Part shown: positions 1 through 64,000 of the stretch, piece after piece
Layout of the letters: the number at the start of each line of letters is the position of its first letter
Position numbering within the stretch: position 1 is the first letter of the stretch
IMG/VR virus record: IMGVR_UViG_3300017769_000001
Coordinates: 32,001-96,000 of that record
Strand: one strand, 5' to 3'
Source of the DNA: a virus
Length of the DNA stretch: 64,000 nucleotides
Notes under the pieces: generated by a model
Seen by the model: the letters and a program-made list of their open reading frames with translations, nothing else
The model's database searches: none
Told to the model about the DNA's origin: nothing
Position numbers and translations under genes: made by a program

Positions 1-82
1 ATCCGTTGTTGACATCAACTTCGGCGGTGGTTACACTGTTCCAATGACAGTCACCGTAGCAACCAAAGAAATCAAGATCTGA
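1..82 (+). CDS. 3' end of a gene entering the window (..SVVDINFGGGYTVPMTVTVATKEIKI*)
   Basis: Open frame from base 2 to TGA at 80-82, followed by a terminator. Confidence 0.6.
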   Translation, partial: SVVDINFGGGYTVPMTVTVATKEIKI

Positions 83-99
83 TTGATTTCTACTGAAAA

Positions 100-123
100 G
101 GGGAGCTTCGGCTCCCTTTTTTT
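100..123 (+). terminator. Intrinsic terminator
   Basis: GGGAGC-TTCG-GCTCCC followed by T7. Confidence 0.9.
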
Positions 124-133
124 GGAGTATGAT

Positions 134-481
134 ATGAGTGAAGATAAATTCGATCCCGTCACAGAATCTATGATATTCGCAATTGAAAACAGCGTGGTGT
201 CTTTTCACTCTTCAGACAAGCCAATTCAGGGGTTTCATTCTCACATTTTTCGAGTAACTGCGAATCAATACCTTATGTGCATCCAGATTCCGGAGATAAG
301 CGGTAACGGCGTGTACATTGAGTTCAAACTTGATATCGATCTGTGGAGAGAACACTCCAAGAAAACAAATGATTCCATACTTGGGATCAAGGACTATTAC
401 TCAACACACTTTCGGAAATCTTGTGATTACGAAAGGGTGGCTTCTATCATAGAAACCGTACTTTTATCATCGAATTTATGA
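134..481 (+). CDS. Hypothetical protein (C-terminal Leu-helix group)
   Basis: ORF 83..481; ATG at 134 follows GGAG. Confidence 0.7.
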   Translation: MSEDKFDPVTESMIFAIENSVVSFHSSDKPIQGFHSHIFRVTANQYLMCIQIPEISGNGVYIEFKLDIDLWREHSKKTNDSILGIKDYYSTHFRKSCDYERVASIIETVLLSSNL

Positions 482-488
482 GGCACTT

Positions 489-848
489 GTGATGTGGAAC
501 CCTATGATCGATGCGTTAGAAACCATCTATAACCGACCTATGCTCGCTGTGTGTGTAGAGATTTTAAAGTCTCGAACCCCGATATTGGACTCTAACAAAT
601 ACATCCACATAAGTATAAACTCTCATGATCACAAAAAGTATGGCTATGTTTATGGGATTCAATTCGTAACAGTCAATGCTTTATTTTCTGGGGTTTATCA
701 AGTAAAGTTTGTATTCTTGTTGGATAGTCTCCAAAGTCGAATAAATGAAGAAGGAATTGAGTGCGACACTATTGAAACTTTCCTTGAAGACTCGTACGAA
801 CGAGACTATGATAAATTGTCAATGATGTTACAGGTGGATGAGTTATGA
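489..848 (+). CDS. Hypothetical protein (C-terminal Leu-helix group)
   Basis: GAGG RBS, coupled to next ORF. Confidence 0.7.
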   Translation: MMWNPMIDALETIYNRPMLAVCVEILKSRTPILDSNKYIHISINSHDHKKYGYVYGIQFVTVNALFSGVYQVKFVFLLDSLQSRINEEGIECDTIETFLEDSYERDYDKLSMMLQVDEL

Positions 849-1162
849 CACCAATCGAAAAGCTTGTTAGTGAACACCAAATAGCGGACTTCGATATCGA
901 CCCTATATGCAGTCATGAACTTCGGGTGGTGATATCAATGAATCCTACTTCATCGAAGTTCCAGTTTCTTTATACCAACATCATACAAATCAGCGGAGAC
1001 GGCTTGTATGTAATTTTTGGGCTGAGTTCTGATGAGATTCCGGTTTATTTCGACCATCCGTATCGAATGACGAAAAGAAACGCTCGCGATCTGAACCGGC
1101 AGATTAACAAAGTAGGAAAAGAAAAAATTCTCAATATCCTGCGAGCCAGACTCATTCTTTAG
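845..1162 (+). CDS. Hypothetical protein (C-terminal Leu-helix group)
   Basis: ATGA overlap with previous ORF. Confidence 0.7.
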   Translation: MTPIEKLVSEHQIADFDIDPICSHELRVVISMNPTSSKFQFLYTNIIQISGDGLYVIFGLSSDEIPVYFDHPYRMTKRNARDLNRQINKVGKEKILNILRARLIL

Positions 1163-1215
1163 TTGACGGGGTCTTGTTGATGTGGTAGCATTCTGGTATT
1201 GTTTGAGGTAGTGAA

Positions 1216-1851
1216 ATGCATCCACTCGATTCCGTCGTTATTTTTAACGCTCCACCAATGTCAGGAAAGGACGTCGCAGCAGCCCACATTGATGAAACCA
1301 TCACAAAGGTAACGGACATCGTTACAGTCCCAATGATGTTCAAAGAGCACCTGTACAGGCTGGCGTCCGTTATCTATAATCTCGACTATTATGTCGTGGT
1401 TGATTACGCAACTGACAGAAGCAAGAAAGAAACCCCAACCGACCTGTTCGGTGGGTTATCCCCAAGGAATGCGATCATTGACATCTCCGAAAACGTGATC
1501 AAACCAAGATACGGTAAGCGGTATTTCGGCAATGTCTGTGCTTTAAACATGATGTCCGTGTCAAATATCATAACCCGACAGAAACTTTTCGTGTTCAGTG
1601 ACGGGGGTTTCCCAGACGAAGCAAAGCCGGTGATTGAAACGGTCGGTGCCGGGAAGACACTCGTCATTAGAATCCACCGAGAAGGTTATGAGTACGGTTC
1701 CGATTCAAGGCGTTATATGTCGGAAGACATGTTCGAGAAACCTCCAACCTTCATTGACATCTACAATGAAGAGGGTAAAATTGACGAGTTCTTCCAACAA
1801 TGCACCTCTAAAGTTCTGGAGTTCATTAATGAAAACGTCAAAGAGAGCTAA
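1216..1851 (+). CDS. Deoxynucleoside monophosphate kinase (T4 gp1-like)
   Basis: P-loop NAPPMSGKD, FSDGGFPDE, IRIHREG and DSR motifs. Confidence 0.85.
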   Translation: MHPLDSVVIFNAPPMSGKDVAAAHIDETITKVTDIVTVPMMFKEHLYRLASVIYNLDYYVVVDYATDRSKKETPTDLFGGLSPRNAIIDISENVIKPRYGKRYFGNVCALNMMSVSNIITRQKLFVFSDGGFPDEAKPVIETVGAGKTLVIRIHREGYEYGSDSRRYMSEDMFEKPPTFIDIYNEEGKIDEFFQQCTSKVLEFINENVKES

Positions 1852-1852
1852 A

Positions 1853-2167
1853 ATGACGTACGCGAATGCCGCCATCCATGTTTTGAAAAACATAGAAGAA
1901 GTCACCAAAGTCGGGATTCGTCAAGATTCGGATGATCTCATAAAAGGGCAGTTCCATCCGTGTATCGAAATCCATAAGATGTTCATGTTCTCCAAGTATG
2001 TGATCTACTACAAGGACTACGAGTACACAGTACGTTCAGACCCGGCTGCACTGGATGATGTTTACGATGATCGAAACATTGCAGAAAACATCGTGATATC
2101 TGGCATGATGAAACTTCATTCGAAAGGTCAACTGATCGAAATGCTTGACACAGTTGCTGCACTCTGA
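1853..2167 (+). CDS. Hypothetical protein (C-terminal Leu-helix group)
   Basis: 3' part of ORF 1634..2167; ATG directly after kinase stop. Confidence 0.65.
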   Translation: MTYANAAIHVLKNIEEVTKVGIRQDSDDLIKGQFHPCIEIHKMFMFSKYVIYYKDYEYTVRSDPAALDDVYDDRNIAENIVISGMMKLHSKGQLIEMLDTVAAL

Positions 2168-2200
2168 GAAAATGTAACGATAACCCTAAAGGAGGGTAAT

Positions 2201-2959
2201 ATGGACTTGGTAAAAACCAAGAAAATTCTTGAAATCATGGAAGGCGTTGGTATTCTGGATGCCGGTATCTTCGCAGCTGATGACAAGAATCAGATCCGAG
2301 GGATCACACAAGACAAGAACACAATCATCTATACAGAGACAGACCAGTTCATCGAACATCAAGTCGGTCTTCTGTCCGTGAAAGGTCTCCTGTCGCGTCT
2401 GAACCTGTTCGACGAAGAAAAAATGGGTGTTGAACTCGAAACTCTGAAGTCGAAGAAGAATGGTGAAGACTTTGTCAACCAGATTACCATCAAGGAAGGT
2501 CGCCGACGTTCCAAGGTAACCACGACTGACCCAGCAAACATGCGGACGATCCCCACGGATTATCCACAATGTGAAACTGTGTTCAGCGGCGTTATCAACA
2601 AGAGCTATGTCGACTATATCAGTAAGATGAAGAACTCGATCAATAGTGCTTCTGTTACCGATACGATGTACATCGAAATGTACTTTGACGAATCCAGCGA
2701 CAAAGGTACTGTGAATTTCAGTATCGGTGGTGGGTACGACGACTTCGATGATAAGTTCGACGTTGATATCAACGACGAGTTTGATTCGGAAACGTTTTCG
2801 GTGAAATGGAAAATCGACCCTGTCATCCGAGCGATGAAGCAAGCGTCATCCATTTCTGAAGAAGAGAAGGTTGAATTCCAAGTGACTGATCGCGGTCTTC
2901 TGGAAATTGACATCGACGGCATTGTGGTTACAGTAGCCCCAATGAACGTGACTAAATAA
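2201..2959 (+). CDS. Probable sliding clamp (gp45-like)
   Basis: 252-aa acidic two-domain alpha/beta pattern, GGAGG RBS, next to SSB. Confidence 0.55.
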   Translation: MDLVKTKKILEIMEGVGILDAGIFAADDKNQIRGITQDKNTIIYTETDQFIEHQVGLLSVKGLLSRLNLFDEEKMGVELETLKSKKNGEDFVNQITIKEGRRRSKVTTTDPANMRTIPTDYPQCETVFSGVINKSYVDYISKMKNSINSASVTDTMYIEMYFDESSDKGTVNFSIGGGYDDFDDKFDVDINDEFDSETFSVKWKIDPVIRAMKQASSISEEEKVEFQVTDRGLLEIDIDGIVVTVAPMNVTK

Positions 2960-3035
2960 AACGCTACGTCGAGATACGTTAGTGTTACGGAGGCAGAATT
3001 CTGCCAAATCTTAAAATCTACGGAGAATATACGTT

Positions 3036-3992
3036 ATGGCATTGACCAAACACAAACTGAAGAAACAGATCCTCGAAAAAACCCTGAACAAGACCGAGCA
3101 CGGTGGTGGTCGTCGTGAAGACGATCCAAAAATCCTGCCGTACTACAAGCTTGACACCAACGAAAAGATGGAAGTCATGTTTGTTCCATACGAAGACGGT
3201 GACCTGTTCAAGCACTTCAAAAAACACGGCCCCAACATGGGTGTTGCTTCTGTCGGCAGCGTAGACTGCATCTATCACTCTCGCGGTGAAAGCTGCCCTG
3301 CATGTGCCAAAGGCTTCAGTTATGTAAAGGACGGCAAAGGTACTCCGATGTCTAAGAAATGGATGGCGAAGGACTACTACGTCGCACAGGTCGTGGTAAT
3401 CGACTGTCCGTTCGACATCCCTGAACTGGAAGATGGAAACCAAGTCCGAATCTTCTACATGCCGTTCGCGGTTATGGAAAAGATCAAGGAATCCTATGCC
3501 GAAGGAATCGTCGAAGATCCGACTGAACACGTGTTCGTTATCAAGAAGACAACGAATCAAGGTGGGAACGCTTCCTACGCCAACTCTTTCTTCCGCCCGC
3601 AACCTGCTGGTGATGAGATCTACGAGGCGTTTGGTGATGCGGTAGTGGAAATTCACGATCTGTATGACGCGGATATCGCTCCTGCTGAAGTCACTGTCGA
3701 CGAAGTTGCCGAGTGGGTTGAGAAAGCCGACAAGGCACTGAACGAAGATGAAGGTGGTAACGGTGGTCGTACCCGTCGTGAGTCCGGAAACGATTCTTCT
3801 GACGATGGTGGAGCTGCCCGTCCTGCCGGTAACTCCCGTCTCGGACGCCGATCTGAACGTAAGGCTGAAGATGATGGGGATGAAGGCGATGATGGTTCTC
3901 AAGACGACACACAGTCAAAAACCACCGAGTCCTCTGGTGGTGGTAACAGTCTGAAAGATCGCCTACGTCGTGCGCGTGCATCTGGTCAGTAA
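3036..3992 (+). CDS. 32: Single-stranded DNA-binding protein (gp32-like)
   Basis: H..C..CPAC zinc ligands, FVIKKT..GG.ASY.NSFF, acidic C-terminal tail. Confidence 0.85.
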   Translation: MALTKHKLKKQILEKTLNKTEHGGGRREDDPKILPYYKLDTNEKMEVMFVPYEDGDLFKHFKKHGPNMGVASVGSVDCIYHSRGESCPACAKGFSYVKDGKGTPMSKKWMAKDYYVAQVVVIDCPFDIPELEDGNQVRIFYMPFAVMEKIKESYAEGIVEDPTEHVFVIKKTTNQGGNASYANSFFRPQPAGDEIYEAFGDAVVEIHDLYDADIAPAEVTVDEVAEWVEKADKALNEDEGGNGGRTRRESGNDSSDDGGAARPAGNSRLGRRSERKAEDDGDEGDDGSQDDTQSKTTESSGGGNSLKDRLRRARASGQ

Positions 3993-4042
3993 ATAACCAA
4001 AAAGGGGGCTCTTCGGAGCCCCAATCCTAAAAGGGGTTTGAC

Positions 4043-4609
4043 ATGGATAAAATCATGCACCTGAGAGCCATTGACCATGACGCGAGTCGTGCAGGGCATA
4101 CTCAGTATGATCAAAGCAAGCGAGGGGTCACTGTAATTGGCAAGTTCGTAGACAACCTCGAACAGAACCGGAGAGACTTGGTCTTCTCTTGGGCAATTCA
4201 GGACACCAGAGATCGTTACTGTAAGAAGACAGGTATCGAGATTGCAGGGGAACGAATGAATAGTGGTATCATCATCCAGACGGATTATGTTTCGAAGTTT
4301 TCTCTGAAATACCAGTTCTTCAACTCGATTGCAGCTGCAAGGGAGTTCTACCACAGTGACGAAGCTCCAGACAACGAAGAACGACGTCGTTTCCTCGACT
4401 TGACGTTCTATTCTCTGGCTGAGATTGCTGAGTCGAATAACTGGTACATGGACATCAAATCAGAGTACCTCCCGTCAATTCATCCGGATATTCTGATTAA
4501 CTATATCCACAGGATGAATTTGAAAGAGCTGTCAAAGCTGGATATCTACTCGATGGTTGGTAAGTATCCAACACTGACAGCAATGATTAACAGGAGCTAC
4601 GGGGTATGA
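4043..4609 (+). CDS. Hypothetical phage protein
   Basis: 188-aa ORF, coupled to next. Confidence 0.7.
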   Translation: MDKIMHLRAIDHDASRAGHTQYDQSKRGVTVIGKFVDNLEQNRRDLVFSWAIQDTRDRYCKKTGIEIAGERMNSGIIIQTDYVSKFSLKYQFFNSIAAAREFYHSDEAPDNEERRRFLDLTFYSLAEIAESNNWYMDIKSEYLPSIHPDILINYIHRMNLKELSKLDIYSMVGKYPTLTAMINRSYGV

Positions 4610-5154
4610 CCACGATTGTCGATAAACTGAGAACAAAAATTCTCAACGCTGGATCGGCTGCACAGGAAATCAACCGCTTCAACGCAAGGTTTCTCGGCAT
4701 TCCGGAAAACATTTCTGACTTTCTTTCACGAGGGGTCAGAAATGTTAACCCTCCAGCAATTACCTTTGCAACGACGAACCATGGGAATCGTCGAGCGAAC
4801 TTTCAGGACGTTGGTAAGCTGGAGAGTGAAATCCTGACGATCACCCTGATGAGTGATGATGAAGGGATCATGGACGGAATTATCATGTCCCAGATCTTCC
4901 GTCAGAAAGGCGATGAGATCAGTGGGTTTGAAGGGACGAAGAGCCAGTCGAAGTTTGATATCAAACTTGAGATATTAAACACCAATTCGAAGGTGGTTCG
5001 ATCTGAGACTTACAGGAATTGTTTCATTGCTACTCTTCAGAAACCAGATCTGGAGAATACCCAAGCAGCAACGAACGCACTCTACACCCTGACAATCCAG
5101 TACGATTCAATCGACTATTCGATTGAAGACGAAAGCTTCGTTCTCACTTCTTGA
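4606..5154 (+). CDS. Tail tube / baseplate tube initiator-like protein (gp19/gp54 fold)
   Basis: NRF, P.ITF, ETYRNCFI, LTIQYD motifs. Confidence 0.65.
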   Translation: MTTIVDKLRTKILNAGSAAQEINRFNARFLGIPENISDFLSRGVRNVNPPAITFATTNHGNRRANFQDVGKLESEILTITLMSDDEGIMDGIIMSQIFRQKGDEISGFEGTKSQSKFDIKLEILNTNSKVVRSETYRNCFIATLQKPDLENTQAATNALYTLTIQYDSIDYSIEDESFVLTS

Positions 5155-5608
5155 ATATCTGAAATTCTGTAAGGACTATGAATTCCCATCCCCTTTCCTT
5201 ACAGAATTTCTTTGCAGCTTCCCACTTCAGCATGTTCGTAGTGAAAACTTCACACTCTTTAAGATAGACGTCTTGACGCTTCCTGCTCGTCTTGACTGGC
5301 GGTAAGGTTTGACTATGCGGCTTAATCTCTGCAAGATAGGTTTTAAACTCCCCATCCTTGGTTCTGACTTCCATGAAGATATCAACCATATATCGACGCT
5401 TCCTTTGAATGCGCGGATCCATGTACGGGACAACAGTCGTTTCGCTGCCCCATCGGATTACAGACGGATGGTTGTCTGCCCAACGAAAGACGGCGTACTC
5501 ATAACTGGAAAGGTAACGGGGGTTCTTGGTTCCTACGTATTTCTCTTTGTTGACGACGTCGTAAGTACCCTGCATACATTTGCTGAAAGCCCCCTTTCGC
5601 TTCGCCAT
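5144..5608 (-). CDS. 4: Head completion nuclease (T4 gp4, TnsA-like fold)
   Basis: N.EKYVG, SSYE, WGSE..VPY, RYMVD, EIKP..QT.PP, KWEAA, LTE; start MAKRKG at 5608. Confidence 0.9.
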   Translation of the reverse strand: MAKRKGAFSKCMQGTYDVVNKEKYVGTKNPRYLSSYEYAVFRWADNHPSVIRWGSETTVVPYMDPRIQRKRRYMVDIFMEVRTKDGEFKTYLAEIKPHSQTLPPVKTSRKRQDVYLKECEVFTTNMLKWEAAKKFCKERGWEFIVLTEFQIFKK

Positions 5609-5772
5609 TAGTCGAAACTCCCGTTCTTCTGCATTTTGGTAGCTGTCGCATACAGGATACTCTCCCAATCGTCGTCATAACGATCCCGGAACTTGTCCTT
5701 GTTATCCTTTATCCATTGTTCTGCTTTGTCGTTCAGCTTGAACTTTTCTTCAAACAATTCTTCGACACGCAT
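5608..5772 (-). CDS. 54-aa probable internal head peptide with the MRVEELFE leader (not in ORF track)
   Basis: Translated by hand: MRVEELFEEKFKLNDKAEQWIKDNKDKFRDRYDDDWESILYATATKMQKNGSFD*; GAGG RBS; stop overlaps gp4 start. Confidence 0.8.
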   Translation of the reverse strand: MRVEELFEEKFKLNDKAEQWIKDNKDKFRDRYDDDWESILYATATKMQKNGSFD

Positions 5773-5903
5773 CAGTTAATCCTCTCTGGCATTACATATT
5801 CGAACTTACTCACCTCACGAAAGATCATATGAAGCTGTCCGTTGATAACCTTTGAACGCTTCTGTGGCATGGTGACCGTGATCCTGTATTTGAACCGTCT
5901 CAT
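5772..5903 (-). CDS. 43-aa hypothetical protein (MRRFKYRITVTMPQK...)
   Basis: Fills the gap; TGATG coupling to the next gene. Confidence 0.5.
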   Translation of the reverse strand: MRRFKYRITVTMPQKRSKVINGQLHMIFREVSKFEYVMPERIN

Positions 5904-5904
5904 A

Positions 5905-6309
5905 TCACACCCCACCTGAAGGAAGCGGACTGATTGATTCGATGAATTTTACTTCTCCGTACAGGAACGTCTCAACAGAACCATCCGGAAGACTTATCTT
6001 GAGGTCATAGACACCGGGACGCGGATAATCAAATACGAGCGTATCTTCTGCCGGAACATCAATAACAACAACGCCGTCAGTTCCAACCGGAGACCACACG
6101 TACCCTGCATCGGAAAGACTAATTGAAATGTCGGTTTCCTCTGACTCCGGATCAGAAACAAACTCGTACCCTTCATACGGCTTGATCGTCATTGAAAACT
6201 GTGATGTTGAAAGGTCGAGAGGAATTTCGTTTCCAGTTTCATCCATCGTTTCGATCTTCATGCTAAAAGAGAATCGACTTCCCTTATGGATTGTTATATC
6301 ATGCTTCAT
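5905..6309 (-). CDS. Virion structural protein (BppU-N / LtfC-like beta sandwich)
   Basis: DITI.KGS.F, PLDLS, GVYDL, FLYGEV motifs. Confidence 0.6.
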   Translation of the reverse strand: MKHDITIHKGSRFSFSMKIETMDETGNEIPLDLSTSQFSMTIKPYEGYEFVSDPESEETDISISLSDAGYVWSPVGTDGVVVIDVPAEDTLVFDYPRPGVYDLKISLPDGSVETFLYGEVKFIESISPLPSGGV

Positions 6310-7037
6310 GGTAATTCTTCTCCGTCAATTACCTCTTTCGTCTCCAGATTGATAATGTCATCGGAGTTCAGAGTCGGTTTGTTTTCTTCATAGACACGCA
6401 GGCGGATATCTTCAAGTGGATCCGTGTCTTTGAGAGGGTATGAAATTCTTACAGGAACACTGAACTGCAACGTCATTTCAGCAGCACGATGAGATTGTCC
6501 GAGTGGTCTGGTTATCTCATTAGAGATTCCCTCCATACGAATTGATGTGATATAATCAGGATCAAACGCATTGGTTGATTTTTGAATAACAACCTCTGGA
6601 TGGAAAGTCAGCAGGATCTTTTCCAAGATTTCCATCAATTGGCTGACAGACGATGCATAAATGCTAAGGTCGACCCCCAGTCGAAGTGGAACCCCGGACA
6701 ATCGGTTGACGTTCGTCATCTGACCGTCGGACGCTTGGCGATATCCAACCTCCATCTGATGGTACGGATTCATTCGAGATTCGTCATCCAGTTCGATACT
6801 TGAGAGGTTCACAGCCATCAGAGGCACTTTCACGTTTTTGTATTCAGTGTCTTTGTTCAATATTGCCGCAACAACGCGAGAGGGCGACCCGAACATAACC
6901 GGGACTTTTTCTTCGTATTGCTGTCCGTTCCTCACAACACCATCTTTCACGGTGAATGTAGAGAACGCTCTTATCACTTGAGACAGATATCTTTCTATCT
7001 GATTCTCATAAAATGTTTGGTCTTTTGTGCTACTCAT
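6306..7037 (-). CDS. 15: Tail sheath stabilizer / tail terminator (gp15-like)
   Basis: FY..QI.RY, VPVMFG, ILEKILLTFHP motifs. Confidence 0.85.
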   Translation of the reverse strand: MSSTKDQTFYENQIERYLSQVIRAFSTFTVKDGVVRNGQQYEEKVPVMFGSPSRVVAAILNKDTEYKNVKVPLMAVNLSSIELDDESRMNPYHQMEVGYRQASDGQMTNVNRLSGVPLRLGVDLSIYASSVSQLMEILEKILLTFHPEVVIQKSTNAFDPDYITSIRMEGISNEITRPLGQSHRAAEMTLQFSVPVRISYPLKDTDPLEDIRLRVYEENKPTLNSDDIINLETKEVIDGEELP

Positions 7038-7063
7038 GGAGAATACATCTCTAGGCTTTTCCC

Positions 7064-7081
7064 CTATTTAAGCCTAAATAC
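7064..7081. promoter_or_regulatory. Divergent late promoters (TAAATA core)
   Basis: TTAAATAG on minus and CTAAATAC on plus between divergent structural genes; TAAATA also precedes 13971, 50616, 51560, 56021, 56914, 57806, 58323, 59895 and 60446. Confidence 0.7.
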
Positions 7082-7107
7082 TCACTATGATATAAAGAAG
7101 GTATGTA

Positions 7108-7815
7108 ATGAGTGTTCGCCGGTTTTCCGTAACAAGTGTTCTCGACGTCAGTTCCCTAGAAGGGTATTACGGACGGCTTGATGTGTACGCATCGTTCACC
7201 GATGATGGTGAGTTCGATATGTACGGAGCCGTCGATGGCAATCTACGTCCTTATGGGGTGTTTGCTTACATGATCAACGACGTGGTTGGTCGTAGGTCTC
7301 GTGAAAGTACACTGTACGCCCGTGTGTTCAGATACCGAGAGAGATCAAAGCAACCACTGAATGTCCAGCAATATACCATGGACGATTACGAACTGGACTA
7401 CCAGAAGATGTTGAGAATGTTTCCGGATCATGAAGAAGTCCTCGATGAAATTTATACTCTGGTTCCGGGACAGCTTTCAATTAAAAATGCTTTCGCACAC
7501 ATCTGGCAGCTGACATTCCGGTTTGCAGCCAAGCTGTCCAAAGGACTGAAATCGATCAAAGAAACATGGGCTGAATTGTTCCAGAAATTGGAATATGATG
7601 CTGTTATCGACAAGCGTGGCACTGGCATTATCGACTCCGACAGAAAACCGTGCCTGATCGTTCTTGGTGATACTGCTGGGCAGCTGATAGAAGATCTGGA
7701 GATTGTGAGCACTCAGGTCTACAAGAAAGAACAGAACAGTCGAATTTACTTCAAGATTGCTCGCTTCAATCGACTGACGGCTGTTGCAAACGCACGAAAT
7801 AGGATCAAGAAATGA
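7108..7815 (+). CDS. Late hypothetical protein, possible ART-like fold
   Basis: PYGVFAY and EYDAVID..GTGII motifs. Confidence 0.5.
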   Translation: MSVRRFSVTSVLDVSSLEGYYGRLDVYASFTDDGEFDMYGAVDGNLRPYGVFAYMINDVVGRRSRESTLYARVFRYRERSKQPLNVQQYTMDDYELDYQKMLRMFPDHEEVLDEIYTLVPGQLSIKNAFAHIWQLTFRFAAKLSKGLKSIKETWAELFQKLEYDAVIDKRGTGIIDSDRKPCLIVLGDTAGQLIEDLEIVSTQVYKKEQNSRIYFKIARFNRLTAVANARNRIKK

Positions 7816-8516
7816 AGACTGCAAAGATCGGAGTCTATGGTGGAAGAACCAGAAAACTCCAGAAGAAACTTTCATATGAAGCAACTTCCATGACGTGGAA
7901 GATCGCAAACGTTTACAAGTATCTTGGTAGTAGGGCAAGCGTCAACCCAAGCCTGAATGATATTCAGGTAACGACGTTCATGGAAGTTCCTGATCGTGCA
8001 TATGACAAATACCCGGTGCCAATCAACATTTATTTCGAGCCTGCTCCAGAACAAGTGACAGACTATTCTCAGTTTGGGATTATAGACCCCATCGGAACTG
8101 ATCAGATCATAAAGGTTCATGTAAATTCCTATGACGACCTTGGTCGTTCTCTCGTAGAGGGAGATGTCATAGAGGTTCCTTTCTTCAAAAATCCCAAGCA
8201 TGACGCCATGTGGGAAGTTGTTGATGTTGATGGCAGTCAGGAATTCGAAAAGTTTTACACTGTTGTTAAGCTTCGTGTTCTTGAAGACAGTCGCAAGACT
8301 CGTGAAATCGATATCACTGGTTCCATTGGGCCTGAACTCGATGACATTGTCGACCAACACAACCAGCACGCGAATGACTATGTTGGTCATGACGGTGTTG
8401 ATGACACTGGAATTGATAACGGAGAAACAAACCCAGACATCAACGAACCTTTCGATGGTGTTGAAGAAACCAGACGATCTTTCTTAGACGAATTTGATGG
8501 AGACCTATTACCGTGA
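7812..8516 (+). CDS. 14: Neck protein (gp14-like)
   Basis: SQFGI, LGR....GDVIE.P, WEV; adjacent to gp13. Confidence 0.75.
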   Translation: MKTAKIGVYGGRTRKLQKKLSYEATSMTWKIANVYKYLGSRASVNPSLNDIQVTTFMEVPDRAYDKYPVPINIYFEPAPEQVTDYSQFGIIDPIGTDQIIKVHVNSYDDLGRSLVEGDVIEVPFFKNPKHDAMWEVVDVDGSQEFEKFYTVVKLRVLEDSRKTREIDITGSIGPELDDIVDQHNQHANDYVGHDGVDDTGIDNGETNPDINEPFDGVEETRRSFLDEFDGDLLP

Positions 8517-9247
8517 GCGTGAATCTGAGTAACGAATTTATTGATGATGTCGTAACCATGCTGAGTGGTACGCTTGTTGACGTGGAGTTGGACACTCCTG
8601 ACATCGAAACCGCGTACCGTATGGCGAAGAAAACATGGAAACAGAAGGGGAATGATAACCTGAATCACTCATTCTACCAACTCGATGTTGTGTCTGGGCA
8701 GAATGAATACCAGCTTCCAGCGGAGATTACTGATGTGGTCAGTGTGATCACGATGAGCAACGATGCATTCACCATGGAAGATCCGTTCGCCATGGCATCC
8801 TTTCAGGAAACGTTCACCTATGGAATGGGCGGGGGTGTGAGTGGGGATTTCTTCTACATCTACGATATGACTCGCCAGATCATCGATAACAACAAAATGT
8901 ACACCGCCGAAGAGCCCAACTTCAGATTCAACAGACGCTCGAATACGATCTACCTGTTCAATCCCCCGTCTGTTGACAGAAAATGGGTCTTAGAGGTATA
9001 CAGACAGTCTACAGACGAAGAATACCAGAATAACCTCTGGATCCTTAACTGGACTATTGCAGAATGTAAGCAGATCCTTGGTCGCGCTTACCGCAAGTTC
9101 GGGTCGCTTCCATCTCCAACCGGTGAATCCCAGATTGACGGCGATCAGCTGGTTCAGGAAGCACAGAGGGAGAAGGAGTTACTTCTTGAAGAAATCGACA
9201 ACTTTGTTGACGGTGATCCTGACGGCATGGGAGTGTACATCGGATGA
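8513..9247 (+). CDS. 13: Neck protein (gp13-like)
   Basis: VDVEL, W...W..A.CK..LG...RKF..LP, IDGD.L..EA..E. Confidence 0.85.
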   Translation: MSVNLSNEFIDDVVTMLSGTLVDVELDTPDIETAYRMAKKTWKQKGNDNLNHSFYQLDVVSGQNEYQLPAEITDVVSVITMSNDAFTMEDPFAMASFQETFTYGMGGGVSGDFFYIYDMTRQIIDNNKMYTAEEPNFRFNRRSNTIYLFNPPSVDRKWVLEVYRQSTDEEYQNNLWILNWTIAECKQILGRAYRKFGSLPSPTGESQIDGDQLVQEAQREKELLLEEIDNFVDGDPDGMGVYIG

Positions 9248-9681
9248 GAATTGAAGAAATATGGACTCCGGGGGAGCAAGAGTACGACGATCTTACACTG
9301 GAGATTAAGGAAGTCTACTCTGGGAGGCTTCTACTAAACTTTGACGATGAACAGGTCAAATATTTGTATCGTGGCGTGTCGAAAGAAGAATACGAAGACA
9401 TCGTCGAAAGCGGAGTCATCAAGCCTTCTAAATTTTATGGAAGGATCCATGCTTCTGCTATCCCTGTGATCGTCGACAGCGACGTATACGTGGTGCTGAA
9501 GATAAAGTACGTACCTTCGGACGGGTGGAAGCCAAAAGCTGCTTCTACAGGCGTATACGCGGTCACAGGAAAGGAAATCCCCAAGGATCGGATCATGGAT
9601 AAGATCCCGGTAGGAATTGCAAGAACTGAAGTCCTTCTCAGGAAAACAAGAATGAGTCAATTCATGGAGTTTCAAACGTGA
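9244..9681 (+). CDS. MRIEE-leader internal head protein, ART-like; paralog of 10972..11409
   Basis: YLYRGVS.EEY..I..SG.IK motif. Confidence 0.65.
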   Translation: MRIEEIWTPGEQEYDDLTLEIKEVYSGRLLLNFDDEQVKYLYRGVSKEEYEDIVESGVIKPSKFYGRIHASAIPVIVDSDVYVVLKIKYVPSDGWKPKAASTGVYAVTGKEIPKDRIMDKIPVGIARTEVLLRKTRMSQFMEFQT

Positions 9682-10493
9682 GAGTTGAAGAGATATTCGA
9701 AGGAATCAGCAATGTTTTATTTCATGGGACTTCTATAGAGGCCGCAGCGTCAATTCTCAAAAGGAATGAGTTCCGCCTGATTCCAGAACTCGCCACCGGG
9801 GAGTTTAAAATGAATGGCAGGCGCAACTCTGAATACGTTTACTTCATGTCTACAGCAAGGACAAAGCAGTCTGATTTTACATCAAAAACCGAAGTGATAT
9901 TTCGTCTCGACGGTCGTAAACTTTCCGCAAATTACACAGGGAGCCCAGTCAGCTTCTTCGGAGACAAATCCGCTATGGATGAAAGCGAAGATCGGATATA
10001 CTCGATGAACCCGACTATAAAAAGAGCATCCCAATACATCACTGCTGTTGAAATGTATAGTATGTTCGGGTCATTTGACGACACAGAGTCCTTCATCATT
10101 CAAACATCGATGAAGATGGGGATTCCTGTTCGGGTTTATGATTCAAAAGAAGATATGGCATCAAATCAACGTCCGTGGTCAGAAGAGAAGGTAATATCTT
10201 CTCTGGAGGGAGAACCGAGGATCCCAGACAGAGGGATGAACAAAGATGCAGAAGAAGTTGGGGATCTTGTTGTTCGATTATTCAAAGGAAGATTTTTTGA
10301 TGATTCAGAAAACAAGTTAAAGAAAGCGTTGCGATACAATGAATTCGACAACCTGATCAACGAATTGTTGCGTAAAGGGTCTGACAACACTCGACACGAA
10401 ATAATGCGGGAAATGAGATTGAATAAGATCCAAAGCATATCTGGGTTGAGAAAGTGGGTTCACGACGAAATGCGCAAGAGAGGTGAAATGTGA
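9678..10493 (+). CDS. MRVEE-leader internal head protein, ART-like; paralog of 12743..13387
   Basis: LFHGTS, FMSTAR, ESEDR (H-S-ExE). Confidence 0.65.
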   Translation: MRVEEIFEGISNVLFHGTSIEAAASILKRNEFRLIPELATGEFKMNGRRNSEYVYFMSTARTKQSDFTSKTEVIFRLDGRKLSANYTGSPVSFFGDKSAMDESEDRIYSMNPTIKRASQYITAVEMYSMFGSFDDTESFIIQTSMKMGIPVRVYDSKEDMASNQRPWSEEKVISSLEGEPRIPDRGMNKDAEEVGDLVVRLFKGRFFDDSENKLKKALRYNEFDNLINELLRKGSDNTRHEIMREMRLNKIQSISGLRKWVHDEMRKRGEM

Positions 10494-10972
10494 GAGTTGA
10501 AGATATTTTCGAAAGCGTTAGAACGTCCGGAGTTTTCTATCACGGCACTAATAAGAAATTCACGACGTTTGACGTTAACGCGGTGCCTGTTAACAGGGCG
10601 ACTAACGTTTCTGGTGCTTACTTTACCCCTAGCATGGTCGAAGCTGGTGAGTACGGTGGACGGATTATCAAAGTAGAAATCAATCCAAGAAAACCTTTCT
10701 TCTCCATGCAGAAGAACCAAATCACCGAATCAATGGTTCGTAAAGCGAAAGAACTTCTTTTGAAGTTTACGACTTACAAGGAAGGTTGGTTGGACAGTGC
10801 CATACTTCCCGCTTTCGTTGAGAGAGGTAATTTCGGCGGACTTTCTGATATCAGTGGTGACATAAAGAGAGATATTCTTTTAGCAGGCGGGTACGATTCG
10901 TATGTAGATGGTCGTCATGTTGTTATTCTTGAGCCAAGTCAAAGATCGGTTAAAATTGTTGGGGAATTCTGA
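10490..10972 (+). CDS. MRVED-leader protein, ART-PolyVal-like
   Basis: FYHGT..KFTTFD, GAYFT, A.EYG, GYDS. Confidence 0.7.
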   Translation: MRVEDIFESVRTSGVFYHGTNKKFTTFDVNAVPVNRATNVSGAYFTPSMVEAGEYGGRIIKVEINPRKPFFSMQKNQITESMVRKAKELLLKFTTYKEGWLDSAILPAFVERGNFGGLSDISGDIKRDILLAGGYDSYVDGRHVVILEPSQRSVKIVGEF

Positions 10973-11409
10973 TGAGAGTGGAAGAGCTTTATGAGGGCAT
11001 CGATGATGGCATGTATGATGATATTACTCTTGAGATTGAAGACCGTTCGGGGCGTTTAATGACGAATCTAGGGGAACCTGTAAAATACCTCTATCGAACC
11101 ATCTCCAATGAAGAGTATGCCGATATCAAAAAATCTGGCATGATAAAGGCCGGTGGTTTTTATGGAAGGATTCATGCTGCCGATATTCCTACGGGTGGAG
11201 ACGGCAATGCGGATCGCGTCATTAAAATCAAATACGATCCTTCTGATGGATGGACACCAAAACGAGCCAGCACTGGCGTTTATGCTACTACTTGGGAAAA
11301 CGTTTCTGCTGATAAAATCGTGGACACTATTCCTTTATCAATTGTTAAGACGAATTGGATGTTGCTAAAAACTTGCTTTAGTCAATACATGGAGTACCAG
11401 ACGCGATGA
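10972..11409 (+). CDS. MRVEE-leader internal head protein, ART-like
   Basis: Shares FYGRIHA, KIKY.PSDGW.PK.ASTGVYA with 9244..9681. Confidence 0.65.
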   Translation: MRVEELYEGIDDGMYDDITLEIEDRSGRLMTNLGEPVKYLYRTISNEEYADIKKSGMIKAGGFYGRIHAADIPTGGDGNADRVIKIKYDPSDGWTPKRASTGVYATTWENVSADKIVDTIPLSIVKTNWMLLKTCFSQYMEYQTR

Positions 11410-12257
11410 AAGTAGAAGAACTGTTCGAAGCAACCGTTATTGGAACGGGGCACAAGAGTCCACTGTCGGACTCGGACACCATTAGAGTCTATCATGGGAC
11501 TGATGACCCTAACTTTTTATTGACCGCCGTTACAAAGGGTCTCAGTGGCGGAATGCGAGCCAACCGCCGTTATTCGTATGAAGCAAACAACAATCCGAAA
11601 GGACTGTTTGTCACCCCTGATCTCAAGACCGCGAAAGACTTCGGTAGTTACATCATAGAATTCCACACCAGAGTTCGAGACTTGGAATCTCCTGTATGGC
11701 CGAATGGGACTTTCACGGGTCAGGGTCAAATGAGTGGAGTTTTTGGTGACGACGCCGACAGGGAACAAGAGAGAATCCGCCAAAGGATGAACTGGAGTGA
11801 ATCGGAATTTGAGTTCGTTAGAAACAGTAGCAGGCCGGAAGTTGCTGCTATGCTACTCGTCTCAGGTGAGCGACAAGCCCTGTTCACCGGAGATTTGAAT
11901 CGCAACTCAATCAGGGCAGTTTGGGTTTCTTCAGATCCTACAAGGATAAATCAACCATACGAACGATTACATCCAAGAGAGCTTCTGAAGCGAGTCAAGG
12001 ATGAAGGACTGATGGATAAGTTCGGAAGTCGTGTAGGGGGCGTTGACAAAGAGTCTGAGATTTTCAGGAACATAAATGGTAAACTCGTTCAGCCTCGCGA
12101 CGACGTGACATTCGAAGATCTTGTTATGGCAGTGAAACGTAAGCGTCCTTTCGTCGACGAAGAAACAATTCGAAGTGTTCTGAGGGACAATGAGGATTAC
12201 ATAAGAAGGTACGTGTGGAGTGACAGGCAGTTCAATCAAGTTATCAGGACAATGTGA
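11406..12257 (+). CDS. MKVEE-leader protein, ART-like
   Basis: VYHGT, GLFVTPD...A..FG, E.QA. Confidence 0.65.
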   Translation: MKVEELFEATVIGTGHKSPLSDSDTIRVYHGTDDPNFLLTAVTKGLSGGMRANRRYSYEANNNPKGLFVTPDLKTAKDFGSYIIEFHTRVRDLESPVWPNGTFTGQGQMSGVFGDDADREQERIRQRMNWSESEFEFVRNSSRPEVAAMLLVSGERQALFTGDLNRNSIRAVWVSSDPTRINQPYERLHPRELLKRVKDEGLMDKFGSRVGGVDKESEIFRNINGKLVQPRDDVTFEDLVMAVKRKRPFVDEETIRSVLRDNEDYIRRYVWSDRQFNQVIRTM

Positions 12258-12709
12258 TGAGAGTTGAAGAAATATTTGAACAACAAAACCAATTGTTCGA
12301 ATCTAAAAAGGAAGTCGTGATATTCGGAGAGAATCATTTTAAATTCGATGAGGTTTCTCGCATCCGGCAGGCAATCGTTGATTTCAATCCGTCCGTCATC
12401 GCTCATGAATTGTATTGGGAAGAAGAAAGCTACTTCAAGCGACATCTCCCCGACGTAAAAGTTCTCCCATTGGAGAAGGAGGTCGGAAAGTTTGACAACA
12501 TGAAGGCTCAATTCAAATCAAGAGAACGTTCTATGATCAATCATCTAAAACGTTACTTCAGGAAATACAATCGGGTCGCTGTTGTGATCGGGGATACCCA
12601 TCTCCGGACAATTGAGACGGAAGAGCTTGGAAGAAAGAGCCCAATCATGGAATGGGCTAAAAGAGTCGGCGCTACGGTTGTAAGAAGCAAATACAGAGAA
12701 ATAAAGTAA
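12257..12709 (+). CDS. MRVEE-leader protein with a Tiki/TraB/ChaN-like metal motif
   Basis: VIFGENH, AHE, RE..M, VVIGDTHL. Confidence 0.6.
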   Translation: MRVEEIFEQQNQLFESKKEVVIFGENHFKFDEVSRIRQAIVDFNPSVIAHELYWEEESYFKRHLPDVKVLPLEKEVGKFDNMKAQFKSRERSMINHLKRYFRKYNRVAVVIGDTHLRTIETEELGRKSPIMEWAKRVGATVVRSKYREIK

Positions 12710-12742
12710 TTATCATCCACAGATGATGTTAAAGAGGAAACA

Positions 12743-13387
12743 ATGAAAGTAACCGACATTTTTTCAGAAGACTCGACGATGACGACAATCGCCAATCTTC
12801 CAAACACCCCGTTCGTTCGTCCTAAGAAGAAAAAGAAAAAGAAGAAAGAGAACGACAAGCTGTACGAAGGTCTTTCTCCCGTTCTCTTTCATGCGACAAG
12901 TTTGAAGTCATTCGTTCAGATAATGAACACCAACGAGATCCGGTTGTCAAAAGACCCCCTGAACAAAGGAAACTTCTACATGTCGTTCTCTAGGAATAGA
13001 ACTAATGACTTCCTAAGATACCTCAATGACATGAGAGATCATGAGCTGGATGAAGAATCGTTCAACCCAAGGGAAGATGCGTTTGTTGTAATGCAGATGG
13101 ACGGGCGGGCACTGTCTTCAAACTTCTCTGGTGGGGCGTTTGATACGTTCGCGTACGATGGGGATGATTATGGAAGACCAGACGCATCTGATTTCATGGA
13201 AGACCGCTTGGTGAGTAACTCCCCGTCGATCAAAAACGCTTCTCGCTACATCAAGGCGGTATCGCTGGTTAATGGGTCTGAAGTTCCAGATTCGACTCTC
13301 GTCAAGTTGGTGGGTCTTTTCGGTGCAAATTTTGCTATGTACGATACACTACAAGACTACATGAAAAACAGGGTGAGGGAGCGTTAA
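12743..13387 (+). CDS. MKVTD-leader protein, poly-Lys tract then ART-like domain
   Basis: K8 run, LYE-GLSPVLFHATS, YMSFSR, MEDR. Confidence 0.6.
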   Translation: MKVTDIFSEDSTMTTIANLPNTPFVRPKKKKKKKKENDKLYEGLSPVLFHATSLKSFVQIMNTNEIRLSKDPLNKGNFYMSFSRNRTNDFLRYLNDMRDHELDEESFNPREDAFVVMQMDGRALSSNFSGGAFDTFAYDGDDYGRPDASDFMEDRLVSNSPSIKNASRYIKAVSLVNGSEVPDSTLVKLVGLFGANFAMYDTLQDYMKNRVRER

Positions 13388-13405
13388 AGCTCCCCCAGCC
13401 GAACA

Positions 13406-13873
13406 TCATTCATCGTCTTTGAATTCGATGATCGGACACACCTTCTCTTTTTTTGCTTTTAAGTATGAAGTAATCAGGCCGGGTTCTTTGTTTTTCTTTT
13501 TGGGCTTGATTTTGTCCCACCCGATAACCTTAGAAAATGTGGTTCCACGTTTTTGGAGAATCCAATCGATAATCCCGACAGCCGCTACCACGTTAAAGAC
13601 AACCCCGAGGGTTAACAGAATCTCAGCACCTTCGTCCTCCGTTACGATCAACGGAAGGCTGGTGAAATATGCGATTATCTGATACAGCGGAGACAACATC
13701 ACGACAGCGATAGCGGCGATGAGTACACCAATAGCAAGCCACATCAGACACCCAGCAACAACCATCCAAAACAGCGAGCACAGCGACACACGCCCATTAG
13801 AACGGATTTCCGCCTTTGCGGACGTGCTGAGGATGTGTTGATATATAAAAGAGGATCTTTTCAATTCTACCAT
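13406..13873 (-). CDS. Membrane protein
   Basis: Two hydrophobic segments, C-terminal YLKAKKEKVCP; sigma70 promoter TTGACA-17-TAAGAT at 13903-13931. Confidence 0.75.
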   Translation of the reverse strand: MVELKRSSFIYQHILSTSAKAEIRSNGRVSLCSLFWMVVAGCLMWLAIGVLIAAIAVVMLSPLYQIIAYFTSLPLIVTEDEGAEILLTLGVVFNVVAAVGIIDWILQKRGTTFSKVIGWDKIKPKKKNKEPGLITSYLKAKKEKVCPIIEFKDDE

Positions 13874-13970
13874 AGTATTTCTCCTTTGAGGTTTGTACCC
13901 GCATCTTAACTCTCTATTGAAGTAGTGTCAACTGAAAAGATAAATAACATCAAACTAATAAGGTAACCTC

Positions 13971-15155
13971 ATGCTGAGTTCTGATTACATCCGATCAATC
14001 GTTCGAGAATCTATCAAAGAATCTTATCAAACCATTCTTTTTGAAAACTTTGGTCTTCTGGAAGACACTCTGATGTCGGCTATGGATGTCGGGTTTGCTG
14101 GAGAAATGGTTCGTGACTTCGAAGAAGTGGTCGACGCCGCAACGAAAGCCGTTGGATTCAATTCGATGGCGATGGATGCAGAAGAATACGTACAGGAAGT
14201 CGTCGAAATTTACAGAACGCTGGTTAAACGTGGAGTAAAGTTCGTTGACTCGGGCGGCAGGGAAGTAAGACAGGGGAATGACTCCAGTTTCTGGATCGGA
14301 CAGTTGAACCGAAATATGGATATGCGGTCTGTTGATAGAGTCGTATCCATATTCTGTGCAATGCTTGTGTCTACCATGAGAATGATCAAAGAGCGAAAGG
14401 ATTTCAAAGACAACAAAGAATCGTACAAGATCATCCATAAGGGATCAAACTTCACTGTGTTCAAACCAGAACACAAAGCCGCAGCGTGTAGACTTGGAGC
14501 AAACACCAAATGGTGTATCTCGGCCAGAGGATCCGACAACTACTTCGACGATTACAATGCACGTGGGGAAGTGTACATCATCCATACCAGAAATGATAAA
14601 TACGCGATCATTATGGCTGATGGGCGTGTGAAAGAGATTCAACATTCTGGGAATACGTACGACGAGCAAAACTACGGGCAGTATGAAGAATTCGTCAGTA
14701 TGATGCGCGGTGATGGAGTTGACCTAGAACTTCTCGATTCTCTGATAGGGAGCAATCTTTCCAAGATCAGGAAAAAGAAGGAATTCCGTATCGAGAGTAT
14801 GGAGTTGATCGGTGATCTTGAAAAGAACATGGCGGTTACTGATACACTCGGATTTGACGATATCGAAAACTTTTATTTGAGCCTTTCTATGGATGGTGAG
14901 ACGCATGAGGTCGACGGTATTATTGTTGCGAAGAAAGCATCAGAAACTTTCATGACAACAATACACAACCCCCACATCGCACCAATAAACGGAATCGCAC
15001 TGGAGTTACTGCCTAAGTTCAATGATGGCAGGTTCCCGGATGATAATGTGATGAACAAATTTTCCGCAGAATTGAGAAAAGTTGTCGAAAAGCGCGTTGG
15101 TGACTTTGAAACAGTAAGACTTCAGCAATTCGTGAAAATTGCTGAAGAGGATTGA
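13971..15155 (+). CDS. Late hypothetical protein, probable internal head protein with a G..TKWCIS domain
   Basis: TAAATA promoter, ILFE/LLE possible protease sites, AAC.LG..TKWCIS motif. Confidence 0.55.
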   Translation: MLSSDYIRSIVRESIKESYQTILFENFGLLEDTLMSAMDVGFAGEMVRDFEEVVDAATKAVGFNSMAMDAEEYVQEVVEIYRTLVKRGVKFVDSGGREVRQGNDSSFWIGQLNRNMDMRSVDRVVSIFCAMLVSTMRMIKERKDFKDNKESYKIIHKGSNFTVFKPEHKAAACRLGANTKWCISARGSDNYFDDYNARGEVYIIHTRNDKYAIIMADGRVKEIQHSGNTYDEQNYGQYEEFVSMMRGDGVDLELLDSLIGSNLSKIRKKKEFRIESMELIGDLEKNMAVTDTLGFDDIENFYLSLSMDGETHEVDGIIVAKKASETFMTTIHNPHIAPINGIALELLPKFNDGRFPDDNVMNKFSAELRKVVEKRVGDFETVRLQQFVKIAEED

Positions 15156-15518
15156 TCAAAGAGTATTCAGTCTGTGTCGTTCTTTAATCAGGGTGGCGAC
15201 TTCTCGAAATCTTTCTACGGCAGGAGTCGTCCCGAGATAAATCGATTCCATCAGAATTGATGTAGCAGAAAAAACATCGTCGAAGCTGGTGTCCTTGGCA
15301 ATGATATCATTCATGAATAACAGGTTATCCATCAGATCGACCGTTGCAGTTGTGGATACTGCAACTTCAGAACTTCCGATCTCACCGATTTGTTTGTTGA
15401 GGATATACTCCATACACACTATAGCGTGATGGTATGAAGAAACCGAGTTTACGGACTGAGATCTGTTAGCGTCTTCTACCGCTTCGATCACTTCATCGAA
15501 TGTTCTCACAGTACTCAC
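15156..15518 (-). CDS. Hypothetical protein (C-terminal Leu-helix group)
   Basis: Coupled ORF. Confidence 0.65.
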   Translation of the reverse strand: MSTVRTFDEVIEAVEDANRSQSVNSVSSYHHAIVCMEYILNKQIGEIGSSEVAVSTTATVDLMDNLLFMNDIIAKDTSFDDVFSATSILMESIYLGTTPAVERFREVATLIKERHRLNTL

Positions 15519-15889
15519 AGTTCTTTCTCCATTCTTAGGACTGACAATACGGTTTCAAGGCGATCAAGAGATCCTTTATTGAATGCCGAATAGTGTTTCA
15601 GAACCCATTTGAGGGAATCAATAAACTGATTCTCATCGTAATGATATAGACCTTCTGCGAGGTTTTCAACCATATCAAGAAGAACTATGTGTCCCGTGTC
15701 TGGAAAATTGACAGAGGCTGTTACATCCACTCCGGTGATGTAATAGCACAGCTCCACGGTTCTTCTGCTGTAGTTCACCGATTCGACGGTACGGTTCACT
15801 ACCGGATGCATTTTGACGTCATCCGTCAGAGCCGTTCTTAGAAACCCGTCGATTATCGGATCTGTGTCAACGGACATAGAGCTTACCAT
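15515..15889 (-). CDS. Hypothetical protein (C-terminal Leu-helix group)
   Basis: Coupled ORF. Confidence 0.65.
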   Translation of the reverse strand: MVSSMSVDTDPIIDGFLRTALTDDVKMHPVVNRTVESVNYSRRTVELCYYITGVDVTASVNFPDTGHIVLLDMVENLAEGLYHYDENQFIDSLKWVLKHYSAFNKGSLDRLETVLSVLRMEKEL

Positions 15890-16337
15890 GAATCTTGCAA
15901 TTCAAATCCACGTTCATCAAACCAGTACCCCAGTACCAATCTTGGTTGTCCATCTTCCCACAGGTACACCCTTTGATCTCTGTTTGATATCGATGGAACC
16001 TCTCGTCTTGATTGAATCCCCATGCAGATTGCAGTTCAAACTCCAATTGGCGGACGGTTTTGATGATGTCTTCAAACGAATCCGGGTTCTCCAGAGCATA
16101 CATCAGACGATCACCGATGATCTGGATCTCGTTAATCTGATCATCGGTCAGCCCGAATTTGTTCGCAAGATCCATGTTGATCTTGTACTTTTTCCGCGAC
16201 CGAAGCTCACCTCCAATCAAATTTACCATAGCCTTAGCTTCTTCTAGTTCGCTGGAAAGCTTGTTAACGACAGCCTTCCAGCTTTTCAGAGAATGTTCCA
16301 GCATTTCCGGACTACACTCTTTCAGTTGCTTTTTCAT
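15867..16337 (-). CDS. Hypothetical protein with C-terminal CxC..C..H cluster
   Basis: LQ.AWGF.QD..FH, GCTC.KMDN, C.IHG. Confidence 0.7.
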   Translation of the reverse strand: MKKQLKECSPEMLEHSLKSWKAVVNKLSSELEEAKAMVNLIGGELRSRKKYKINMDLANKFGLTDDQINEIQIIGDRLMYALENPDSFEDIIKTVRQLEFELQSAWGFNQDERFHRYQTEIKGCTCGKMDNQDWYWGTGLMNVDLNCKIHGKLYVR

Positions 16338-16341
16338 ATAA

Positions 16342-17481
16342 TCACCACTTAAATGAAAATGTTGCTCCAAACTCATCGCCGACTGCTGGATAGTTTGGAA
16401 CTTCCTCTACAGTGTAGTGTAAGCCCAACTCCAAGTTGCTGTCAACCCTATGTGTCAAAGAGGCAATCCAGCGATTCTCTTTCTGCGACATTACTGGATG
16501 GTTTCTGTCGAACTTCGCAACTTCTTGATAAGCAATGGCATCTGCCCTGTCAAGTTCTTCGTAGGTGACTCTCAGTGATGTTTGCCCATATGATAGAACT
16601 GGGGACACCCACCACCCGCTCCTTTGAATGTCATATGACTGTACACCGGATCGCTCCCCCTGAACTCCATTTTCAGTGAGTCCAACTAAGTAATCAACAT
16701 ATTGAAAGTCCATTGACAGGCTGACACCACCATCATAAAGATCCACAGACCCTCCGATAGCAGCCCGACGATCATTGTGCTTTCCGCTGTTGAAAGAGCC
16801 GGGGGCACTTCCTGTTTTATTGACGAGAAGCCAGCCATAGATATTCAATCTCCCGAAGTCATATCCAACATATCCTTCCACTACGGGCGTGTTATTTCCT
16901 TTCTCTTGTGGGTCTAGTGTCCCGTTGAGGTAGCAGTTGCCGCTAAGACATGGGCGATCCCTACCCCAAAGGACAGACAGAGAGGCTGTAAAGCCATCTA
17001 CGTACGAGATCCTATATCCATTGAAGATACCTGAGTTGTAGATGACGGCGTGTGGGGCATAAGGAGCAAATTCGAATACAGGATCGACGTATGTTGTCAT
17101 CCTGCCAAAGTATGATGTGGTTGATTGGGAGTGTTTGTAGAAGACTTTGGCTTCTCTTAACTGAGAGTTGCCGTAATAGTAGATAGATGTTCCAGAGTTC
17201 CTGTAGATGTCTTTTTTGGTGATATCTCCTTGCTTTACTTCGATCTGATCATTGGTCAGTGATGCTTCTATCAAAGCCCCGTACTGCTGGTTTTCTGCTT
17301 TGAGAGTGATAATAGCATCCGTCAGTTTCATTTGATGCTCTCTTCCGGACGAACCTGATCTGAGCTTTTCGTTGAAGAAAGCACCCCCTTTAAGTTCTAA
17401 ACCTAAAGAGGGCTCAACAGCATGTAGTGCGGTTGTGAAGAAAGTTAATAAAAGAGTCAAAGCGAATGTCAAGCGTTTCAT
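16342..17481 (-). CDS. Outer-membrane beta-barrel / porin-like protein
   Basis: Signal peptide MKRLTFALTLLLTFFTTALHA, alternating beta strands, C-terminal beta signal GATFSFKW. Confidence 0.7.
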   Translation of the reverse strand: MKRLTFALTLLLTFFTTALHAVEPSLGLELKGGAFFNEKLRSGSSGREHQMKLTDAIITLKAENQQYGALIEASLTNDQIEVKQGDITKKDIYRNSGTSIYYYGNSQLREAKVFYKHSQSTTSYFGRMTTYVDPVFEFAPYAPHAVIYNSGIFNGYRISYVDGFTASLSVLWGRDRPCLSGNCYLNGTLDPQEKGNNTPVVEGYVGYDFGRLNIYGWLLVNKTGSAPGSFNSGKHNDRRAAIGGSVDLYDGGVSLSMDFQYVDYLVGLTENGVQGERSGVQSYDIQRSGWWVSPVLSYGQTSLRVTYEELDRADAIAYQEVAKFDRNHPVMSQKENRWIASLTHRVDSNLELGLHYTVEEVPNYPAVGDEFGATFSFKW

Positions 17482-17537
17482 GATAAGCCACCCGATTATT
17501 CTAGTAGTTATCATAGTTGTCTCAATCTCCAGATCTG

Positions 17538-17987
17538 TTAGAGTCCACTCATTTCCAGAACGCTTTCCACCATGGTGGCTTCCAATTTTTCTTTCAGCTC
17601 TTCGTCTTTTTTATTCGAAATGTGCTTTATCGATTTCACAACTTTATAACGAATGTAGTTGGCTGTTGACGGTGCTACCCATAAGTCAGCAGGAACTCCA
17701 TCGATATCTATACTCTGGAGATCGCCGTCATCATCAAATCCAGCGCGAACTTTCCCAAAAATATAAACCCCGTCAAGGTTACTCTCGTGAGACGCTATGG
17801 TTGCATGTTTGGTGGATGTTATTTTGAGATTTTTCTGTCTGAAATACCGCAGTATGTACGTATCCAGATCGGTCGTATACCCACTCTTTCTGAGGTATTG
17901 GTTTTTATTCCAAACCCGCAGATAAAGTAGACCGACAATGAGATAGTCCATAATGGTTTTTCTCTTAAAATTATACCGGTTACTCAT
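17538..17987 (-). CDS. Hypothetical protein (C-terminal Leu-helix group)
   Basis: AGGAG RBS. Confidence 0.65.
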   Translation of the reverse strand: MSNRYNFKRKTIMDYLIVGLLYLRVWNKNQYLRKSGYTTDLDTYILRYFRQKNLKITSTKHATIASHESNLDGVYIFGKVRAGFDDDGDLQSIDIDGVPADLWVAPSTANYIRYKVVKSIKHISNKKDEELKEKLEATMVESVLEMSGL

Positions 17988-17998
17988 ATCACACTCCC

Positions 17999-18199
17999 TT
18001 AAACCCAGTCCCAGTTTTGAAGTTTGTGGCGGTTCTCTGTCAAAGCGTCCGCCACTTCGATGAGTTCTTGAATTGACGATACGGCTGTCTGTCTTTCCGT
18101 AGTACCGTCTAAGACGATAATGTCTCCTTCGGCAGTTACGTTAACATCCATGTTAGCACGCTTGCACAACTCGATGAGTTCTTCAATCTTGTCCGCCAT
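17999..18199 (-). CDS. Hypothetical protein
   Basis: Operon packing. Confidence 0.6.
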   Translation of the reverse strand: MADKIEELIELCKRANMDVNVTAEGDIIVLDGTTERQTAVSSIQELIEVADALTENRHKLQNWDWV

Positions 18200-18494
18200 C
18201 GTTTATAACCTTCATCTTCGATACGTTGGTTACGGTTTCTTCGGTGATGCATTCTTTTGTCAACTCTACGAAGTCATCAACAATTTGATCTGTGACTTCC
18301 TGCTTTACCTGAAGAAACCGCTTGTTTACTGGATGTCCGGTTTTGTGATCCCCGACAACAAGCATCGGCATCAGCTTGTTGTGTCCCAGATGAACCATCC
18401 ACTCACGACCATTGTAATCGAACGTCTTGATGACGTCAACCTCGTAGGAATGATTCTCCGGATCCAGACCGATGATTTTAGCTTTTGCTTTCAT
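18183..18494 (-). CDS. Hypothetical protein
   Basis: Operon packing. Confidence 0.6.
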   Translation of the reverse strand: MKAKAKIIGLDPENHSYEVDVIKTFDYNGREWMVHLGHNKLMPMLVVGDHKTGHPVNKRFLQVKQEVTDQIVDDFVELTKECITEETVTNVSKMKVINDGGQD

Positions 18495-18720
18495 CCCACT
18501 TCCTCACCTTGTTTGCGATTTGAAGAATCTCTGAATCAGTCAGAGAAGTGTTAACCGTTCTGCGTATTTCACAGCAAAGCTCTTCAAATGTCAACGTCGA
18601 TGTTTCTTCGGTTTTCTTCTTACCAAATATTCTGTCGTAGTTTTCGCTGTATGCCTGATAGGAAGAACTTCCTGCCCGTGTTTTAATACTGTCTCCAGTT
18701 ATGTCGTTTCTTGCTGCCAT
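18478..18720 (-). CDS. Hypothetical protein (NDITGDSI / NYDRIF phage family)
   Basis: Motifs recurrent in small phage proteins. Confidence 0.65.
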   Translation of the reverse strand: MAARNDITGDSIKTRAGSSSYQAYSENYDRIFGKKKTEETSTLTFEELCCEIRRTVNTSLTDSEILQIANKVRKWDESKS

Positions 18721-19319
18721 TATAGTAGCTCCAGTCTCAGTTTTATAAATGAATGATCAATGTCGCTCATCGTAACATAATCGTGATCGAATGTTAATTC
18801 CAAATCAAGACACGAGTGATCCATGTGCGCCAAGTACTGATGATAAAAGAATTGCGAATACAAACTCTCCGAATGGAACTTATCGTAAGAGTTTAGAAAC
18901 TTACTATACAATTCACCGACCATGATCGTCATCCAATACGTCGGCTTGACTTTGAACGCCGCTACTGGTTTTTCGTATGTAAGATCTTCTCTATAGTACA
19001 TGAATGAAAGTGAGCACTGAGTTCCAGACAAATAGTCTTGATGGATCCCCACAATGAGACCTCCGATTTTGAAGAACGCCTCATGTGGAGTTCCAAAACA
19101 AATCCCGGCTCTTCTCATATCATCCATGTCTAGCCGTCTGATCTCATCAATGATACAGAATGCCTTGAACATTTCTTCGGAACCACCAAACCGCATCATA
19201 AACCGATTTGAAGTTATCAATCCGGGGAGTGCTATGTTGTATGCGAGATTGTACCAGCGCATTCTCCTGAAGAACTTCTTTCTCCGGTTCGTGAATATCG
19301 TCTGGTCGTTAAGATCCAT
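18720..19319 (-). CDS. Hypothetical protein (C-terminal Leu-helix group)
   Basis: Operon packing. Confidence 0.65.
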   Translation of the reverse strand: MDLNDQTIFTNRRKKFFRRMRWYNLAYNIALPGLITSNRFMMRFGGSEEMFKAFCIIDEIRRLDMDDMRRAGICFGTPHEAFFKIGGLIVGIHQDYLSGTQCSLSFMYYREDLTYEKPVAAFKVKPTYWMTIMVGELYSKFLNSYDKFHSESLYSQFFYHQYLAHMDHSCLDLELTFDHDYVTMSDIDHSFIKLRLELL

Positions 19320-19320
19320 T

Positions 19321-19863
19321 TTACAAATCCTTCAGTTCATTCATGATGAAAGCTTCTTCCAATGCTTGTTTGAGTTCGTTGCTGTCTTCTATTGCTTCAA
19401 ACCTTTTATTGAAGAAATGTTCGTGGAATCTCAGATACCCTTTATTATTCAACGCCGAGGTTTCTTTAATGACTTTTCTAACAGCCCTCAGAGTAGGATA
19501 ATCCGGATATAATTCTCTATCGCCTAGTAGTGGATTCGGAATTGCTTTCAAAGCACCGCTAGTCCTAAAAACGGTGATCGAACCGTCGGCATATGGGTGG
19601 TTCCCATACCATATATGCACCACTAGCCGACCAATGACAATGATTTTCTGCATATTACTTTCGTAAAAATCATCTATTCTTCCTTCCGATATCAACTTCC
19701 TGATCTCGCACAACATACAATAGAGAATCATCATGGTCTCTTTGTCTTTTGATATCCTTTTGAGTCGCCGATTAAAGAATATACACATGATGAAGTCTGG
19801 TGTTAAATACTTCTGGATCTTCCACCTTCTGCATCTTGCAGGCGTCATAAAGGATAGCATCAC
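19321..19863 (-). CDS. Hypothetical protein (C-terminal Leu-helix group)
   Basis: Operon packing. Confidence 0.65.
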   Translation of the reverse strand: MMLSFMTPARCRRWKIQKYLTPDFIMCIFFNRRLKRISKDKETMMILYCMLCEIRKLISEGRIDDFYESNMQKIIVIGRLVVHIWYGNHPYADGSITVFRTSGALKAIPNPLLGDRELYPDYPTLRAVRKVIKETSALNNKGYLRFHEHFFNKRFEAIEDSNELKQALEEAFIMNELKDL

Positions 19864-20129
19864 CGACCCCGGATAGTTTTAGTGATCTCCGCTTCTGCTT
19901 GCTTCACTGCGTCGATCAGCTGGTTGAGATTCTGTGCTGCTTCCATCGCATTCATACACTCTCGCTTCATCAGCTTGGTGGCAATTGCCTCGTATGAAGG
20001 ATGAAACGTCCTTGACTCAGTGATCTTATCATCGCCATCACGAGTCTTTCCGACCTTACGCTCAACCAAAATGAAGTCGTGTTCTCTCGGGCCTACTTCA
20101 ATAGCCCACTTCTCATTGAGTTCGATCAT
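19860..20129 (-). CDS. Hypothetical protein
   Basis: GAGG RBS before MIELNEK. Confidence 0.65.
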   Translation of the reverse strand: MIELNEKWAIEVGPREHDFILVERKVGKTRDGDDKITESRTFHPSYEAIATKLMKRECMNAMEAAQNLNQLIDAVKQAEAEITKTIRGR

Positions 20130-20278
20130 TTGAAATTCCTCTTGTTTGAATCCATTGTTCAACTGTTAGCCCATTATAGCACGAAAGATCCACATATCTC
20201 CAGCCCCTTTTGCTGTCCAAGTAAGCAAAAGATGTCTCGTCTATAAACGCGTAACGAACTCCCTTATACTCGCGTATT

Positions 20279-20473
20279 TCAGGAGTTCTTATGATAGTCG
20301 ACACCAAGCTCCAGCTCATTTAAAACCTCCTGTAGACGATCTGAGAGCCCTACACGACAGGAAGATATTTTAACCGGGTGGAAGCTCCCGCCATTAGGCG
20401 ATTCTTCTTTCGTATTCAGAATATCGAGAAGTTCAGTGACTGTCGCCTTGAGTTTCGCGTTATCTTGATTCAT
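20279..20473 (-). CDS. Hypothetical protein
   Basis: AGGAG RBS. Confidence 0.55.
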   Translation of the reverse strand: MNQDNAKLKATVTELLDILNTKEESPNGGSFHPVKISSCRVGLSDRLQEVLNELELGVDYHKNS

Positions 20474-20637
20474 TTTAATCTCCTTATGTCAATTGCATCC
20501 GCGTTATAGTCCCATGCAGCCCGGTCGATCTTATTAGTCGCCGTCCAAGCACTTTGAAAGAACCATACTCTTGCGATAGCATATCCAACAGGAACTCCGT
20601 TACGAACCAAGTTGGCAGTGTAAAATTTCTTGAACAT

Positions 20638-20697
20638 AAAAAAATCCCCTTTAAAATCCTAATATCGGATTCTAAAGGGGATTGCAGTAGATGTCAA
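20638..20697 (-). terminator. Terminator closing the tRNA operon, overlapped by a sigma70 promoter
   Basis: AATCCCCTTTAGAATCC..GGATTTTAAAGGGGATT plus T run; TTGACA-17-TAGAAT at 20697-20669. Confidence 0.7.
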
Positions 20698-20703
20698 TAC
20701 GAG

Positions 20704-20785
20704 AGTGATGTGAGAATCGAACTCACCAGAACATCAGAAGCGCATTTCCGGCGTCCCTCCAGTCAACCACTTCTCACAAACCACC
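20704..20785 (-). pseudogene. Degenerate tRNA-like element
   Basis: T arm GTGAG-TTCGATT-CTCAC and weak acceptor stem; no CCA or clear anticodon arm. Confidence 0.45.
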
Positions 20786-20828
20786 AACGCGCTGATGACT
20801 GTGATGTCAGACCTTATCACCCATAAAA

Positions 20829-20906
20829 TGGTGCCCATGGCATGGATTCGAACCTGCGACCTATCGCTTACAAGGCGATTGCTCTAACCAACTGAGCTAC
20901 ACGGGC
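20829..20906 (-). tRNA. tRNA-Thr(TGT)
   Basis: Cloverleaf, encoded CCA. Confidence 0.9.
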
Positions 20907-21091
20907 TTAAAAAATATGATGTAGTACACTGCTCCAACTGAACAGAAACTCATCGCAACATAAAACAAACAACGAGCAACAACCGCTTTAACTGACATGG
21001 TGTTGAATATCACTTCTGGTATGATTGCTATCAAATTAGCTACACAGCAAATCGAAACAAATAACAGAATCACCACAATCATCATTGTCAC
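20897..21091 (-). CDS. Small two-TM membrane protein
   Basis: Hydrophobic ORF between tRNAs. Confidence 0.45.
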   Translation of the reverse strand: MTMMIVVILLFVSICCVANLIAIIPEVIFNTMSVKAVVARCLFYVAMSFCSVGAVYYIIFFKPV

Positions 21092-21104
21092 CGTAGTTAT
21101 GTAA

Positions 21105-21179
21105 TGGAATCACTGACCGGACTCGAACCGATGTATTACGGGTTGCAACCGCACGCATAACCAACTCTGCCACAGTGAT
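21105..21179 (-). tRNA. tRNA-Cys(GCA)
   Basis: Cloverleaf, U73, CCA. Confidence 0.9.
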
Positions 21180-21180
21180 A

Positions 21181-21256
21181 TGGAAAGGGTGCTCGGACTC
21201 GAACCGAGGATTACCAGAATCAAAATCTGGTGCCTTACCAACTTGGCTACACCCTA
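21181..21256 (-). tRNA. tRNA-Gln(TTG)
   Basis: Cloverleaf, CCA. Confidence 0.9.
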
Positions 21257-21352
21257 TCAAAATGTGGGAGTGAACCGCAAATCCTCCCTACCCTGTGGTT
21301 CGGCTAAAGCTAGAAGACAAAAAGGCCGATTGCAGGTTTTCAAGTTGTTTAT

Positions 21353-21455
21353 CGCATCGCCAGTCAAGGACTCGAACCTTGTCTCCCGGTTGTCTCCTTC
21401 CCTAGTGTTGGGCGAGTCCAGCCAGTTTGCTCCAATACACCACATAGGCGATGCG
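21353..21455 (-). ncRNA. tRNA-mimic RNA with 9-bp closing stem and T arm, no CCA
   Basis: CGCATCGCC/GGCGATGCG; CAAGG-TTCGAGT-CCTTG. Confidence 0.55.
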
Positions 21456-21471
21456 TCTTACTCGAAGGGCA

Positions 21472-21831
21472 CTACCCCTTCTTTCTGAAATCGTTCAACG
21501 TTTTCTTTGAAACGTCGAGTATTTTCAATGTTTCTTCGGGCTTCCAAGTCACGCAACTCGGCTCACTCGAAGGTTCATATCTGTTAGAGTACACGTATCC
21601 GTTAACCGAGTCAACCTCTTTTTCGAAAACAGACCGCCAGTCATAACCGTGATCAATTTCCTCTACAAACCGACTCGTATCAACTTCTACTCTGTGAAGG
21701 AAAAACTCAGAGTTCCTTCCGATCTTCCGAGCAACCGCTTCCAGAGCACTTTCCAGAGATCCAACATGAACACCCTGTTCTGTACACCGGAATCGACTTA
21801 TGAGTACCGGCGATGCATGATACGCTATCAT
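21472..21831 (-). CDS. Small ART-PolyVal-like protein inside the tRNA operon
   Basis: AYHAS, GVHVGS..SA, GYVY.NRYE. Confidence 0.55.
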   Translation of the reverse strand: MIAYHASPVLISRFRCTEQGVHVGSLESALEAVARKIGRNSEFFLHRVEVDTSRFVEEIDHGYDWRSVFEKEVDSVNGYVYSNRYEPSSEPSCVTWKPEETLKILDVSKKTLNDFRKKG

Positions 21832-22109
21832 GGTGCTGGTTTCTCTGCGGATCCTTTCCTTCCCTCTGCAACGTATCCGGATTCGAAATTCGGAAGCTGC
21901 ATTACAGGTTCAGTACTGATAACCTCCAGCCGCGTTACATCCATCCATGACGACATGTTATACTCGCCTTTCTCATCGGCTTTCATAGTCAACACAGCCT
22001 GAATGCATCCGTAAAGGTCAAAGGAAACCGTGGTGACAACCCCTTCGATACCAGTTACTTTGTCTTTCGCACGATAACCAAGAAGATTCAGATGACTGTT
22101 TACGCTCAT
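21828..22109 (-). CDS. Hypothetical phage protein
   Basis: LG..AKDKVTG..GVVT...DLYGC.Q, W.D..RL family motif. Confidence 0.75.
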   Translation of the reverse strand: MSVNSHLNLLGYRAKDKVTGIEGVVTTVSFDLYGCIQAVLTMKADEKGEYNMSSWMDVTRLEVISTEPVMQLPNFESGYVAEGRKGSAEKPAP

Positions 22110-22141
22110 AATGCTTACTCGTTTGGTTGTGTTTAACGGTA

Positions 22142-22243
22142 ATGCCCTTACAGGGTACGCCTGCCCGATTCACGAGAGTCACATGGCGCGCTTTCCATGC
22201 TTCGGCGGTTGTTTTGTTTCCGCCACGCACCCTGTAAGGACAC
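22142..22243 (-). ncRNA. Structured RNA, 18-bp closing stem with multibranch head
   Basis: GTGTCCTTACAGGGTGCG/CGTACCCTGTAAGGGCAT with G-U pairs; inner hairpins. Confidence 0.65.
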
Positions 22244-22250
22244 TTTAAAT

Positions 22251-22344
22251 TGGTGGGGCCGGTTGGAATCGAACCAACGTTGTGTCATTGTGCCGGTTTT
22301 ACAGACCGGAGAGGAACATACACCCAGCGTCCTCAAACGTCCCC
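22251..22344 (-). tRNA. tRNA-Tyr(GTA), atypical enlarged D arm
   Basis: CCGGT-CTGTAAA-ACCGG anticodon arm, T arm, CCA. Confidence 0.8.
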
Positions 22345-22348
22345 AAAA

Positions 22349-22426
22349 TGGTAGCGGGAGAGGGATTCGAACCCCCGTCATTTGGCTTATGAGACCAAGC
22401 TGGAACCAACTCCAGTCCACCCCGCG
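22349..22426 (-). tRNA. tRNA-Met(CAT), initiator-like
   Basis: CGCGGGG 5' end with 1:72 mismatch, CCA. Confidence 0.85.
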
Positions 22427-22430
22427 TCAA

Positions 22431-22560
22431 ATGTTATTTGGCAATCGCTTGCTGGCCTGAATGGGCAGACCTTAACCTGTAGCCGAGTCAGGTTCCCTCT
22501 CCCTTTGCTCAACATCTTTCGGGCTATATTGCAAAGGAACAAGCGATTCCCAAATAACAT
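22431..22560 (-). ncRNA. Structured RNA, four-way junction with probable kissing loops
   Basis: ~21-bp closing stem, three hairpins, complementary loops. Confidence 0.7.
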
Positions 22561-22633
22561 CTTTAGATCCGCCCTCGCCCACGACCCTTGCAAGGTTCGA
22601 TAATCGTGGGCTAGGACTTGCCAACTCACTTGA

Positions 22634-22719
22634 TGGTTCCAAACAGGACTTGCACCCCTCGAACGCGCTATGCAGGAATCGAACCCAGCATCAAGATCGT
22701 TGACCATTTCGTTAGAACC
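22634..22719 (-). ncRNA. CCA-ending tRNA-like RNA with two T-loop-like hairpins
   Basis: GGTTCTAAC..GTTTGGAACCA; GGTTCGATTCC and GGTGCAAGTCC. Confidence 0.45.
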
Positions 22720-22744
22720 CATTCTACACTGATGAATGAACTCT

Positions 22745-22880
22745 GTCAACTGGCGCCTCCGTTGTTTTTTACAAGGCGGAAGCAAACCTCCTTGAAGCAG
22801 TTCCCGTGGCTTACCCAACTCGTTGATCCGACGAGCCTAATACGCTTGCCACTTCGGTATACACCCATGCTTAGGGTATA
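22745..22880 (-). ncRNA. Probable structured RNA
   Basis: Nested stems GTGGC/GCCAC, GGCTCGT/ACGAGTT, GCTTCCG/CGGAGGC, AACTG/CAGTT; no credible ORF. Confidence 0.45.
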
Positions 22881-22882
22881 TT

Positions 22883-22960
22883 TGGTAGGGGCGGTGAGAC
22901 TCGAACTCACGACCTACTGGTTAAAAGCCAGTTGCTGCTAACCAACTGAGCTACGCCCCT
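22883..22960 (-). tRNA. tRNA-Lys(TTT)
   Basis: Cloverleaf, CCA. Confidence 0.9.
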
Positions 22961-22975
22961 ATGTCCTTATTAATT

Positions 22976-23051
22976 TGGTAGTCGGAGTAGGAATCGAACC
23001 CACGTAGAACGGTATGTAAAACCGCCGCATAAGCCACTCTGCCATCCGACT
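22976..23051 (-). tRNA. tRNA-Val(TAC)
   Basis: Cloverleaf, CCA. Confidence 0.85.
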
Positions 23052-23055
23052 GAAT

Positions 23056-23134
23056 TGGTGTGAAGGACGAGAATCGAACTCGCGTATACAAGGGTCACAA
23101 CCTTGCGCCTTAACCAACATCGGCCACCTTCACC
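23056..23134 (-). tRNA. tRNA-His(GTG)
   Basis: Cloverleaf with G-1, CCA. Confidence 0.9.
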
Positions 23135-23140
23135 ACAACG

Positions 23141-23401
23141 TTACTTTACGCTGTAACATGCTGTTCCGGTTGCATTCTCGTTCCCAGCGACGAAAACACA
23201 CCGAACGTCGTCGCTGAAAGCAGGCGTCCATTCATAGACGCGAACATCGAACCCATGGGTCTCCAGTTTATACTTCACATCGGAATCCCGAGTAGTCCAT
23301 GACATCGTCACTGCACTGTCAAGCCACCCCGCGTTTACAGCTGCGATTGATGAAAAACTGATCGCAACTGCTGCCAGTACTACAAAGAAAAGCTTCTTCA
23401 T
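23141..23401 (-). CDS. Small secreted protein
   Basis: Signal peptide MKKLFFVVLAAVA, AGGAG RBS, RVYEWTP..C motif. Confidence 0.75.
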   Translation of the reverse strand: MKKLFFVVLAAVAISFSSIAAVNAGWLDSAVTMSWTTRDSDVKYKLETHGFDVRVYEWTPAFSDDVRCVFVAGNENATGTACYSVK

Positions 23402-23426
23402 TACTCTCTCCTGCTTTGGTTGTGGA

Positions 23427-23561
23427 TTGTGACGACTCAAGCTTACAAGGAATCCCGCTTAACGCTTCACACGGCATAAGACTCACACTAACCGTGTACC
23501 CTGCCACACCGGAGTCCCGGCGTTTCTTGATAAGGCATTACTCAAATGAGTGCCGTCACAA
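23427..23561 (-). ncRNA. Structured RNA immediately 3' of tRNA-Ile
   Basis: Closing stem TTGTGACGGC/GTCGTCACAA; inner TACACGGT/GCCGTGTG and CGCCGG/CCGGTG. Confidence 0.55.
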
Positions 23562-23563
23562 AA

Positions 23564-23639
23564 TGGTGCTAGGATCTGGATTCGAACCAGAGACCAATCG
23601 CTTATCAAGCGAACGTTCTACCAACTGAACTATCCTAGC
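23564..23639 (-). tRNA. tRNA-Ile(GAT)
   Basis: Cloverleaf, CCA. Confidence 0.9.
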
Positions 23640-23856
23640 GCAAACGTTTGTCGTTAACACGAACAAAATCAAAAACCAATCGATGTAGTGATGTAAGTTC
23701 TTCTTCACTCATTTCTTTCTTACGACCGCACCGCTCACAAACTTTGTATTTCGTAACTCTCAGTAGAGACCGATACGGGTGACTGGGGTCGATCCGAAGC
23801 TTTTTATACTTATGGAATCCAACCACACACTTAAACGGTTTCATTTCTAACACCAT
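23635..23856 (-). CDS. Small C..G.H / CxRC zinc-binding phage protein
   Basis: C.VGFHKY..CERCG. Confidence 0.6.
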   Translation of the reverse strand: MVLEMKPFKCVVGFHKYKKLRIDPSHPYRSLLRVTKYKVCERCGRKKEMSEEELTSLHRLVFDFVRVNDKRLR

Positions 23857-24124
23857 CTACTTCGTCGATATACCGCTGTGGTACTTTCTGACCAGAACAA
23901 AACTGGGTCGAAATCTCTGACTTGGAGTTCACATAAACATACCCACGTTCAATAACTCCGACTTCCTCGTTATAACGGTCGCGTACCAGTGCGATGTCTT
24001 TCCGATGATAATCCTTCTCTTCCATCAGAGCTTCTGAATAACTGTCGACTTTGTAGGTGTCTTGAATATCACCATGTTCGTCCACCTGCTCGACAACCCA
24101 TTCATAGGAAACTTTGTTTTTCAT
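23831..24124 (-). CDS. Hypothetical protein
   Basis: GGGAG RBS; own promoter TTGACA-17-AATAAT at 24183-24155. Confidence 0.7.
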   Translation of the reverse strand: MKNKVSYEWVVEQVDEHGDIQDTYKVDSYSEALMEEKDYHRKDIALVRDRYNEEVGVIERGYVYVNSKSEISTQFCSGQKVPQRYIDEVDGVRNETV

Positions 24125-24192
24125 GACATCTCCCAGAAGTTCTAGTGAGATTGAATTATTTCACAATAGAGTTTCGATGTCAACAAGAATTT

Positions 24193-24269
24193 TGGTCGGA
24201 GTAGTAGGACTCGAACCTACGACCCTCTGCTCCCAAAGCAGATGCGCTACCAGACTGCGCTATACTCCG
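24193..24269 (-). tRNA. tRNA-Pro(TGG)
   Basis: Canonical cloverleaf, CCA. Confidence 0.95.
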
Positions 24270-24273
24270 ATGT

Positions 24274-24353
24274 TGGCACCCCCGGTAGGAATCGAACCCA
24301 CATGTGTCCAGTTAGCCTTTCTACTGGTTCGTAGCCAGAGGGCATACAGGGGT
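24274..24353 (-). tRNA. D-armless tRNA-Arg(ACG)-like RNA
   Basis: Acceptor stem, T arm, CCA and CTGG-CTACGAA-CCAG arm present; no D arm; ~20-nt extra region. Confidence 0.65.
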
Positions 24354-24359
24354 ATTAAA

Positions 24360-24435
24360 TGGTGGAACGACAGGGACTCGAACCCTGAACCTGAGCCTTG
24401 CAAAGACCCTGCTCTCCCAGTTGAGCTATCATCCC
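24360..24435 (-). tRNA. tRNA-Ala(TGC)
   Basis: G3:U70, CCA. Confidence 0.9.
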
Positions 24436-24436
24436 G

Positions 24437-24538
24437 AGTATACATTGATCCTGCCTCTATGGCAATCCAAGCGATTCGTATAGGTCAGTGCCAACCAACC
24501 ACAACACACGCCCAGTAAAGGCAGGATCAATGTATACT
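24437..24538 (-). ncRNA. RNA with perfect 20-bp closing stem and ~60-nt head
   Basis: AGTATACATTGATCCTGCCT/AGGCAGGATCAATGTATACT. Confidence 0.65.
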
Positions 24539-24543
24539 TAAAT

Positions 24544-24642
24544 TGGCGGAAGGACAGGGATTCGAACCCTGACGTCTACTCACGTAAACCCTCGGTTTTC
24601 AAGACCGCTGCCGCTACCCAGACTCTTTCGGCTTACCCTTCC
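24544..24642 (-). tRNA. tRNA-Ser(TGA), enlarged D loop
   Basis: Long variable arm, G73, CCA. Confidence 0.9.
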
Positions 24643-24651
24643 AAAATTAAA

Positions 24652-24757
24652 TGCAGGTTGGTGTCTCAAACCAAGAAATCCCGAACCCTGAACTGAGACA
24701 TTGGCAGTCTGTCGCGAATCGACACTTCCGCTCAGTTCTTTGAGGATTTTACCTGCA
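24652..24757 (-). ncRNA. Structured RNA between tRNA-Trp and tRNA-Ser
   Basis: TGCAGGT/ACCTGCA, AAATCCT/GGGATTT, GAACTGAG/CTCAGTTC, TTGGT/ACCAA. Confidence 0.6.
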
Positions 24758-24760
24758 ATG

Positions 24761-24832
24761 TGGCACTCTGTCAAGGATTCGAACCCTGCACGGCGAAGTT
24801 TGGAGCCTCGCCTGCCCCCAAGAGCCCAGAGC
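24761..24832 (-). tRNA. Atypical tRNA-Trp(CCA): minimal D arm, 7-bp anticodon stem
   Basis: GGCGAGG-CTCCAAA-CTTCGCC, T arm, G73, CCA. Confidence 0.7.
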
Positions 24833-24838
24833 ATAAAT

Positions 24839-24914
24839 TGGCTGGCGAAACAGGGCTCGAACCTGTGACCGTCTCCTTAACAGGGAGCTGCTCTACCAAC
24901 TGAGCTACACGCCA
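24839..24914 (-). tRNA. tRNA-Asn(GTT)
   Basis: Cloverleaf, CCA. Confidence 0.9.
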
Positions 24915-24925
24915 ATAAACTTACC

Positions 24926-25014
24926 TTTGAATAGAGATCTGATCGGACTTGGGTATCTAATCGACTCCGACCCCTCAAGTCTTCAACTCGATATTGGTCA
25001 GATCCCTAATCAAA
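24926..25014 (-). ncRNA. Rod-like structured RNA
   Basis: TTTGATTAGGGATCTGA/TCAGATCTCTATTCAAA and GACTTG/CAAGTC. Confidence 0.55.
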
Positions 25015-25045
25015 ACCCATCAGTTTACGCCTGATGGGACGCGTT

Positions 25046-25121
25046 TGGTGGAACCGGCTGGGATCGAACCAGCGACCACAAGATCTTCAATCAAGCACTC
25101 TACCAGCTGAGTTACAGTTCC
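25046..25121 (-). tRNA. tRNA-Phe(GAA), two U-U mismatches in anticodon stem
   Basis: Cloverleaf, CCA. Confidence 0.85.
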
Positions 25122-25125
25122 ATGA

Positions 25126-25200
25126 TGGTATCCCTTACCGGATTCGAACCGGTGTTACCGCCTTGAAAGGGCAGCGTCCTAACCGCTAGACGAAAGGGAC
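25126..25200 (-). tRNA. tRNA-Glu(TTC)
   Basis: Cloverleaf, CCA. Confidence 0.95.
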
Positions 25201-25205
25201 ATAAT

Positions 25206-25282
25206 TGGCGACTCCTACCGGGATCGAACCGGTGACCTTCCGCGTGACAGGCGGGTGCTCTAACCATCTGAGCTAAGGAGCC
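25206..25282 (-). tRNA. tRNA-Asp(GTC)
   Basis: Cloverleaf, CCA. Confidence 0.95.
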
Positions 25283-25351
25283 ATTGTATAGTGATAGAAG
25301 TTTGAAATTCTACCATGATCCTATACAAAGATCAAACTTAATTTCTTATTT

Positions 25352-25440
25352 TGGCGGTGAGTGTAGGACTCGAACCTACGCACCCCTTTCGGGATGTACG
25401 ACTTAGCAGGCCGCTGCATTACCAACTCTGCCAACTCACC
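25352..25440 (-). tRNA. tRNA-Ser(GCT)
   Basis: Long variable arm, CCA. Confidence 0.95.
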
Positions 25441-25446
25441 TAAAAA

Positions 25447-25523
25447 TGGTACGGGAGGTGAGACTCGAACTCACAAACTTCGGAACCTAAATCCGACGGC
25501 TATGCCAATTCGCCTACTCCCGC
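25447..25523 (-). tRNA. tRNA-Leu(TAG), short variable arm
   Basis: Cloverleaf, CCA. Confidence 0.9.
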
Positions 25524-25524
25524 A

Positions 25525-25600
25525 TGGTTGTGGGTGCTGGACTCGAACCAGCGACCTATAGGATATGAACCTACTGCTCTACCAACTGAGCTAACCCACA
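25525..25600 (-). tRNA. tRNA-CAT (elongator Met or Ile2)
   Basis: Cloverleaf, CCA. Confidence 0.9.
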
Positions 25601-25611
25601 AAACTTTCCAA

Positions 25612-25626
25612 CAATGTTAAAGAACG
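25612..25626 (-). promoter_or_regulatory. boxA antitermination element
   Basis: CGTTCTTTAACA versus rrn boxA TGCTCTTTAACA. Confidence 0.75.
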
Positions 25627-25646
25627 CGACACTAATGGTCAAAAAT

Positions 25647-25721
25647 TGGAGCGGGTAATCGGTCTCGAACCGATCCACGGAGGGTGGAAGCCTCCCGCTC
25701 TACCAACTGAGCTATACCCGC
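25647..25721 (-). tRNA. tRNA-Gly(TCC), first tRNA of the operon
   Basis: Cloverleaf, U73, CCA. Confidence 0.9.
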
Positions 25722-25740
25722 AAAACTTTTTCAACTTCCT

Positions 25741-25775
25741 AAAACGAGAAAACCCTTCTTGTTTGAAGGGCTTTC
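25741..25775 (-). terminator. Attenuator terminator (3:4 hairpin)
   Basis: GAAAGCCCTTC-AAACAA-GAAGGGTTTTC then TCGTTTT, 20 nt before tRNA-Gly. Confidence 0.75.
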
Positions 25776-25806
25776 AGAAAACTTACGTGTGTTTACTCTA
25801 CGTACG

Positions 25807-25923
25807 CTAGAAGCCCTTAATCTCTACCTCGCGATCACTCCAAATATTAAAGCCGAGCGACATCGCGGGATTATGATATCCCTTTGCCGGTTGTGCTTTT
25901 GTGTTGGAGTTCATAGTAAACAT
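25807..25923 (-). CDS. 38-aa leader peptide of the tRNA operon (not in ORF track)
   Basis: MFTMNSNTKAQPAKGYHNPAMSLGFNIWSDREVEIKGF*; 19 different amino acids; last codons complementary to the terminator 5' arm. Confidence 0.75.
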   Translation of the reverse strand: MFTMNSNTKAQPAKGYHNPAMSLGFNIWSDREVEIKGF

Positions 25924-25987
25924 ACTTAAATTCTCTGAGTATTCCCTTAGTTAGTGTTGAAAAACTATCAAAATTTAGACCTACTGA

Positions 25988-26085
25988 AAAATTTTAGATA
26001 CCTCTGACTAGGAGTCGAACCTAGATCGAAAACGCGAAGCGAATTCCGGCATACCGTTAACCGCACCAAAGGCATCTAAAATTTT
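25988..26085 (-). ncRNA. tRNA mimic with ~19-bp extended acceptor helix
   Basis: AAAATTTTAGATGCCTTTG/CAGAGGTATCTAAAATTTT; CTAGG-TTCGACT-CCTAG. Confidence 0.6.
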
Positions 26086-26243
26086 ACCTGAATGAAGGAC
26101 TCGAACCTCCATATCTACATTACGTTGCACTGTCAGTAGAAAGGTAGCTTTCGCCATGAGTGCAGAGTCGCTTATTAGTATTACACGACCCATTCATATC
26201 GGCTTAGGCCACACCCCCGTATACCAGTTCCGGCAATTCAGGT
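26086..26243 (-). ncRNA. 158-nt tRNA-like RNA with a large insert in place of the anticodon arm
   Basis: ACCTGAAT/ATTCAGGT, D arm CCG-GAACTGGTATA-CGG, T arm GGAGG-TTCGAGT-CCTTC. Confidence 0.65.
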
Positions 26244-26244
26244 G

Positions 26245-27130
26245 TTGGGTTTCGCATTCAACGTAACGTACAAGTAGCCGGTATTACTCGTTACTATCAA
26301 ATGCAGCTCGTTCCTATTGTACTACTTTCTTGGTAATCCACCCACAGCTTCCCAAGTTTCTTTGCTCCCCGGCCTTTTCACGCTCCGCTTTCACGGCTAC
26401 GGTCGAATCTCCGGTTTAGATCCCAATCCAACCCTTTCCGGGTTTGGCTCTAAGGGATCGTTCTGCCTATTCTCTCTATTTAGATAGCCACAATTGGCTC
26501 TGTCATCTATGAATGGAGACATCAGGCTTCGCTCCAATTTTATGGTGACGGGTTCTTCCTGCCTAAACCGTGTGATTAGCACGTTCACCATCTTCGTTAG
26601 ATCCGCCTCTCAAGGTCGCAGACCAGTAACCAAACACGCTACTCTAATAGGCTTCAATCATCCGGATGGCCGTCCGTCGATTTTCCACCTGTCTGAGCCG
26701 AACATACCCCGATATGCCAACCCAGACCCCTTTCGGGATGAAACGACCCTTTCAGGCCGATCCATTAAACGCTTTCGAGTATACGCTTGTAACGAGTATT
26801 CGGGGATCACAATATTCATCCCTACGATGATAGCATGATCGAATGTTAGTCATACTTCCCAGAACCGTTACCTTAACTGGGTAAGGAAGTCCAGAAACCA
26901 ACTTGGCGGTTGGCTCTTAAACACCCTTTATACTGGATCGGCTTTGTGCGCCAACACAACTACCAATCCGACACCGTTGTTGGGAGTAACTCAGCCAACG
27001 ACTTCTAACCTCCCTAGTGCCCTCACTATAAACAACCGCCTAAGCAATCATTTATGAAGCCCGTATGTAAGACTCCAATTTTACCTCCGGTGATCTCGGA
27101 GGGTTTCACCGCCGGGTTCCCCCGACTGCG
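26245..27130 (-). ncRNA. Giant structured ncRNA (~885 nt), GOLLD/ROOL-like class
   Basis: No credible ORF, many GNRA-capped stems, complementary loops, dedicated promoter, next to tRNAs. Confidence 0.7.
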
Positions 27131-27136
27131 TAATCT

Positions 27137-27165
27137 ATTCTATTAAAGGCTCACTCCATTGTCAA
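27137..27165 (-). promoter_or_regulatory. sigma70 promoter of the giant RNA / tRNA operon
   Basis: TTGACA-17-TAGAAT; a second TTGACA-18-TATAAT lies at 27277-27248. Confidence 0.8.
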
Positions 27166-27304
27166 CACCTTTTTCGAATTTTTTCGTTGATTCGATTCAG
27201 AAGACTTATGCCATGCCTTGTCTGCTTCCTAAGATCAACGTTTGAAAATTATAAGCTCTAGTTAGTGTTCGTGTCAACCAAAATTTGAAGAAAATTTGAA
27301 AATT

Positions 27305-27637
27305 TTACGATCCCATTCGGATTGCACACTGAACAAGAAGATCTATCACATCCTTAATATCAAAGGCGAACGATATGTCGGATGCTCCGAAGTTCTTCTC
27401 AGTGAACTCAAACAGCTTCTCAGTTCTTCGCTCTACAACGAGACTCCCATTGGTCACACTCTTTCCGACGTCCAATGAAAGAACCCTGCCAATAAAGGCT
27501 GCAATTCTTGTTTCTGGCGTTACTTCTGAGATTAATGCAGACTCATGATATATACTAGCGATACGAGTTCCATTGAATCTGTCAACAACAGAAACCCAGC
27601 TACCACGCAGAACCAGTCTGTTGTTACTCATAACCAA
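27305..27637 (-). CDS. Hypothetical protein
   Basis: Operon packing. Confidence 0.6.
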   Translation of the reverse strand: MVMSNNRLVLRGSWVSVVDRFNGTRIASIYHESALISEVTPETRIAAFIGRVLSLDVGKSVTNGSLVVERRTEKLFEFTEKNFGASDISFAFDIKDVIDLLVQCAIRMGS

Positions 27638-27977
27638 TCTCGTCCAGACAATCTTCGATCATCTTGCATATAGCATCGGTATCAGGATCCGGATCTCTCA
27701 GCCGTTCTACGACTTCCTTAACCGTAGCAACCAACTGATGGTGGTTGTTTGCAGCCCTTACAATGTACTCCAGACGCTCCTGACGATTGTTGTAGATGTC
27801 GTCAAATCCGATTGCTTCTGGTACGATACAAACAACATTCCCATTCGAGTCCTTTATACTGGATGACGTTGTTCCGTATTCATCATCACAACAAAGGGTA
27901 TACGGTTCGTTTCCGATGTACTTTCCGCATTGTTTAAACATCCATGGAAGGCCGAGAATCTCTTCACTTTCGCTCAT
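27624..27977 (-). CDS. Hypothetical protein
   Basis: LPW..., YIVRAANNH..LV motif. Confidence 0.7.
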   Translation of the reverse strand: MSESEEILGLPWMFKQCGKYIGNEPYTLCCDDEYGTTSSSIKDSNGNVVCIVPEAIGFDDIYNNRQERLEYIVRAANNHHQLVATVKEVVERLRDPDPDTDAICKMIEDCLDEIGYE

Positions 27978-28146
27978 TCTGATTACCCTCAGTCTTGATT
28001 TTCAACAGCTGGTCTTCGAGATTCCATTCACGCTCGCTAACCAACTCTTCAGATAGCTTGATTTTGGCTATCAGTTTTCTCGCGACCACATCGTCGTCAA
28101 CTTCATCCATGACCATCTTACGAATTTCATCGAAGCTCTGCTTCAT
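27964..28146 (-). CDS. Hypothetical protein
   Basis: GAGG RBS. Confidence 0.55.
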   Translation of the reverse strand: MKQSFDEIRKMVMDEVDDDVVARKLIAKIKLSEELVSEREWNLEDQLLKIKTEGNQNERK

Positions 28147-28184
28147 GATTGTTTCGATGCCTCAATTGCGTTTTAGATTTCAAG

Positions 28185-28303
28185 TTAACCGGCACATTCG
28201 GGATCGAACCGGGACACCATCGAATGATTGTCGCTACTCAGTTAAGATGCTACCTCGTCTCCCTTGCAGAGTCAACAGCACATCAAAGCCAGTGGCCGGT
28301 TAA
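28185..28303 (-). ncRNA. Structured RNA with closing stem and T-loop hairpin
   Basis: TTAACCGGC/GCCGGTTAA; CGG-TTCGATC-CCG. Confidence 0.5.
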
Positions 28304-28305
28304 TA

Positions 28306-28432
28306 TGGCGTGTGATGGAAGGAGTCGAACCTTCGAACTAGCCACCCTCCACGAGAAGTCGTCCGCGCTTATGTCATAGTAGTCGAACCTACCCTTCTAC
28401 TACCGAGAAGCTCGGCGTGGAGATCATCACAC
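28306..28432 (-). ncRNA. 127-nt CCA-ending tRNA-like RNA with 8-bp acceptor stem and no canonical anticodon arm
   Basis: GTGTGATG/CATCACAC-G-CCA; GAAGG-TTCGACT-CCTTC; CTCCACG/CGTGGAG. Confidence 0.65.
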
Positions 28433-28500
28433 TGCAAAGGAGTCTCGTAAAACCCCTTTACAGTGTGATCCCGGAATTATCCGGGATACACTGACTGGCT

Positions 28501-28890
28501 TTAGTCTCCCTTGCGGAGTTTAACCAGCTCTTCGATTGGCATGTTGCGCAGTTCCTCGTTTTGCTTCTCAGCAATGATCTGGTCGATCAGCTGGTTCTTC
28601 TGACGAGTTTCCGCTGCTTTCAGACGGGAAGCTTCCTGATCCTTACGAATTCGGATCACTTCCTTTACGACATCCATCTTCAGGTTCAGAGTGCTGTCTG
28701 TTGATGGGGTGTCGTCGACGAAAGAAATCTCCCCGGATTCTTTGATCTCAGAATACAGATCAGAAGCAACACTCTGAAGAGAAGTCTTACCCTTCATCGG
28801 AATGTCGAACAGGTCTTCGGTAGTCAGAAGTCCTTTCTGAGTTGCGAAGCGGATCTTCTTCTGTGCTGCTTTCAGGAAAATGTCACTCAT
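28501..28890 (-). CDS. Conserved phage coiled-coil protein
   Basis: K.RF...KG.L..EDLFD.P, EISFV; usual partner of the upstream 671-aa gene. Confidence 0.8.
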   Translation of the reverse strand: MSDIFLKAAQKKIRFATQKGLLTTEDLFDIPMKGKTSLQSVASDLYSEIKESGEISFVDDTPSTDSTLNLKMDVVKEVIRIRKDQEASRLKAAETRQKNQLIDQIIAEKQNEELRNMPIEELVKLRKGD

Positions 28891-28901
28891 TTTATTGCTC
28901 C

Positions 28902-30917
28902 TTAAAATTTCACTTTGATTGTACGGTTGAACTTACCACTCACACGACAGATGATAGCATCTTTCTTCGTAGAAGAAAAGCCCAAACCACTAAGCTGATC
29001 TTCGGAGTGTTTCGCCTTCAGGCGAGATCCTAGAACCTCAAACACTTTACGGTGTTTGTTAAGGTCAACACTCAGGAACTCATTGTAGAATCCGCGAGCG
29101 TCTTCAGGGTTCTTACAGCCTTCCAGAATGAAGAAGGTATGTCGGTTGCCGATCCCCTTCTGACCGTCCCAGTAGTTCGGAGAATTCATCACCATAGAAA
29201 CCTTTCGGAAGTCATTTGACCGAATGCCCCAGAAATCCTTCGGCTTCTGGCTCGACTGAAGGTTGCTGATCATCTTCATTTCACCGGTACGGTGGTTGAA
29301 GTCGAACTCTGCTACCTTGATACGACCTTTCAGCTCCTGATCGTAACTGAATGTAAAAGTTTCACCATTACATTCAATCTCAACGGAGAACCCGTAGTCT
29401 TTCTTCTCCCGTTGACGGAACTGATGAACCACGACGACGTATCGCCCTGTCTCCATCTTACTGCGTTCAGGCCATGTGATATTCTCTACAGGACTCGGAA
29501 CAGTGAACGAAGCGTTCGCATCGACGTCAAGATTGCCACGTGTTTTTCGGTTCAATTCATCACCGAAGTAGATTTCATTGCCACTTGGCTCAATCACATG
29601 AAGATCGAGGTCATCTTTGTTGTCCCACGACAGAGAACAACGGAGATACCCATCGACCTTACCACCGGCCTTCTTCACTCGCTCTTTGATGGAGTCTGCA
29701 ACTTCACCGTTATACGACCATGAGAAGTTGTTATCCCACTTAAACATACACGGAGACGTCTTATCCACCGGGGCGATCAGGCTCATCAGGTTGTTTTCAT
29801 GTTTGTTTTCAACCATGACCTCAACAGATTCTGCCTTTGGAAGGATCGACTCCAGAAAATGATCAATCGAAACTTCTTCGATCTTATCGAAAGACTGTTT
29901 CTTGACAGCGGTGCTTGCGAGTTCTTCAAAGATCCCGCCTCCCATCGCAGGTTTGACGGATCGATCTGCAAACAACACGTTGTTGATTGTCAGGTCTTCT
30001 GCCGTTGCAAACCGACGGTTGAGAGATTCCTCCATCCCCAGCCGTGTCACCGTTTTTTCAGCTTCCTTGATCATTCCTTTCGTGATCAGAGCAGTCGGAC
30101 GGCGATAATTCTCCGGTGCCACTTTGGTCTCGAACGCCTTTACGGCTGTTTCCAGATCAACACCATCACTCAGATCAACCAGAAGCGTTCCGATGACAGT
30201 ATTCCGGATCCGAGCAGAGCCGCCCATCTTAACGGCATTCTCCCAAAGGAAGATATCTTTCTTCACTCGTGACCGAAGCTTTCCGTACTCAGCCTGCAAC
30301 CGAGACAGGGTTTCCAGAGTCGGCTTGTGCTCTTGACCTCGATACAGAGAATTCTGGTCGATTAATTCAAGAACCAGCTCGACAGATTCTTTGCTGATCT
30401 CTTCCAGACTGCGTTTCAGTACAGACTTCGTTTCCCGGACGTTTCCAGTCACAGACCCCGGATCTGCATTCACCAGACGACTTGGCAGTTTGTGACTGAA
30501 GTGCGTGAATCGGAATTCAGTACCAGAATCTTCGTCTTTAACGATTGATAATCCGGCAGCGCCGACGATGCTGTCATGGCAGAAGTAAAGGTTCGCAATT
30601 GGCTTGCTGAGAACGTACTCGTTCATCTTCTTCGCAACTTCTTCATAGAAATCGCCAGTCTTTACATCCCAGATCGTAAGCAGTTTGCCGTTATCGACAA
30701 CAACCATGTCGCCGATGTTTCGAACGAAGTGTTTGCAGCAGTTACAATCGTGTTCGGTGCGTTCACGGAACATCGGATTGGTTCCTTCCGGAAACGCAGA
30801 AAGATAAACTTCCCAGAGTTCATCGCGAGTAACGTCAACGCGAAATGCGGTTCCTTTTTTCAGGATATGAGAAACACGTGCGTCGACTGCGTTGCTGAAT
30901 CGTTTGAATTGATCCAT
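28902..30917 (-). CDS. Conserved large phage protein with a YfaP/DUF2135-like domain
   Basis: HDCNCCKHF, KVAP.NYRRP, LSW...DDLDLHV.EP, LDVD.N...PVENI.W. Confidence 0.75.
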   Translation of the reverse strand: MDQFKRFSNAVDARVSHILKKGTAFRVDVTRDELWEVYLSAFPEGTNPMFRERTEHDCNCCKHFVRNIGDMVVVDNGKLLTIWDVKTGDFYEEVAKKMNEYVLSKPIANLYFCHDSIVGAAGLSIVKDEDSGTEFRFTHFSHKLPSRLVNADPGSVTGNVRETKSVLKRSLEEISKESVELVLELIDQNSLYRGQEHKPTLETLSRLQAEYGKLRSRVKKDIFLWENAVKMGGSARIRNTVIGTLLVDLSDGVDLETAVKAFETKVAPENYRRPTALITKGMIKEAEKTVTRLGMEESLNRRFATAEDLTINNVLFADRSVKPAMGGGIFEELASTAVKKQSFDKIEEVSIDHFLESILPKAESVEVMVENKHENNLMSLIAPVDKTSPCMFKWDNNFSWSYNGEVADSIKERVKKAGGKVDGYLRCSLSWDNKDDLDLHVIEPSGNEIYFGDELNRKTRGNLDVDANASFTVPSPVENITWPERSKMETGRYVVVVHQFRQREKKDYGFSVEIECNGETFTFSYDQELKGRIKVAEFDFNHRTGEMKMISNLQSSQKPKDFWGIRSNDFRKVSMVMNSPNYWDGQKGIGNRHTFFILEGCKNPEDARGFYNEFLSVDLNKHRKVFEVLGSRLKAKHSEDQLSGLGFSSTKKDAIICRVSGKFNRTIKVKF

Positions 30918-30971
30918 TGTTATTCCTCTTTATTGAGTGTTCGTGAATGATAATGCAGTTTAAGGTGAAAG

Positions 30972-31232
30972 TCAAAGATCTTTGATCATTTCGTTCACAA
31001 AAGACTCTATAAGATGCTTTTTGAGTTCTTCTGCGTCGATTTCGGAAAGTTCTTTCGCCATTTTGTAAATGAGTTCCATATCGTAATCCCCCATAAACCC
31101 GAACGGATCTACCCGAGATTTCAACTCCAATACAGCCCTACACCGAACGACCCTATCAAACGAACTGGGTTCTACGTAGAATTCTACGCTGCTTTTTGAT
31201 ACATGGATTTTGATTTTATCGTTGTTACTCAT
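30972..31232 (-). CDS. Hypothetical protein (C-terminal Leu-helix group)
   Basis: Coupled ORF. Confidence 0.6.
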   Translation of the reverse strand: MSNNDKIKIHVSKSSVEFYVEPSSFDRVVRCRAVLELKSRVDPFGFMGDYDMELIYKMAKELSEIDAEELKKHLIESFVNEMIKDL

Positions 31233-31597
31233 AGCGCAATCTCCGCGTACGCAGCCAGAAACAAGTCACCCAACTCTCTTGGGGATGGTTTTGCATATAA
31301 CGGGCCTTTTCGGTTTTTCAAGTTGATAGTAATAAGGTATGTATTGAGGTTAAAAAGAGACCTCGCCTTATTACCCTTGTAACGCTTCTTTTCCGGGTAT
31401 CCCTTGTCAGAAAGGTCGTACATAGAGTTTATGATCTTTCCGATATAAACAGACAGATCACACGGAGCGTCTTTTATACTGAAGTACGGAGATATTTCTA
31501 TGTAGAATATCAAATCATTATTACTGCACTTGAACGCTGAAGATATTCGTATCTTCGGATTCTCATAGTCGTCTTTCGTCAACCTTAAAGTACCCAC
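31229..31597 (-). CDS. Hypothetical protein (C-terminal Leu-helix group)
   Basis: Coupled ORF. Confidence 0.6.
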   Translation of the reverse strand: MGTLRLTKDDYENPKIRISSAFKCSNNDLIFYIEISPYFSIKDAPCDLSVYIGKIINSMYDLSDKGYPEKKRYKGNKARSLFNLNTYLITINLKNRKGPLYAKPSPRELGDLFLAAYAEIAL

Positions 31598-31932
31598 ATT
31601 GCATACTCCGTTCTATCGGCTGTTCTCTCAAACTGAAGCTCTGCTCTTAATTCCACACGACTACACCCTTCAGTTATGTCGTATGGTTTCATCTCACAAA
31701 TTACTACATACGCGTTGACAATATAGCAATCATCGTGGACTTTGATGTAATCCAATCGTAATTTCTTTGACGTCAACGTCCGTATTAGATTTGGATCGGT
31801 TGTTGTTACTTCGCACTTTAACATCAGGTCAATCAATCCGTTTTTGTAATTTGGACTGACCGCCGAGTTTGATTCTGGCATAAATGCCCATTGTGTCTGC
31901 GGGTAACTATAATCCATACCATCCGACCTCAA
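31585..31932 (-). CDS. Hypothetical protein (C-terminal Leu group)
   Basis: Coupled ORF. Confidence 0.55.
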   Translation of the reverse strand: MRSDGMDYSYPQTQWAFMPESNSAVSPNYKNGLIDLMLKCEVTTTDPNLIRTLTSKKLRLDYIKVHDDCYIVNAYVVICEMKPYDITEGCSRVELRAELQFERTADRTEYAMWVL

Positions 31933-32184
31933 ATCGTTGCTTAGTCTGCCTGACTAGAGTGTTCATCTTTATATCGGAATATGGCGTCTCGGATGGCGAG
32001 CATGTGCTTGTACGCATCGCCATCACTGCGATGTGTGTCGAGTACCTTCGACACCGAAAGCCAAAAAATGAGTGAAGGGATGAACAAAGTGAAGATGAAA
32101 AGTAAAAGTGTCATTTCTGTAAGTCCTCGTTCAATGAGAAAGAATGGAATGCCCGCGATTTCTCTTCTTTGGTTTGTATTCTGA

Positions 32185-32622
32185 TTAGTCTTCCGACATG
32201 ATTGCGTCATGCGCACTAACAAGCATCCTATAAACGTGCTTGTTATAGATCCTGTAACGACCGAGAATCGGGTGCTGCTCTCCGACCCCATAATAGTCAT
32301 TGATGAACTTTGCAACAGCCCCAGACCGGGATATACCGGCGTCACAATGAACGTAGAAGTCTTTAACGTTCTCGTCCACAATCGCATCTACAACCTCCGT
32401 AACTAGGAAGTTCGCGTCCTCTACTGTCATTCCTTCTTCATCATCTTTGAAGACGAGCGTGAACCCTGAAGCGTTTGCGGATGCCATGAGTCCCATCATC
32501 TCATCAGCGTCGTCTTCCGTTGTGTTGATAGAGATGATGATGAGTCGGTCTTGATCGGACAAATCGTTGTCTCGAAGAAGATCGATTGCGCTCCCTCGGC
32601 TATTGAATGTTACGTTAACCAT
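32185..32622 (-). CDS. Dual-specificity / tyrosine phosphatase-like protein
   Basis: VHCDAGISRSGA (CX5R), N.HVYR. Confidence 0.85.
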   Translation of the reverse strand: MVNVTFNSRGSAIDLLRDNDLSDQDRLIIISINTTEDDADEMMGLMASANASGFTLVFKDDEEGMTVEDANFLVTEVVDAIVDENVKDFYVHCDAGISRSGAVAKFINDYYGVGEQHPILGRYRIYNKHVYRMLVSAHDAIMSED

Positions 32623-32819
32623 AATTGCACCGTTTCTCTGTTCTGACTATAGAACCGCGCTTAGAGATCATTTGGACTTTGCCGCCTCCCGCGATTGCAC
32701 ATTTTCGACACTCGTGTTCGAACGTCGCCTTTCCAATCTTCTTCGACTTTCCTTTGTAAACCTGAACGCCGTTACGGTATACAGTAACACGAAATTCAGG
32801 GAAAAGAAACCGAATCAAC

Positions 32820-33245
32820 TTACCAACGAACATTCGCGTACCACTCCCCATCCTTAAATTCATACAAGGCGGTCAGTGGTGCTTGTCCGCCATCAGTTCG
32901 AACCAGTTGGTGTTGAGTTCTGTTCCCGCACCCACGATATCCGAGTTTGTCGGTTATCTCCCAAGCAATTGGGCGACCGCCTTCGGTGTACCCATTACAA
33001 AACAGACTTCCGGTTGGATTGAACGGAAACTCTTTACACCCTTCAATCCTTCCGGTCGACACACCTATGGATATCAGTGTAACTCCGAACGACTTTGCAA
33101 CGTAGAGTATATCTTTGGTTCGGTTGACCGATTCCGTAAATTCCTTGTAAAACTTTGACTCATCTTCGAGAGTCTCCGGTTTCGTCCGCCTGTGTTCAGA
33201 TTCAAACCTTGATTCGAAAAATTCTTGAATAGGAACCAGTTTCAT
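32820..33245 (-). CDS. Hypothetical protein
   Basis: ATGA coupling. Confidence 0.65.
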   Translation of the reverse strand: MKLVPIQEFFESRFESEHRRTKPETLEDESKFYKEFTESVNRTKDILYVAKSFGVTLISIGVSTGRIEGCKEFPFNPTGSLFCNGYTEGGRPIAWEITDKLGYRGCGNRTQHQLVRTDGGQAPLTALYEFKDGEWYANVRW

Positions 33246-34006
33246 TTCTTTTTCCTTTTTGTCGGGGCTTTCTTGAAGCTCATGTCGTCGAATCCCTTAG
33301 CATCCCGCATGTCGGTGTCTGATATTTGGACAGGAGGAATCTGGTTTACACCGAGCACCCCGGTGATGAACATCGAGATATCCTGAAAGGCCGTATACGC
33401 ATCCACAACCTTGTAGAACCCGATATCCTTCAGTGACGGGTTGAGATACACTTCATCAGAAACGTCGCTTGGATGCATTGGAGGGTAGCAGTCTTTCAAC
33501 ATAGCATGGATGGGGGTTCTCTGAGATGGAATCACGAACACCGGAGTTTTTAGCTCATGAAAGATTTCCGGACACTCTTTCGGGAATCGATCAAAGAATC
33601 TCTCGGCGTCTCTTATGATTTCTTTTCTGGAGTGTCGTCTGGTGTTGTACGTGAACTCCGTATTAAGGTAGTCTTTGATCATCGCTTCACTCGGTTCATA
33701 GTGGAATCTCAGATCTCTTCCGTAATCATACACCGCTGTGTACACCGGATATATCTTACCACAGAACCCAACGAGATCGATAGCACCGGCAAATGCGTTC
33801 CGGAAATTCCTTTTATCCATCGATTCACCGATCAGATGTTCCAGCAGCGTTATTCGATTATTCTTGGAGTAGTATTCGTTTCTTGTCGGTAGATCTTTGT
33901 TCGGACGTTCGATCATTTCAAGGTTCCTGACATAGACAATGGTCTCATCAACACCCATCGATGCGCCGATATCGTAATAGTCTCGAAACTTTGAAATGAT
34001 CTTCAT
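33242..34006 (-). CDS. Conserved hypothetical phage protein
   Basis: MKIISKFRDYYD, GFCGK.YP, AFQ.I..F, KGFD..SFK. Confidence 0.8.
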   Translation of the reverse strand: MKIISKFRDYYDIGASMGVDETIVYVRNLEMIERPNKDLPTRNEYYSKNNRITLLEHLIGESMDKRNFRNAFAGAIDLVGFCGKIYPVYTAVYDYGRDLRFHYEPSEAMIKDYLNTEFTYNTRRHSRKEIIRDAERFFDRFPKECPEIFHELKTPVFVIPSQRTPIHAMLKDCYPPMHPSDVSDEVYLNPSLKDIGFYKVVDAYTAFQDISMFITGVLGVNQIPPVQISDTDMRDAKGFDDMSFKKAPTKRKKK

Positions 34007-34016
34007 GATTACCTCG

Positions 34017-34364
34017 TCAGATTTTGAACTTTTTTGCGATCTCTTTCATCAGATCTGGGTTGTAGAATTCGCTTCCGATAATCTCATCATGGATTCGAAT
34101 CAAGCAGTCCACAAGAGAACCCGCGAATTTTGTTACTTCTTCGGTCAGACTGTCATCCTCTATAAAAGACATCCCAAAGTCAATCGTCGGCAATGACAAT
34201 GCAATCAATGCCGCGTCTGATGGCGAGATACCTTTCGTTTTTTGAATGATCGCATCTGCAACCGCGTTCGTGAAGATTACGATCTGGGAGCAGTAAAGAG
34301 AATCCAGAATCCGATGATTGGATTCTGTAGCTTCAACCAATTGCTTTTTGATTCCATCAATCAT
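34017..34364 (-). CDS. Hypothetical protein
   Basis: Operon packing. Confidence 0.6.
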   Translation of the reverse strand: MIDGIKKQLVEATESNHRILDSLYCSQIVIFTNAVADAIIQKTKGISPSDAALIALSLPTIDFGMSFIEDDSLTEEVTKFAGSLVDCLIRIHDEIIGSEFYNPDLMKEIAKKFKI

Positions 34365-34366
34365 CT

Positions 34367-34591
34367 TTATCCCCCTCTCTCTTCTTCGATAACTTTTCGA
34401 ATCTCTTCAAACCCACAATCATAAGCAGCCTTTACTTTTTCTGCCTTCTCCAGATCAGACGGAAGTGCAATTGAAGTAGCGACTGTCCACTCGCCCATGT
34501 TTTTCATGAAGGAAAGAACCTCAACCGGGTTCCCATACCAGATAGTCGTAAACACAGAAATCCGGTTTGTACTCCGCTCTACTTGAATCAT
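34367..34591 (-). CDS. Hypothetical protein
   Basis: Operon packing. Confidence 0.6.
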   Translation of the reverse strand: MIQVERSTNRISVFTTIWYGNPVEVLSFMKNMGEWTVATSIALPSDLEKAEKVKAAYDCGFEEIRKVIEEERGG

Positions 34592-34598
34592 TTGTCAC

Positions 34599-35192
34599 CT
34601 ACCGATTTTCTCGTCCAAGTGGAATGTTTGCTTCGAGTTTTGAAGCATAACACAGGATGTCATCTTCCGTCCAGAACCGATGGTCTCCGAGCCGCTCTTT
34701 CGAACCGTCAAGACCAACATCGATCACTTTCCCCGGAGCGTGGATTCTTCCATGCTCATGACCATGTATCATGATTGCTCCGCGATGACTTTGGTTGAAA
34801 GTCAGCATCGGGTAGTGGCACATGACAAGTTTCTTGCGGTTCTGTCCTTGTCCGATCTTGATCTCCTTCAAACGATCAACCGAGACAATCTTGCTACTCA
34901 TCTGTTTCAGAGAGTCAAACATACGCTCGTTGTCATGGTTACCGAGAATGCAGCGGATGTTTCCGTTCAGCCGACGGATGACTTTCATTGCCATCTCCAT
35001 TCCAGTTGTGCTGGAGTTGACAAAGAAAAAATCGCCGAGATGCCACACGGTGTCTCCAGAACTAACTTGCGAGTTCCAAAGCTCGATCAGCTTTTCTTCA
35101 TTCTCTTCTTGCTTCCACGGTCTGTCAGTGAACTTGCAGATGTTCTTATGAAAATAGTGGAGGTCTGAAGTGAAAAATGTTTTGTTTTGCAT
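34599..35192 (-). CDS. Calcineurin-like metallophosphoesterase
   Basis: SDLH, LGD, GNHD, CHYP, HGHEH. Confidence 0.9.
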   Translation of the reverse strand: MQNKTFFTSDLHYFHKNICKFTDRPWKQEENEEKLIELWNSQVSSGDTVWHLGDFFFVNSSTTGMEMAMKVIRRLNGNIRCILGNHDNERMFDSLKQMSSKIVSVDRLKEIKIGQGQNRKKLVMCHYPMLTFNQSHRGAIMIHGHEHGRIHAPGKVIDVGLDGSKERLGDHRFWTEDDILCYASKLEANIPLGRENR

Positions 35193-35440
35193 GGTTGCTC
35201 CTAAATCATGAACACCAGTGACCAGAGGATACAGAATCCGACGAAAGAGAGAACTGACTTCAACGTTGAAGTCTTACAACTGTTTTTTGTATTTTCCAAA
35301 ATGCCACTCCTTCATACTTTCGTTGATTTGGATCTTGAAAGCTTCCAGATCTTCCTTCGACTTCTCTTTCCAGTTCCGACGCATGTCTGAATTTTTGAAA
35401 TACCCGCCGTTTGAACACTTCACCCCGATGACGTAAGTCG

Positions 35441-35659
35441 TCATTGTCTGGTTTCGTAGTTCGTTTCTTTATTAGGGGAAAACAACATCCCACCGGAGAA
35501 CGCGTCACTGATAGGAGTAAAAGCAACATCAATGTAAGTCACACCACCGTGAAGCATACAGGTTGATAAGGCTGGTTCAATCTCGCTGAAGTACAGACGG
35601 GAAGAATCAGAACAACCAACCAACATAGCCAGCATTGCGACAACAAGTAACTTTTTCAT
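35441..35659 (-). CDS. Small lipoprotein
   Basis: Lipobox LVGC. Confidence 0.6.
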   Translation of the reverse strand: MKKLLVVAMLAMLVGCSDSSRLYFSEIEPALSTCMLHGGVTYIDVAFTPISDAFSGGMLFSPNKETNYETRQ

Positions 35660-35758
35660 AACGACACCTCAAGCGAAAATGATAACGAGCATGACTGTGT
35701 AGATCACAATCACGGCCAGATAGATACGAATTTCTGTAACTTTTCTGATACGACGCAT

Positions 35759-36187
35759 TTAGAACCTCACTTCTGGTGAGAATACGATGGCGTCTCCGAA
35801 AAGCTTTATCGTAGGTTCGATCATATACTTCGTATAACCGATCCCGATATGACCATGCAGACAGGGCGTTTGTTCGTCCCTGAAGTCGCCATAGCATCCA
35901 CGATATCCGTAGTTTACACCAATGGAGGCCGTTACGTCAACGTTCTCCATGATAGTGTAGCGCCAATGTCTTGCAATGAAAAAAGAATCACGTCCGAAAG
36001 AGTTTTTGAAGTATCCAGCGGCTACACTACCGTACTCCACTGCGACGATGTTATGAGTTTCATTCGTAATGTTTTCGCTGACTACATGACGGCTCCAACC
36101 ACCAAGAGCGACGTGAACCTCTTCCCGCTCGAACGCGTTTGCGTTTAGAGCGAAGAAGATCAATGAAACAAAGGCAAAAGCTTTCAT
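35759..36187 (-). CDS. Small outer-membrane beta-barrel, PagP-like
   Basis: Signal peptide, GGWSRH, NE.H, YFKNSFGRDS, G..YGY, terminal F. Confidence 0.65.
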   Translation of the reverse strand: MKAFAFVSLIFFALNANAFEREEVHVALGGWSRHVVSENITNETHNIVAVEYGSVAAGYFKNSFGRDSFFIARHWRYTIMENVDVTASIGVNYGYRGCYGDFRDEQTPCLHGHIGIGYTKYMIEPTIKLFGDAIVFSPEVRF

Positions 36188-36217
36188 ACTTTCTCCTACG
36201 CCCTCAACGAGCGTTTA

Positions 36218-37636
36218 TCAGTTTACTTGAATTACGGTGACTTCGTCTTTCAGCCACTCGGGAATGGAGCCATTCCGAGTAACCACGACAATGAGGGGAA
36301 TCTCATGTTCGTAGACGTTTAGGATGTCGCCGTGCGACAGATATCCGTCAGTGAAGATGACAATGACGTTATAGGCATCATCGCCCCATTCCTGTTGGAA
36401 CAATTCTACCATATGGGACATCACTGTACCACCGCCACCCTTCAGCGATACTGCGGTCGGATCGTCCTCGTTTTCAGATGAAAGTTGCGCCAGCATAAAC
36501 GCCTTGCTGTCACATGAAGCCACGTCGATCTGCCAGTTGCCGATTTGATCAACAATGCCGTGTAGTTCGGTCATTGCTTCGGTCAAATCGGAATCCGACA
36601 TAGAACCAGACGTATCAACACCGAAGCCGACTCGAATCTTTTCACCTTCACGTGAAGGAAACACTACTTCGTCAGTGGATCGACGATTGTAGTACGCATA
36701 TGTCGGCTTATCGTCGCGAGTTCGTTCAAAGAAATTGGCGAACTGATCCCGCCAGTCTACTTTCGGCTCACTCATTTCGAGGAACTTTCGGATGATTCCC
36801 ATTTCAGCATCGCCAACACCCTTACCCATCTGAGCCTGAGTGGCTGCGGCTCGAATGGTTGACGCGATCTCTTGAGACGTTGCAGATGACGATCCGCCAT
36901 CGCCACTGTTGGATTCAGGAGGAAGATCGAAAGCTTGCTGCCCGTTCTTTCCACCGCCAGATCCACCAGATTTCGAACCACCATTTTTCTTCTGTTCTTC
37001 TTCGAGATCCTTATAGATCTCGTCCTCAGTCCATCCATCATACTTGCGATCAAAGCATATCTCAAATACATCCTTCGGAAGCAATTCGACCGATCCGGTT
37101 TTTGCTCCATTACGAATGATCGCATCCATTGACGAATGAATGTAGTAGTCACACGCCACATTGAAAAGCTTCGGGTCATACCCTGCTTCGGCTCCGCGCA
37201 TCCCGTGCTCGTAGAAGATATGCCATACCTCATGAACAATCGCGAAAGACCGATATGCGCCTTTCTGGAGGTATTCCATGAAGAAGATTGGATTGATTAT
37301 CACATAAAAGTTCGTACCGAGAGCCATCGCACCGGCTGTCGGGAGATCCAGAGACCAGTAGAACTTGCACTGAAATGCAAGTGCGCCGAAGAACTGACTG
37401 AATCCAGTAACCCGGAAAAGAACATCAGAAAGCTCTCGCTCCCATTCAGAGGGAACATGCTGCTTCGCGATTGTCTTGAGAGATTCGATTTTGGTGTCTT
37501 TACCGTTAACTTCGATAGTACCACCACCGATAGCCCCAGAAGGAAGATTCCGATACTTTTCGACCAAAGCCGAATATTTGCCGACTTCAGAATCAGGAAC
37601 CCACGAATAAGGCTTTGTGTTGAATGTATCGGACAT
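36218..37636 (-). CDS. DUF2201-type metallopeptidase / vWA protein
   Basis: HEVWH, N.ACDY.I, DTSGSM MIDAS, GGGGT, FTDG; promoter TTGACA-17-TATTAT at 37711-37683. Confidence 0.9.
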   Translation of the reverse strand: MSDTFNTKPYSWVPDSEVGKYSALVEKYRNLPSGAIGGGTIEVNGKDTKIESLKTIAKQHVPSEWERELSDVLFRVTGFSQFFGALAFQCKFYWSLDLPTAGAMALGTNFYVIINPIFFMEYLQKGAYRSFAIVHEVWHIFYEHGMRGAEAGYDPKLFNVACDYYIHSSMDAIIRNGAKTGSVELLPKDVFEICFDRKYDGWTEDEIYKDLEEEQKKNGGSKSGGSGGGKNGQQAFDLPPESNSGDGGSSSATSQEIASTIRAAATQAQMGKGVGDAEMGIIRKFLEMSEPKVDWRDQFANFFERTRDDKPTYAYYNRRSTDEVVFPSREGEKIRVGFGVDTSGSMSDSDLTEAMTELHGIVDQIGNWQIDVASCDSKAFMLAQLSSENEDDPTAVSLKGGGGTVMSHMVELFQQEWGDDAYNVIVIFTDGYLSHGDILNVYEHEIPLIVVVTRNGSIPEWLKDEVTVIQVN

Positions 37637-37813
37637 GATTACCTCACTTGAAACATTGAAACCATTTTTTCTTACGTTCATGATAATACTGACACTCTTT
37701 CCTCGTGTCAATGATTGTGACCCCAGAATCGAGAGCTATGATCCGTTTTTCTGGATCATAGCTCTTGACTGTGGACTCAACCCCCGTCCGTGGGTGTCGA
37801 ACCCGGACAAGCA

Positions 37814-38968
37814 TTACTCGCTTGCCATTGCAGAAGTCCGATCCAGAACCTTCTTCAAACTGTCGCGAAGCTTGGAAAGCTTGCTGTTTGTCATGATCTG
37901 CATCAGAGCTTTCGGGTTTGCTCGCTTGATCGAGCGGAAAGCAACACCGGCAGACGAAACGTCGAATTCTTTGAAAATCGCGTTCAGATTGTCGATTGCT
38001 TCGTAGTCCGGGTTGTCTGCTTCCATCATATCAACCATGCGCATAGCGGTGGTGGAAATGATGATGAACATGATGCCGCGATCTGCGTTCGCGTCATTCG
38101 GAGCATTGTAGACGCCAGTCTTCTGAACTTCTTCGTAATCCGGCAACCAGCGTTCATTGCGCAGGAATCCGATGAAGTTGGAGCCAACCGAAGAGCCGAG
38201 GCACGACAAGATGCCCATTTCTTTCTCTGCCGGAGTCAGATACTGGTTAAAAAGAATCCGACTAACAGACTCGTAGTTGGCTGGGCAAGCAAACCCGTAC
38301 TCACCATCCAGAGCCTTTGAAACCAGATCAGAAGGCTTGAAGTTAACCCATCCAGCTACGGCGGGGTGGAGTTTTCTCTTCATCGCATAAGTGATGAAGT
38401 CTTCTGCGGTCGGCTCGATGAGGAAGTGAGCGCAGAAGCGGCGTGCCAGTGCTGGAACGATGCCCTTTGCACCAGTTTTGTCTTCTTTCAGGTTGCCGGC
38501 TGCGAGTACGAGAACACCTTCAGGAAGCTTCGTGCCGTTATGAATCGTGCGATCATGAACCAGACGATAACACGCATGTTGGTTCGGGATCGGGGCGTTT
38601 GCGAGTTCATCCAGAAGCAGAATACCGCACTCACCATCACGCGGGAACCACTGTGGAGTGGAGAACAGCATGTCCTTGATTTCAATACCGTCGACAACAT
38701 CAACAGTCGCCGGGTATGGGATGCCCTGAATGTCCGATTCCTGTTGAGCGCCAACCCGAACGTCCCAAATCTTGAACTTCGCATCGAATGCCTGTTCAAA
38801 CAGGTCTTTGACGTCAGCACCAATCTGATGTGTTACCGCCGACTTACCAACGCCGGGACTGGAGTGGAGCATCACAGCCTCGCCACATTTCTTGGTATCC
38901 GCCATTTCCTTGCAGATTGCCATGATGAAACTTTGCGCTTGGCTCAGGGATACTTTGGTCATTGCCAT
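37814..38968 (-). CDS. MoxR-like AAA+ ATPase
   Basis: SSPGVGKS, LLLDE, AAGN, PALARRF. Confidence 0.9.
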   Translation of the reverse strand: MAMTKVSLSQAQSFIMAICKEMADTKKCGEAVMLHSSPGVGKSAVTHQIGADVKDLFEQAFDAKFKIWDVRVGAQQESDIQGIPYPATVDVVDGIEIKDMLFSTPQWFPRDGECGILLLDELANAPIPNQHACYRLVHDRTIHNGTKLPEGVLVLAAGNLKEDKTGAKGIVPALARRFCAHFLIEPTAEDFITYAMKRKLHPAVAGWVNFKPSDLVSKALDGEYGFACPANYESVSRILFNQYLTPAEKEMGILSCLGSSVGSNFIGFLRNERWLPDYEEVQKTGVYNAPNDANADRGIMFIIISTTAMRMVDMMEADNPDYEAIDNLNAIFKEFDVSSAGVAFRSIKRANPKALMQIMTNSKLSKLRDSLKKVLDRTSAMASE

Positions 38969-39033
38969 GGGGTGTTACCTCACTTTTTGAATGTAGAACG
39001 AATCTTACCAGAAAGAATTTTAAAAGAAAAGCC

Positions 39034-40035
39034 TCAATTGAGACTTTTCAGCTTTTTATCGAACAGCTGGCGAACACGAGTGGTGATCGCTTTGCTGACC
39101 TTATCAGTGTCGCGATGCTGGGCCATTGGAGTGGCGTTACGCGACAAAACGTGCTCACTGATGGTCTTGATCAGGGTGAGACCAGAACCGGCCTTAGAGG
39201 TGTCTACAGACGCCTTGCAGGCACCAGTGATTTCTTCGTTCAGATCTTTCGGAAGTTTGGCGTCTTCCAGAACGTTGGAAAGGAGCGCGTAGATGTCAGT
39301 CTCGCTGAACTCGCCATCGGCGAGGAACTTGACGTATGGAACGATTTGACTGTTCCACGTATTCGCAATCGATGCGACGGCTGCGTTGAAGTTCACGATT
39401 TCAGCTTTCGCGCCGTTCGTATGGCGAACACGGAAGTTGAACCCGCTCTTTCCAGTATCCGTAAACAGCAGTGGTTGCCCATCGGCTGAAACCGGAATAA
39501 CCGACATCGAATGGTTTGAGGATTTGTCCAGAGACGTCTTCAAAACGATTTCCATGTGATAGCCGTCAACAGACTCCAGAGTGGCGGTGTCGATGTCTTC
39601 AACACGAACCCGCAGCTGCTGAGAACCGCCATTATAGGAGTTGTACACATAAGTCGGCTTCGACTTCGTACTCTCCAACATCTTCTGGAGATTCTCGTAG
39701 ATCATAGCCGGGGCGACAGCGGCATAATAGTCGCTACACGGCGTCAGTGCCTTCCACTCGTTGTCGTTGTTGCGGTCGACCATAACCATGTAATACTGGC
39801 CGTCACGACCACTCTCAGTGACGTACGCACCGTGCATGATCTTGTCATCGCCGTATGTCGCAGTGGCGAGTCCGTTGTCGTCGTAAGCTGGCTCGTGCAC
39901 CATGATCGGCGTTACTGCAATGCCCATCTTCACGTGGTTGATTGCTGCTTCCCACGCCTCTTCTCGACTGCAATTTGCAGTGTCGATGACAGTGACGTCC
40001 AGATCAACTTTTTCGAATTTGCGTTCGTAAGCCAT
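39034..40035 (-). CDS. Hypothetical protein, possibly DUF932-like
   Basis: GG.., TSLD.S, RVRHT motifs; promoter TTGACT-17-TAGTAT at 40095-40067. Confidence 0.55.
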   Translation of the reverse strand: MAYERKFEKVDLDVTVIDTANCSREEAWEAAINHVKMGIAVTPIMVHEPAYDDNGLATATYGDDKIMHGAYVTESGRDGQYYMVMVDRNNDNEWKALTPCSDYYAAVAPAMIYENLQKMLESTKSKPTYVYNSYNGGSQQLRVRVEDIDTATLESVDGYHMEIVLKTSLDKSSNHSMSVIPVSADGQPLLFTDTGKSGFNFRVRHTNGAKAEIVNFNAAVASIANTWNSQIVPYVKFLADGEFSETDIYALLSNVLEDAKLPKDLNEEITGACKASVDTSKAGSGLTLIKTISEHVLSRNATPMAQHRDTDKVSKAITTRVRQLFDKKLKSLN

Positions 40036-40145
40036 GATTCTTACCTTTTTGATGTGTTCGAAGTAAATACTAAAGACTTTCGAGGTGAAAGTCAACTTAC
40101 AAATAAAAAATATCGAAACTTTCGTTTTAAAGTTTACTTTCAATG

Positions 40146-40169
40146 AAAAGGGGGAATTATCCCCCTTTT
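40146..40169 (-). terminator. Terminator after rIIB
   Basis: AAAAGGGGG/CCCCTTTT hairpin. Confidence 0.7.
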
Positions 40170-40171
40170 CA

Positions 40172-41152
40172 TCAGACCTTGCCAGTTACTTCTTCGATAA
40201 CCTTGTACTTACAGACACGAGCCTTGGCGTTATTGTAATCGACCGGAATCGACACGAAGTCAGCAGGATCGACCAGAACCTTGACCACCCGAGAGCCGTT
40301 GAATTGTGACAGGTAGCTCTTTGCACATACGTGGTATCCGCGAGAGCAAGTCTGATGCTTGTCGGCGTTGACTTCCCAGCGGGGCATGTATGGCTCCTGA
40401 CCGATGGAGTTGTCAACCGTGTTCGAATGGCAATCCTTCCAGTTTTCGCGAATCTTCTTGAAAGCGACAACCATACCGTCGTCGTCGATCTCGATGTCGT
40501 TGTGCTGGAGGAACCCGAACAGCTGCTGTACCGAATCCTTTGAAGGATTTTGGTACAGGCGATCAGTGAACTTAACAAGACGGTTCAGACCACTGTCATC
40601 ATCAGCCCGTGCTGCTTCGATCAGTCGATCCCCCAGATCGGCAGAGATAACACGACCGGAATAGCGAACAACACCAGCTTTAGTGTCGACTTCAACGCGC
40701 CCACGCGTCAGCTTGATGAACTGTTCCTTTTCAGAAATCATTTCAAAAGCAGCCTTCAGCTGATCTTGCGTTGGCTTCCCTTGACTTTTCAGGAGATCGG
40801 TTACGATCTTATCAAACCGAGGATCGGTGTTCTCCAGATTCTCGGTTTCCTTTTCAGAGCCGGTGATCTTGCTGATTGACAGGAAAGAACCGGTCAGGAT
40901 GAAGTTGAACTTTGAACTTTCATCAACAACGACAGGGTCTTTCTTCGCTGGACTCTTCTTTGCACTCTTCCGGTGCTTCTGCTTCTCAGGGGTCTTAACT
41001 GCGATTGCCTGACCGCTTTCACGGTGGTGCTGAAGCGCACGGCGAACCGTACGCTCGGAAGTGTTCAGGATGCCTGCGATTTCAGAAACAGTTTTCCCGT
41101 TCTGAATCTTCAGCTTTGCAGCACGAGCCGCGATGTTTTTGTATACAGCCAT
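40172..41152 (-). CDS. rIIB: rIIB-like protein
   Basis: N-terminal HTH, NPS...QLFGFL, CS.GYHV, V.PAD.VSIP.DYN..K.RVC.Y.V. Confidence 0.9.
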   Translation of the reverse strand: MAVYKNIAARAAKLKIQNGKTVSEIAGILNTSERTVRRALQHHRESGQAIAVKTPEKQKHRKSAKKSPAKKDPVVVDESSKFNFILTGSFLSISKITGSEKETENLENTDPRFDKIVTDLLKSQGKPTQDQLKAAFEMISEKEQFIKLTRGRVEVDTKAGVVRYSGRVISADLGDRLIEAARADDDSGLNRLVKFTDRLYQNPSKDSVQQLFGFLQHNDIEIDDDGMVVAFKKIRENWKDCHSNTVDNSIGQEPYMPRWEVNADKHQTCSRGYHVCAKSYLSQFNGSRVVKVLVDPADFVSIPVDYNNAKARVCKYKVIEEVTGKV

Positions 41153-41185
41153 GATTTTCTCCTAACTTTGAATTTGGTTCAGTGT

Positions 41186-43309
41186 TCAGACATTAAAGCC
41201 GTTTTTGCGACAGAAGTCAACCATCTTGATGATCTTTTCTTGGTCAGAAGTCAGACCGTAGCTCATGATACAGCTAACCACCAGATTGTTGTAGATTGAT
41301 TCGACCTTTTCAATCGCGTCGACAAAATCCTTAACTTCGTCCGTGCAATGACCTTCCCATTCCGCAAGCAGACCAGTAGTGTCGTCCGAAGGCCGTCCGA
41401 CAATGTAATTGACAATGTCATCGACATTGCGGACGTAATCTCGGTACTTGTCAACTACCTTTTCACATTCCGGGTTGTCACCATATTGTAGGTATTTTTC
41501 GATACTCGAATCACGCAGCTTTGGGTTTGCTTTGTCTGCACGGATAAAGTAACTATCGAGAGCCATCATCTTCATGATGTCAGATTTTTTCGATTGCAAA
41601 AACTGCTTCAAAACAACATCATATCGAGCGAATCCGGCTTTCTTGATTTTGTTCTTGTTGTTTGCGGTTTCAACCACGTATTGGATGTCATCGCCGAAGA
41701 TAGACGGGACGAAGTAGCGATCATAGTCTACCAGATCGGAAGTGATTACCAGAGTCTTTTTGATGTCATAGACTCTGTTATCAGCTCGTGCGACCGATCC
41801 GCTCGTCTGTACAACCCGACCATAGATGGTTTCATCCGACTTCGTGCTGGTGGCTGTTCGGTTCGAACTCACACGAACTTTCTTGACTTCATTCTTGATG
41901 TCGGAAAGCTTGACATGCTTAATGTCTCGCCCGATACGAGCAGACAAGCGGCGAACGAAGTTTTTGCTTACCTCCCCTTCACGCTCACGGATAAGAATCA
42001 TATCCTTCGACAGACTGTGCAGCTTGATGTAACGATTAACGTTCGTCTTAATACCAGACTCACTCAAACCGATATCGTTCTCAACCAAAACTATAGAGTT
42101 GTATTTCTGGTAGCTGCTTTTGCAGAGTTCATTATAAGACAGCCGTTTCAGATATACTGGACTGCGCTTATAAATGCCAGCAGGAGTTGTCCGAGTAACA
42201 CTTGCAGACAGCCCATTCACAGACACGCCGAGGTTCTTGAACTTGTAAACATAAAGTCGCGTTCCGTTATAAGTGAATGTGCTGTACTTGCTGTTTTGTA
42301 GTGACGGAACCTCCGCATCCAAAATGTCCAACGCTTCAGTCCAGTTGGAAGCCGCAGAGATTTTATCCTGAATTTCTTGTTTTACTTTTTCAACAATATC
42401 ATTCACTCGGGCAGTAAGCTTTTCTTCAGTACCTTCAACCATCGAAAGCATTTCACGCGGAGCCGCCGGTTTCAGTTCTCCGTCTTCAAATGGGATGACA
42501 ATGGAGTCATCACCCACAAGCATACGGAAGAACGCACTTTCGCAGTCACGAACGACAGAACTGGGATACGGATAGATGACATTGTTCATCAGCGCGTACA
42601 CCCGATGACCGCTATACAGGCGAGAGTCTGAGAATAGTGACATTCTGGCGTATCCGCGCTCTTCAAACTGATCAAACGCGTCGTTGCAACGCAGGTTGAA
42701 ATCCTCACGACCGTGAATGATTGGGCGAGTCTTGAAGAAAGAAGCGACCGTCATTGTCTCGTGATAGAATTTATCCATGTCCTGTTCTTTAACGGGTACA
42801 CGAACCTCAACCCCATTACCGCGAGTCGTCGGTTGTTCGTGGATCAGTTCGATCACCGGCATCCCATCTTCATTGATCAGGGCAGCATACGTCCGAGTAA
42901 CACCGTCATAGTGAGCAACCACTTCGAAAGCATCGGTATACGCGAATGGAGTTTTACCGCCAATCCCGAAACCACCAGTTAGCTTGGCGGACTTGGTTTT
43001 GGTGGATTTGAACGCAGCCGCGAACACTGTACGAACACCAGTGTCGTCCAGACCAATGCCGTGATCGATGACAGAGAACACTTTGTTGAAGCGGTTTGGC
43101 AGTTGGATTTCAAAAGGAACATCCATCTTTCCGGCGTCGATGTGTGCGTCATTGGCGTTGCAGCAGATTTCGCGAACGATGGCAGCAATCTTGTGTTCAT
43201 AGATGCCGTCGAAAATGATGTTATACGCGGCTGCATTCATTTCTGCATCGAACGCAGTAGCGTTCGTGCCTGAAGTCATTACTTGACGTCCGAATTGGTC
43301 GAGTTTCAT
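41186..43309 (-). CDS. rIIA: rIIA-like protein (GHKL ATPase N-terminus)
   Basis: Y..K..AIVRE..CNA.DAH, D.GIG, STK, GGFGIG.K.PFAYTD. Confidence 0.9.
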   Translation of the reverse strand: MKLDQFGRQVMTSGTNATAFDAEMNAAAYNIIFDGIYEHKIAAIVREICCNANDAHIDAGKMDVPFEIQLPNRFNKVFSVIDHGIGLDDTGVRTVFAAAFKSTKTKSAKLTGGFGIGGKTPFAYTDAFEVVAHYDGVTRTYAALINEDGMPVIELIHEQPTTRGNGVEVRVPVKEQDMDKFYHETMTVASFFKTRPIIHGREDFNLRCNDAFDQFEERGYARMSLFSDSRLYSGHRVYALMNNVIYPYPSSVVRDCESAFFRMLVGDDSIVIPFEDGELKPAAPREMLSMVEGTEEKLTARVNDIVEKVKQEIQDKISAASNWTEALDILDAEVPSLQNSKYSTFTYNGTRLYVYKFKNLGVSVNGLSASVTRTTPAGIYKRSPVYLKRLSYNELCKSSYQKYNSIVLVENDIGLSESGIKTNVNRYIKLHSLSKDMILIREREGEVSKNFVRRLSARIGRDIKHVKLSDIKNEVKKVRVSSNRTATSTKSDETIYGRVVQTSGSVARADNRVYDIKKTLVITSDLVDYDRYFVPSIFGDDIQYVVETANNKNKIKKAGFARYDVVLKQFLQSKKSDIMKMMALDSYFIRADKANPKLRDSSIEKYLQYGDNPECEKVVDKYRDYVRNVDDIVNYIVGRPSDDTTGLLAEWEGHCTDEVKDFVDAIEKVESIYNNLVVSCIMSYGLTSDQEKIIKMVDFCRKNGFNV

Positions 43310-43410
43310 GTTACTTTTCTCCAGTCAGTATGTTACAGGTATTCTTTAACTTTGACTCGAAGTGTGCAAGCAGTCGTATCTTTGCACACTTCGAAGTAAA
43401 TTGCAAACTT

Positions 43411-43941
43411 TTATTTCAGAGTTTCATCCAACCAAACGATACATTTGATGAATTTCACTCCATTGGAGTGTTGGATTGTGACGTCACCAAAGACTTCTCG
43501 ACACTCGTCAAGATACGACTCCAGAGGCATACGATTCTGCCAGCCATCCCGAGTTTCACCCGCTTGGGATGACCCGTCTCCAGCATAAACAGTGATCACG
43601 ACATAACCACCGTTGCGCATCATTTCTCTCGCTTGTTTGAGAACCGAAATTCTCTCTTCACGATCTTTGATGACATTAAGCACGTTGCTGATAGTCGTCA
43701 CGTGCGGTGGATGTCGTTTCAGCAATTCCAGACAAACTTCATTGGTAAGTCTGGGTTGGTTGTGGGGGTCATAACCGAAGTATGCGAATCCATTATCCTC
43801 GCACCACTGCTGGAACTTTGCAGGTTTTCCGCAGCCAAGATCGAATACTCGCGGTTTGGTGACTTCACCAAAATTCAACACTGACAACGCATGGCGAATC
43901 TTGGGTAACTGGTTTCTTGCTGTTTTCTTTGAATCAATCAT
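43411..43941 (-). CDS. Class I SAM-dependent methyltransferase
   Basis: VFDLGCGK, GYDP, SNVLNVI. Confidence 0.8.
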   Translation of the reverse strand: MIDSKKTARNQLPKIRHALSVLNFGEVTKPRVFDLGCGKPAKFQQWCEDNGFAYFGYDPHNQPRLTNEVCLELLKRHPPHVTTISNVLNVIKDREERISVLKQAREMMRNGGYVVITVYAGDGSSQAGETRDGWQNRMPLESYLDECREVFGDVTIQHSNGVKFIKCIVWLDETLK

Positions 43942-43952
43942 GGTAGCACCTG

Positions 43953-44309
43953 TTAACGAATGTCCCAGCAATCTGACGTACTCTTGTCAACTTCCAGAAC
44001 GTATGGCTTCAATTCGGATTGAATGCGTTTCGCTTGCCTGATTCGGCAGCGATCGCTGTCAGTACAAGAAATCAAGCCGCTTCCTAGACGATAGTAGACG
44101 TCCAGCAGCTCGGCGTCATTCCGGATTTCAATGACAGTCTTATTCCGCTCCAGAATCTGATACGTATGGTGTTCTGGACTGATGACATTCGGATGCGTTG
44201 GATCGGCTTTGAACTCGGCAACGGCATCCCAGTATGCCGGTTCTTCGGAATCACTGAAAGTTTCAATGAAATCGGCAGTAGCCTTGACTTTGATAGGATA
44301 GTTGTTCAT
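43953..44309 (-). CDS. Early hypothetical protein
   Basis: Conserved AAGGGAAAAGGT-ATG leader. Confidence 0.7.
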   Translation of the reverse strand: MNNYPIKVKATADFIETFSDSEEPAYWDAVAEFKADPTHPNVISPEHHTYQILERNKTVIEIRNDAELLDVYYRLGSGLISCTDSDRCRIRQAKRIQSELKPYVLEVDKSTSDCWDIR

Positions 44310-44563
44310 ACCTTTTCCCTTTTCTGACGAATGTACTCTTTGATAACAGCAGAAACTGCTTCAGTCACGTCCCTGCCGTCTTTATCTACCGCGTACAGAA
44401 CGGAACCACACTTGTTATCAGCCGGAACCGCACGGATGGCGATGAATGCGCGACCTTTGCTGTTACGGACGTGATCAACACTATATCCGCGAATGACGTT
44501 GATAGTCGCCCTGATAACTTCACGGCGCACTTTCGGATGATTCAGTGACGTTTTAGTGATCAT
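44306..44563 (-). CDS. Early hypothetical protein
   Basis: Starts at the end of promoter cassette copy 1. Confidence 0.7.
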   Translation of the reverse strand: MITKTSLNHPKVRREVIRATINVIRGYSVDHVRNSKGRAFIAIRAVPADNKCGSVLYAVDKDGRDVTEAVSAVIKEYIRQKREKV

Positions 44564-44643
44564 ACCTTTCCCCTTTCCAACTTTCATTTCAAAACTTCAC
44601 TACGTGTGCCACTGTATCAACAATGGCACCGATAGTCAAGTCT
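44561..44643 (-). repeat. Early promoter / palindrome / RBS cassette, copy 1
   Basis: TTGACT-17-TACAGT with palindrome GTGCCA(T)TGT..ACAGTGGCAC, then GGAAAGGGGAAAGGT-ATG. Confidence 0.9.
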
Positions 44644-44647
44644 CCTG

Positions 44648-44833
44648 TTAAACTTTTCGAGTAATCAGGTTTGCGTTGCGAACCCGCTCACACACGGACT
44701 TGCGACCGTTCTTCATACCCTTTCGGGGGATGACGACGTCAGTATAGCCGTTCGGAGCATTCAGCGGAGAATCCGCATACTTGCCAAGCGGGTACACTTG
44801 TTCACCAGTAGATTTCAGTACGACTTGTTTCAT
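44648..44833 (-). CDS. Early hypothetical protein
   Basis: TAATG coupling. Confidence 0.6.
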   Translation of the reverse strand: MKQVVLKSTGEQVYPLGKYADSPLNAPNGYTDVVIPRKGMKNGRKSVCERVRNANLITRKV

Positions 44834-45159
44834 TACAGTTTCCCCTTCATTTCTTCATAACGACAGCCGCCATACAGCTGCCCGTTCGCTTTAACGCTGA
44901 TCAGTCGATCAACGCGGAATCGCTTGTGCTTTCCGGTTTCGGAGAATGCTCCGAACTCAGACATTGTAATCGTGTTCTGTTCACGATCATAGTTCAATTT
45001 GGCTCGACCATTGCCAGTTTTTCCTTTCTGGATTGTCTTGTTGCCAAACTGGCCGTTCATCTTTCGGATAGAGCCATCTGAATTGATGAATGTCACAGTG
45101 AACATACGACCACCGCGAATCACATCAAGCACCTGTTCACGAGTTTTAAGAATTTTCAT
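44833..45159 (-). CDS. SH3/WYL-like small phage protein
   Basis: FTVTF...DGS.R.MN, RFR.DRL.S. Confidence 0.65.
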   Translation of the reverse strand: MKILKTREQVLDVIRGGRMFTVTFINSDGSIRKMNGQFGNKTIQKGKTGNGRAKLNYDREQNTITMSEFGAFSETGKHKRFRVDRLISVKANGQLYGGCRYEEMKGKL

Positions 45160-45173
45160 TCGATTGTCAACTC

Positions 45174-45386
45174 CTATTTCACGATTTTGACATCAATCAC
45201 TGCGCTCGTCGACACTTTTCGAGTTAGTTCAACCAGTCGACCGATGTGGACAGGATGAACATAGTGAACGCCAGTGACGGTTTCGATAGCACCACTATCA
45301 ACGACTTGAAGAGTCGTTTTACGAACAACCCCGGACGAATCACAAACATTACTTTCCGCTATCCGTTTCAATGTTGCGTACTTCAT
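45174..45386 (-). CDS. Early hypothetical protein
   Basis: Operon packing. Confidence 0.5.
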   Translation of the reverse strand: MKYATLKRIAESNVCDSSGVVRKTTLQVVDSGAIETVTGVHYVHPVHIGRLVELTRKVSTSAVIDVKIVK

Positions 45387-45621
45387 TCTTGATAGCCTTA
45401 ATCAGTTGATCTTTCAGTCGTTTCCCCATAACAGGGAACCGAACGGTAGTTGAACCATGATACACTACACTGAACACACTGAACAGCTCGTGGTAGTCTT
45501 TCACCACTATAGTACTGAACCGGCGATTCGTGACAGCCTGAACCACCGGCATGTTGAAACCTTCAGCGTCTCTGGCAATCTGATTAACAATCGCTTCACT
45601 AGCTACGAATGACTTTTTCAT
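45349..45621 (-). CDS. Early hypothetical protein
   Basis: GAGGT RBS before MKKSFV. Confidence 0.6.
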   Translation of the reverse strand: MKKSFVASEAIVNQIARDAEGFNMPVVQAVTNRRFSTIVVKDYHELFSVFSVVYHGSTTVRFPVMGKRLKDQLIKAIKNEVRNIETDSGK

Positions 45622-45628
45622 GTTAACC

Positions 45629-45943
45629 TCAGTGAAGTAAGCCGTTTCGGCGACGTTGTTTAGCCGCACGGTATGAATCGTAATGGTTGCCGCTGTCACA
45701 CGGCTCTTGATCATAGACGTTGGGTGGCGTTGGGGCGACAACACGCATAACCATGTCGACAGTAATGGCGTCAACTTCAGAAACTTTGTCGGTTTTGCCT
45801 TCACTGGCGTACGCGGCTTTAGCTTTCTTAATGCCGCGTTGGATAGCAGTTTCCAACGTCTGACAGTCTGGGTTGTGTTTAGAAGCCTGCCCAGCGAAAA
45901 ACACAACAGCTTGCATTGGCGGTAAATTTGTAATGAAACTCAT
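45629..45943 (-). CDS. Early hypothetical protein
   Basis: ATGA coupling. Confidence 0.65.
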   Translation of the reverse strand: MSFITNLPPMQAVVFFAGQASKHNPDCQTLETAIQRGIKKAKAAYASEGKTDKVSEVDAITVDMVMRVVAPTPPNVYDQEPCDSGNHYDSYRAAKQRRRNGLLH

Positions 45944-46329
45944 TTTGAAATCCCCATGCCGAACTCATTGAAAGGGCGTTTGAGTACAGCGAAGTCAGCA
46001 CACTCATACGTCCGCTCGCCTTCATTAAAGCCACCGAATTCCATTATATGTTTTCCGGTTTCGGCAATAAGAACACTCTCTAATGCATCCAGTGCAGACA
46101 AGCCAGTCAGAACAAAGCATTCTCCGGTGTTCAGATTCATACAGTGAAAGATATTAACCGAATCCTTAAACTCAGCCATACCATCAAACCCCATAACCTC
46201 ACCAGTGAAGCCGGAGTTTACACGGCTCCCGTAATGACATTTCTCTGGGCTCTTAGAAACCAAGTACCCTCGTGGGATATAACCGCCGATGGCACCCATA
46301 ACAATTCTAGTTGTGATCAACAAAGACAT
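45940..46329 (-). CDS. Early hypothetical protein
   Basis: Starts at the end of cassette copy 2. Confidence 0.7.
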   Translation of the reverse strand: MSLLITTRIVMGAIGGYIPRGYLVSKSPEKCHYGSRVNSGFTGEVMGFDGMAEFKDSVNIFHCMNLNTGECFVLTGLSALDALESVLIAETGKHIMEFGGFNEGERTYECADFAVLKRPFNEFGMGISK

Positions 46330-46411
46330 ACCTTTTCCCCCTTTCCAACTTTCATTTCAAAACTTCACTACGGGTGCCACTGTATCAACAATGGCACCGA
46401 TAGTCAAGTCT
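46327..46411 (-). repeat. Early promoter / palindrome / RBS cassette, copy 2
   Basis: Near-identical to 44561-44643. Confidence 0.9.
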
Positions 46412-46415
46412 TGGT

Positions 46416-47177
46416 TTATGCAGTGATCACGAAACCACTGCTATCCTTTCTCGCCTTGCCTTTCGCAGACAAGCCAACAATGACGCCTTTCTTGTCAAGA
46501 AACCGCAGGTCGGATTCATCGCCGTTCTCTACTGTCTTCCCCATCCACATGATGGGGAACAGCTTTTTGCTGAACACTACAGCAAGATTCACGCCATACT
46601 TGTTAGCAGCCGCAACAATCAAGTCACGGTATTTTTCATTGGCTTCACTATAACTGGCGGTGATATGCCAGTTATCGACACCGGCAGCAGCCCTCATGAT
46701 ATTTGGGCGTTTGGTGTAGTCATAAAACTGAATGTGGCTGTACTTGTCGAAAATGGTCTCGCCGTCCTTGTAAACAACATTCATCCAATTGATATCAGAC
46801 GTACCATTCAAACGCAGTACTGGTATCATACCTTTCCGTTCCGCCTTTTTGATCATGGCGTCAATTTCAGCACACAACCATTCAAAGAACAGGTCTCGGT
46901 TCTCTTCAAACAACCGCGTTCTTTCGGCTCTGGCTCGACCGATACCCGGCATGAAAGCAGCCCGACCGGCAGACACCAGACACGGAGTCCGACAACCGGC
47001 TATTTCTGACATTGGGCAGATCTGGTCGTTGGGCATCATGTACAGAACCCCAGTCAAGTAACCAAACTTCTGTCCTTTGATGGTTTTGGAGTCGACACCG
47101 ACTGAAAGCAAAGAACCAACTTCGTATCCGAGCAGGTTCACTTTCCGGATTATCGCAGCTTTTGATTGCTTTTTCAT
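46416..47177 (-). CDS. Gene product 88-like protein
   Basis: CP.....C...CL...GR, RLNGTSDI, FYDYTK, GDESDLRFLD. Confidence 0.75.
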   Translation of the reverse strand: MKKQSKAAIIRKVNLLGYEVGSLLSVGVDSKTIKGQKFGYLTGVLYMMPNDQICPMSEIAGCRTPCLVSAGRAAFMPGIGRARAERTRLFEENRDLFFEWLCAEIDAMIKKAERKGMIPVLRLNGTSDINWMNVVYKDGETIFDKYSHIQFYDYTKRPNIMRAAAGVDNWHITASYSEANEKYRDLIVAAANKYGVNLAVVFSKKLFPIMWMGKTVENGDESDLRFLDKKGVIVGLSAKGKARKDSSGFVITA

Positions 47178-47181
47178 GATG

Positions 47182-47535
47182 TTATCCCCAGTATTTCCAA
47201 TCAGTTTCAAAGAAAGAACCACTACCAGTCTTTCGGTCGACATTCAAGCGATATTCGACTTCACCAATGCCGTTGTCGGTTTCCACAAGCAACCGAATAA
47301 ACCCAGTCAGTCGATCACGACCATGCAACTCACCATAACAGTACTCTGGGTATGATGGTTCGACTGAAGTAGAAGTAGAATGCGGTAACTCGATATCAGT
47401 GACTTCAGACAAAACCTTAAAGTCACCATATACTTTGTTGATAATGTCTTGCTGGCTCGCGCCTTTTCTAGTGAACAGCGCAGTACAGAACCGGCCAAGT
47501 TTATCAGTGTATTCAACCTTTACAAACGCTTTCAT
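47182..47535 (-). CDS. Early hypothetical protein
   Basis: GAGGGGAAAAGGT-ATG leader. Confidence 0.7.
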   Translation of the reverse strand: MKAFVKVEYTDKLGRFCTALFTRKGASQQDIINKVYGDFKVLSEVTDIELPHSTSTSVEPSYPEYCYGELHGRDRLTGFIRLLVETDNGIGEVEYRLNVDRKTGSGSFFETDWKYWG

Positions 47536-47550
47536 ACCTTTTCCCCTCGG

Positions 47551-47694
47551 TCAACCACCGCACATTTTCAAGTCTTTTTGAAGCATTTTCAATTCTGCTT
47601 CAAGTAAATCGCGATCACGCGCAGTAGCCATAATTTTGAGTTTCATCTCAACGAGAGCGATTTTCTTGATCAATGACTTTTTGTAATCGGTCAT
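47551..47694 (-). CDS. 47-aa coiled-coil early peptide (not in ORF track)
   Basis: MTDYKKSLIKKIALVEMKLKIMATARDRDLLEAELKMLQKDLKMCGG*, directly after cassette copy 3. Confidence 0.75.
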   Translation of the reverse strand: MTDYKKSLIKKIALVEMKLKIMATARDRDLLEAELKMLQKDLKMCGG

Positions 47695-47770
47695 ACCTTT
47701 CCCCTTTCCGACGTTTCAAAACTTCACTACGGGTGCCACTGTATCAACAATGGCACCGATAGTCAAGTCT
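47692..47770 (-). repeat. Early promoter / palindrome / RBS cassette, copy 3
   Basis: Near-identical core to copies 1 and 2. Confidence 0.9.
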
Positions 47771-47783
47771 TGTTTTAAAATTG

Positions 47784-48035
47784 TCAGTCGACAATTTCCA
47801 GACCATAGACACCCGGATAGAATTCTTGACGAATCCCAGTATCGATATCTTCAACGAACACGCGACCGGTAGAATTCTCGTGTTTTGGGCGAGAATGTGA
47901 GATCAACTTCGCAGCACCGCCGCGAAAGTCACGCACAGTATCGCCAGCGGAAACAGTCTTACCGGAATGCATGTCAATCACTTTCGAAGTATCCGGCTTT
48001 TGTACCATACCACTCAGAATGATTACAGTTGTCAT
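47784..48035 (-). CDS. Early hypothetical protein
   Basis: AAGGGGAAAGGTA-ATG leader. Confidence 0.7.
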   Translation of the reverse strand: MTTVIILSGMVQKPDTSKVIDMHSGKTVSAGDTVRDFRGGAAKLISHSRPKHENSTGRVFVEDIDTGIRQEFYPGVYGLEIVD

Positions 48036-48046
48036 TACCTTTCCCC

Positions 48047-48256
48047 TTAAAACGGATTCGACCAATTGTCGTACTGCTGCTGCGTGATTAGACCATCCTT
48101 ACACAGACCATCGGTAAAGACAGACCATGCCTCACGTTTGGCGATAGAGTCGCCGTTAAAGTTTGTGCAACGCACACACTCACGAAACATAGTCAACGCT
48201 TCATCCTTACGGACTCGAACCTTTCGCACACCTTTCATAGCACACCTCAATAACAA
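48047..48256 (-). CDS. Early hypothetical protein
   Basis: D..AKREAW..FTD.LCKDG.IT..QY.NW..P phage motif. Confidence 0.75.
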   Translation of the reverse strand: MLLRCAMKGVRKVRVRKDEALTMFRECVRCTNFNGDSIAKREAWSVFTDGLCKDGLITQQQYDNWSNPF

Positions 48257-48732
48257 AAGTCAACACTTACAACCTTAGCAGGAATGTCTCCATACTCTCC
48301 GACATTTATCGCATCGGACATGTAGTAGTCGACAATACCATCAACCGTCCCGCTGATATCAGTATCGAACGACATGAGCCCACATGACTCCCCGATTGGT
48401 CGGTAGTTGACTTTTACGCTGTGCGGTTTTGGTGTGGATTTTTCCCGCCGAATGGCTTTAGCACTCGCTTTCAGAATACAAACCAGCTCCGACTTAGTGA
48501 GTGCGGTGGTTCCAAAGGCATCCTTGTGCTTTTTGGATATAACCACAAACATAGAATCCCACTCTCGAAGTGGAATGTCGTTGAAATTCGGACAGATAGA
48601 GTCGACAATTCTCGACTCCCCAATCCCACTGGCAACTAACTGTTTCATACCATCAGTTACAAACTGACCATAGAATTGGTCATGTGTGAAATGACCAGCC
48701 ATGTATTCTTTGCGCGTTATCAAAGTGTCCAT
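48247..48732 (-). CDS. Early hypothetical protein
   Basis: TRKEYM, H..FYGQF, FNDIPL..WD. Confidence 0.75.
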   Translation of the reverse strand: MDTLITRKEYMAGHFTHDQFYGQFVTDGMKQLVASGIGESRIVDSICPNFNDIPLREWDSMFVVISKKHKDAFGTTALTKSELVCILKASAKAIRREKSTPKPHSVKVNYRPIGESCGLMSFDTDISGTVDGIVDYYMSDAINVGEYGDIPAKVVSVDFCY

Positions 48733-48751
48733 AACTTTTCCCCTATACTAT

Positions 48752-49027
48752 TCACACACTACGCATGATTACAAGATTGATTACGACACAATCGCCCGCC
48801 ATGCCGTCGACGTCGTTTGTGTGACAGAATTCTGATTCCGCGCCCTCGCTGACAGACCAGTGATAGTGTGTACCTCCAAAGGCGTCTCTAAGACTTTCGG
48901 CGCGTTCTTCCAATGCGTCGACCGATTCAATTTCATCGTCGGTCATACCTGTTTCGTCTCCGTTTACGATACTGCAAAGAGCATACGAAGGCACAGTAAA
49001 CTCGATATTTTCCAGTACTTCTGTCAT
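48752..49027 (-). CDS. Acidic early protein, first gene of the early operon
   Basis: VP.YAL..IVNGD.TG..D.E motif; GGAAAGGGGAAAAGTT-ATG. Confidence 0.75.
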   Translation of the reverse strand: MTEVLENIEFTVPSYALCSIVNGDETGMTDDEIESVDALEERAESLRDAFGGTHYHWSVSEGAESEFCHTNDVDGMAGDCVVINLVIMRSV

Positions 49028-49049
49028 AACTTTTCCCCTTTCCAACATT

Positions 49050-49655
49050 GACAGCACACTTCGGAGAGCTGCCGCCTAACATAAGCGGCAACCCGAAATC
49101 AACTGTTTTGGCTAACTTGCTCGTTAACAGCTTGCCACACTGACACTATTTCCCGCCTATGAGATACACCAGACTGCCAGCGGGAATAGCCGATATAGTG
49201 ACAGTCTGGCTGAATTCCGCGTTTCAGCCTTCAGCGGATAGTCTCGAACCGGTTTTGTGTGTTAGGTCATTTACAAGGACACACGAACCCCTTGAACGTA
49301 AATTTACAGTTTGGGTGCATTGAAATCATACACTTACACTGAAGGCTGTTACCGCCTGAGAGTGACATTCTCCGGTTAAGAGACTATCCGCCAGCATGTA
49401 AGATCGACACCTTTTCAGGCGCAACTGTGCCACGCTAACACATTTGCCTTTACTCCGTTCCAGTTTGTTACCGGTGGCCGCAACTATAACAGAGCCAGAA
49501 TCATTAGGTTACTAAAAGCGCCAAAAACTCACTTTCACTTTCGCCGACATTCATGGCCTAGCAAGTACTAGCCGCACGTTCTGAGTGCGATACAGTCCTA
49601 GACGTAACTCCCCTTCGGGAATGGGATTCCACCGTAGTGATACCCGTTGTCTCCA
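49050..49655 (-). ncRNA. ~600-nt structured leader / ncRNA
   Basis: No ORF; long-range stems and two possible pseudoknots; follows promoter and boxA. Confidence 0.6.
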
Positions 49656-50133
49656 AATTTTTAAAGAACGTTGGCGTTTCAGCCTGTGAACCATTATACA
49701 GCGTTGGTTCCCGTTGTCAAGTTTCGTTTTAAAGTTTTTTCGGTTTCCCGAAAAATCGAATCTTGATTTTGCCGTTTCAGTCTATCAGACTTGATCTGTC
49801 GTCGTCAATGCTTTTTTTGCCTTTTTGCGCGGTCTGTCGTTTGGATAACATGCCGAAACAGTACCCTATCCTAACCTGCCACCTGATAACTATTATGTAT
49901 TGTCAGGTAGTGCAAAACGACTGGCATTGATAATTTAAGCCTAGTCTAATCGAATGATCTGGCTATGTCAAGATCAAAACGAAACTCAATTTTTAAAGAA
50001 CGGTGCCGTATTGGCATGGCTTCACTTTACTGAAAGCCGTTTCCCTTGTCAAGCGATTTTTTGCTTAACTCCGCTGGCGTTGTTTGCCGCGTTTCCATGG
50101 TTCCCATGATACGGATTTCAAAACGAAAGTCAA
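49656..50133 (-). promoter_or_regulatory. Five tandem sigma70 early promoters with two identical boxA-like 15-mers
   Basis: TTGACA-16-TATAAT (49720), TTGACG-18-TAGACT (49808), TTGACA-17-TAGACT (49971), TTGACA-17-TAAAGT (50052), TTGACT-16-TATCAT (50133); CGTTCTTTAAAAATT at 49656-49670 and 49988-50002. Confidence 0.8.
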
Positions 50134-50134
50134 A

Positions 50135-50490
50135 ATTTTTATTTCCCTTTCAAATCAACAACTTACAACGATACGTCACGTAACTTATTGATTTTCTTAG
50201 AAAAAATAATTTTAAAATTTTGCGTTTTTTCTGTCCGGGGTTCTTGCTTCATTTATATGCAAATCGTGGGCGCGATTTTCTCAAAATTTTGTTTGGTGGT
50301 CAAATTAATTTTAGTTAATTTTTGTTAAGTCTTTGTTTTTATTAGGGATTTTCTTTTTCCTGTGGGTTATCCACTGGGGTAAATCTTGGTGTGTGGATAA
50401 GTGTGTAACTGTGGAAACCCTGTGTATAAGTGTGTTTTCGCGGGGGTTTCACACTACACTTCACACTACACTTCACACCACACTTCACAC
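50135..50490. other. oriC-like locus: IHF sites, AT-rich tract, DnaA boxes, 12-bp direct repeats
   Basis: WATCAANNNNTTR at 50153-50165 (+) and 50181-50193 (-); TTATCCACT 50367, TGTGGATAA 50392, TGTGGAAAC 50410, TGTGTATAA 50421. Confidence 0.65.
50448..50490. repeat. 3.6 x 12-bp tandem repeat TTCACACYACAC
   Basis: Direct reading. Confidence 0.9.
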
Positions 50491-50615
50491 GAGAAGATTC
50501 CTCGAATAATCGGCGCTTCGCGCCGACCTCAAATCGTTGCACAGATGTCCTTCATGTGTCAGCAAAATGACGCTTCCTACTAAATAAAGGGTATCAAACT
50601 AATACAAATTTTGCT

Positions 50616-51014
50616 ATGACTGATACGATAAAAGACGAATCACTCAAAGAGCGACTGATCATGGTGGAGCAACAACAAAGCCACCAGAAAGAAGTACTAC
50701 TTGAGATCAACGATACTCTCAGAGAAGTCGTCAAGACTCAGCACGTCTTGGCGAACCAGAGGAAAGATATTGACAGGTTGACGAAAGAGAACGAAGTCAT
50801 TCTCAAAAAGTTTCATGCTGCGGATATCGAGAATGCTGCTAGGAGTTCTCGTGATGAGTATACAACAAAGCTTGTGGAGTCTCTCAATAAAAAGGTAACT
50901 AACGATATCGAACCCCAGCAACAAAAAGTAAAGACTTACTTGAAGATTGCTGGAGTCGTATCTGGTGCTGGCTGGGCTCTTTTCTTGGCTACTTTGAAGT
51001 ATTGGGTTGGTTAG
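50616..51014 (+). CDS. Late coiled-coil protein with C-terminal TM helix (holin / XhlA-like)
   Basis: TAAATA promoter at ~50581; heptad pattern; IAGVVSGAGWALFLATL. Confidence 0.55.
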   Translation: MTDTIKDESLKERLIMVEQQQSHQKEVLLEINDTLREVVKTQHVLANQRKDIDRLTKENEVILKKFHAADIENAARSSRDEYTTKLVESLNKKVTNDIEPQQQKVKTYLKIAGVVSGAGWALFLATLKYWVG

Positions 51015-51017
51015 GGG

Positions 51018-51560
51018 TTAACGCACCCCTAACTGCCTGCGACGTCTCATAGCCTTCTTACGCTTCTTGACAGCACGACGTGTTGCTCCCACATCCCTTC
51101 TACGAGTCCTTGCTGCTTTTCTTGCTCTACGCTTCAAAGCGGTCTTACTCATCCCTGTAGTTCGAACGGCTTGGCGGGATCTTACTTGACGGGATCTTAC
51201 GCGGGAAACCTTACCAGAAGAAGATACTCGGCGTTTCAACTGCTCTTCAAGCTGTTCACACTCAGCTACAAGCAATTCTTCAAACCAACCCGACTCAGAC
51301 ACCAGATCACTGATATCATCGCCGTACGCTTCGCTGAGAGCCTCCTGAACCTCATCTTCACACACTTCGATAGAGAGGTCTTCGTTTACATAATGCCATA
51401 CGACTTCGCCCTCTTCTACGGTGGTCACATAATCAACCACATCGTCAGAAGTTTTTTCAAACTCGACGATGTGGTTTTTGATTTCAGAGTACTTCTCAAT
51501 CTCTACTTGGAAGAGTGGGTCATACTCACTCTCACTATAGAACATAACTTGTTGTGTCAT
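51018..51560 (-). CDS. 68: Prohead core protein gp68-like
   Basis: LEE..KRRVSSSGKV.R..., TTGMSK...RRARKAARTRR, KKRKKAMRRRRQLG resembles the T4 gp68 C-terminus. Confidence 0.85.
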   Translation of the reverse strand: MTQQVMFYSESEYDPLFQVEIEKYSEIKNHIVEFEKTSDDVVDYVTTVEEGEVVWHYVNEDLSIEVCEDEVQEALSEAYGDDISDLVSESGWFEELLVAECEQLEEQLKRRVSSSGKVSRVRSRQVRSRQAVRTTGMSKTALKRRARKAARTRRRDVGATRRAVKKRKKAMRRRRQLGVR

Positions 51561-51593
51561 TTCAAAACATCCACGGCTATGTTCTTTATTTAC

Positions 51594-52820
51594 TCAAGGA
51601 ACAACAACCAATAGAGATTCTGAAGGTCTGGTGCAGCCGGTGTAACGGTATCGCTTCTGATCGATAAAGAAAGACACATCCTCATCATAGAAGATCACAT
51701 TGGGCATACTACTTCCCTGCATCTTATGGCAAGTCAATGCGTACCCGAACGTGAAGTCGTGCAAGTTCCTATCACCGAAGTTCTCTGGAGATCGAACACT
51801 CTCATCCCACATATTGTTGTCGACCCGAACGGTCAGGAGTGGCCCACATTTCTGCATGTCAGCTCCGATTTTCTGGATCTGGAACTGCGATGTCTTGTCA
51901 CCGATATACGAGGTCAGAACTTCAAACAACTCACCGTTATTGATCTTTGATCCTGCTACCACACTATTCGATAGACATACGACCCGATCTCCGGGTTCCG
52001 GATACTCGGAAGTTTTACCAATAGCCGCACGAACGAGCATGTTATACTTCGCTCTCGTTCTGTTTGTGCCACAGATTATGACATCCCAATCTTTCCAGTT
52101 TTCACGGAGCCACTTCATATTGAAGTCTTTCTTTCGAAGTTTCTTCACGTCATCGCCTGCCGACTTGAAGCTCAATCTCCCCGTTGTTCGAATATCCTGA
52201 GCAAACATGTTTATAGACGACCCATCAGCGGTTCTCTTGACTTCTTCCAGAAAGATTATCGGCATGTTGTCAAACAGATGTGCGTACTTCTCACTCTGGT
52301 TCGATATAGCAGTGAAAACACTCTCACCGTCGATACAGTCAAGCTGTTCGTCATCGCCGACAAACAAAACGAACGCACCAGTATCAAGAACCTTTGAGAT
52401 AAGATCAAGCGGCATCATCGATGCTTCTTCAACGATTACGTAATCTCCGATCTCGTCCCGTATAGTCTGTACGTCTTTCTGCTTGAAGTACAGGAGATTG
52501 CCATTGTGATCAAGAACTGGTTCGTAGAACAGGGAATGTGACGTCGAACATGGAACGCCACGATCATTCAAGTTTTCACATGCTCGCCCTGTAAAGGATG
52601 TAACACATCCACGGATTCCGTATCGTGTCTCAGCTATCACCAACTCACTCCACAGAGACGATATGACAGCCGATTTACCAGTTCCTGCATATCCACTGAT
52701 ACACGCAAACTGAGTCTTACTATCGGCGATCCCGCTTCTTCTGAGTACGGTGTGGAGCATTATTGAGTTGTATGCAGTCAAGAATGCCATTTGCTGCATT
52801 TCTGTTAACTTGTTTGTCAT
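51594..52820 (-). CDS. dda: Dda/RecD-like SF1B helicase
   Basis: GYAGTGKS, EEASM, GD..QL, YALTCHKMQGS, YTGCTR. Confidence 0.9.
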   Translation of the reverse strand: MTNKLTEMQQMAFLTAYNSIMLHTVLRRSGIADSKTQFACISGYAGTGKSAVISSLWSELVIAETRYGIRGCVTSFTGRACENLNDRGVPCSTSHSLFYEPVLDHNGNLLYFKQKDVQTIRDEIGDYVIVEEASMMPLDLISKVLDTGAFVLFVGDDEQLDCIDGESVFTAISNQSEKYAHLFDNMPIIFLEEVKRTADGSSINMFAQDIRTTGRLSFKSAGDDVKKLRKKDFNMKWLRENWKDWDVIICGTNRTRAKYNMLVRAAIGKTSEYPEPGDRVVCLSNSVVAGSKINNGELFEVLTSYIGDKTSQFQIQKIGADMQKCGPLLTVRVDNNMWDESVRSPENFGDRNLHDFTFGYALTCHKMQGSSMPNVIFYDEDVSFFIDQKRYRYTGCTRPSESLLVVVP

Positions 52821-52877
52821 TGCTCTCCCCAAGATTCATGACGTATCCGTGCATTATGGCACGTAAAGGAGAAAAAG

Positions 52878-52900
52878 AAAACCCTGCCGAAGCAGGGTTT
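52878..52900 (-). terminator. Intrinsic terminator
   Basis: CCCTGC-TTCG-GCAGGG followed by a T-rich tail. Confidence 0.85.
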
Positions 52901-52907
52901 GTGTGGG

Positions 52908-53324
52908 TCAGTCTTTTTTCTTCGGTGGTCGACCGGGGCCGCGACGTTTTGGAGCGTCTTCAGAAGATTTGGCTTCAGATTTCTCCGAATCCTCAGAACT
53001 TTCAGGCCCACGAAGAATCGGATCTTCTTCCTTTTCTTTCTTTTCAACCGGTTTGTTGTGAACTTGAATCAGATTCTTGTACACAACCAGTGCGTTTCGA
53101 CCGTTATCCAGCTGGAAGTCCCGCATGGCGGTCAGAAGGTCAACTTCACTTCGGCTGTGCAGGTCTCTCAGCCGATTGTAGTCAACACGAGCAATGCCGT
53201 TCAGAGGAATGTGAACAGTTGCAGACTCGTTGTCACTCAAAACGATAACGCGCTTTTTGCGACGACCGGTTACGGTTTCTACGATGATATCCGTCAGAAA
53301 CGGATTGGGGTTTTTACTAGCCAT
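52908..53324 (-). CDS. Hypothetical protein with C-terminal AT-hook-like RGPGRPPK
   Basis: AGGAG RBS. Confidence 0.7.
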   Translation of the reverse strand: MASKNPNPFLTDIIVETVTGRRKKRVIVLSDNESATVHIPLNGIARVDYNRLRDLHSRSEVDLLTAMRDFQLDNGRNALVVYKNLIQVHNKPVEKKEKEEDPILRGPESSEDSEKSEAKSSEDAPKRRGPGRPPKKKD

Positions 53325-53359
53325 ATGTGCTCCTTTGATTTGTTGGCTTGAATCTCTAT

Positions 53360-54238
53360 TTAGTTCAGAAATTTAGCATTAAACAGCTTTGTGTACTTTC
53401 CGCTCATACAACCTTCAATCATCTTCATCAGATTATGGTCTCTGGCGTACTTCATTACAGCTCCCTGATTGTACTTACCCGGAATGTAAGAGGAAATCGA
53501 ATTTGAGATCGCATCGCGTACATACTGAGGTTGTTTCGACAGATCGATCAGTAACCGATTCTCAGCGTACCGATCCCCAACCTTGGTTCCATCCTTGTTG
53601 ATGGTCTCCATCAGGTTCAGCCAAGATAGAGAATCACCATAGAATGCTTCCTCCAGCTTGGTCTTCCACACTTTCGGGTATGCGGAATAGATGTTGTCAG
53701 AAGGATCACCGCGAATGCATTTCAGGAATAACTCAAACTCTGCATCGTCACAGGTTCTTTCTACGTTCTGCTGTGGAGAGAACAAAGTAACGCCGTCGAA
53801 TCTGAGAAGCTGAACAAAGTCTTTGTCTGAAGAAATGATGACGACTTCTGTGTCAGGGTCTTTCTCTTGACAGACCATAGCAATGACGTCATCTGCTTCG
53901 GCGTGTTTTACCGACATCGCATAAATTGACGTATGGGTTTCAAGAAACTCTCGCAACATGACAATCGCTTCTTGAACATCCTCATAGTAGATGTCATCAA
54001 TTTCCTTGTTCTTGTAGTCAGAGTAAACCTTCTTCCGCCAGTTTCCCTTCCCTTCGAACGCACACATAACCCCAGTACACTGATACTTCTTGAACATCGC
54101 ATTCATTTCATCAATGAATCTGATGAACAGAATCTGAGGAACATATGCCTCTTTCTTCCGCTTGTTCAGTTTCAGGATATGTCGGGTTTTCCAGAGGACG
54201 TTATTGACGTCCATAACCAGATTACGCTTCGTCGTCAT
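53360..54238 (-). CDS. rnh: RNase H / 5'-3' flap exonuclease (T4 rnh-like)
   Basis: WRK..Y.DYK, EADD, SSDKDF.QL, GD.SDNI, N..LIDL. Confidence 0.9.
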   Translation of the reverse strand: MTTKRNLVMDVNNVLWKTRHILKLNKRKKEAYVPQILFIRFIDEMNAMFKKYQCTGVMCAFEGKGNWRKKVYSDYKNKEIDDIYYEDVQEAIVMLREFLETHTSIYAMSVKHAEADDVIAMVCQEKDPDTEVVIISSDKDFVQLLRFDGVTLFSPQQNVERTCDDAEFELFLKCIRGDPSDNIYSAYPKVWKTKLEEAFYGDSLSWLNLMETINKDGTKVGDRYAENRLLIDLSKQPQYVRDAISNSISSYIPGKYNQGAVMKYARDHNLMKMIEGCMSGKYTKLFNAKFLN

Positions 54239-54683
54239 CGCCAGAGCCCTCCATAGCAACACCATCACGTAATGCTTCTTCGAACGTGAATACGAGTTGC
54301 TCCATCCCTTCATTAGCAACAAGCAGTGCCGCGAGGTTGATTGCAAACTCGTTGTCGCGCTTGTTAAATGGAAGGTAACCGTGCTCTACCAGCTTATTGA
54401 CCGTCGAAGACTTCACTTTCGTAACTGGCGTGATGCTGGACAGATCGTCGGAGATCTTCAGAGTGATAGATGTCGACTCTTGGTCTTTCAAGAGATTAGA
54501 CTCCAGCTCTTCGGATTTTTTAATTGCGGAGAGCATATCAGATCTGATAGATTCAACCGCTTCCATGAGTTCTTCGATCTTCTCGTTAGCTTCTACGTTT
54601 TTCTCAAGAAGTTCGGTGCACTCTTGGTCGAGTAATTCATATTTCCTATGAAGTTCCTCATATGTCCGTTTACGTACGAACAT
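54222..54683 (-). CDS. Hypothetical coiled-coil protein
   Basis: GGAGG RBS before MFVRK. Confidence 0.7.
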   Translation of the reverse strand: MFVRKRTYEELHRKYELLDQECTELLEKNVEANEKIEELMEAVESIRSDMLSAIKKSEELESNLLKDQESTSITLKISDDLSSITPVTKVKSSTVNKLVEHGYLPFNKRDNEFAINLAALLVANEGMEQLVFTFEEALRDGVAMEGSGDDDEA

Positions 54684-54747
54684 AACAATGCCTCCAATGT
54701 TATGAAGGTATTTAATCACTTATCATGGCGGCTGTCAATCAGGCAAT

Positions 54748-54774
54748 AAAAAACCCCGCCGAAGCGAGGTTTTT
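54748..54774 (-). terminator. Terminator after the major capsid gene
   Basis: ACCTCGC-TTCG-GCGGGGT followed by a T run. Confidence 0.85.
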
Positions 54775-54791
54775 CATCAGTTCCGTATCCG

Positions 54792-56021
54792 TTACGGAGT
54801 AACTGCGTTGCTGAAGCCAAGCTCCAGATTTGCGATTGTAGCACGAGCCAGATGGTCGGCAGAATCGGCAAGATCGGTAGCCGGATCTTCGAAAGCAGTC
54901 AGGGCGTAGCGAGTACGCAGACCCATACCCTTGTCCAGAGTCTCTGGGTTCACAACGATACCAGAGCTTGACAGTGGGATGTAGCTGCTGTAGATCAGCG
55001 GTGCGTCAACTTCAGAGCCTTTACGACCCATGATCACCTGATCACCTTCCATGTGCACGTCAACGTAAACGCTGATATTGCCATCGAAAGTACCTACGTA
55101 CAGGGTTTCAGAAGCGCGGAACGCGTTTGCTTCAGCCGGTACGAAAGTGCTGTTAGAAGCGTTTTTCAGACCAGTCAGAACGCGAGGGGAAACAACCATC
55201 CAAGTTGCACCTGAACGCTTAGTCGCCAGAGCGATGTCAGAAGACATGTCGCTGAACGCGATAGTCATTGCAGACAGTTTCTCACCAGCGTAACGACCGT
55301 CGACGTTAGCGAAGTCCAGAGTACGGACAGAACCAGCCAGACGAGACAGTTCACCGATCAGTTCGCGATCCAGTTCACGACGGATTTCGTCGGACAGAGT
55401 TGCGATCAGTTCGTTTTCCATGCTCAGACCGTCAAGGTTTTGCAGGTCATCGTCAGATTCCAGAGACCAGCGAGCAGACAGCTTGCGGCTCTTGGTTTCG
55501 ACTTGCTTCATGGTCACGTCGAGGCTCATCGGCTTACCACGGTTGCCTTCCAGATATTGAGTCTGAGCAAACGGATCCATGGCGTCGGTTGCGTTATAAT
55601 CGGCTTCGCCGTTCTGAAGCAGTGAGTACTTCTCGTACAGGTTCTGCGCAGATGCTTCGTCGCCAGCTGTTACACTTCCGTTAGTCAGTGCGTCTTCGCT
55701 GTAACGCTTACGCAGGGTACGAATTACACCGCGAGGGCCGGGGATGGTTTGAACACCAACCAGATCCATAGCCAGCAGGTTCGGCATAGTACGACGAATC
55801 AGCGGCATGAAGATTTGGTCATAGCGAGTGATGTCGCCGGTTACTGTTGATCCAGTAGCAGTAGATTCGAAAATCTTTTCCTGCTCCTGCTTACCACTTC
55901 CGCTGATGTTAACAGCGTGGGTGTTGTCCATGAACTTTTCGATCAGCTCACGACGAGATCCTTTCAGACCGTCGAGAAGGCTCTCTTTCAGTTCACTGTA
56001 TTGCATGTTTTCGGTAGTCAT
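54792..56021 (-). CDS. 23: Major capsid protein (gp23-like)
   Basis: LIRR.MP.L.A.DLVGVQ...GP.G, SRKL.A.WS.E...DL, EI..E.DRE, TRYAL. Confidence 0.95.
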   Translation of the reverse strand: MTTENMQYSELKESLLDGLKGSRRELIEKFMDNTHAVNISGSGKQEQEKIFESTATGSTVTGDITRYDQIFMPLIRRTMPNLLAMDLVGVQTIPGPRGVIRTLRKRYSEDALTNGSVTAGDEASAQNLYEKYSLLQNGEADYNATDAMDPFAQTQYLEGNRGKPMSLDVTMKQVETKSRKLSARWSLESDDDLQNLDGLSMENELIATLSDEIRRELDRELIGELSRLAGSVRTLDFANVDGRYAGEKLSAMTIAFSDMSSDIALATKRSGATWMVVSPRVLTGLKNASNSTFVPAEANAFRASETLYVGTFDGNISVYVDVHMEGDQVIMGRKGSEVDAPLIYSSYIPLSSSGIVVNPETLDKGMGLRTRYALTAFEDPATDLADSADHLARATIANLELGFSNAVTP

Positions 56022-56071
56022 TTGACAAACTCCTGATTTCTTTCCTGTTATTTATGCTTGAAAAATTTTTA

Positions 56072-56914
56072 TCAATCTTCGACGCCAGCTAGACGACGAG
56101 CATGTTTCAGCCAAGCTTTGGTATTTGGCTTTGCATCGCCATCCTGATCCTGATTTTCAATAACGACGGTTCCTTTCGGAGTTTTGTCGTCGACATTTTC
56201 ATTCAGGTTGTCCTTATCTTTGCCTTCGCCGTCACCTTCGTCGTCGCCGGATCCTTCGCCTTCACTCAGAACGACACTTTTAGCCAGTTCTTCGTATCGT
56301 GATTCCAGCTTATCCAGAGCAACGCCTTCCAGAAGAGTTGCCATGATTGCACGCTTACGGCCAGTCAGACCTTCCAGCAGTTCATTGGTTTTCTTCTCGA
56401 CGCGAAGTGTTTGCAGCTCATTGGTTGCTTCTTCCAGCTTGGCAGTCAGTTCTTCTGACTTGTCGTCTTCAGCTTTAACAAGACTTGCATATGAAGTCTG
56501 GAAAGCTTCAAACATTCGCTGACCAACCAGATTCTTGCGAGATTCTTCCAGAGACTCTTTCAGCTCTCCGAGTTCTTCCGCAATGATGGCATCGACAGAT
56601 TCTTTGATCTCTGCGTCTTTCTTCTGAGCGTACTGCTCTTTGAATTCTTCAAGCTTGGATGCGTAGCGAACATCAAGAGTGCGTGCCTCTACGATTTCGT
56701 CTTGCAGAGCTTTGAATTCTTCGGTAACTGCTTCTTCGATCATTTCGACCGCAGATTGAGCCAGTTCTTTCTTGCTGTTTTCGAATTTCTCAGCAAGTTC
56801 GACTTCACGAGCAGCAACCTTTTCGTTTACTTGTGATTCGAAAGCTTCTTGCAGTTTGGTTTTAACCTCATCTGTAAGAACAGAGCTTTCAAGGATCTCT
56901 TTCAGTTCGTTCAT
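56072..56914 (-). CDS. 22: Prohead scaffolding protein (gp22-like)
   Basis: Acidic coiled coil between protease and capsid genes, many LxE sites. Confidence 0.85.
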   Translation of the reverse strand: MNELKEILESSVLTDEVKTKLQEAFESQVNEKVAAREVELAEKFENSKKELAQSAVEMIEEAVTEEFKALQDEIVEARTLDVRYASKLEEFKEQYAQKKDAEIKESVDAIIAEELGELKESLEESRKNLVGQRMFEAFQTSYASLVKAEDDKSEELTAKLEEATNELQTLRVEKKTNELLEGLTGRKRAIMATLLEGVALDKLESRYEELAKSVVLSEGEGSGDDEGDGEGKDKDNLNENVDDKTPKGTVVIENQDQDGDAKPNTKAWLKHARRLAGVED

Positions 56915-56970
56915 TTCATTTCTCCTGAAATCTTTAACGATAGTTTGAATTTATTTAGGCTCTGCATCAC

Positions 56971-57588
56971 TTAGCGCAGATTCATTGCCTTGATGAATTT
57001 GCACATTTCTTCAAGAAAGTACTTCTGGGCAGCTGCGTCGTAAATTACCGCTTCCGCCAAGTCATTCACGATCTCGCCGCGCTTATAAGCTTCAAGGGAT
57101 TCCATGATGCTTTCGGGATACGCGTTCTGAGCAGAAGGCATCGCAACGGCATCAATAGTCACCAGATGAAAGTTGGAAACGCCGCCAGACTCATTCAGTT
57201 GACCCTTACCACGTGAAGAAACCCCAACACGAACACCAGAGTCGACAAGACCTTTCAGGATTGACCCGGCTTGTGTCTTCTCAAGAATTTCGGCAGTTCC
57301 GATTACTTGGTTGCCCTGCATCTTCAGCTCGGTGATTTTGTGTGAAACGTTCTTCAGGGAAACATCGAGACGGCCACTCGGGTGGTCAAGTTCGCCAAGC
57401 ATGTGATTGCCTTGGGCAAACATTGCGTTATGGCGGTCGACTTCTTTCTGCATTTCTTCCAGAAGGTAAGTTCTGCCGTTTCGGTTTTTCTTCTCGGCTT
57501 CCATGAAGACACCTTTCAGGTAGAGTTTCTTGCCATCTTGGGCAGATTCTGTGATAATGCCTTCTAAGTTTTGTTCGGTGAGAATCAT
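56971..57588 (-). CDS. 21: Prohead protease (gp21-like)
   Basis: NRNGR.Y, LGELDHP, VSH.I, GVSSRG.G, D.V..PSA..A. Confidence 0.95.
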   Translation of the reverse strand: MILTEQNLEGIITESAQDGKKLYLKGVFMEAEKKNRNGRTYLLEEMQKEVDRHNAMFAQGNHMLGELDHPSGRLDVSLKNVSHKITELKMQGNQVIGTAEILEKTQAGSILKGLVDSGVRVGVSSRGKGQLNESGGVSNFHLVTIDAVAMPSAQNAYPESIMESLEAYKRGEIVNDLAEAVIYDAAAQKYFLEEMCKFIKAMNLR

Positions 57589-57806
57589 TTGACGATCTCC
57601 TTCATCTGTCCGGACTCGGTGATCTCAAACCGAACATCAGTTCCGGGTTTTTTCGCAATCGGATTGTCGGATTCACCTTCAGTGATTTCCCAATCCATAG
57701 AAGCAAGGTCTTTAACAACTCGCTTCTGTTCTTTTGTCATCTTTAGAGAGCGGATCTCGCTTTCTACGAGTGTGATAAATGACATCATGAATTCCTTCAA
57801 TATCAA
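57585..57806 (-). CDS. Small head-module protein
   Basis: TAAATA promoter, ATGA coupling to gp21. Confidence 0.6.
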   Translation of the reverse strand: MILKEFMMSFITLVESEIRSLKMTKEQKRVVKDLASMDWEITEGESDNPIAKKPGTDVRFEITESGQMKEIVK

Positions 57807-57823
57807 TGACCTTATTTAGAAAT

Positions 57824-57847
57824 AAAAAAGCCCCTACTTGAGGGGCA
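57824..57847 (-). terminator. Intrinsic terminator
   Basis: GCCCCT-CAAGT-AGGGGC followed by T6. Confidence 0.8.
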
Positions 57848-57870
57848 AGGAGATGTACACGACTATGAAA

Positions 57871-58323
57871 TTACATCTCAACGAGGTTTCCTTGCGGATC
57901 TACCGTGTAATCAGTCTCATCGCCGTTGTTCTTCTTGACGATCATGTATTCGTATTGACGTGACTTTGCGAGCTTCTTCAGATCAGACATCCGGTTGATC
58001 GTGAATTCATCGACGCCTCTTTTAGGCCCACCAGTTCTCGTAGCGGTAACCTTGATGGCTTCTTCGAGAGCATCGCGATTTCCTTCTTCGGACTCACTGA
58101 CTTCTTCTTCATTGACATTGTCTTCGTCGTCCTTGTCTTCGTCGTCCTTGTCTTCGTCGTCCTTGTCTTCGTCGTCCTTGTCTTCGTCGTCCTCGTCAGT
58201 ACCATACTTTTCTTCGATGGCAGCTTTAGCAGCTTCCTGAATCTTCTGACGGATCGCTTCCCGAAGGGCCGTAACTCCGTCTTCCTTGCTCATACCTTCA
58301 TCAAAAATTTTTTCAATGCTCAT
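57871..58323 (-). CDS. Acidic prohead core protein (gp67-like position)
   Basis: After portal; DDEDK repeats; xxE sites. Confidence 0.65.
   Translation of the reverse strand: MSIEKIFDEGMSKEDGVTALREAIRQKIQEAAKAAIEEKYGTDEDDEDKDDEDKDDEDKDDEDKDDEDNVNEEEVSESEEGNRDALEEAIKVTATRTGGPKRGVDEFTINRMSDLKKLAKSRQYEYMIVKKNNGDETDYTVDPQGNLVEM
58118..58192 (-). repeat. 5 x 15-bp perfect coding tandem repeat (DDEDK units)
   Basis: TTGTCTTCGTCGTCC x5 on +. Confidence 0.95.
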
Positions 58324-58350
58324 AGAATTTCTCCAAGCGTTTTGTTCTAT

Positions 58351-59895
58351 TTACCACCCGCGACCAAGACCACCTTCTTCAGCTTGTGGTAGCCCATACT
58401 CAGAACCAAGCCTACCGTCGCCATAAACGATGTTGGCAATTGCCTCTTGTGGCATTTCTGCGATCTGTTCTTCAGTCAAACCCTTCTCCATCAGAATCAT
58501 GACTTCGTTGTCAACCATTTCTTCTTTCGACAGGTTTAGATATTTGGTCAAAGCCAGTTGTTTTGAAATAGTCTTAGCCTGCATTGTGCTCTGGAACAGG
58601 TTAAGGAGACTCTGATACGTCTCAATGTTCTTGTACAGCGCAAAATTATGTGATGGGGTGATTCGAAGTTGCATTTCTTCCGGTACTTCGATATCACGTT
58701 CCTCGCAGAACCATTTGAAATGTTTCTCAAATTCACACTCAACACGACGCTTGTCTCTGTTTACAAATCCAAGATAACGCATCTCTACTTGGTAAACCTG
58801 ACCAACTCGCATATCAGAATACGTATCTCTGTCGTTCCCTTCGTTCTGAGTATCAGTCATCGAAGGCGGAACGCGCATCGCTGCTGCAAGTTTCCTTGCA
58901 AGGTACGTCATATCATTGAGGTCGCCAGAACTCGGGCTTCCCTGTACACTCTCAATTCGAGAACTTCTTCCCTGTGACGTAACCGGGAGGTAGAAATCCT
59001 CTGTCATCGAATGGGGATCGAACTCAGTGTTGACATCACCATCTTTCTTGACGATGGCTTTTTGTTTCATCTGCAAACGGTATTTGTCAATTACTTCTTT
59101 GTGCTTCTTCGGAGGAAGACGCCCAACATCAATGTAGAATACCCTGCGATCAATACTTCTGGTGAATCGGTGGATGACCACGGCGGTTTCGAGAAGATCG
59201 AGTTTTCTCCATATTGGGTATGCACGTTCAAGCAGAGATTCCCCAAAAGGAGTATTACCTCGTTTCACAACAACCATATCTTCAACAGAAATGTGATCTA
59301 TTGAACGTTTCTGGTTGGAGTGGTTAATCGTTTCGATTTTCCGGAACGTTTCTTTGATATTGAGAAACGGGGCATTCCAATCCACGAGATAGTGAGTTAC
59401 GATGTTGTCGTCGTCCGGAGAGAGAACGTACCCGACCAATTTCTCAGGAGAAATCTTCTTCAAAGACCCATCTGGCTTCTTGACGAAAAATATACCACCA
59501 TACTTTTCAAGCTCCCGAGAATAGTCGAAAAGCTTGATCTCTAGGTTGTTCCTACCGAACCACGTATCCATCAAGTAGTTCAAAGACTTGATGTGGGTTT
59601 TTCTCAGCTTGCTGTCATCCGGGAATTCCAGAATCATGATAGGCTCGTCGTCGGCATTGCAGCTACTGATATCTTCAGCAATAATGTCCAACGCCCGAGA
59701 AACTTCGACAGACTGTCGATCCATAATGTCAAGCTTGGTTAGAATGCTTCTGCGGTCTCCTTCGAGGGATACATAGTTGTTATACCAGCTAAGACCCTCC
59801 CCCTTTGTAGATTCCGGAGCAGTGTTGTGGGTGGCATTGGCACCTAAGCGGACAGTACTCCACTGGTGTTCATAAAGCTTTTGCTCTGTTGCCAT
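58351..59895 (-). CDS. 20: Portal protein (gp20-like)
   Basis: S.LE.A, LETAVVI.R..R...RRVFYIDVG.LP, SM.EDFYLP, RVP.S. Confidence 0.95.
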   Translation of the reverse strand: MATEQKLYEHQWSTVRLGANATHNTAPESTKGEGLSWYNNYVSLEGDRRSILTKLDIMDRQSVEVSRALDIIAEDISSCNADDEPIMILEFPDDSKLRKTHIKSLNYLMDTWFGRNNLEIKLFDYSRELEKYGGIFFVKKPDGSLKKISPEKLVGYVLSPDDDNIVTHYLVDWNAPFLNIKETFRKIETINHSNQKRSIDHISVEDMVVVKRGNTPFGESLLERAYPIWRKLDLLETAVVIHRFTRSIDRRVFYIDVGRLPPKKHKEVIDKYRLQMKQKAIVKKDGDVNTEFDPHSMTEDFYLPVTSQGRSSRIESVQGSPSSGDLNDMTYLARKLAAAMRVPPSMTDTQNEGNDRDTYSDMRVGQVYQVEMRYLGFVNRDKRRVECEFEKHFKWFCEERDIEVPEEMQLRITPSHNFALYKNIETYQSLLNLFQSTMQAKTISKQLALTKYLNLSKEEMVDNEVMILMEKGLTEEQIAEMPQEAIANIVYGDGRLGSEYGLPQAEEGGLGRGW

Positions 59896-59939
59896 TGTTA
59901 AACCTCTTTGATTCGTGCCATTATTTAGACCACCTACAG

Positions 59940-60446
59940 TCACATGAACTTCTTATAGTGATTTGACCACCGATTTGAAGTGGTTTTTGCTTTATCTTCC
60001 CACTCCATCAAAGGAACCAACTCGGATACCCGGATCAATGGTAGTTTGTAAAGACGGGTGGCTCCTGATACTTTTGGAACCGCTCTTTTGAGAGCGTGCC
60101 AATCTACCATGATAGGCAAACCGTCCCTTATCCGGTTCCTGTTAGACTCAAGAACATACCGGATGACGGCAATGCGATCACGGACTGGAATGTAGTGGAG
60201 ATTGCAGACGAGCACACAGTTGTAAATGGATACGTGCCTTAGAGTGATCGCCAATGGATTTGGATCATGCTCAAACCCGGCATAATACAGATCTGCCATC
60301 GCCCCAATGTACAACTCCTGTACTTTGGATGCTGCGTATGCAGGTGACGCATACATATCCGGATCTGTCCCAGCGCCAACGTTGAGAGTGTTGAATCCTC
60401 GATATGTTTGGAAGTATTCTTCGTCTGCTGGTTTTATTAGTGCCAT
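59940..60446 (-). CDS. 2: DNA end protector (gp2-like)
   Basis: D..PL, NLHYIP...R motifs. Confidence 0.7.
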   Translation of the reverse strand: MALIKPADEEYFQTYRGFNTLNVGAGTDPDMYASPAYAASKVQELYIGAMADLYYAGFEHDPNPLAITLRHVSIYNCVLVCNLHYIPVRDRIAVIRYVLESNRNRIRDGLPIMVDWHALKRAVPKVSGATRLYKLPLIRVSELVPLMEWEDKAKTTSNRWSNHYKKFM

Positions 60447-60565
60447 ACCTTAAACTCTTCAGTATGACTCTATTTAGAAGGGGTGCCGCCCACGGATGGT
60501 AAGTCCCGACGGCTCTTGTGATGATTGGGGTGAGGTGCGGAGAGAGCCACCACAAGCAAACTTAT

Positions 60566-61114
60566 TTACTCTTCTGGAACTTCGTCATAACCAAGCATAA
60601 TAGCATTAGTTTCCCGGTCGTCGTAAAGTCCCGATATATCGCCAGACGTCGTCAGATATGGAGCGTATCTGTTCAGATGGTAACTCAGATTTTCCAAGTC
60701 ATGATCACCTTCATAATGGTGTGCTATCACAAGATCAAATGAAGGATCGTGATCAACGGCTTCGTAGAGGTCTGCAATCATTTCGAAGTACTTCTCCATT
60801 GTCGGAGATTCATACTCGGCGATTAGACACCGCACACCGTCGACATCCTCAGAACGAAGTTTGAATCCAGAAAGGCGAACTGGCCCTTTGAATATCTTCA
60901 TCACTCCTTGTGGTTCATTTTCGTACACTTCGTCAACAACAGCAACAGGTACAGACAAATATTTGTCTTCTACAACTTCAGTAATCCCGTAATCTTCACA
61001 GAAGTTCCTGATAATCTCCTTGTCCTTCGTCTCCAAGTCCATCCCGTACACCAAGTACACTGGGAACGGGATTGCGTTCTCTTTCTCTGTATTTTTCACG
61101 AACTGTCTCCACAT
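60566..61114 (-). CDS. Acidic hypothetical protein
   Basis: 182-aa ORF. Confidence 0.65.
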   Translation of the reverse strand: MWRQFVKNTEKENAIPFPVYLVYGMDLETKDKEIIRNFCEDYGITEVVEDKYLSVPVAVVDEVYENEPQGVMKIFKGPVRLSGFKLRSEDVDGVRCLIAEYESPTMEKYFEMIADLYEAVDHDPSFDLVIAHHYEGDHDLENLSYHLNRYAPYLTTSGDISGLYDDRETNAIMLGYDEVPEE

Positions 61115-62721
61115 GATCGTCGCCGAGCCATAACTGGCGATACTTTTTCTGATATCCCTTTATTTACTGGGAGTGTTGTATCGGATGGTGATTGTTTTCG
61201 ACTACCAAGTTTCTTCCGCCCATTGGTGGATTTACGCTTGGATTCGCTGTTAACCGCAGTAATAAGCTCTCGAATGTTTCTGATCTCTTCGCGCTTAACA
61301 ACACCAGATCCGAGCCGGAACAAGGGAGTTCGCATCGCACCTTCACCATGCATTTCTCCGGTCTTTTCCATAAGCCCAAACTTGATGGCTGCTGCTTTCA
61401 TCTTGTTAACCGTTTCTGTGGACACTCCAGTCCATGCTGCTGCAAACTTCTGCGAGTAGCAGGTACAGACTTCCTCCGTAGACCAAGTGGATTTCAAGCC
61501 AACCAGATCCAAGAACCCCTGTGCGGCTTTCTTTTGCCCTTTCGTCATATGAGTTATTTCTGATTTCAGTTCTGGTCTCTCAAAGTCAATGACACCAGCT
61601 TCAGACATCAACTTCATAGTCCATACGACAAACTCGGTCGGAGAAGGCTTTCTGTAGTTCTTTCCGTACCGAACGTTCATAAAGATTCTTGTCAGGTTAT
61701 AGTCGATCTTCTCGTCTGAGTTATGGTCTGAGAAATCTCTGACAATGAGACCCCAACCACCACCTTCGCGTCTGACCCAGCGGGATGACATCGAAGGATT
61801 GTTGTCAGTGTGGCCGGGGAGTAGTGACCTGAACGGGCGACCAAACATTTCCCCGTTCTTCGGTAGCGCGACTCCAACGTAAGATGCCAGTCGCTTCTGA
61901 ACGTCTTTGTTGAACAGAATACTGTTGAACATCTTTCCAGTCATTTCTCCACGACCGATGAAGATTGGATCCCCGGTGTATGTGATGTCTTCATAGCCGT
62001 GATTGGCTCCAATACCCTCGTACACACGCGAAAGAGAAGCAGAGGTCTCTGCTTCGATTACAGCAGACACATCGTCACCGGGTTCTTCCGGGATCTCTTC
62101 GTTCTTCTTTGCTGTTGATTTTGAACGTTTCGGTGTTGTCTGTTCCCTGTACTGACTAAGGCTTTCGATTTCCCGGACACCAGTCAAATGATTTTTCAGT
62201 TCCGACGGCAGTTCCGGTAATTTGTTGTCTCGTATTTGAGAAATGAAAGAGTCTAGGGAACCGCGCTGCATGTAGCGATTCCCGTCAGGAAGTATTGCGT
62301 ACCCCCCAACACCCAGAGAATCTATGGCATAAATGAAACCAACTTTTCGAACTACCTCGTTGTCTGGCTTGAAGTAGTAATGATGACCGTTGTTTAACGT
62401 TGACGCCGTCGCCTTTGTCTGGCACGTGTACTCATGAATTTTCCCAAAAGAAGCAAATGCTTGTTGGCCTTTGCTCAAATCGACATCGATTACGCTAAAT
62501 TGTCCTTCACAAGGAGCACCAATGAGCGCGTCCGGATTCTTCTTCCACCATCGCTTGACAAGACCAACATCAGAAGATGCGTTCTTGAAACCGTTCTTCG
62601 TTAATGGACTCTTGTCGCTTGGCTTGCACGGAAAAATCTTGATCCCAGCTTTGGCGTATTTTACTGCTATGTCGATGTATGATTCACTCACCCCAGATAA
62701 CCATCCTTCGCATTGTTCCAA
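61096..62721 (-). CDS. Bifunctional primase-polymerase (Prim-Pol) domain protein with extended C-terminus
   Basis: IFPC...K.PL...GFK.AS, WW...P.A.IG, VIDVD, T...G.H.YF, GGYAILP. Confidence 0.8.
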   Translation of the reverse strand: MEQCEGWLSGVSESYIDIAVKYAKAGIKIFPCKPSDKSPLTKNGFKNASSDVGLVKRWWKKNPDALIGAPCEGQFSVIDVDLSKGQQAFASFGKIHEYTCQTKATASTLNNGHHYYFKPDNEVVRKVGFIYAIDSLGVGGYAILPDGNRYMQRGSLDSFISQIRDNKLPELPSELKNHLTGVREIESLSQYREQTTPKRSKSTAKKNEEIPEEPGDDVSAVIEAETSASLSRVYEGIGANHGYEDITYTGDPIFIGRGEMTGKMFNSILFNKDVQKRLASYVGVALPKNGEMFGRPFRSLLPGHTDNNPSMSSRWVRREGGGWGLIVRDFSDHNSDEKIDYNLTRIFMNVRYGKNYRKPSPTEFVVWTMKLMSEAGVIDFERPELKSEITHMTKGQKKAAQGFLDLVGLKSTWSTEEVCTCYSQKFAAAWTGVSTETVNKMKAAAIKFGLMEKTGEMHGEGAMRTPLFRLGSGVVKREEIRNIRELITAVNSESKRKSTNGRKKLGSRKQSPSDTTLPVNKGISEKVSPVMARRRSCGDSS

Positions 62722-62984
62722 GCCTGCTTGTCAGTAAGGTAATAAAGACAGTTCGTTGACAAAGAACTGCCCACTTTCTTACGAAGCCTGCTCACTTCTA
62801 CTCTGATTATTTCCCGCGCTTCATTCTTATCTTCATCACTCCCGAATCTATAATCGATTGAATGATAAAGATTAATGAGATCGATCATTTTAGCAGTAGC
62901 CTGACCTATGGTCAATTTGTTTGATGGCTTCTGTAATCGATCTCTCATCCTGTCAGGACGCATCGCACAACCCTCTAAGTACAA
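62688..62984 (-). CDS. Hypothetical protein
   Basis: Operon packing. Confidence 0.55.
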   Translation of the reverse strand: MYLEGCAMRPDRMRDRLQKPSNKLTIGQATAKMIDLINLYHSIDYRFGSDEDKNEAREIIRVEVSRLRKKVGSSLSTNCLYYLTDKQAWNNAKDGYLG

Positions 62985-63630
62985 ATCCGTACTGACTCAA
63001 CCAATATGCGTCAGTGAGGTCATACCGGCCTTTCGTCTTAGGTATCTTCGAGAACTGATCCTTTACTGTCTTGGGGAGTGCGTCGAACATTTCATCTTTC
63101 GTCGCTTTTCCGGATCCAGTTGCAAACTTCTTCACGGTTGTTGGCGTTGCGATATCAACGAACGAGTCTTCAAATTTCACAGTAAACTCATCGTTGATCG
63201 CGTTTTTGAAACCATCAATCAGAAGGAACTGAAGCCCCGCCAATGATCTTGCCGCGTCTCCGGTTGCGCCAAATCCCAATCCTTCCATACAGACGTGCAA
63301 TGGTGCATTTTCCGACATAGTTAGAGCGTTGGTCTTCAAATACAGATTCGTCATGACGTTCCTAACGGCAGCTGCCATGTAATACTGCTGCATCGGTTTG
63401 TTCTGTTTAAGCCACTCTTCCCCACCACCAACAAGAACATCAAGAGCAGGATGGAGGACAGGTATATCTCTCTTTTTGTTATTCGGATCTGATGCTGGGC
63501 TTACTTGCACAAGGTCATATGCAATCAGGTTGCCGTCCACATCGGTGATACACCATCCAGTACTTGCAAGTGATTGATCGACCCCGATTATTAACGGCTT
63601 TTCATGTCTTACTTGATTGCAAGAATTCAT
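62953..63630 (-). CDS. RuvC-like Holliday junction resolvase
   Basis: IGVDQSL..TG, MEG..FG, P..VKKFATG.GKA.K..M, D..DAY. Confidence 0.85.
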   Translation of the reverse strand: MNSCNQVRHEKPLIIGVDQSLASTGWCITDVDGNLIAYDLVQVSPASDPNNKKRDIPVLHPALDVLVGGGEEWLKQNKPMQQYYMAAAVRNVMTNLYLKTNALTMSENAPLHVCMEGLGFGATGDAARSLAGLQFLLIDGFKNAINDEFTVKFEDSFVDIATPTTVKKFATGSGKATKDEMFDALPKTVKDQFSKIPKTKGRYDLTDAYWLSQYGFVLRGLCDAS

Positions 63631-63673
63631 AATTTACTCTCTCCATAAATATAAGGGATTGGAGACTGTATTT

Positions 63674-63856
63674 ATGAGTAAAAAAGCCGTGCCAGTTAAA
63701 ACCGAAGACCTGAAAGAAGAAGACCGCATTTACTTGTCAATGGTCAAAATAAACCGGCTCGTGCAGAACGAGATTCGAAGATGCGAATACTTAGAATCCT
63801 GTCTGACGAGCCTTAGTAAGAATATTGACGAGTCTAACCAAAGGAAATCTGGCTGA
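63674..63856 (+). CDS. Small late hypothetical protein
   Basis: TAAATA promoter and GGAG RBS before MSKKAV. Confidence 0.5.
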   Translation: MSKKAVPVKTEDLKEEDRIYLSMVKINRLVQNEIRRCEYLESCLTSLSKNIDESNQRKSG

Positions 63857-64000
63857 ATCCGTTACTCTTCGTAACAGTCCATACCATATCACACTTATCG
63901 TCAAACTCTCCGCTGTGGCTTACCAGCAGCACTTTATCGAAGCGATCAGAAATCAATCTGAATACGTTTCTCTTCGATTGTCCGTCCAAGGCAGAATCGA
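63834..64000 (-). CDS. 46: 3' end of recombination ATPase gp46 (Rad50/SbcC-like), partial
   Basis: Hand translation DSALDG..VLLVSH..VTKSNGFSQISFG* gives the D-loop, H-loop and K..GFS tail. Confidence 0.8.
   Translation of the reverse strand, partial: DSALDGQSKRNVFRLISDRFDKVLLVSHSGEFDDKCDMVWTVTKSNGFSQISFG

Follow-up and report, generated by a model that had tools for sequence, protein, structure and literature searches.

Seven consecutive genes (E1–E7), which lie in tandem at 9244–13387 directly after a gp13-like neck gene in the 148.7-kb genome of a distant T4 relative, encode proteins with a common N-terminal leader. Together with an eighth gene (E8) and one or more genes elsewhere in the genome, they probably specify head cargo that is targeted by this leader, trimmed by a protease and injected, with ADP-ribosyltransferase (ART) enzymes among it, as judged from sequence, structural models and analogy with known phages. 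Because the common tag ends in a site for the head protease, the proteins are probably taken up into the capsid and delivered to the host along with the phage DNA. Coordinates refer to the window (the whole stretch of 64,000 nucleotides that was analysed) unless the genome is named, and a slash marks a candidate cut.

The gp13-like neck, or head-tail adaptor, gene (8513–9247, + strand) matches phrog_211 (head-tail adaptor, E 3.6e-20), and its ortholog in the relative L011 has Pfam Phage_T4_gp13. Its stop overlaps the start of E1, and from this gene through E6 starts and stops overlap by 1 or 4 nt, with a 33-nt gap ahead of E7. All on the + strand, the array comprises E1 (145 aa; 9244–9681; MRIEEIWT, without Glu at position 8), E2 (271 aa; 9678–10493; MRVEEIFE/G), E3 (160 aa; 10490–10972; MRVEDIFE/S), E4 (145 aa; 10972–11409; MRVEELYE/G), E5 (283 aa; 11406–12257; MKVEELFE/A), E6 (150 aa; 12257–12709, from the ATG at 12257, an alternative GTG being at 12254; MRVEEIFE/Q) and E7 (214 aa; 12743–13387; MKVTDIFSE, with Glu at position 9). 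E8 (54 aa; 5608–5772, − strand; MRVEELFE/E) is located upstream of a gp4-like head completion gene. An earlier note on this DNA had claimed these seven genes with their N-termini, the overlaps of the first six and the eighth leader copy, and every ORF was found where it had been placed. The bodies, described there as unrelated or paralogous, are so by BLAST: E1 and E4 share 54% identity, E2 and E7 share 31% (E 1e-22), and the remaining pairs are unrelated. Comparison of array content among relatives, which the note had proposed, gave four genes in L011, seven in the present phage and nine in Slickus01. A nucleotide search of the array DNA against GenBank phages returned no match; separately, gp13 as query for related loci led to two distant ones, which were set aside.

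Late expression of the array with the head genes is suggested by the start/stop overlap with gp13 and by a late-promoter-like CTAAATA (7074–7080, + strand; a motif match only) upstream of the operon that runs from 7108 through gp13 to E1–E7. Three further genes (gp15, gp22 and gp23) have the motif [CT]TAAATA in their upstream DNA. The window has no copy of the canonical T4 late promoter TATAAATA, and scans for sigma-70 promoters and terminators stayed at background level.

The leader has eight residues with the pattern M-[RK]-[VI]-E-[ED]-[IL]-[FY]-E, and thus ends in [IL]-x-E. Among ORFs of 50 aa or more, 10 in the whole genome show this pattern, versus a mean of 0.03 and a maximum of one in 30 shuffled genomes; the leader-bearing ORFs are counted as nine or ten. 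Two lie outside the window, the second a weaker candidate. The first of these (genome 17731–18357; MRVEELLLE-A) belongs to an unrelated family. The second (genome 5800–6285; MRVDEVLQIE) was demoted to a weak candidate, as it has no in-register [IL]-x-E and carries a hydrophobic segment at its C-terminus. Residues 6–8 or 7–9 form [IL]-x-E in E2–E6, E8 and the genome-17731 ORF, the exceptions being E1, which has no such motif at that position, and E7, whose Glu is shifted by one residue. ART, TraB-like and uncharacterised folds within one genome have the leader in common. Since its codons differ synonymously between genes and the upstream DNA is unconserved, the conservation is at the protein level; on the grounds of this synonymous variation, an origin of the common N-terminus from a repeat or a coupling element in the DNA itself was rejected.

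By sequence comparison among relatives, the leader tracks phage lineage and not cargo: homologous cargo is preceded by MKIQLAVA in the jumbo phage Lu11 and by MRISQITE or MKIDxLYES in other relatives, and leader identity is 0.48–0.88 within a genome versus 0.00–0.34 between the present phage, L007, Slickus01 and Lu11. Since Glu is missing from the leader of Lu11, a link to the protease is an assumption in that phage. One member of the E5 family (P0218) starts with the near-T4 tag MKTFNQFIAE/ARV, T4 ipII and ipIII starting MKTYQEFIAE/A, and across six E4 orthologs the leaders vary around an invariant [IL]-x-E at positions 6–8. In both the E2 and the E5 family, over 90% of members have [LI]-x-E just ahead of the folded domain; with the looser [ILVMF]-x-E, the motif immediately precedes the domain in 122 of 131 E2-family sequences (119 of them with L or I at P3) and in 107 of 118 of the E5 family. 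That over 90% of hundreds of divergent homologs encoded by other phages obey this rule tells against reading the proteins as unpackaged cytoplasmic late enzymes, with an N-terminus left over from serial duplication or gene conversion within the array, or serving as an expression element. Paralog pairs within the tandem array fit such an origin, and similar 5′ ends could be of advantage under translational coupling; yet the leader is also borne by dispersed genes (E8 and genome 17731) and by non-homologous folds, and its synonymous codon variation with unconserved upstream DNA points the same way, which makes this reading improbable.

The window encodes the components of gp21-type processing, namely a protease of family S77, a scaffold and the capsid protein gp23, whose aligned maturation site has the same motif as the leader. 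The predicted processing enzyme is the gp21-type prohead protease (Peptidase_S77; 56971–57588, − strand; PF03420, E 2.6e-25, above cut-off). The gp23 major capsid protein (54792–56021, − strand; PF07068, E 6e-65) reads EKIFE52/S53, and aligns there with the known T4 gp23 maturation site FLTE65/A66. From the alignment of IFE52/S53 with LTE65/A66, cleavage of gp23 at this position is predicted, which agrees with the claim that KIFE-S marks the end of the capsid propeptide. The gp22-like scaffold (56072–56914, − strand), assigned by its position between gp21 and gp23, has the leader-like N-terminus MNELKEILE/S. An acidic 150-aa prohead-core-like protein (57871–58323, − strand), placed between portal and protease as are T4 gp67/gp68, begins with MSIEKIFDE-G, which is near to the leader.

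With a protease site at its end, the leader could also be just that, or an inhibitory propeptide, without a targeting role, the proteins entering the prohead by another route or being inactive until cut. Strict conservation across lineages is limited to [IL]-x-E plus a basic residue 2, a pro-form would be favoured since ARTs can be toxic to the producer cell, and internal [IL]-x-E/G junctions in fusions resemble pure processing sites. Retention of such a motif at the domain junction of an E3-E7 fusion in L007, and in E7 itself, is equally in keeping with targeted and processed cargo. Within a genome, however, leader sameness exceeds the cut motif (MRVEE..., MRISQ..., MKIQLAVA), which suggests that the whole peptide is recognized, and the equivalent T4 10-mer suffices to package foreign proteins (PMC3012670, PMC5694885). 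A leader without targeting function is thus rather unlikely, though the least unlikely of the alternatives to targeted cargo.

The AF2 model of E2 (pLDDT 91.3) consists of an N-terminal ART-fold domain (about residues 13–160) and a C-terminal helical domain. In a fold comparison (VIA), yeast Tpt1 scored Z 10.7 (rmsd 2.6 over 112 residues) and DarT Z 8.2, and the top 50 rows of the fold search were all ARTs. In these models the link of E2 to ARTs is visible at the fold level only: Pfam searches of 81 E2-family members gave nothing meaningful, the E2-family profile against PDB sequences gave spurious helical-repeat matches only, and Pfam and PHROGs returned nothing for E1, E2, E4 and E7. A word-indexed search found merely two E2 homologs, and an exhaustive profile search was required, by which the family has at least 1736 clusters. 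Candidate catalytic residues were placed by strand position, the expected set being H or R, Y or S, and E or D in strands 1, 2 and 5; the family invariants H16 (strand 13–18), S58/R61 (55–60) and E104/D105/R106 (104–109) lie on the expected strands. For E7, an ART fold probably follows from its paralogy with E2 (31% identity, E 1e-22). Its leader MKVTDIFSE is followed by a Lys-rich linker and then by a second, internal leader-like site (DKLYE/G) ahead of the E2-type ART domain; in the alignment, this internal KLYEGLSPVLFH falls opposite the N-terminus of E2.

The leader of E2 (residues 1–12) is modelled as low-confidence coil outside the folded domain, which bears on whether the N-terminus might be an integral, inseparable structural or catalytic part of the ART domains. 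All 81 sequences of the E2 alignment have Glu8. Furthermore, [LI]-x-E-G also occurs ahead of internal E2-domain copies in large multidomain proteins, and the motif could therefore be partly structural to that domain. Nevertheless, the leader is also carried by the TraB-like E6, the 54-aa E8 and the unrelated genome-17731 family, and MKIQLAVA takes its place in the Lu11 homologs of E2, so that an integral part is very improbable. The modular leader-plus-payload arrangement of the earlier note is supported instead, with a leader that occurs on non-homologous cargo, changes with phage lineage and lies outside the E2 fold.

The AF2 model of E4 is of moderate confidence (pLDDT 71). An unbiased search of 48,161 chains was led by KptA (Z 8.7, near the background ceiling; rmsd 2.5 over 86 residues) and CC0527/DUF952 (Z 7.7), followed by Tpt1, Scabin and DarT, and its top 50 rows were nearly all ARTs. 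Neighbours of E4 among atlas structures were Tox-ART-HYD1, Tpt1 and DUF952. These models support, with moderate confidence, a small KptA/DUF952-like ART-fold protein, and the fold is predicted for E1 from its paralog E4 (54% identity). The predicted structures could have been unrelated to ARTs, and those of both E2 and E4 matched them. In hhalign comparisons of shallow E2- and E1-family alignments with the E3 family, the match was confined to the leader.

E3 belongs to the Pfam family ART-PolyVal (PF18760; 38.1 bits versus a gathering cut-off of 31.2, E 3.2e-9). It is the only one of the set above that cut-off; E1, E2, E4 and E7 had no match to PF18760, and E5 had none at E≤1. A homolog of E5 (P0223) reaches 26.8 bits, under the cut-off of 31.2, and the E5 family aligns with the E3/ART-PolyVal family in hhalign with leaders removed (92.6%, E 4.4e-7) in the region YHG...G-x-[FY]-x-TP, the alignment spanning the first half of the fold only. 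The N-terminal half of E5 is thus a candidate remote relative of ART-PolyVal. Its family has over 218 clusters in metagenomes, and tblastn of E5 against GenBank phages gave no match. Taken by fold or HMM, six of the seven array bodies (E1–E5 and E7) are assigned to the ART superfamily, the number claimed in the earlier note, and enzyme activity is predicted for them. For Pfam families of the Alt/VIP2 type, no match at E≤1 was found for any of E1–E8. The seventh body, E6, is by its predicted structure outside the superfamily and TraB/PrgY/GumN (Tiki)-like: its atlas structure has TM 0.66 to the TraB family, it matches phrog_14325 (E 5e-14) and, weakly, Pfam DUF5694 (E 0.086), and it has GENH and GDTH motifs, the TraB/PrgY/GumN pattern being GxxH ... 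E ... H. A homolog of E6, Arash gp103, was found in the Arash virion mass spectrometry preparation, the list of which is very inclusive; this gives an indirect hint at presence in virions.

The favoured account, targeted and injected cargo, would proceed as follows. The neck-gene operon would yield the cargo proteins late in infection, and the leader, acting like the T4 capsid targeting sequence (CTS), would bring each to the prohead scaffolding core, where a gp21-type protease would cut it off after [IL]-x-E. The mature enzymes would remain in the DNA-filled head and reach the host together with the genome. There, six ART-fold proteins of three to four distinct ART lineages may modify protein or nucleic-acid targets using NAD+, for takeover or counter-defence, with one TraB/Tiki-like protein alongside.

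The mechanism is that of the known T4 system, as T4 internal proteins and Alt use capsid targeting (PMC3012670, PMC5694885), the CTS has been described together with the diverse internal proteins of T-even phages (PMC3012670), and Alt is cleaved at ITE-6 (PMC5694885). ARTs are often packaged in myoviruses (PMC9503650), and genomic work has led to predictions of head-packaged myovirus ARTs (PMC9503650, PMC5512222). The idea is therefore less new than the earlier note implied; the cargo families and the array layout are new. Like T4 IPI, IPII and IPIII (MKTYQEFIAE/A, removed by gp21), the present proteins have a short N-terminal peptide with terminal [LI]-x-E on unrelated cargo; their phage likewise has a gp21-type protease, a gp22 scaffold and the same motif at its gp23 site, and the leader stays constant while cargo differs between related phages. 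In contrast, the leader here is the 8-residue MRVEEIFE, known from sequence alone, the genes are grouped in a single translationally coupled array behind gene 13 and not at ipI and ipII/III loci, and the cargo consists of predicted enzymes of 145–283 aa, T4 internal proteins being small and basic. With T4 Alt, a head-packaged and injected ART, the array ARTs share the superfamily, an N-terminal propeptide with terminal I-x-E and, by prediction, DNA-borne delivery. Alt, however, is of the R-S-E Alt/VIP2 clade, to which the array proteins have no sequence match; they are H-type (ART-PolyVal/HYD2) or, by fold, Tpt1/DarT/DUF952-like, and number six per genome versus one packaged ART in T4.

The polyvalent proteins of phages and plasmids (PF18760; Iyer et al. 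2017) are likewise related, E3 scoring above the threshold for ART-PolyVal; metagenomic proteins of 1200–2300 aa combine E2-type with ART-PolyVal domains, and virion delivery is predicted for both. Those are giant polypeptides, whereas here separate small leader-tagged genes encode one or two domains in 54–283 aa, and polyvalent-type fusions in relatives are rare and two-domain only (L007; P0196, P0224). In phiKZ and SPN3US, several head-internal ejection proteins are substrates of a gp21-related protease, which cuts them at a short motif with terminal Glu, and paralogs have identical N-termini; their propeptides, however, are mostly over 100 residues with the motif [SAG]-x-E, versus 8–9 residues and [IL]-x-E here.

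Phage proteins injected with DNA work ahead of any phage gene expression, which makes them promising candidates for a first line of counter-defence and for takeover of the host; to our knowledge, few are known outside T4, P1, N4 and phiKZ-like phages. The earlier reading of an injected, leader-tagged ART cocktail is supported by the sequences and models, having passed each computational test that might have overturned it. A sequence rule, namely a phage-specific 8–9-residue N-terminal leader with terminal [LI]-x-E, combined with the presence of a gp21-type protease gene, singles out nine or ten proteins of one uncultured phage as candidate cargo, and an ART fold is assigned to two large uncharacterised families beyond the coverage of Pfam and PHROGs. 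Alishewanella phage Slickus01, a cultured relative with a nine-gene array, may serve as a system for packaging, processing and targets. More speculatively, the leaders (MRVEEIFE here, MRISQITE, MKIDxLYES, MKTFNQFIAE and the Glu-less MKIQLAVA of Lu11) might form a lineage-specific address code that co-evolves with scaffold and protease, and the E2 family might be a new injected ART clade whose targets are nucleic acids or NAD-derived immune signals and not proteins. If that is true, the address code would make it possible to tell from sequence the full set of proteins that uncultured myoviruses inject.

The virus record (148,739 bp with direct terminal repeats, of which the window covers bases 32001-96000) is that of a divergent T4-like myovirus, with the Alishewanella phages Slicko01 and Slickus01 as its nearest cultured relatives (56% identity in the capsid protein). 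Genes recognised in the window included those for dNMP kinase, gp45, gp32, a gp3-like tail protein, a gp4-like head completion protein, gp15, a gp13-like adaptor, rIIA and rIIB, plus a head module consisting of the portal, an acidic 150-aa core protein (57871-58323, minus strand), a gp21-type prohead protease (Peptidase_S77; PF03420, E 2.6e-25), a gp22-like scaffold (56072-56914, minus strand) and the gp23 capsid protein (PF07068, E 6e-65). The capsid protein carries KIFE-S at the predicted end of its propeptide, as the earlier note had read it: EKIFE52/STATGS (slash, putative cut) is aligned column for column with the T4 gp23 cut FLTE65/AEIGG, and the Slickus01 capsid protein has VISE/STASGS at the aligned site. 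Leader-like N-termini were also found in the scaffold (MNELKEILE/S), the core protein (MSIEKIFDE-G) and the protease (...NLE/G). In Slickus01, the scaffold N-terminus (…LKQLFESVVLNEE) resembles the cargo leader of that phage (…LYESLLEEG).

The seven consecutive leader-bearing genes that follow the gp13-like gene (E1-E7; 9244-13387, plus strand), together with an eighth gene on the opposite strand (E8; 5608-5772), matched exactly the positions and N-termini reported in the earlier note. The start/stop overlaps described there were likewise found, with gp13 and E1-E6 joined by 1- or 4-nt overlaps and a 33-nt gap before E7, and so was the unrelated or paralogous nature of the bodies, as E1 and E4 share 54% identity and E2 and E7 31% (E 1e-22), with no kinship among the others by BLAST. 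The canonical T4 late promoter TATAAATA was absent from all 64 kb of the window, and [CT]TAAATA, by motif match only, was located upstream of gp22, gp23, gp15 and the operon that runs from 7108 through gp13 into the array (7074-7080, 56040-56060 and 56940-56950).

Genome-wide, 10 ORFs with a length of 50 aa or more fitted the leader pattern M-[RK]-[VI]-E-[ED]-[IL]-[FY]-E (two of them outside the window), compared with a mean of 0.03 in 30 shuffled genomes. The leader codons vary synonymously among the genes (GAA/GAG, ATA/ATT/CTG/CTT/TTG, TTC/TTT/TAT and AGA/AAA/CGT) and the DNA upstream is unrelated from gene to gene; thus selection acts on the leader peptide. Outside the window, a gene at 17731-18357 of the genome (L009:1232-1858) encodes a 208-aa protein with the leader MRVEELLLE/A, whose homologs are the final Slickus01 array gene and proteins of the Xanthomonas jumbo phages Xoo-sp13 and XacN1; a search for a family match to it found none. 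In E7 and its orthologs (that of the close relative L011, and P0007), the N-terminus is in two parts (12743-12870), where the usual leader is followed by a linker of ~25 residues holding a run of 8-11 lysines and then by a second leader-like site, [IL]-[YV]-E/G. Directly after the array, a 394-aa ORF without the leader (13971-15155) has I-K-E/S at residues 15-17, and its L011 ortholog has I-Q-E/N in the same position; by analogy with T4 IPI, it may be a further cargo with a longer propeptide.

An exhaustive profile search placed the E2/E7 family at no fewer than 1736 clusters at 50% identity. Among 131 E2-family members with the domain near the N-terminus, [ILVMF]-x-E directly precedes the domain in 122, with Leu or Ile at P3 in 119, Gly at P1′ in 106, Lys or Arg at residue 2 in 105 and a modal leader length of 8-9 residues. 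The same rule was found in 107 of 118 members of the E5 family (>218 clusters at 90% identity). E2-type domains that lie inside multidomain proteins of 1200-2300 aa likewise often follow [LI]-x-E-G, a pattern compatible with polyprotein processing, yet one that could also arise if the motif were a feature of the E2-type domain itself. However, in the AlphaFold model of E2 (pLDDT 91.3), residues 1-12 form a low-confidence coil and the fold begins only at strand 13-18, which argues against the motif being part of the domain.

The best fold match of the E2 N-terminal domain, as modelled, was Tpt1 (Z 10.7, rmsd 2.6 over 112 residues), followed by further Tpt1/KptA structures (Z 8-9) and DarT (Z ~8), with ADP-ribosyltransferases (ARTs) filling 50 of the top 50 rows. 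Residues invariant in the family (H16, S58/R61 and E104-D105-R106) map to strands 1, 2 and 5 of the model; no Pfam model covered any of 81 family members, and the BFVD neighbours of the family were uncharacterised phage proteins throughout. For E4 (pLDDT 71), an unbiased search of 48,161 chains gave as its best matches KptA (Z 8.7), CC0527/DUF952 (7.7) and then Tpt1, Scabin and DarT, with nearly all of the top 50 rows being ARTs and an Atlas search in agreement. E3 is a member of Pfam ART-PolyVal (38.1 bits; cut-off 31.2). With leaders removed, the E5 family matched the E3/ART-PolyVal family only in the first half of the fold (92.6% probability, E 4.4e-7), and an E5 homolog scored slightly under the Pfam ART-PolyVal threshold. 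From these results on E2, E3, E4 and E5, six of the seven bodies, in which the earlier note had seen ART-like motifs, are assigned to the ART superfamily in three or four lineages, as judged by fold matches, Pfam and family alignment; the T4 Alt R-S-E type is not represented among the six. E6 appears TraB/PrgY/GumN-like. The E6 homolog of Salmonella phage Arash is among the 116 proteins listed from MS of a virion preparation, a list that is very inclusive.

Comparison of array content among relatives revealed homologous cargo behind different leaders. Slickus01 has nine such genes (five E2-like, one E3-like, one E1/E4-like, one homolog of the genome-17731 gene and one other) with the common peptide MKI[DE]xLYES, and the metagenomic contig L007 has five, with the leader MRISQI[STL]E. 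Beside the Slickus01 array, two otherwise different proteins (L003:3125-4129 and L003:5418-5939) have an identical 26-residue N-terminus (MVGTTKKLFSKVTVTNKDRTAPFFFG), a second shared set unrelated to the leaders. In one of the five L007 genes, an E3-type (ART-PolyVal) domain is naturally fused to an E7-type ART (L007:11685-12755, 356 aa) and an [IL]-x-E/G site, KIVE/GLSPVLYH, is retained exactly at the junction, where a polyprotein processed by the head protease would be expected to have one. Immediately upstream of that array, in the place of gp13, lies a gene for a DUF6267 protein of 677 aa that carries an intein-like insertion (L007:6669-8702), thus the array is not tied to neck genes. The very close relative L011 (E5 98% identical) has just E3, E4, E5 and E7 after gp13; therefore array content turns over quickly. 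Among six E4 orthologs (61-94% identity) the leaders vary, with [IL]-x-E at positions 6-8 in all six. The jumbo Pseudomonas phage Lu11 has an analogous leader-plus-cargo layout of seven adjacent genes (JQ768459, 156980-165726), of which three are E2-like ARTs, one is ART-PolyVal-like and the remaining three encode other proteins of up to >870 aa, but its leaders, all starting MKIQLA[VLT]A, lack the Glu.

Over residues 2-8, leader identity across non-homologous cargo within a genome was 0.48-0.88, whereas that between homologous cargo of different genomes (this phage, L007, Slickus01 and Lu11) was 0.00-0.34; pairs with L011 gave higher values from small numbers of comparisons (four pairs with this phage, 0.68; two pairs with Slickus01, 0.50). 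The leader thus goes with the phage rather than with the cargo, as would be expected if phage-specific head-assembly machinery reads it.

In the T4 record, ipII and ipIII start with MKTYQEFIAE/A, ipI has a longer leader ending in ITE, and cuts follow ...LLRE/S in gp24 and ...LIAE/A in gp22. The metagenomic E5-family protein P0218 starts with MKTFNQFIAE/ARV, nearly the capsid targeting sequence (CTS) of T4 IPII/IPIII, and its C-terminal region weakly matches Pfam BTHB (basic tilted helix bundle). In T4, every internal head protein enters the scaffolding core via such a CTS, which is taken off by gp21; T-even internal proteins are diverse except for the CTS, and Alt is cut at ITE-6 (PMC3012670, PMC5694885). 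That myovirus ARTs are packaged in heads was predicted earlier from genomics (PMC9503650, PMC5512222). The proposal of the earlier note, in which a capsid-targeting-like leader would serve to inject ART-fold payloads, withstood all in silico tests that could be run. The concept would be that of the T4 internal-protein/Alt system, but in a distant lineage whose leader and locus differ from those of T4 and whose cargo families are new.

Follow-up and report, generated by a model that had tools for sequence, protein, structure and literature searches.

Candidate structured RNA cassettes between the tRNA genes of a phage RNA island

The analysed window, a 64-kb stretch from a complete 148.7-kb phage genome, carries an island of RNA genes on its minus strand in which small non-tRNA RNAs are placed between tRNAs. 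The island holds 22 tRNAs, 19 of which were called by ARAGORN. The three that were missed are a tRNA-Ser(UGA) at 24548-24642 (minus strand, Rfam tRNA-clan match of 34.8 bits), a Tyr-like tRNA with a GUA anticodon at 22254-22335 (minus strand, 25.1 bits) and an Arg-like tRNA at 24277-24354. The tRNA-Ser(UGA) shares about 90 % identity with tRNA-Ser of Vibrio phages and about 73 % with the tRNA-Ser(tga) of the related phages L055 and L056, and the Tyr-like tRNA is 84-87 % identical to L055:8830-8921 and L056:9795-9895. Six promoters on the minus strand match 11-12 of 12 sigma-70-type consensus positions, one of them being the internal promoter TTGACA-17-TAGAAT at 22721-22749 (minus strand). Another minus-strand promoter, TTGACA-17-TAAAAT at 24774-24746, would start transcripts inside one of the elements described below (el6), and a terminator-like hairpin followed by a T run lies on the same strand at 25016-25038, after tRNA-Phe and directly upstream of el7. 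With internal promoters at 24774 and 22749 and a terminator at 25038, a single precursor cannot yield every cassette, and the co-induction proposed in the preliminary description of this DNA is doubtful, given several internal promoters close to consensus and one or more internal terminators. Genes for RNase III, a CCA-adding enzyme or an RNA ligase were not found in the phage, so that processing must be the host's.

Seven spacers of the island had been described as self-contained elements on the tRNA strand with paired ends, and all seven are indeed present at the positions given and fold on the minus strand with their 5' and 3' ends paired: el1 (21353-21455), el2 (22142-22243, delimited as a whole RNA at 22140-22245), el3 (22431-22560), el4 (23427-23561), el5 (24437-24538), el6 (24652-24757) and el7 (24926-25014). 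The terminal helices, previously given as 7-21 bp with frequent G-U pairs, measure 7-23 bp, but G-U pairs are frequent in the closing helix of el2 only, the stems of el3 and el5 being almost pure Watson-Crick inverted repeats. Provided that the three missed tRNAs are counted, each of the elements el2 to el7 has a tRNA end at a distance of 1-12 nt on at least one flank, and el5 and el6 have one on either flank: tRNA-Ser(UGA) bounds el5 and el6, and the Tyr-like tRNA bounds el2. The statement that most elements abut a tRNA end thus holds after this addition and fails for el1, which adjoins no tRNA. The interiors of the seven elements bear no sequence relation to each other.

The observation is real, but the seven RNAs are not equally strong in their folding statistics. 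Whole-element folding z values were -5.7 for el2, -6.0 for el3 and -7.8 for el5, with weak values of -1.6, -2.6, -2.5 and -3.0 for el1, el4, el6 and el7, respectively. As a 110-nt sliding scan of a neighbouring coding region fell below a z of -3 in 2.4 % of windows, the latter four are unexceptional by energy alone. In an end-to-end duplex test with 1000 shuffles, el3 and el5 (both p<0.001) and el7 (p=0.002) were significant and el6 (p=0.033) was marginal; el2, el3, el5 and el7 exceed shuffled controls. Inverted repeats of at least 17 nt with arms 50-90 nt apart occur in the 64-kb window only at el5, el3, el2 and a further module at 25988-26085, all inside the RNA island. For el2 (MFE -52.3 against -39.9 kcal/mol), el4 (-48.2 against -36.6) and el5 (-51.5 against -40.8), folding is much more favourable on the sense than on the antisense strand.

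Element el2 is a four-way junction: three hairpins are carried by a closing stem of about 21 bp, in which 4-5 pairs are G-U. Homologues were found at L059:2843-2948, L055:9678-9781 and L055:9872-9990, some of them thus in a phage whose array ORF shows 66 % identity. Within this family 96.6 % of cells are paired and both sides have changed in 13 of 37 pairs, a level of covariation that 0 of 500 shuffles reached and for which slid controls gave 0-2. The junction strands are conserved and the three interior hairpins are both conserved and compensated, which goes beyond the stalk alone. Covariation among homologues, whose absence the preliminary description had named as part of a refutation, is strong here, and el2 is clearly kept by compensatory mutations across distant relatives. 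For el2 and el4 only, we also considered that they act in cis as 5' leaders stabilising or regulating the ORFs behind them, which for el2 are a pair of 93 and 119 aa and for el4 encode an 86-aa secreted protein. One el2 paralogue (L055:9872-9990) precedes a homologue of the 119-aa ORF by about 10 nt, and el4 ends 25 nt before the ATG of its ORF, just upstream of the ribosome-binding site. Yet the other copy, L055:9678-9781, is flanked exactly by tRNA-Glu and tRNA-Ile and no ORF follows it, and L056 has the 119-aa homologue without el2, so that we hold a leader function to be very unlikely.

The 130-nt el3 ends 4 nt before tRNA-Met, and its closing stem of 11+9 bp, interrupted by one G-G mismatch, bears three hairpins; el3 is 100 % identical in L059, and covariance model R2 found no further copy. 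In el5 a 23-bp stem closes an RNA of 102 nt that is separated by 9 nt from tRNA-Ser(UGA) upstream and by 1 nt from tRNA-Ala downstream. Both differences between el5 and its counterpart in L063 are located in a single internal hairpin of 6 bp in the centroid fold, and when this hairpin is paired by hand both changes keep the pair (U-A to U-G and G-U to A-U). The 89-nt el7, which lies between the terminator-like hairpin and tRNA-Asn, has a closing helix of 11+4 bp; its sole difference to L063 turns A-U into A-C and so disrupts the uppermost pair of the stem, and a distant homologue was not found. Outside the contigs that are 95-99 % identical, searches gave no homologue for any of el3 to el7.

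Of the weaker candidates, el4 is a branched RNA of 135 nt, closed by a 9-bp helix, that begins 2 nt after tRNA-Ile and lies upstream of the 86-aa signal-peptide ORF. A search for distant homologues of el4 found none, and only pair-preserving substitutions support it: among four differences to L059, pairing is kept by two (A-U to G-U and G-U to G-C), a third affects a weak isolated predicted pair and the fourth an unpaired position. Element el6, between tRNA-Trp and tRNA-Ser(UGA), is probably not a real module. It has a 7-bp closing helix and a T-like hairpin that is degenerate, its antisense strand folds slightly better than its sense strand, and the near-consensus promoter at 24774-24746 overlaps it and would remove its 5' closing strand. 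At the position of el6 and the tRNA-Ser, the 98 % identical L063 carries an HNH-like ORF and a different tRNA-Ser(UGA).

At the level of sequence the elements are unrelated, as had been stated, with the exception that el1 derives from a tRNA. It combines a 9-bp closing helix and a long central hairpin with a T arm that stands 3 nt ahead of the 3' closing strand, and it shares 68 % identity with L055:12258-12354, which ARAGORN calls as a 97-nt tRNA and which scores 40.4 bits with the Rfam tRNA model. By inspection the closing helix is retained in L055 with a different sequence, and the single difference to L059 turns an A-U into a G-U pair. Judged by these comparisons el1 is a decayed tRNA-like RNA, a tRNA derivative and not an unrelated RNA. 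The additional minus-strand module at 25988-26085 (inverted repeat I4, z -4.4) carries a T arm on top of a closing stem of 19 bp. Another conserved RNA, at 22566-22712 on the minus strand and not listed before, starts just after the promoter 22749-22721 and comprises a T-arm-like hairpin and a long hairpin. It shares 63 % identity with L056:15632-15769, with six compensated pairs of which five are in the long hairpin.

Comparison with near-identical relatives (contigs of 95-99 % identity) revealed whole modules and blocks that are swapped, gained or lost, and these phages thus differ by cassette-like gain and loss. The module at 25988-26085 and its neighbour at 26086-26243, for instance, are absent from L063, where about 100 nt with a short ORF stand in their place. 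As the closest relatives have lost or exchanged cassettes, none is established as essential. Closed-stem modules also lie between the tRNAs of related phages, at L055:9863-10000 (z -7.8), L060:6366-6493 (z -4.0) and L056:15632-15813 (z -7.4), the last being a copy of 22566-22712. Such turnover is what one would see if the spacers were functionless debris made up of decayed tRNA genes, homing-endonuclease scars and inserted palindromes, and el1 as the diverged copy of an L055 sequence that still scores as a tRNA, the HNH-like gene replacing el6 in L063 and the near-perfect inverted repeats of el3 and el5, as expected of young insertions, would all fit. We nevertheless regard debris as improbable: the covariation in el2 and 22566-22712 spans phages whose array ORFs are 66-68 % identical, the sense strand outfolds the antisense strand, and pair-preserving substitutions dominate, six of the nine changes relative to the 95-99 % identical relatives being pair-preserving transitions that are neutral only in a minus-strand RNA.

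On balance, we consider it probable that the island contains a mixed set of self-contained structured RNA cassettes that would be co-transcribed with the tRNAs, excised by host tRNA nucleases and stabilised by their closing stems, much as with rnaC and rnaD of T4. Two builds are present. In the first, which is tRNA-derived, a T arm is stacked on the closing helix (el1, 25988-26085 and rnaC of phage T4); the second is a branched RNA on a stem of 16-23 bp (el2, el3, el5 and el7, with el4 and its 9 bp as a weaker example). Since el2 to el7 are nearly flush with tRNA ends, their own ends would be set by tRNA processing, in line with the earlier suggestion. RNase P would cut at the 5' end of the downstream tRNA and the other cut would fall in the A/U-rich trailer after the upstream CCA, so that the host enzymes maturing the adjacent tRNAs would leave each cassette nearly blunt and closed by a hairpin; RNase III may also cleave the stems of about 20 bp. 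As a blunt closed end would offer exonucleases and RNase E little grip, stable small RNAs would be expected to build up from the cassettes. Processing and stability would then be the task of the closing stem, and function that of the interior, which probably binds a protein or an RNA.

The long stems could instead be punctuation only, that is RNase III-type stalks or simple insulators that keep adjacent tRNAs apart in a long precursor and speed their maturation, the enclosed interiors having no function in trans and being degraded once cleavage has occurred. The stalks that bracket 16S and 23S rRNA and the RNase III sites of T7 early RNA are likewise formed by flanking strands, and the present stems of 19-23 bp in el2, el3, el5 and 25988-26085 stand in a polycistronic stable-RNA operon as well, although they enclose RNAs of 60-90 nt and not rRNAs. 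About 20 bp is roughly the minimal RNase III substrate and 7-9 bp is too short; only these four have an unbroken or almost unbroken duplex of some 20 bp or more, compared with 11+4 bp in el7 and 7-9 bp in el1, el4 and el6. The nearly flush position beside tRNA ends, the mutually unrelated interiors and the dispensability of cassettes between close relatives would suit punctuation too, but the conserved and compensated interior hairpins and junction strands of el2 and the interior location of both el5 substitutions, with pairing kept, argue against it. Moreover, most tRNAs of the same array are spaced by 1-7 nt without a stalk between them, so that tRNA release needs no stalks. We therefore view punctuation as unlikely.

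A library of decoy or antidote RNAs against RNA-sensing or RNA-based host defences, freed by tRNA processing, had been proposed for these spacers. Interior diversity and fast turnover would suit an arms race; both are seen here, between close relatives in the case of turnover, and the region is of an early type and strongly promoted. The sequence checks that we ran gave no support to this idea, which appears highly improbable to us. Rfam scans at the gathering threshold and with E up to 10 gave no family match for any of el1 to el7, the tRNA clan (RF00005) included at the latter cut-off. To the extent that Rfam 15 contains them, there was also no match to self-cleaving ribozymes, riboswitches, T-box, tmRNA, GOLLD/ROOL or antitoxin sRNAs, Rfam being taken by us to include antitoxin and regulatory sRNA families; weak tmRNA_permuted matches of 21.8 and 16 bits overlapped true tRNA parts. 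By inspection, the predicted folds contain no hairpin resembling an anticodon stem-loop, complementarity to the anticodon loops of the array is at chance level (3 matches observed against 2.3 expected), and among the genes of the island no partner related to defence was identified. Returning to structured cassettes, a bolder extension, which we think quite unlikely, is that phage tRNA operons are platforms for exchangeable RNAs composed of stalk plus cargo, at least eight of them in this phage, in which the stem would act as a general-purpose means of excision and stabilisation and the interiors would form a fast-turning trans-acting repertoire that phages swap among themselves like gene cassettes. 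If so, the interiors might, for instance, bind host proteins of defence or RNA metabolism.

Among known RNAs, the bacterial Y RNAs (YrlA/YrlB, bound by Rsr/Ro60) resemble the present elements in having about 100 nt and ends that form a long stem, the head of YrlA being tRNA-like, and some phage copies lie near tRNAs. The Rfam model of YrlA gave only an 18.6-bit match on a true tRNA, and there is no TROVE/Ro60 gene in the complete phage genome. GOLLD and ROOL are phage-encoded structured RNAs of unknown function that often lie beside tRNA islands (PMC12286853). They measure 500-800 nt or more, compared with 90-135 nt here, and form multimeric cages. Retron msr-msd RNA was rejected as a candidate on finding no RVT_1 match in the complete genome.

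The precedent cited from T4 stands, as rnaC (species 1, 139 nt) and rnaD (species 2, 119 nt) are annotated in its tRNA cluster. To our knowledge, the role of these two stable RNAs has stayed unexplained for decades, and they have been regarded as a curiosity. Both lie on the tRNA strand right after a tRNA and are similar in size to el1 to el7, which share with them the tRNA strand, the location inside a phage tRNA cluster and the position beside tRNA genes. Sequence similarity to rnaC or rnaD does not extend beyond the T-loop motif, around which sensitive blastn gave only 11-31-nt matches at E 0.05 or higher. Many differently shaped RNAs of T4 type in one phage turn an oddity into a class open to study, with defined RNAs to delete, express, probe or use as bait and a processing model of closing stem and adjacent tRNA ends that is concrete and testable by end-mapping; for annotation, they warn that spacers and small ORF calls in phage tRNA arrays may be RNA genes. 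T4 rnaD has no significant fold (z -0.8), whereas rnaC folds with paired ends and has a canonical T arm beside its 3' strand, a build shared by el1 and 25988-26085 and missing in el2, el3, el4, el5 and el7. Compared with the two RNAs of T4, the present island holds at least eight to eleven, mostly without a T arm and with much longer closing stems.

All seven spacers between the minus-strand tRNAs singled out in the preliminary description are present, and in the minus-strand fold of each the 5′ and 3′ ends pair with one another. The closing helix measures 9 bp in el1 (21353–21455), ~21 bp in el2 (22142–22243), 11+9 bp in el3 (22431–22560), 9 bp in el4 (23427–23561), 23 bp in el5 (24437–24538), 7 bp in el6 (24652–24757) and 11+4 bp in el7 (24926–25014). 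Folding z-scores were −5.7, −6.0 and −7.8 for el2, el3 and el5, respectively, while those of el1, el4, el6 and el7 lie between −1.6 and −3.0 and are unremarkable, as 2.4 % of windows in the neighbouring coding region fall below z −3 in a 110-nt sliding fold scan. Such a fixed-window scan could not tell the island apart from coding DNA (4.5 % versus 2.4 % of windows below z −3). The end-duplex test is aimed at the actual terminal-helix claim by asking whether the two ends of a spacer pair better than in 1000 shuffles, and returned p<0.001 for both el3 and el5, 0.002 for el7 and 0.033 for el6. Inverted repeats of at least 17 nt with 50–90 nt between the arms occur in the whole 64 kb only in el5, el3, el2 and a further module at 25988–26085, all of them within the RNA island.

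Folds of the minus-strand RNA are more stable than those of its complement by 12.4, 11.6 and 10.7 kcal/mol for el2, el4 and el5, respectively, by ~5 kcal/mol for el3 and by ~3 kcal/mol for el7; for el1 and el6 the minus strand has no such advantage. The el2 closing stem includes four to five G-U pairs that would turn into A-C mismatches on the opposite strand. L059 and L063, two 95–99 % identical contigs originating from the same sequencing run, together span every element but el6 and differ from the window by nine substitutions within the elements. Six of these are pair-keeping transitions (A-U to G-U, G-U to A-U or G-C), which are neutral only for the minus-strand RNA, while one disrupts the top pair in the stem of el7 and the remaining two fall in a loop or in a predicted pair that is weak and isolated.

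The source record, an uncultivated IMG/VR genome, is a single contig of 148,739 bp with direct terminal repeats, rated complete, of which the window represents bases 32001–96000. Its encoded proteins include rIIA, a portal protein and a 671-aa protein ~49 % identical to its counterpart in Klebsiella and Serratia myophages of ~145 kb. ARAGORN predicts 19 tRNAs on the minus strand between 20829 and 25721, and a permissive Rfam scan revealed three more that ARAGORN missed, all on the minus strand and all with homologues in related contigs: a tRNA-Ser(UGA) at 24548–24642, which shares ~90 % identity with Vibrio phage tRNA-Ser, a Tyr-like tRNA at 22254–22335 and an odd Arg(ACG)-like tRNA at 24277–24354 whose D region is reduced and whose variable region is enlarged. 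The latter is conserved, as it is 78 % identical to L060:7824–7904, and once the three tRNAs are included all seven spacers have well-defined flanks. The island is more complex than one simple operon and contains six minus-strand promoters, each matching the consensus at 11–12 of 12 positions, as well as terminator-like hairpins at 25775–25748, 25038–25016 and 20683–20643. The 3′ closing strand of el5 (24437–24465, minus strand) also carries a promoter-like TTGCCA-17-TATACT (10/12), whose transcripts would begin a few bases into tRNA-Ala and which is unlikely to be used. The genome's second tRNA cluster (19233–19976) has one large gap, which is filled by an ORF and not by a cassette.

Distant relatives were found via two ORFs of 119 and 97 aa inside the tRNA array. 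The 119-aa ORF led to the 153.6-kb contig L055 (66 % identity) and to L056–L058 (68 %), and the 97-aa ORF to L060, a TARA ocean scaffold (61 %). In L055, a homologue of el2 lies exactly between tRNA-Glu and tRNA-Ile (9678–9781) and a paralogue between tRNA-Ile and the 119-aa homologue (9872–9990). Covariation among homologues, proposed earlier as a check, was indeed found for el2: in a four-sequence alignment of its closing stem and three hairpins, 96.6 % of cells are paired and 13 of 37 pairs have changed on both sides. None of 500 shuffles reached this level, and sliding the partners by 1–3 columns left 0–2 such pairs. Conservation extends to the junction strands that link the hairpins. The evidence for el2 as a selected, folded RNA is solid. 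For el3, a loop–loop contact is proposed. A module missing from the original list, 22566–22712, is conserved in L056 with six compensated pairs, five of them in a long hairpin.

For el3 to el7, BLAST and, for el3, a covariance model detected no homologue beyond the near-identical contigs. Covariance models of el2 (searched in the genome and 60 loci) and el3 (genome and the loci of seven relatives) gave no further copies. Megablast and blastn searches of INPHARED for close relatives of the array matched tRNAs only, the 119-aa ORF had no match in IMG/VR and its family profile none in the JGI metagenomes, and the neighbouring 671-aa protein has IMG/VR homologues only at 51 % identity or less. The pattern of el2 hairpin 2 is absent from IMG/VR, and its three metagenome matches, in which the closing stem is missing, are due to chance. 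A two-arm pattern of the el2 stalk gave 21 matches in IMG/VR, none near a tRNA, which belong to other hairpin elements. By chance, this search also showed that about ten of the contigs L073–L093 share a hairpin of ~70 nt, nearly identical among them and with its 10-bp stem conserved, which does not lie beside tRNAs.

We consider the case for el2, el3 and el5 strong, that for el7 moderate and that for el4 tentative, while el6 is doubtful. It is the least convincing element, with a helix of 7 bp, an antisense strand that folds slightly better and no counterpart in the nearest relative. Furthermore, a TTGACA-17-TAAAAT promoter at el6 has its predicted start downstream of the element's 5′ closing strand.

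The elements had been described as unrelated to each other, which stands for el2 to el7, among which an all-against-all comparison found no similarity, but not for el1, which is real but tRNA-derived. It shows 68 % identity to L055:12258–12354, a stretch still scored as a long tRNA by both ARAGORN and Rfam, and has kept the T arm and a closing helix, the latter of different sequence, while losing any tRNA score. The only motif in common is a T-loop segment, found in el1, 25988–26085, 26086–26243, 22566–22712 and 20703–20822. We therefore distinguish a tRNA-derived from a non-tRNA build, which are bridged by 25988–26085 with its 19-bp stem bearing a T arm. The stalks within this phage differ from one another.

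Modules are gained and lost between genomes that are otherwise 95–99 % identical. In L063, the site of el6 and its tRNA-Ser is occupied by an HNH-like ORF and a different Ser(UGA) tRNA, and that of the two T-arm modules (25969–26245) by ~100 nt that include a short ORF. Where the window has only the Tyr-like tRNA, L059 carries a 700-nt block (2137–2844) with a different Tyr tRNA and apparently four tRNA-like RNAs of 120–195 nt; the three that were folded all have an acceptor-like helix and a T arm. To judge from the sequence, most of these RNAs have a CCA-like tail at their end. Other closed-stem modules occupy gaps in the arrays of L055, L056 and L060. That all these modules are functionless debris, a reading favoured by their turnover and opposed by the compensated pairs of el2, appears less probable to us than a role as stable RNAs. 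Upstream of the Tyr-like tRNA, L055 (8708–8823) and L056 (9680–9794) share a homologous module that has a closed stem, a T-loop-like segment and, by inspection, one compensated stem pair; the window has no such module, its Met and Tyr-like tRNAs being 13 nt apart.

The preliminary description is partly confirmed in its observation and partly supported in its interpretation. The analysis shows folds on the minus strand, covariation in el2 and closeness to tRNA ends. RNase P acting at the downstream tRNA, together with cleavage in the short A/U-rich trailer after the upstream CCA, would release each cassette as a stem-closed RNA with almost blunt ends, and RNase III may also cut the ~20-bp stems. 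Such RNAs should resist exonucleases and accumulate like T4 rnaC and rnaD. The elements share no homology with these two T4 RNAs beyond the T-loop. We rate the chances that they are stable cassettes slightly better than even. Purely as processing punctuation, the elements would serve only to separate the tRNAs whose ends they adjoin; against this stand the compensated pairs throughout the el2 structure, and we hold this explanation to be less probable than stable cassettes. No description of small stem-closed cassettes between phage tRNAs was found in the searchable published literature.

A library of decoy or antidote RNAs against host defences, as originally suggested, predicts mimicry of host RNAs or anticodon arms, neither of which was found, and we give it a lower probability than stable cassettes. 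Rfam scans at the gathering threshold and at E up to 10 gave no family match for any of the seven elements, and these contain complements to anticodon loops of the array at chance rate (3 observed, 2.3 expected). A predicted single-stranded segment of el4 (23526–23539) contains a 9-nt perfect complement of the adjacent tRNA-Ile anticodon loop (23596–23609, minus strand), which is probably coincidence given this rate. By Pfam, the genome encodes no Ro60/TROVE, reverse transcriptase, RNase III, CCA-adding enzyme or RNA ligase.

The 119-aa protein (21472–21831, minus strand; homologues P0001–P0005) is the only searched array ORF found inside the tRNA arrays of both the L055 and L056 lineages; the array sequence of L060 ends before the corresponding part. 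Its ORF lies downstream of an el2-type RNA both in the window and in L055, an arrangement compatible with el2 acting as a cis-leader. The el2 homologue itself is bounded by tRNAs, and for el2 as for el4 we regard a cis-leader role as less probable than that of a stable cassette. None of the array ORFs, the 119-aa protein included, matched Pfam, and with an AlphaFold2 pLDDT of 54 the model of this protein was not good enough to search for similar folds.

Upstream of the tRNA island and immediately after two consensus promoters (27277, 27165) lies a region of ~0.9 kb in which no ORF is credible (26245–27131, minus strand). GOLLD and ROOL RNAs occur near phage tRNA islands (PMC12286853); the region had no Rfam match at E up to 5 and is by that test neither of the two. 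The tRNA array of L056 includes a circularly permuted (two-piece) tmRNA (15056–15276; Rfam 89.5 bits), for which ARAGORN reads a tag peptide and which has no convincing counterpart in the window. A purine-rich UAGGAGA motif, absent from the window's array, ends many gaps in L055 and L056. Since it immediately precedes both ORFs and tRNA 5′ ends, it is more than a ribosome-binding site and may act as a processing signal.

Follow-up and report, generated by a model that had tools for sequence, protein, structure and literature searches.

A predicted structured spacer with a putative partial terminator ahead of the tRNA genes of an uncultured phage

Results

The tRNA region and its surroundings

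The DNA analysed here (the window) is a stretch of 64,000 nucleotides that spans positions 32001-96000 of an IMG/VR virus record; the record has 148,739 bp and carries direct terminal repeats. The phage is an uncultured relative of the rV5-like and Vequintavirinae-like myoviruses. ARAGORN located 19 tRNA genes on the minus strand, from 25721 to 20829, to which a relaxed scan added tRNA-Ser(UGA). Two odd tRNA-like genes on the same strand were both missed by ARAGORN. The one at 22335-22254 has the anticodon loop CUGUAAA, by eye that of a tRNA-Tyr (GUA), and gives a weak Rfam score against the tRNA-Sec model; the one at 24353-24274 has the anticodon loop CUACGAA, by eye Arg (ACG), and seems to lack a normal D arm. 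A second cluster, of three tRNAs (Met, Arg-UCU and Leu-UAA; genome positions 18407-19231), is located outside the window. Upstream of this second cluster we noticed an ORF that resembles an HNH endonuclease by eye, and after it an ORF of 67 aa with its end 1 nt ahead of tRNA-Met.

The 671-aa DUF8224 protein encoded next to the region (Table 1) had a best identity of ~50% among GenBank phages, 51% in IMG/VR and 56% in metagenomes, and its closest homologue among 5.8 billion predicted proteins was 57% identical. The other copies found by an exact-protein look-up were all 100% identical. In some distant relatives (L013, 7504-7892; L017, 21610-21954), a tmRNA gene, permuted in one of them, is found just downstream of the DUF8224 homologue, at the same position as the ncRNA and tRNA region of the present phage.

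Between 20000 and 29000 of the window there are six sigma-70-type promoter matches of 11-12/12, all on the minus strand, whereas the neighbouring coding DNA has one in 19 kb. Two of the strong promoters would drive a unit that begins with an ncRNA of ~900 nt, for which no Rfam match was found (GOLLD and ROOL included), and that continues with two tRNA-like elements, neither of which matched the Rfam tRNA model. The second of these elements lies directly upstream of a 277-nt spacer (25998-25722, minus strand) that precedes tRNA-Gly. The original prediction was that this spacer carries a leader-peptide attenuator that gates the tRNA operon, in which the stalling of a ribosome at almost any codon of a short ORF frees an antiterminator and induces tRNAs for all 20 amino acids. 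The operon does not begin with this element, which is located ~1.2 kb behind two strong promoters, the ~900-nt ncRNA and the two tRNA mimics. This position within a non-coding unit, without a promoter of its own directly ahead, is one point against an attenuator.

Table 1. Features in and around the spacer ahead of the tRNA array (window coordinates).
Feature	Position	Strand	Remarks
DUF8224 protein, 671 aa	28902-30917		neighbour of the tRNA/ncRNA region
sigma-70 promoter, 12/12 match	27277-27248	-	farther of the two strong promoters
near-consensus sigma-70 promoter, TTGACA-17-TAGAAT, 11/12	27137..27165	-	nearer of the two that would drive the unit
~900-nt ncRNA	26245-27137	-	no credible ORF; strong predicted fold at -302 kcal/mol (20 shuffles, z=-4.0)
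tRNA-like element 1	26085..26243	-	acceptor, D and T arms; ~80 extra nt replacing the anticodon arm; found by ARAGORN only with introns allowed
tRNA-like element 2	25999..26073	-	good T arm and acceptor stem, degenerate anticodon arm; found by ARAGORN only at lowered threshold
weak promoter-like site, TCGACT-16-TAAAAT, 9/12	25991..26018	-	sole candidate for a dedicated leader promoter
P0 5' strands (outer helices)	25943..25966	-	in read-through RNA, predicted partners of 25749-25725 on the far side of the terminator
P1 5' arm	25915..25938	-	holds the Shine-Dalgarno-like GAGAA, the AUG and codons 1-3
38-codon ATG ORF, candidate leader peptide	25807..25923	-	weak Shine-Dalgarno, orphan, uncalled by gene callers
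P2, extended irregular hairpin, 73 nt	25838..25910	-	ORF codons 5-29; competes with the 'pause' hairpin 25867-25830
segment 2 (AAGGGCUUCUAG, stop codon included)	25807..25818	-	able to pair with the terminator 5' arm
P1 3' arm	25774..25797	-	between stop codon and terminator; abuts the terminator stem
segment 3 (CUGAAAGCCCUU)	25766..25779	-	common to the antiterminator and the terminator 5' arm
intrinsic-terminator-like hairpin and interrupted U tract UCGUUUU	25741..25775	-	11 bp, 5 G-C pairs, loop AAACAA, -15.4 kcal/mol
P0 3' strands	25725..25749	-	U tract included; end 4 nt before tRNA-Gly
tRNA-Gly(UCC)	25647..25721	-	first canonical tRNA of the array
second terminator-like hairpin	25016..25038	-	right after tRNA-Phe; would end the block behind the 25775 hairpin after seven tRNAs
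internal promoter, 11/12 match	24746..24774	-	first of several that would free distal tRNAs from the 25775 hairpin

A short frame with unusual residue diversity

The minus strand of the spacer carries an ORF (25923-25807) that reads MFTMNSNTKAQPAKGYHNPAMSLGFNIWSDREVEIKGF and then a stop codon. As originally described, it has 19 distinct residues, with Cys alone missing, all 19 are found within codons 8-33, and the synonymous codon pairs listed for repeated residues are correct. At least 19 residues occur in 1.5% of 38-aa stop-free windows and in 2 of 46 ATG ORFs of 36-40 aa. For 19 residues in 26, a length chosen after the fact, the count was 14 of 119,788 windows genome-wide (~9 loci), and among 401 ATG ORFs of 30-50 aa the present ORF was the only one to reach this diversity.

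Extreme amino-acid diversity favours an attenuator, as does the codon usage of the frame, which is nearer to that of real genes than to that of wrong-frame ORFs (likelihood ratio ~3.5; 3.9% of wrong-frame windows were as high). Residues that belong to the first tRNA block account for 55% of the peptide. The codons read by the tRNAs of this block are mildly enriched (42% vs 29 +/- 7.5% in null ORFs, p=0.047), which is a further point in favour. Codons read by any phage tRNA were not enriched in the ORF (p=0.115). Each residue occurs 1-4 times and runs of regulatory codons are absent, which counts against an attenuator.

The Shine-Dalgarno of the ORF is weak, with a duplex energy of -2.9 kcal/mol vs a gene median of -5.9 kcal/mol in 107 long ORFs; 81% of these ORFs have a stronger one, and 37% of random sites are equal or stronger. 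The peptide is an orphan. Searches of the 38-aa sequence by tblastn against phages and 133 related loci gave no match, phmmer against 1.84 billion representative proteins gave no homologue, and Pfam had no match. Two phmmer hits were rejected as artefacts, since each is the sum of matches to a short repeat, GFNIWS, of unrelated giant proteins (SdrD-like and CIA30 repeat proteins). On two identical contigs, the gene callers called no gene at the site of the ORF, and chance frames of 53-64 codons were found in the adjacent ncRNA.

The gene-compatible codon usage, together with the terminator-like hairpin that begins 32 nt after the stop codon, might point to a real 38-aa small-protein gene with its own terminator, in which no switching occurs and the complementarity of the ORF to the terminator arm is incidental. 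We consider this improbable, because the peptide is an orphan, the weak Shine-Dalgarno is accompanied by a start codon buried in a 22-bp helix, and the frame, which was passed over by the gene callers, is surrounded by ncRNAs and tRNAs with no protein-gene neighbours.

Two mutually exclusive pairings near the stop codon

Downstream of the ORF, an 11-bp hairpin at 25775-25748 (-15.4 kcal/mol) is followed by a U-rich tail that ends at 25741, 20 nt ahead of tRNA-Gly (start 25721). This G+C-containing stem-loop with its U-rich tail, TCGTTTTAGG, is predicted from its sequence to be an intrinsic terminator. The end of the ORF, AAGGGCUU-C-UAG (25818-25807), can pair with CUG-A-AAGCCCUU (25779-25766) in 8+3 bp, and with the additional UACGU/ACGUA pairing the energy of this antiterminator (the 2:3 pairing) is -14.6 kcal/mol. 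The 2:3 pairing and the terminator are mutually exclusive and near-isoenergetic (-14.6 vs -15.4 kcal/mol), and this near equality favours an attenuator. Since the stop codon is inside segment 2, a terminating ribosome would mask this segment. These parts of the original prediction were reproduced in full. The pause-like hairpin that it had placed within the ORF (25867-25830) stood in part: it folds alone at -13.1 kcal/mol, but it is absent from the minimum-energy fold.

The antiterminator duplex had p=0.012 when compared with the 60 nt upstream and p=0.067 when compared with 166 nt. The joint architecture was defined as an ORF placed such that a ribosome at its stop codon would hide an antiterminator of -12 kcal/mol or lower; to test it, we kept the terminator and shuffled the upstream 219 nt. 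The architecture was found in 0.3-2.5% of 5000 dinucleotide shuffles, a range set by the start codons and the minimum length allowed, and this result (p 0.003-0.025) also argues for an attenuator. Because of the rare residue diversity and the low frequency of the joint architecture in the shuffles, we conclude that the resemblance of the geometry to that of an attenuator is real and no trivial outcome.

The predicted fold of the spacer

The minimum-energy and centroid folds of 25945-25723 and 25938-25776 contained P1, P2 and the terminator, without the 2:3 pairing, with z=-4.2 and -4.3, and none of 200 shuffles was as stable. P1, with 22 bp (duplex -19.4 kcal/mol, p=0.03), closes a three-way junction, and the terminator is stacked directly on it in the predicted fold. 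Both the AUG of the ORF and its only Shine-Dalgarno-like bases are inside P1. When folded as a whole, the 277-nt spacer gave a rod in which the outer helices P0 (duplex -13.7 kcal/mol, p=0.026) close across the terminator, with z=-3.9; in a control with coding windows of equal length, 1 of 19 had an equally low z. P0 and P1 are each only modestly significant. The P0 helices span the hairpin, which suggests that the read-through form of the RNA may also be functional.

In having a three-way junction closed by P1 and abutting a terminator, the spacer is built on the general plan of T-box leaders and transcriptional riboswitches. Conceivably, a trans factor would take the place of the ribosome: by weakening P1 or the junction, a protein, a small ligand or an uncharged tRNA would make segment 2 available for antitermination. 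We regard such a switch as very improbable, since the spacer matched no Rfam family: with T-box, riboswitch and amino-acid leader families included, nothing was found at the gathering score or at E <=1, and the best hit was rnk_pseudo (17.6 bits, E=6). Moreover, in view of the P1 lengths of riboswitches, a P1 of 22 bp has far too much stability for a ligand to tip it.

The effect of a ribosome on the spacer

We examined the effect of a translating ribosome with constrained folds, in which a footprint of 30 nt was kept unpaired; the test is a purely in-silico one that combines equilibrium folding with an argument from the order of synthesis. In the full transcript, the terminator had a probability of at least 0.97 in every ribosome state tested. 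When the transcript was cut before segment 4, P1 had P=0.8-0.97 and the 2:3 pairing ~0 for every ribosome position tested between codon 8 and the stop codon. Transcription also reaches the 3' arm of P1 earlier than segment 3, which gives P1 a kinetic head start. The claim that stalling at almost any codon frees the antiterminator did not hold up in these folds, since with a single footprint at the tested codons 8-36 P1 kept P=0.8-0.97 and 2:3 stayed at ~0. That P1 can form while segment 3 is still unmade, and prevails over 2:3 for each single ribosome placed at codon 8 or beyond in these tests, argues against an attenuator.

The 2:3 pairing reached P ~0.9 only when the 5' arm of P1 was also held single-stranded and the ribosome was at codon 30 or before. 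With P1 blocked and segment 4 not yet made, 2:3 had P=0 with the ribosome at codon 33 or beyond and at the stop codon. This dependence on the ribosome position, given that P1 is blocked, counts in favour of an attenuator. Codons up to ~30 alone could give a signal, as the footprint leaves Arg31 borderline and Glu32 and Val33 outside. The proposed sensing of 19 amino acids is thus reduced to 16 amino acids in 30 codons, an ordinary count, and this, like the lack of codon runs, weakens the case for an attenuator.

Because P1 pre-empts the 2:3 pairing for ribosomes from about codon 9 on, a switch would be workable only if queued or initiating ribosomes occupied the start region. The need for an occupied start region fits poorly with the weak Shine-Dalgarno, and its burial in P1 adds to the evidence against an attenuator. 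What these folds leave is a ribosome-mediated leader-peptide attenuator narrower than first proposed. A ribosome at the stop codon would mask segment 2 and cause termination, whereas a stalled ribosome, with followers on the 5' arm of P1, would allow read-through into the first 7-9 tRNAs. Both the existence of such an attenuator and this logic for it we consider possible but doubtful. In its most specific form, the frame would be translated and would act as a multi-amino-acid 'translation-health' attenuator, in which, behind a slow or stalled ribosome, queued ribosomes hold P1 open, segment 2 captures the terminator arm and transcription reads through into the first tRNA block; this we consider rather unlikely.

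How far the hairpin could act downstream

The tRNAs that the 25775 hairpin could control are fewer than originally predicted. Gating of a tRNA set for all 20 amino acids is contradicted by the second terminator-like hairpin after tRNA-Phe, by the internal promoters, and by the three tRNAs located in the second cluster. Besides the internal promoter listed in Table 1, there are further 11/12-match promoters at 24183 and 22749 on the minus strand. Because of the hairpin after tRNA-Phe and the strong internal promoters, at most 7-9 tRNAs could depend on the 25775 hairpin. That the distal tRNAs have promoters of their own is evidence against an attenuator of the array. On the other hand, no strong promoter is found between the 25775 hairpin and tRNA-Trp, so that the intervening tRNAs depend on read-through; this reliance of the tRNAs up to tRNA-Trp is consistent with an attenuator.

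Other spacers of the cluster are also structured. The 112-nt spacer between tRNA-Ser(UGA) and tRNA-Ala (24547-24436, minus strand) has a near-perfect closing helix of 23 bp and z=-7.3, which makes it the most extreme structure in the tRNA cluster, and it is a candidate double-strand processing site or small RNA. The z values of other cluster spacers were -3.7, -2.7 and -2.6. The idea that all spacers close end to end was dropped, as closure was significant in only 3 of the 7 spacers tested; for this reason we use it as context and not as proof. A boxA-like motif after tRNA-Gly was likewise set aside, since its 9 matches in the window (5.6 +/- 2.3 expected) are not above chance.

Searches for related elements

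With blastn against GenBank phages, the tRNA-Gly gene was the sole match. The exact terminator pattern was absent from IMG/VR, and 25723-27300 had no match by blastn or nhmmer in 133 related loci (1.9 Mb). No paralogue of the element was found in its own genome, and no comparable leader is present ahead of the second tRNA cluster. The original prediction had suggested that diverse leaders be sought ahead of related tRNA arrays. We ran this search on the 60 array-first tRNAs in the 133 loci, and found a nearby terminator-like hairpin in 4 cases and a diverse leader in none. The lack of a homologue, of a gene call and of recurrence, both in the genome and in the 60 related tRNA arrays, argues against an attenuator. 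In literature searches on attenuation or phage tRNAs, we found no paper that describes an attenuator ahead of phage tRNA genes.

Discussion

The original prediction survives in part. Its terminator, the exclusive pairing and the stop codon in segment 2 are present as described, but stalling at almost any codon and control of tRNAs for all 20 amino acids were not upheld, and the element does not head the operon. The signals for a structured spacer and those for an attenuator form two mutually exclusive sets, each modestly significant. The nested P0 and P1 helices favour a structured spacer, as do the orphan peptide, the non-coding surroundings and a start that is weak as well as buried. The strongly structured spacers elsewhere in the cluster, the ORF-poor, structured RNA upstream and the chance frames in it point the same way; the geometry of ORF, antiterminator and terminator, the codon usage, the residue diversity and the match of the codons to the first tRNA block count against a structured spacer. 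We put the chances about even that the 277 nt constitute a structured non-coding spacer with a partial terminator. We infer the non-coding status of the spacer, and the most likely form of the RNA, as predicted by folding, would be a closed non-coding rod with a built-in terminator.

A structured spacer of this kind would fit into a long, untranslated transcription unit that runs from the strong promoters through the ~900-nt ncRNA and the two tRNA mimics to the spacer and the tRNAs. The spacer itself would consist of nested long-range helices, with P0 outermost, P1 around the three-way junction and the terminator stacked on P1. The 25775 hairpin would most likely be a constitutive and presumably leaky terminator that also forms 3' ends, and it would determine how much of the first tRNA block (Gly to Phe, possibly Trp) is made relative to the upstream ncRNAs. 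By keeping the untranslated spacer compact, the closing helices may protect the RNA from Rho and nucleases, or they may provide a double-stranded processing site. The 38-codon frame would then be fortuitous and probably not translated.

The element can be compared with three kinds of known systems. The first is the leader-peptide attenuators (trpL, hisL, thrL and ilvL), in which, as here, a short ORF ends in a segment that pairs with the 5' arm of a terminator, the antiterminator and the terminator exclude each other, and the terminator is immediately ahead of the regulated genes. Unlike these leaders, the present ORF has no run or high fraction of regulatory codons and has a weak Shine-Dalgarno, and in the present element the start is locked in a helix of 22 bp that prevails over the antiterminator. 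The genes downstream are tRNAs, the element is located deep in a non-coding unit, and it matches no Rfam leader family.

The second comparison is with two RNAs, RNAC and RNAD, that are encoded within the tRNA cluster of phage T4. They are small RNAs of unknown function (PMC9697503) and are the nearest described non-coding neighbours of phage tRNAs. They share with the present element a structured RNA of ~150-250 nt that has no assigned coding function and is located among phage tRNA genes. Unlike them, the present element carries an embedded terminator and precedes the tRNAs, and it is known here from its sequence and predicted fold. The third comparison is with the ordinary Rho-independent partial terminators of operons, which have the same A-tract, stem with a G+C core and U-rich tail between parts of one unit. 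The present hairpin differs from ordinary Rho-independent terminators in that its U tract is interrupted (UCGUUUU).

Phage tRNAs are now regarded as a counter to the tRNA-cleaving defences of the host (PMC10264068, PMC11555353). If the attenuator were true, the phage would make more of its own tRNAs once those of the host are uncharged or cleaved, and such a sensor, coupled to the ribosome and placed before a block of tRNA genes, would add a new principle of regulation. If instead the spacer is a structured non-coding one, this uncultured phage would fill the head of its tRNA cluster and the spacers with partial terminators and with compact RNAs closed by helices. The value of that finding would be modest, as a lead on how long untranslated phage transcripts stay intact and get apportioned.

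Follow-up and report, generated by a model that had tools for sequence, protein, structure and literature searches.

The window analyzed here is a 64-kb stretch of DNA that spans bases 32001-96000 of a viral record. The record is 148,739 bp long, has direct terminal repeats and comes from an uncultured marine phage (JGI sample 3300017756, contig Ga0181382_1000017). Its minus strand carries an array of 19 tRNA genes that runs from 25721 to 20829, and ahead of the first of these genes lies the stretch of about 0.89 kb that is the subject of this work (Table 1). Across the whole window there are only three ORF-free gaps of at least 450 nt. The G+C content of the stretch is 0.49, which is the level of the tRNA genes, compared to 0.41 in its flanks. 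Three further tRNA genes (Met, Arg and Leu) are found on the plus strand at 19233-19980 of the genome, outside the window and distant from the main array, so that the phage has at least 22 tRNAs with a standard tRNA-Arg among them. On the other side of the stretch is the gene of a 671-aa protein, whose top identities are 49-56% to proteins of viral contigs, metagenome contigs and GenBank phages. The best named relatives are myoviruses of the Vequintavirinae type, of 135-150 kb, and a marine Vibrio phage. The phage lineage is a distant relative of these Vequintavirinae-type myoviruses and does not belong to the Demerecviridae.

Two other regions of the window have features of their own. A second ORF-free stretch of about 630 nt (49060-49720, minus strand) lies behind a perfect TTGACA-16-TATAAT promoter at 49720-49693. 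It folds with a z of -3.9 and has no Rfam match at the gathering score, the best weak hit having an E-value of 0.73. A boxA-like CGTTCTTTAAAAA occurs about 20 nt after the -10 hexamer of this promoter, and the same motif is also seen after the promoter at 50052-50024 and after tRNA-Gly (25626). This stretch may be another long structured leader or non-coding RNA of the leftward operon. Next to it, the region 49940-50500 resembles a control or origin region that separates divergent operons: its minus strand has another five promoter-like sites, the DnaA-box-like TTATCCAC and TGTGGATAA occur near 50365-50400, and TTCACACTACAC is present in 3.6 tandem copies at 50448-50490.

Table 1. Features at the head of the tRNA array, in window coordinates and in order from the 671-aa gene toward the tRNAs.
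Feature	Position	Strand	Details
671-aa neighbor protein	28902-30917	minus	phrog_1735
Promoter P1	27248-27277	minus	TTGACA-18-TATAAT; 12/12 consensus matches; A/T-rich tract upstream
Hairpin of ~55 nt between P1 and P2	27185-27240	minus	core common to the nearest relative, G003
Promoter P2	27137-27165	minus	TTGACA-17-TAGAAT; 11/12 consensus matches
Candidate ncRNA	26244-27130	minus	~887 nt from P2, ~1.0 kb from P1
Two 5' hairpins	27084-27126	minus	GUCGGG-GGAA-CCCGGC and CCUCCG-AGAUCAC-CGGAGG; pair probability 0.97-0.99
12-bp hairpin	27028-27055	minus	AUAAAUGAUUGC / GCGGUUGUUUAU; probability 0.94; G-U pairs form on the minus strand only
Four-hairpin domain	26830-26972	minus	includes the UUGGCG and CGCCAA loops; z -4.57, 0/200 shuffles
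tRNA-Ser-derived block	26726-26767	minus	36/43 aligned columns (~84%) match tRNA-Ser(GCU) at 25440-25352
Closed multi-branch domain D2	26596-26766	minus	56 pairs; z -4.77, 0/200 shuffles; helix probabilities 0.83-0.99
Closed domain D3	26410-26572	minus	includes the second AAAAUUGGAG; a 41-codon frame starts here; z -4.08, 0/200 shuffles
3' hairpin	26254-26304	minus	19 pairs; probability 0.78-0.84
tRNA-shaped element 1	26086-26243	minus	identified from the fold
tRNA-shaped element 2	25988-26085	minus	~20-bp helix capped by a T arm; fold z -4.64
First downstream terminator-like hairpin	25748-25775	minus	tRNA-Gly begins 27 nt later
tRNA-Gly	25647-25721	minus	first tRNA of the array

The stretch had been described in an initial annotation, made from the letters alone, as about 885 nt with no credible ORF, and this description holds. 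The longest sense ORF in the ~887 nt encodes 64 aa, compared to 61 ± 18 aa in shuffled sequence, which is the random expectation. A 114-aa ORF on the antisense strand is equalled in 10% of shuffles of that strand and is without a ribosome-binding site. Searches of 5.8 billion clustered and 1.84 billion representative proteins gave no homologue of either ORF, and the 64-aa ORF found only itself. Ten stop-to-stop frames of the region gave no match in Pfam or PHROGs, and tblastn of all frames against the related loci gave none either. A pseudogene or coding remnant can be rejected, as the protein, Pfam, PHROG and tblastn searches return nothing but the sequence itself. Protein-level conservation of the short ORFs, which the initial annotation had named as a finding that would speak against a non-coding RNA, was thus looked for and not found.

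The promoter TTGACA-17-TAGAAT of the initial annotation is present as P2, and it is the second of a pair. P2 is located 110 nt behind P1, and it has an A-rich, UP-like tract of its own at 27166-27184. The start sites would be near 27130 for P2 and near 27241 for P1. Tandem promoters with A/T-rich upstream tracts are a typical arrangement of stable-RNA operons. On the minus strand there is no terminator-like site between the promoters and the hairpin at 25775-25748. A 38-codon ORF (25923-25807, minus strand) precedes this hairpin, and there is no promoter between the hairpin and the first tRNA. The ORF and hairpin together (25748-25923) may act as a gate, in the manner of an attenuator, that separates the large RNA from the tRNA array.

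Downstream, the candidate RNA abuts the first of two elements that have the shape of a tRNA. Element 1 has a 7-bp acceptor stem (CCUGAAU/AUUCAGG) and a GGUUCGAGUCC T arm, and about 100 nt take the place of the anticodon arm. Both elements have perfect T arms, lack a normal anticodon arm and receive no score from the tRNA model RF00005. The 5' end of element 1 is a putative RNase P site, as suggested by the modeled fold, at which the 3' end of the large RNA would be formed.

The folding energy of the stretch is lower than expected from its composition, and the effect depends on the strand. The whole 891 nt fold at -302 kcal/mol compared to -272 ± 6 kcal/mol in shuffles, which gives the minus strand a z of -4.9, compared to -1.7 for the plus strand. 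In a separate control run the target reached -3.9, the lowest z among 13 windows of 891 nt. However, this energy signal is only moderate, because two coding control windows of the same length in the same genome reach -3.2 and -2.8. Arbitrary 160-nt windows inside the region are unremarkable, with z values from +0.6 to -3.4 only. Three sub-domains give z values of -4.1 to -4.8 and none of 200 shuffles is as stable, but these values are somewhat favored because the domain boundaries were picked from the fold itself. Hairpins capped by GNRA loops are in excess: four are observed, compared to a mean of 0.32 and a maximum of three in 60 shuffles, so that none of the 60 reaches the observed count. 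A long-range helix that would join the two ends (27078-27056 with 26351-26330) has a thermodynamic probability of only about 0.7.

The stems listed in the initial annotation are all found in this fold. The four of them (27102-27097/27089-27084, 27055-27044/27039-27028, CCC-GAAA-GGG at 26737-26728 and CCGU-GAAA-GCGG at 26396-26385) have pair probabilities of 0.85-0.99 in the ensemble. Two further features fared less well. The loops UUGGCG (26954-26949) and CGCCAA (26908-26903), which had been proposed to form a kissing pair, do exist and are complementary, but a complement of at least 6 nt appears in 19% of loop shuffles and the pairing is possible only if one of the hairpins opens its closing U-G pair. 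Similarly, the repeated 10-mer AAAATTGGAG does occur at 27082 and 26541, but a direct repeat of at least 10 nt is seen in 31% of shuffles. Both are at chance level and should be dropped as evidence.

One part of the fold has a recognizable origin. The tRNA-Ser-derived block aligns to the tRNA-Ser(GCU) gene of the same array over the end of the D loop, the anticodon arm and the variable-arm hairpin, including an identical 15-mer (CAUCCCGAAAGGGGU), and the local alignment has a z of 10.7 against shuffles. None of the other 21 tRNAs and tRNA-like elements scores against the candidate RNA. The anticodon loop has been rewritten from CUGCUAA to CUGAAAG, and neither the acceptor stem nor the T arm has been retained. 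A duplicate of tRNA-Ser was therefore the source of part of domain D2. Seryl-tRNA synthetase recognizes tRNA-Ser through its long variable arm, and it is thus conceivable that the block acts as a decoy or a handle.

The initial annotation had named the GOLLD and ROOL families for comparison, assigning the RNA to neither, and had pointed to a cmscan run against Rfam as a check. Against the 4227 covariance models of Rfam 15 we obtained only tRNAs at the gathering threshold, with no match to GOLLD, ROOL, an intron, RNase P RNA or tmRNA. Lowering the threshold to E ≤ 10 for 25700-27400 added four noise matches of at most 20 bits each. RF00005 has no match at E ≤ 10 across 25722-27400, where only the 43-column partial copy of tRNA-Ser is present. 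Group I and group II introns, RNase P RNA and tmRNA can be rejected, as none of their models matches and ARAGORN finds no tmRNA, and group-II-D1D4-1 (RF01998) likewise has no match in the region. The GOLLD model (RF02032, gathering score 150 bits) gives nothing at E ≤ 10 in the whole genome, and therefore the conserved 3' domain that defines GOLLD is absent. ROOL (RF03087, gathering score 99.1 bits) is rejected as well, since a search of the whole genome scored 3 candidates and gave no match at E ≤ 10. Membership of either family is accordingly not supported. Homology to RNAX of phage T5 is also rejected: a single-sequence nhmmer search gave an E-value of 0.097 over 36 nt, and a profile of 7 RNAX sequences gave a best E-value of 1, in T-arm-like segments that all lie outside the candidate RNA.

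We looked for homologues of the candidate RNA in several collections, among records other than near-identical strains of this phage. There is none by blastn in 50,697 phage records or in 42 whole related viral records, and none by nhmmer and blastn in 133 loci around homologues of the 671-aa gene in viral and metagenome contigs. With nhmmer, the 62 loci that surround homologues of a 93-aa ORF within the array matched only at the small hairpin upstream of the RNA. Single-sequence covariance models of the three sub-domains recovered only themselves in 35-46 whole records. Six scans for exact patterns, of which four covered viral contigs and two covered genome contigs, found no homologue of the RNA: one of them gave 25 random hits, none of which extends under nhmmer, and the others were empty or hit only G003, the nearest relative described below. 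As a separate observation, Vibrio phage 1.170.O._10N.261.52.C3 carries a group I intron that is missing from its annotation (RF00028, 76 bits, E 1e-17). The intron is at locus L146 4331-4612, or about 43983-44264 of MG592537.1, and overlaps the start of CDS NVP1170O_059. The annotation of this record also leaves about 2 kb empty (locus L146 33993-35958).

The nearest relative was reached through the 93-aa ORF. It is IMGVR_UViG_3300036546_000172 (G003), a record of 137,942 bp in which this ORF has 78% amino-acid identity and the tRNAs have 79-96% nucleotide identity to those of the present phage. Over the whole genomes only 2.7 kb can be aligned, at 72%. A 100-nt spacer within the array that is not a tRNA (24544-24643, minus strand) is 89% identical in G003 (locus L156 11437-11536). 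This is far above the genome average and indicates that at least one spacer RNA between the tRNAs is under constraint.

The hairpin of about 55 nt between P1 and P2 is also common to the two phages, and in a pattern scan it was confined to them. It is matched by nhmmer and blastn at locus L156 9610-9654 with 84% identity, and comparing the window sequence to L156 9604-9664 gives the core UCUUAGGA.GC.GACA.GG.AUGGCAUAAG.C.UCUGAAUCG. Its outer stem of 7-10 bp consists of entirely different bases in the two phages with the pairing kept, and an inner C-G pair is changed to A-U, which is a compensated change. In G003 the hairpin is followed by a U-run, like a terminator, whereas in this phage it sits between the two promoters. 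Within 40 nt after the hairpin G003 has a tRNA-Leu, and then a tRNA-shaped element with a 19-bp acceptor helix; the counterpart of tRNA-shaped element 2 is at L156 9820-9945. Despite these common flanking elements, nothing in G003 corresponds to the 887 nt. A 798-nt gap of G003 has no similarity to the candidate RNA and is not notably structured, and the heads of the tRNA arrays of KB57, Kashira, G003 and G038 have no comparable ORF-free leader. Given its absence from G003 and the leaderless arrays of these four relatives, the RNA would be an accessory insertion in this lineage.

Judged from its sequence, then, the stretch probably encodes a large, multi-domain, lineage-specific non-coding RNA that is co-expressed with the tRNAs and falls outside the known families. 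From the initial annotation, which saw a giant ornate RNA heading the tRNA operon, we keep the promoter-driven, non-coding, strand-specific and structure-rich 0.89 kb at the head of the operon, while the kissing pair and the repeat do not survive and membership of GOLLD or ROOL is not supported. The word ornate, if taken to mean a conserved architecture backed by covariation, is not supported either, with no homologues in the collections searched and the RNA absent from G003. The RNA may be a new class, as the initial annotation suggested, but all the structure and family evidence comes from one sequence, which is too little for a class.

The explanation we prefer is that 27130-26244 on the minus strand gives a real non-coding RNA of about 0.89 kb that is expressed with the tRNAs from tandem promoters, has several domains, is trimmed by RNase P and is specific to this lineage. 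Our confidence in this explanation as a whole is evenly balanced. We infer transcription, stability, processing and function of this RNA along the following lines. Two tandem consensus sigma-70 promoters would drive high-level transcription, with the RNA as the first part of the tRNA operon transcript, which would fold as a chain of several stable domains. One of these domains would derive from a duplicated piece of the phage's tRNA-Ser, its anticodon and variable arms. Since there is no terminator, tRNA or known processing signal inside, the RNA is expected to stay whole until RNase P cuts at the 5' end of tRNA-shaped element 1 (26243), which would make its 3' end and release an RNA of about 0.89-1.0 kb. 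It would be a lineage-specific accessory and not a core part of the operon, and by analogy it could work like T5 RNAX, GOLLD and ROOL, as an abundant stable RNA expressed along with phage tRNAs. On its role we can only speculate: it could be a stable scaffold or a decoy that engages a host or phage factor which normally binds tRNA, with the variable arm of tRNA-Ser as the candidate handle.

An unlikely but serious alternative is that the stretch is not one RNA but a string of small RNA modules that fold separately, similar to the structured spacers found between the tRNAs in this operon. RNase E or RNase III would cut the modules apart, and each would act individually or be no more than a processing spacer. 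This would fit the three sub-domains, each of which has a closing helix of its own and folds as well in isolation as within the whole RNA, and one module that is a remodeled tRNA piece. It would also fit the arrangement in G003, where the hairpin, the spacer RNA and the tRNA-shaped element found around the RNA are kept as separate pieces in a different order. However, the 887 nt have no tRNA or recognizable processing site inside, so there is no known route by which the modules would be cut apart. Additionally, each of the three modeled modules occurs only once in this genome and is absent from 35-46 other phage records, unlike what would be expected of reusable modules.

Rather improbable, in our assessment, is that the stretch is a transcribed remnant without function, made of decayed tRNA duplicates or inserted foreign DNA and heading toward deletion. 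Its absence at the same site in the closest relative, the lack of homologues in the collections searched and the tRNA-Ser copy with its acceptor stem, T arm and anticodon loop destroyed could all be read this way, and the energy z is within reach of coding controls. Against this, it is rare for a phage genome to retain 0.9 kb of useless DNA downstream of its strongest promoters. The G+C is raised to the level of the tRNA genes, and decay would not predict the difference in folding between the strands. The GNRA-capped hairpins are enriched 12-fold, to a count seen in none of the 60 shuffles, and only 1 of the 22 tRNA and tRNA-like sequences has left a trace.

It is improbable that the RNA is a full giant ornate RNA of the GOLLD/ROOL type, with one global fold and self-assembly into a multimer through an intermolecular kissing bridge between UUGGCG and CGCCAA. 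The size, the setting in a phage next to a tRNA island, the many GNRA loops able to make A-minor contacts and the exact complementarity of the two loops would suit such an assembly, and the cages of GOLLD and ROOL are held by kissing loops and A-minor contacts (10.1101/2024.12.08.627333). The loop complement is nevertheless at the chance level given above, and there is no match to either family. A more far-reaching version is a long shot in our view: the RNA would be the first one seen of a new class of giant RNAs in phages. Like GOLLD and ROOL, it would form RNA-only multimers, here through the same loops and GNRA contacts, and it would use a mimic of the tRNA-Ser variable arm to capture or decoy a host tRNA-binding factor.

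The weakest reading is that the region encodes one or more small proteins, such as a 41-codon frame from the ATG at 26524, located 9 nt after AAAATTGGAG; the same 10-mer is the ribosome-binding site of a real gene elsewhere (genome 26763) and the spacing to the ATG is acceptable, but the reading is hardly credible with ORF lengths as in random sequence, an enclosing 64-aa frame that matches only itself among the 1.84 billion representative proteins, no start codon within reach of the other copy of the 10-mer, a start region buried within a predicted helix, and only 14% of the stretch covered.

The most useful new facts here are the block derived from tRNA-Ser and the layout that resembles T5 RNAX. 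There are few large structured RNAs of bacteria and phages, and GOLLD, ROOL, OLE and raiA are each striking in architecture while their functions are still open. Another RNA in a tRNA island would strengthen the idea that such RNAs are a recurrent and convergent invention of phages. The RNA described here is unrelated in sequence to GOLLD, ROOL and T5 RNAX, and its tRNA-Ser piece offers a concrete handle on binding partners. Its value is that of a candidate known from a single sequence, and not that of an established class.

Comparison to known systems helps to place the candidate. In MALAT1-mascRNA, a eukaryotic system, RNase P forms the 3' end of the long RNA at a tRNA-like element downstream. 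The arrangement here is similar: immediately downstream of a long non-coding RNA there is an element shaped like a tRNA, in which the acceptor stem and the T arm are present and a working anticodon arm is missing. The present case is not eukaryotic, however, and the cleavage is suggested by the shape of the element only.

In kind, the candidate is like other large phage RNAs that sit next to clusters of tRNA genes. GOLLD is a large phage RNA of more than 800 nt that is often located beside tRNA islands and sometimes holds tRNAs itself, and one marine member adjoins tRNA-Met (10.1101/2024.12.08.627333). Like GOLLD, which is about 800 nt and found in phages or prophages near tRNA genes, the candidate is in a phage, is about 887 nt long and heads an array of 19 tRNAs. 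ROOL is a large structured RNA of phages and prophages that is found near tRNAs (PMC5737381), and the candidate is about 300 nt longer than the ROOL average of 581 nt.

The nearest match in layout, though not by sequence, is T5 RNAX. In the RefSeq record of T5 (NC_005859 40848-41566) rnaX is 719 nt long and annotated as 'stable RNA with unknown functions', lies directly behind promoter P16-17 and abuts tRNA-Arg, and about 525 records of T5-like phages carry RNAX. In both cases a strong promoter leads straight into an ORF-free RNA of 0.6-0.9 kb within the tRNA region, although the element that the 3' end abuts is tRNA-shaped in this phage and not a true tRNA, and the phage lineage is not that of the Demerecviridae. 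The fold z values are comparable, at -3.3 for T5 RNAX when scored in the same way and -3.9 to -4.9 for the candidate. Both RNAs also contain a piece derived from a tRNA, which in RNAX is a mimic of the acceptor and T arm and in the candidate is the anticodon and variable arm of tRNA-Ser.
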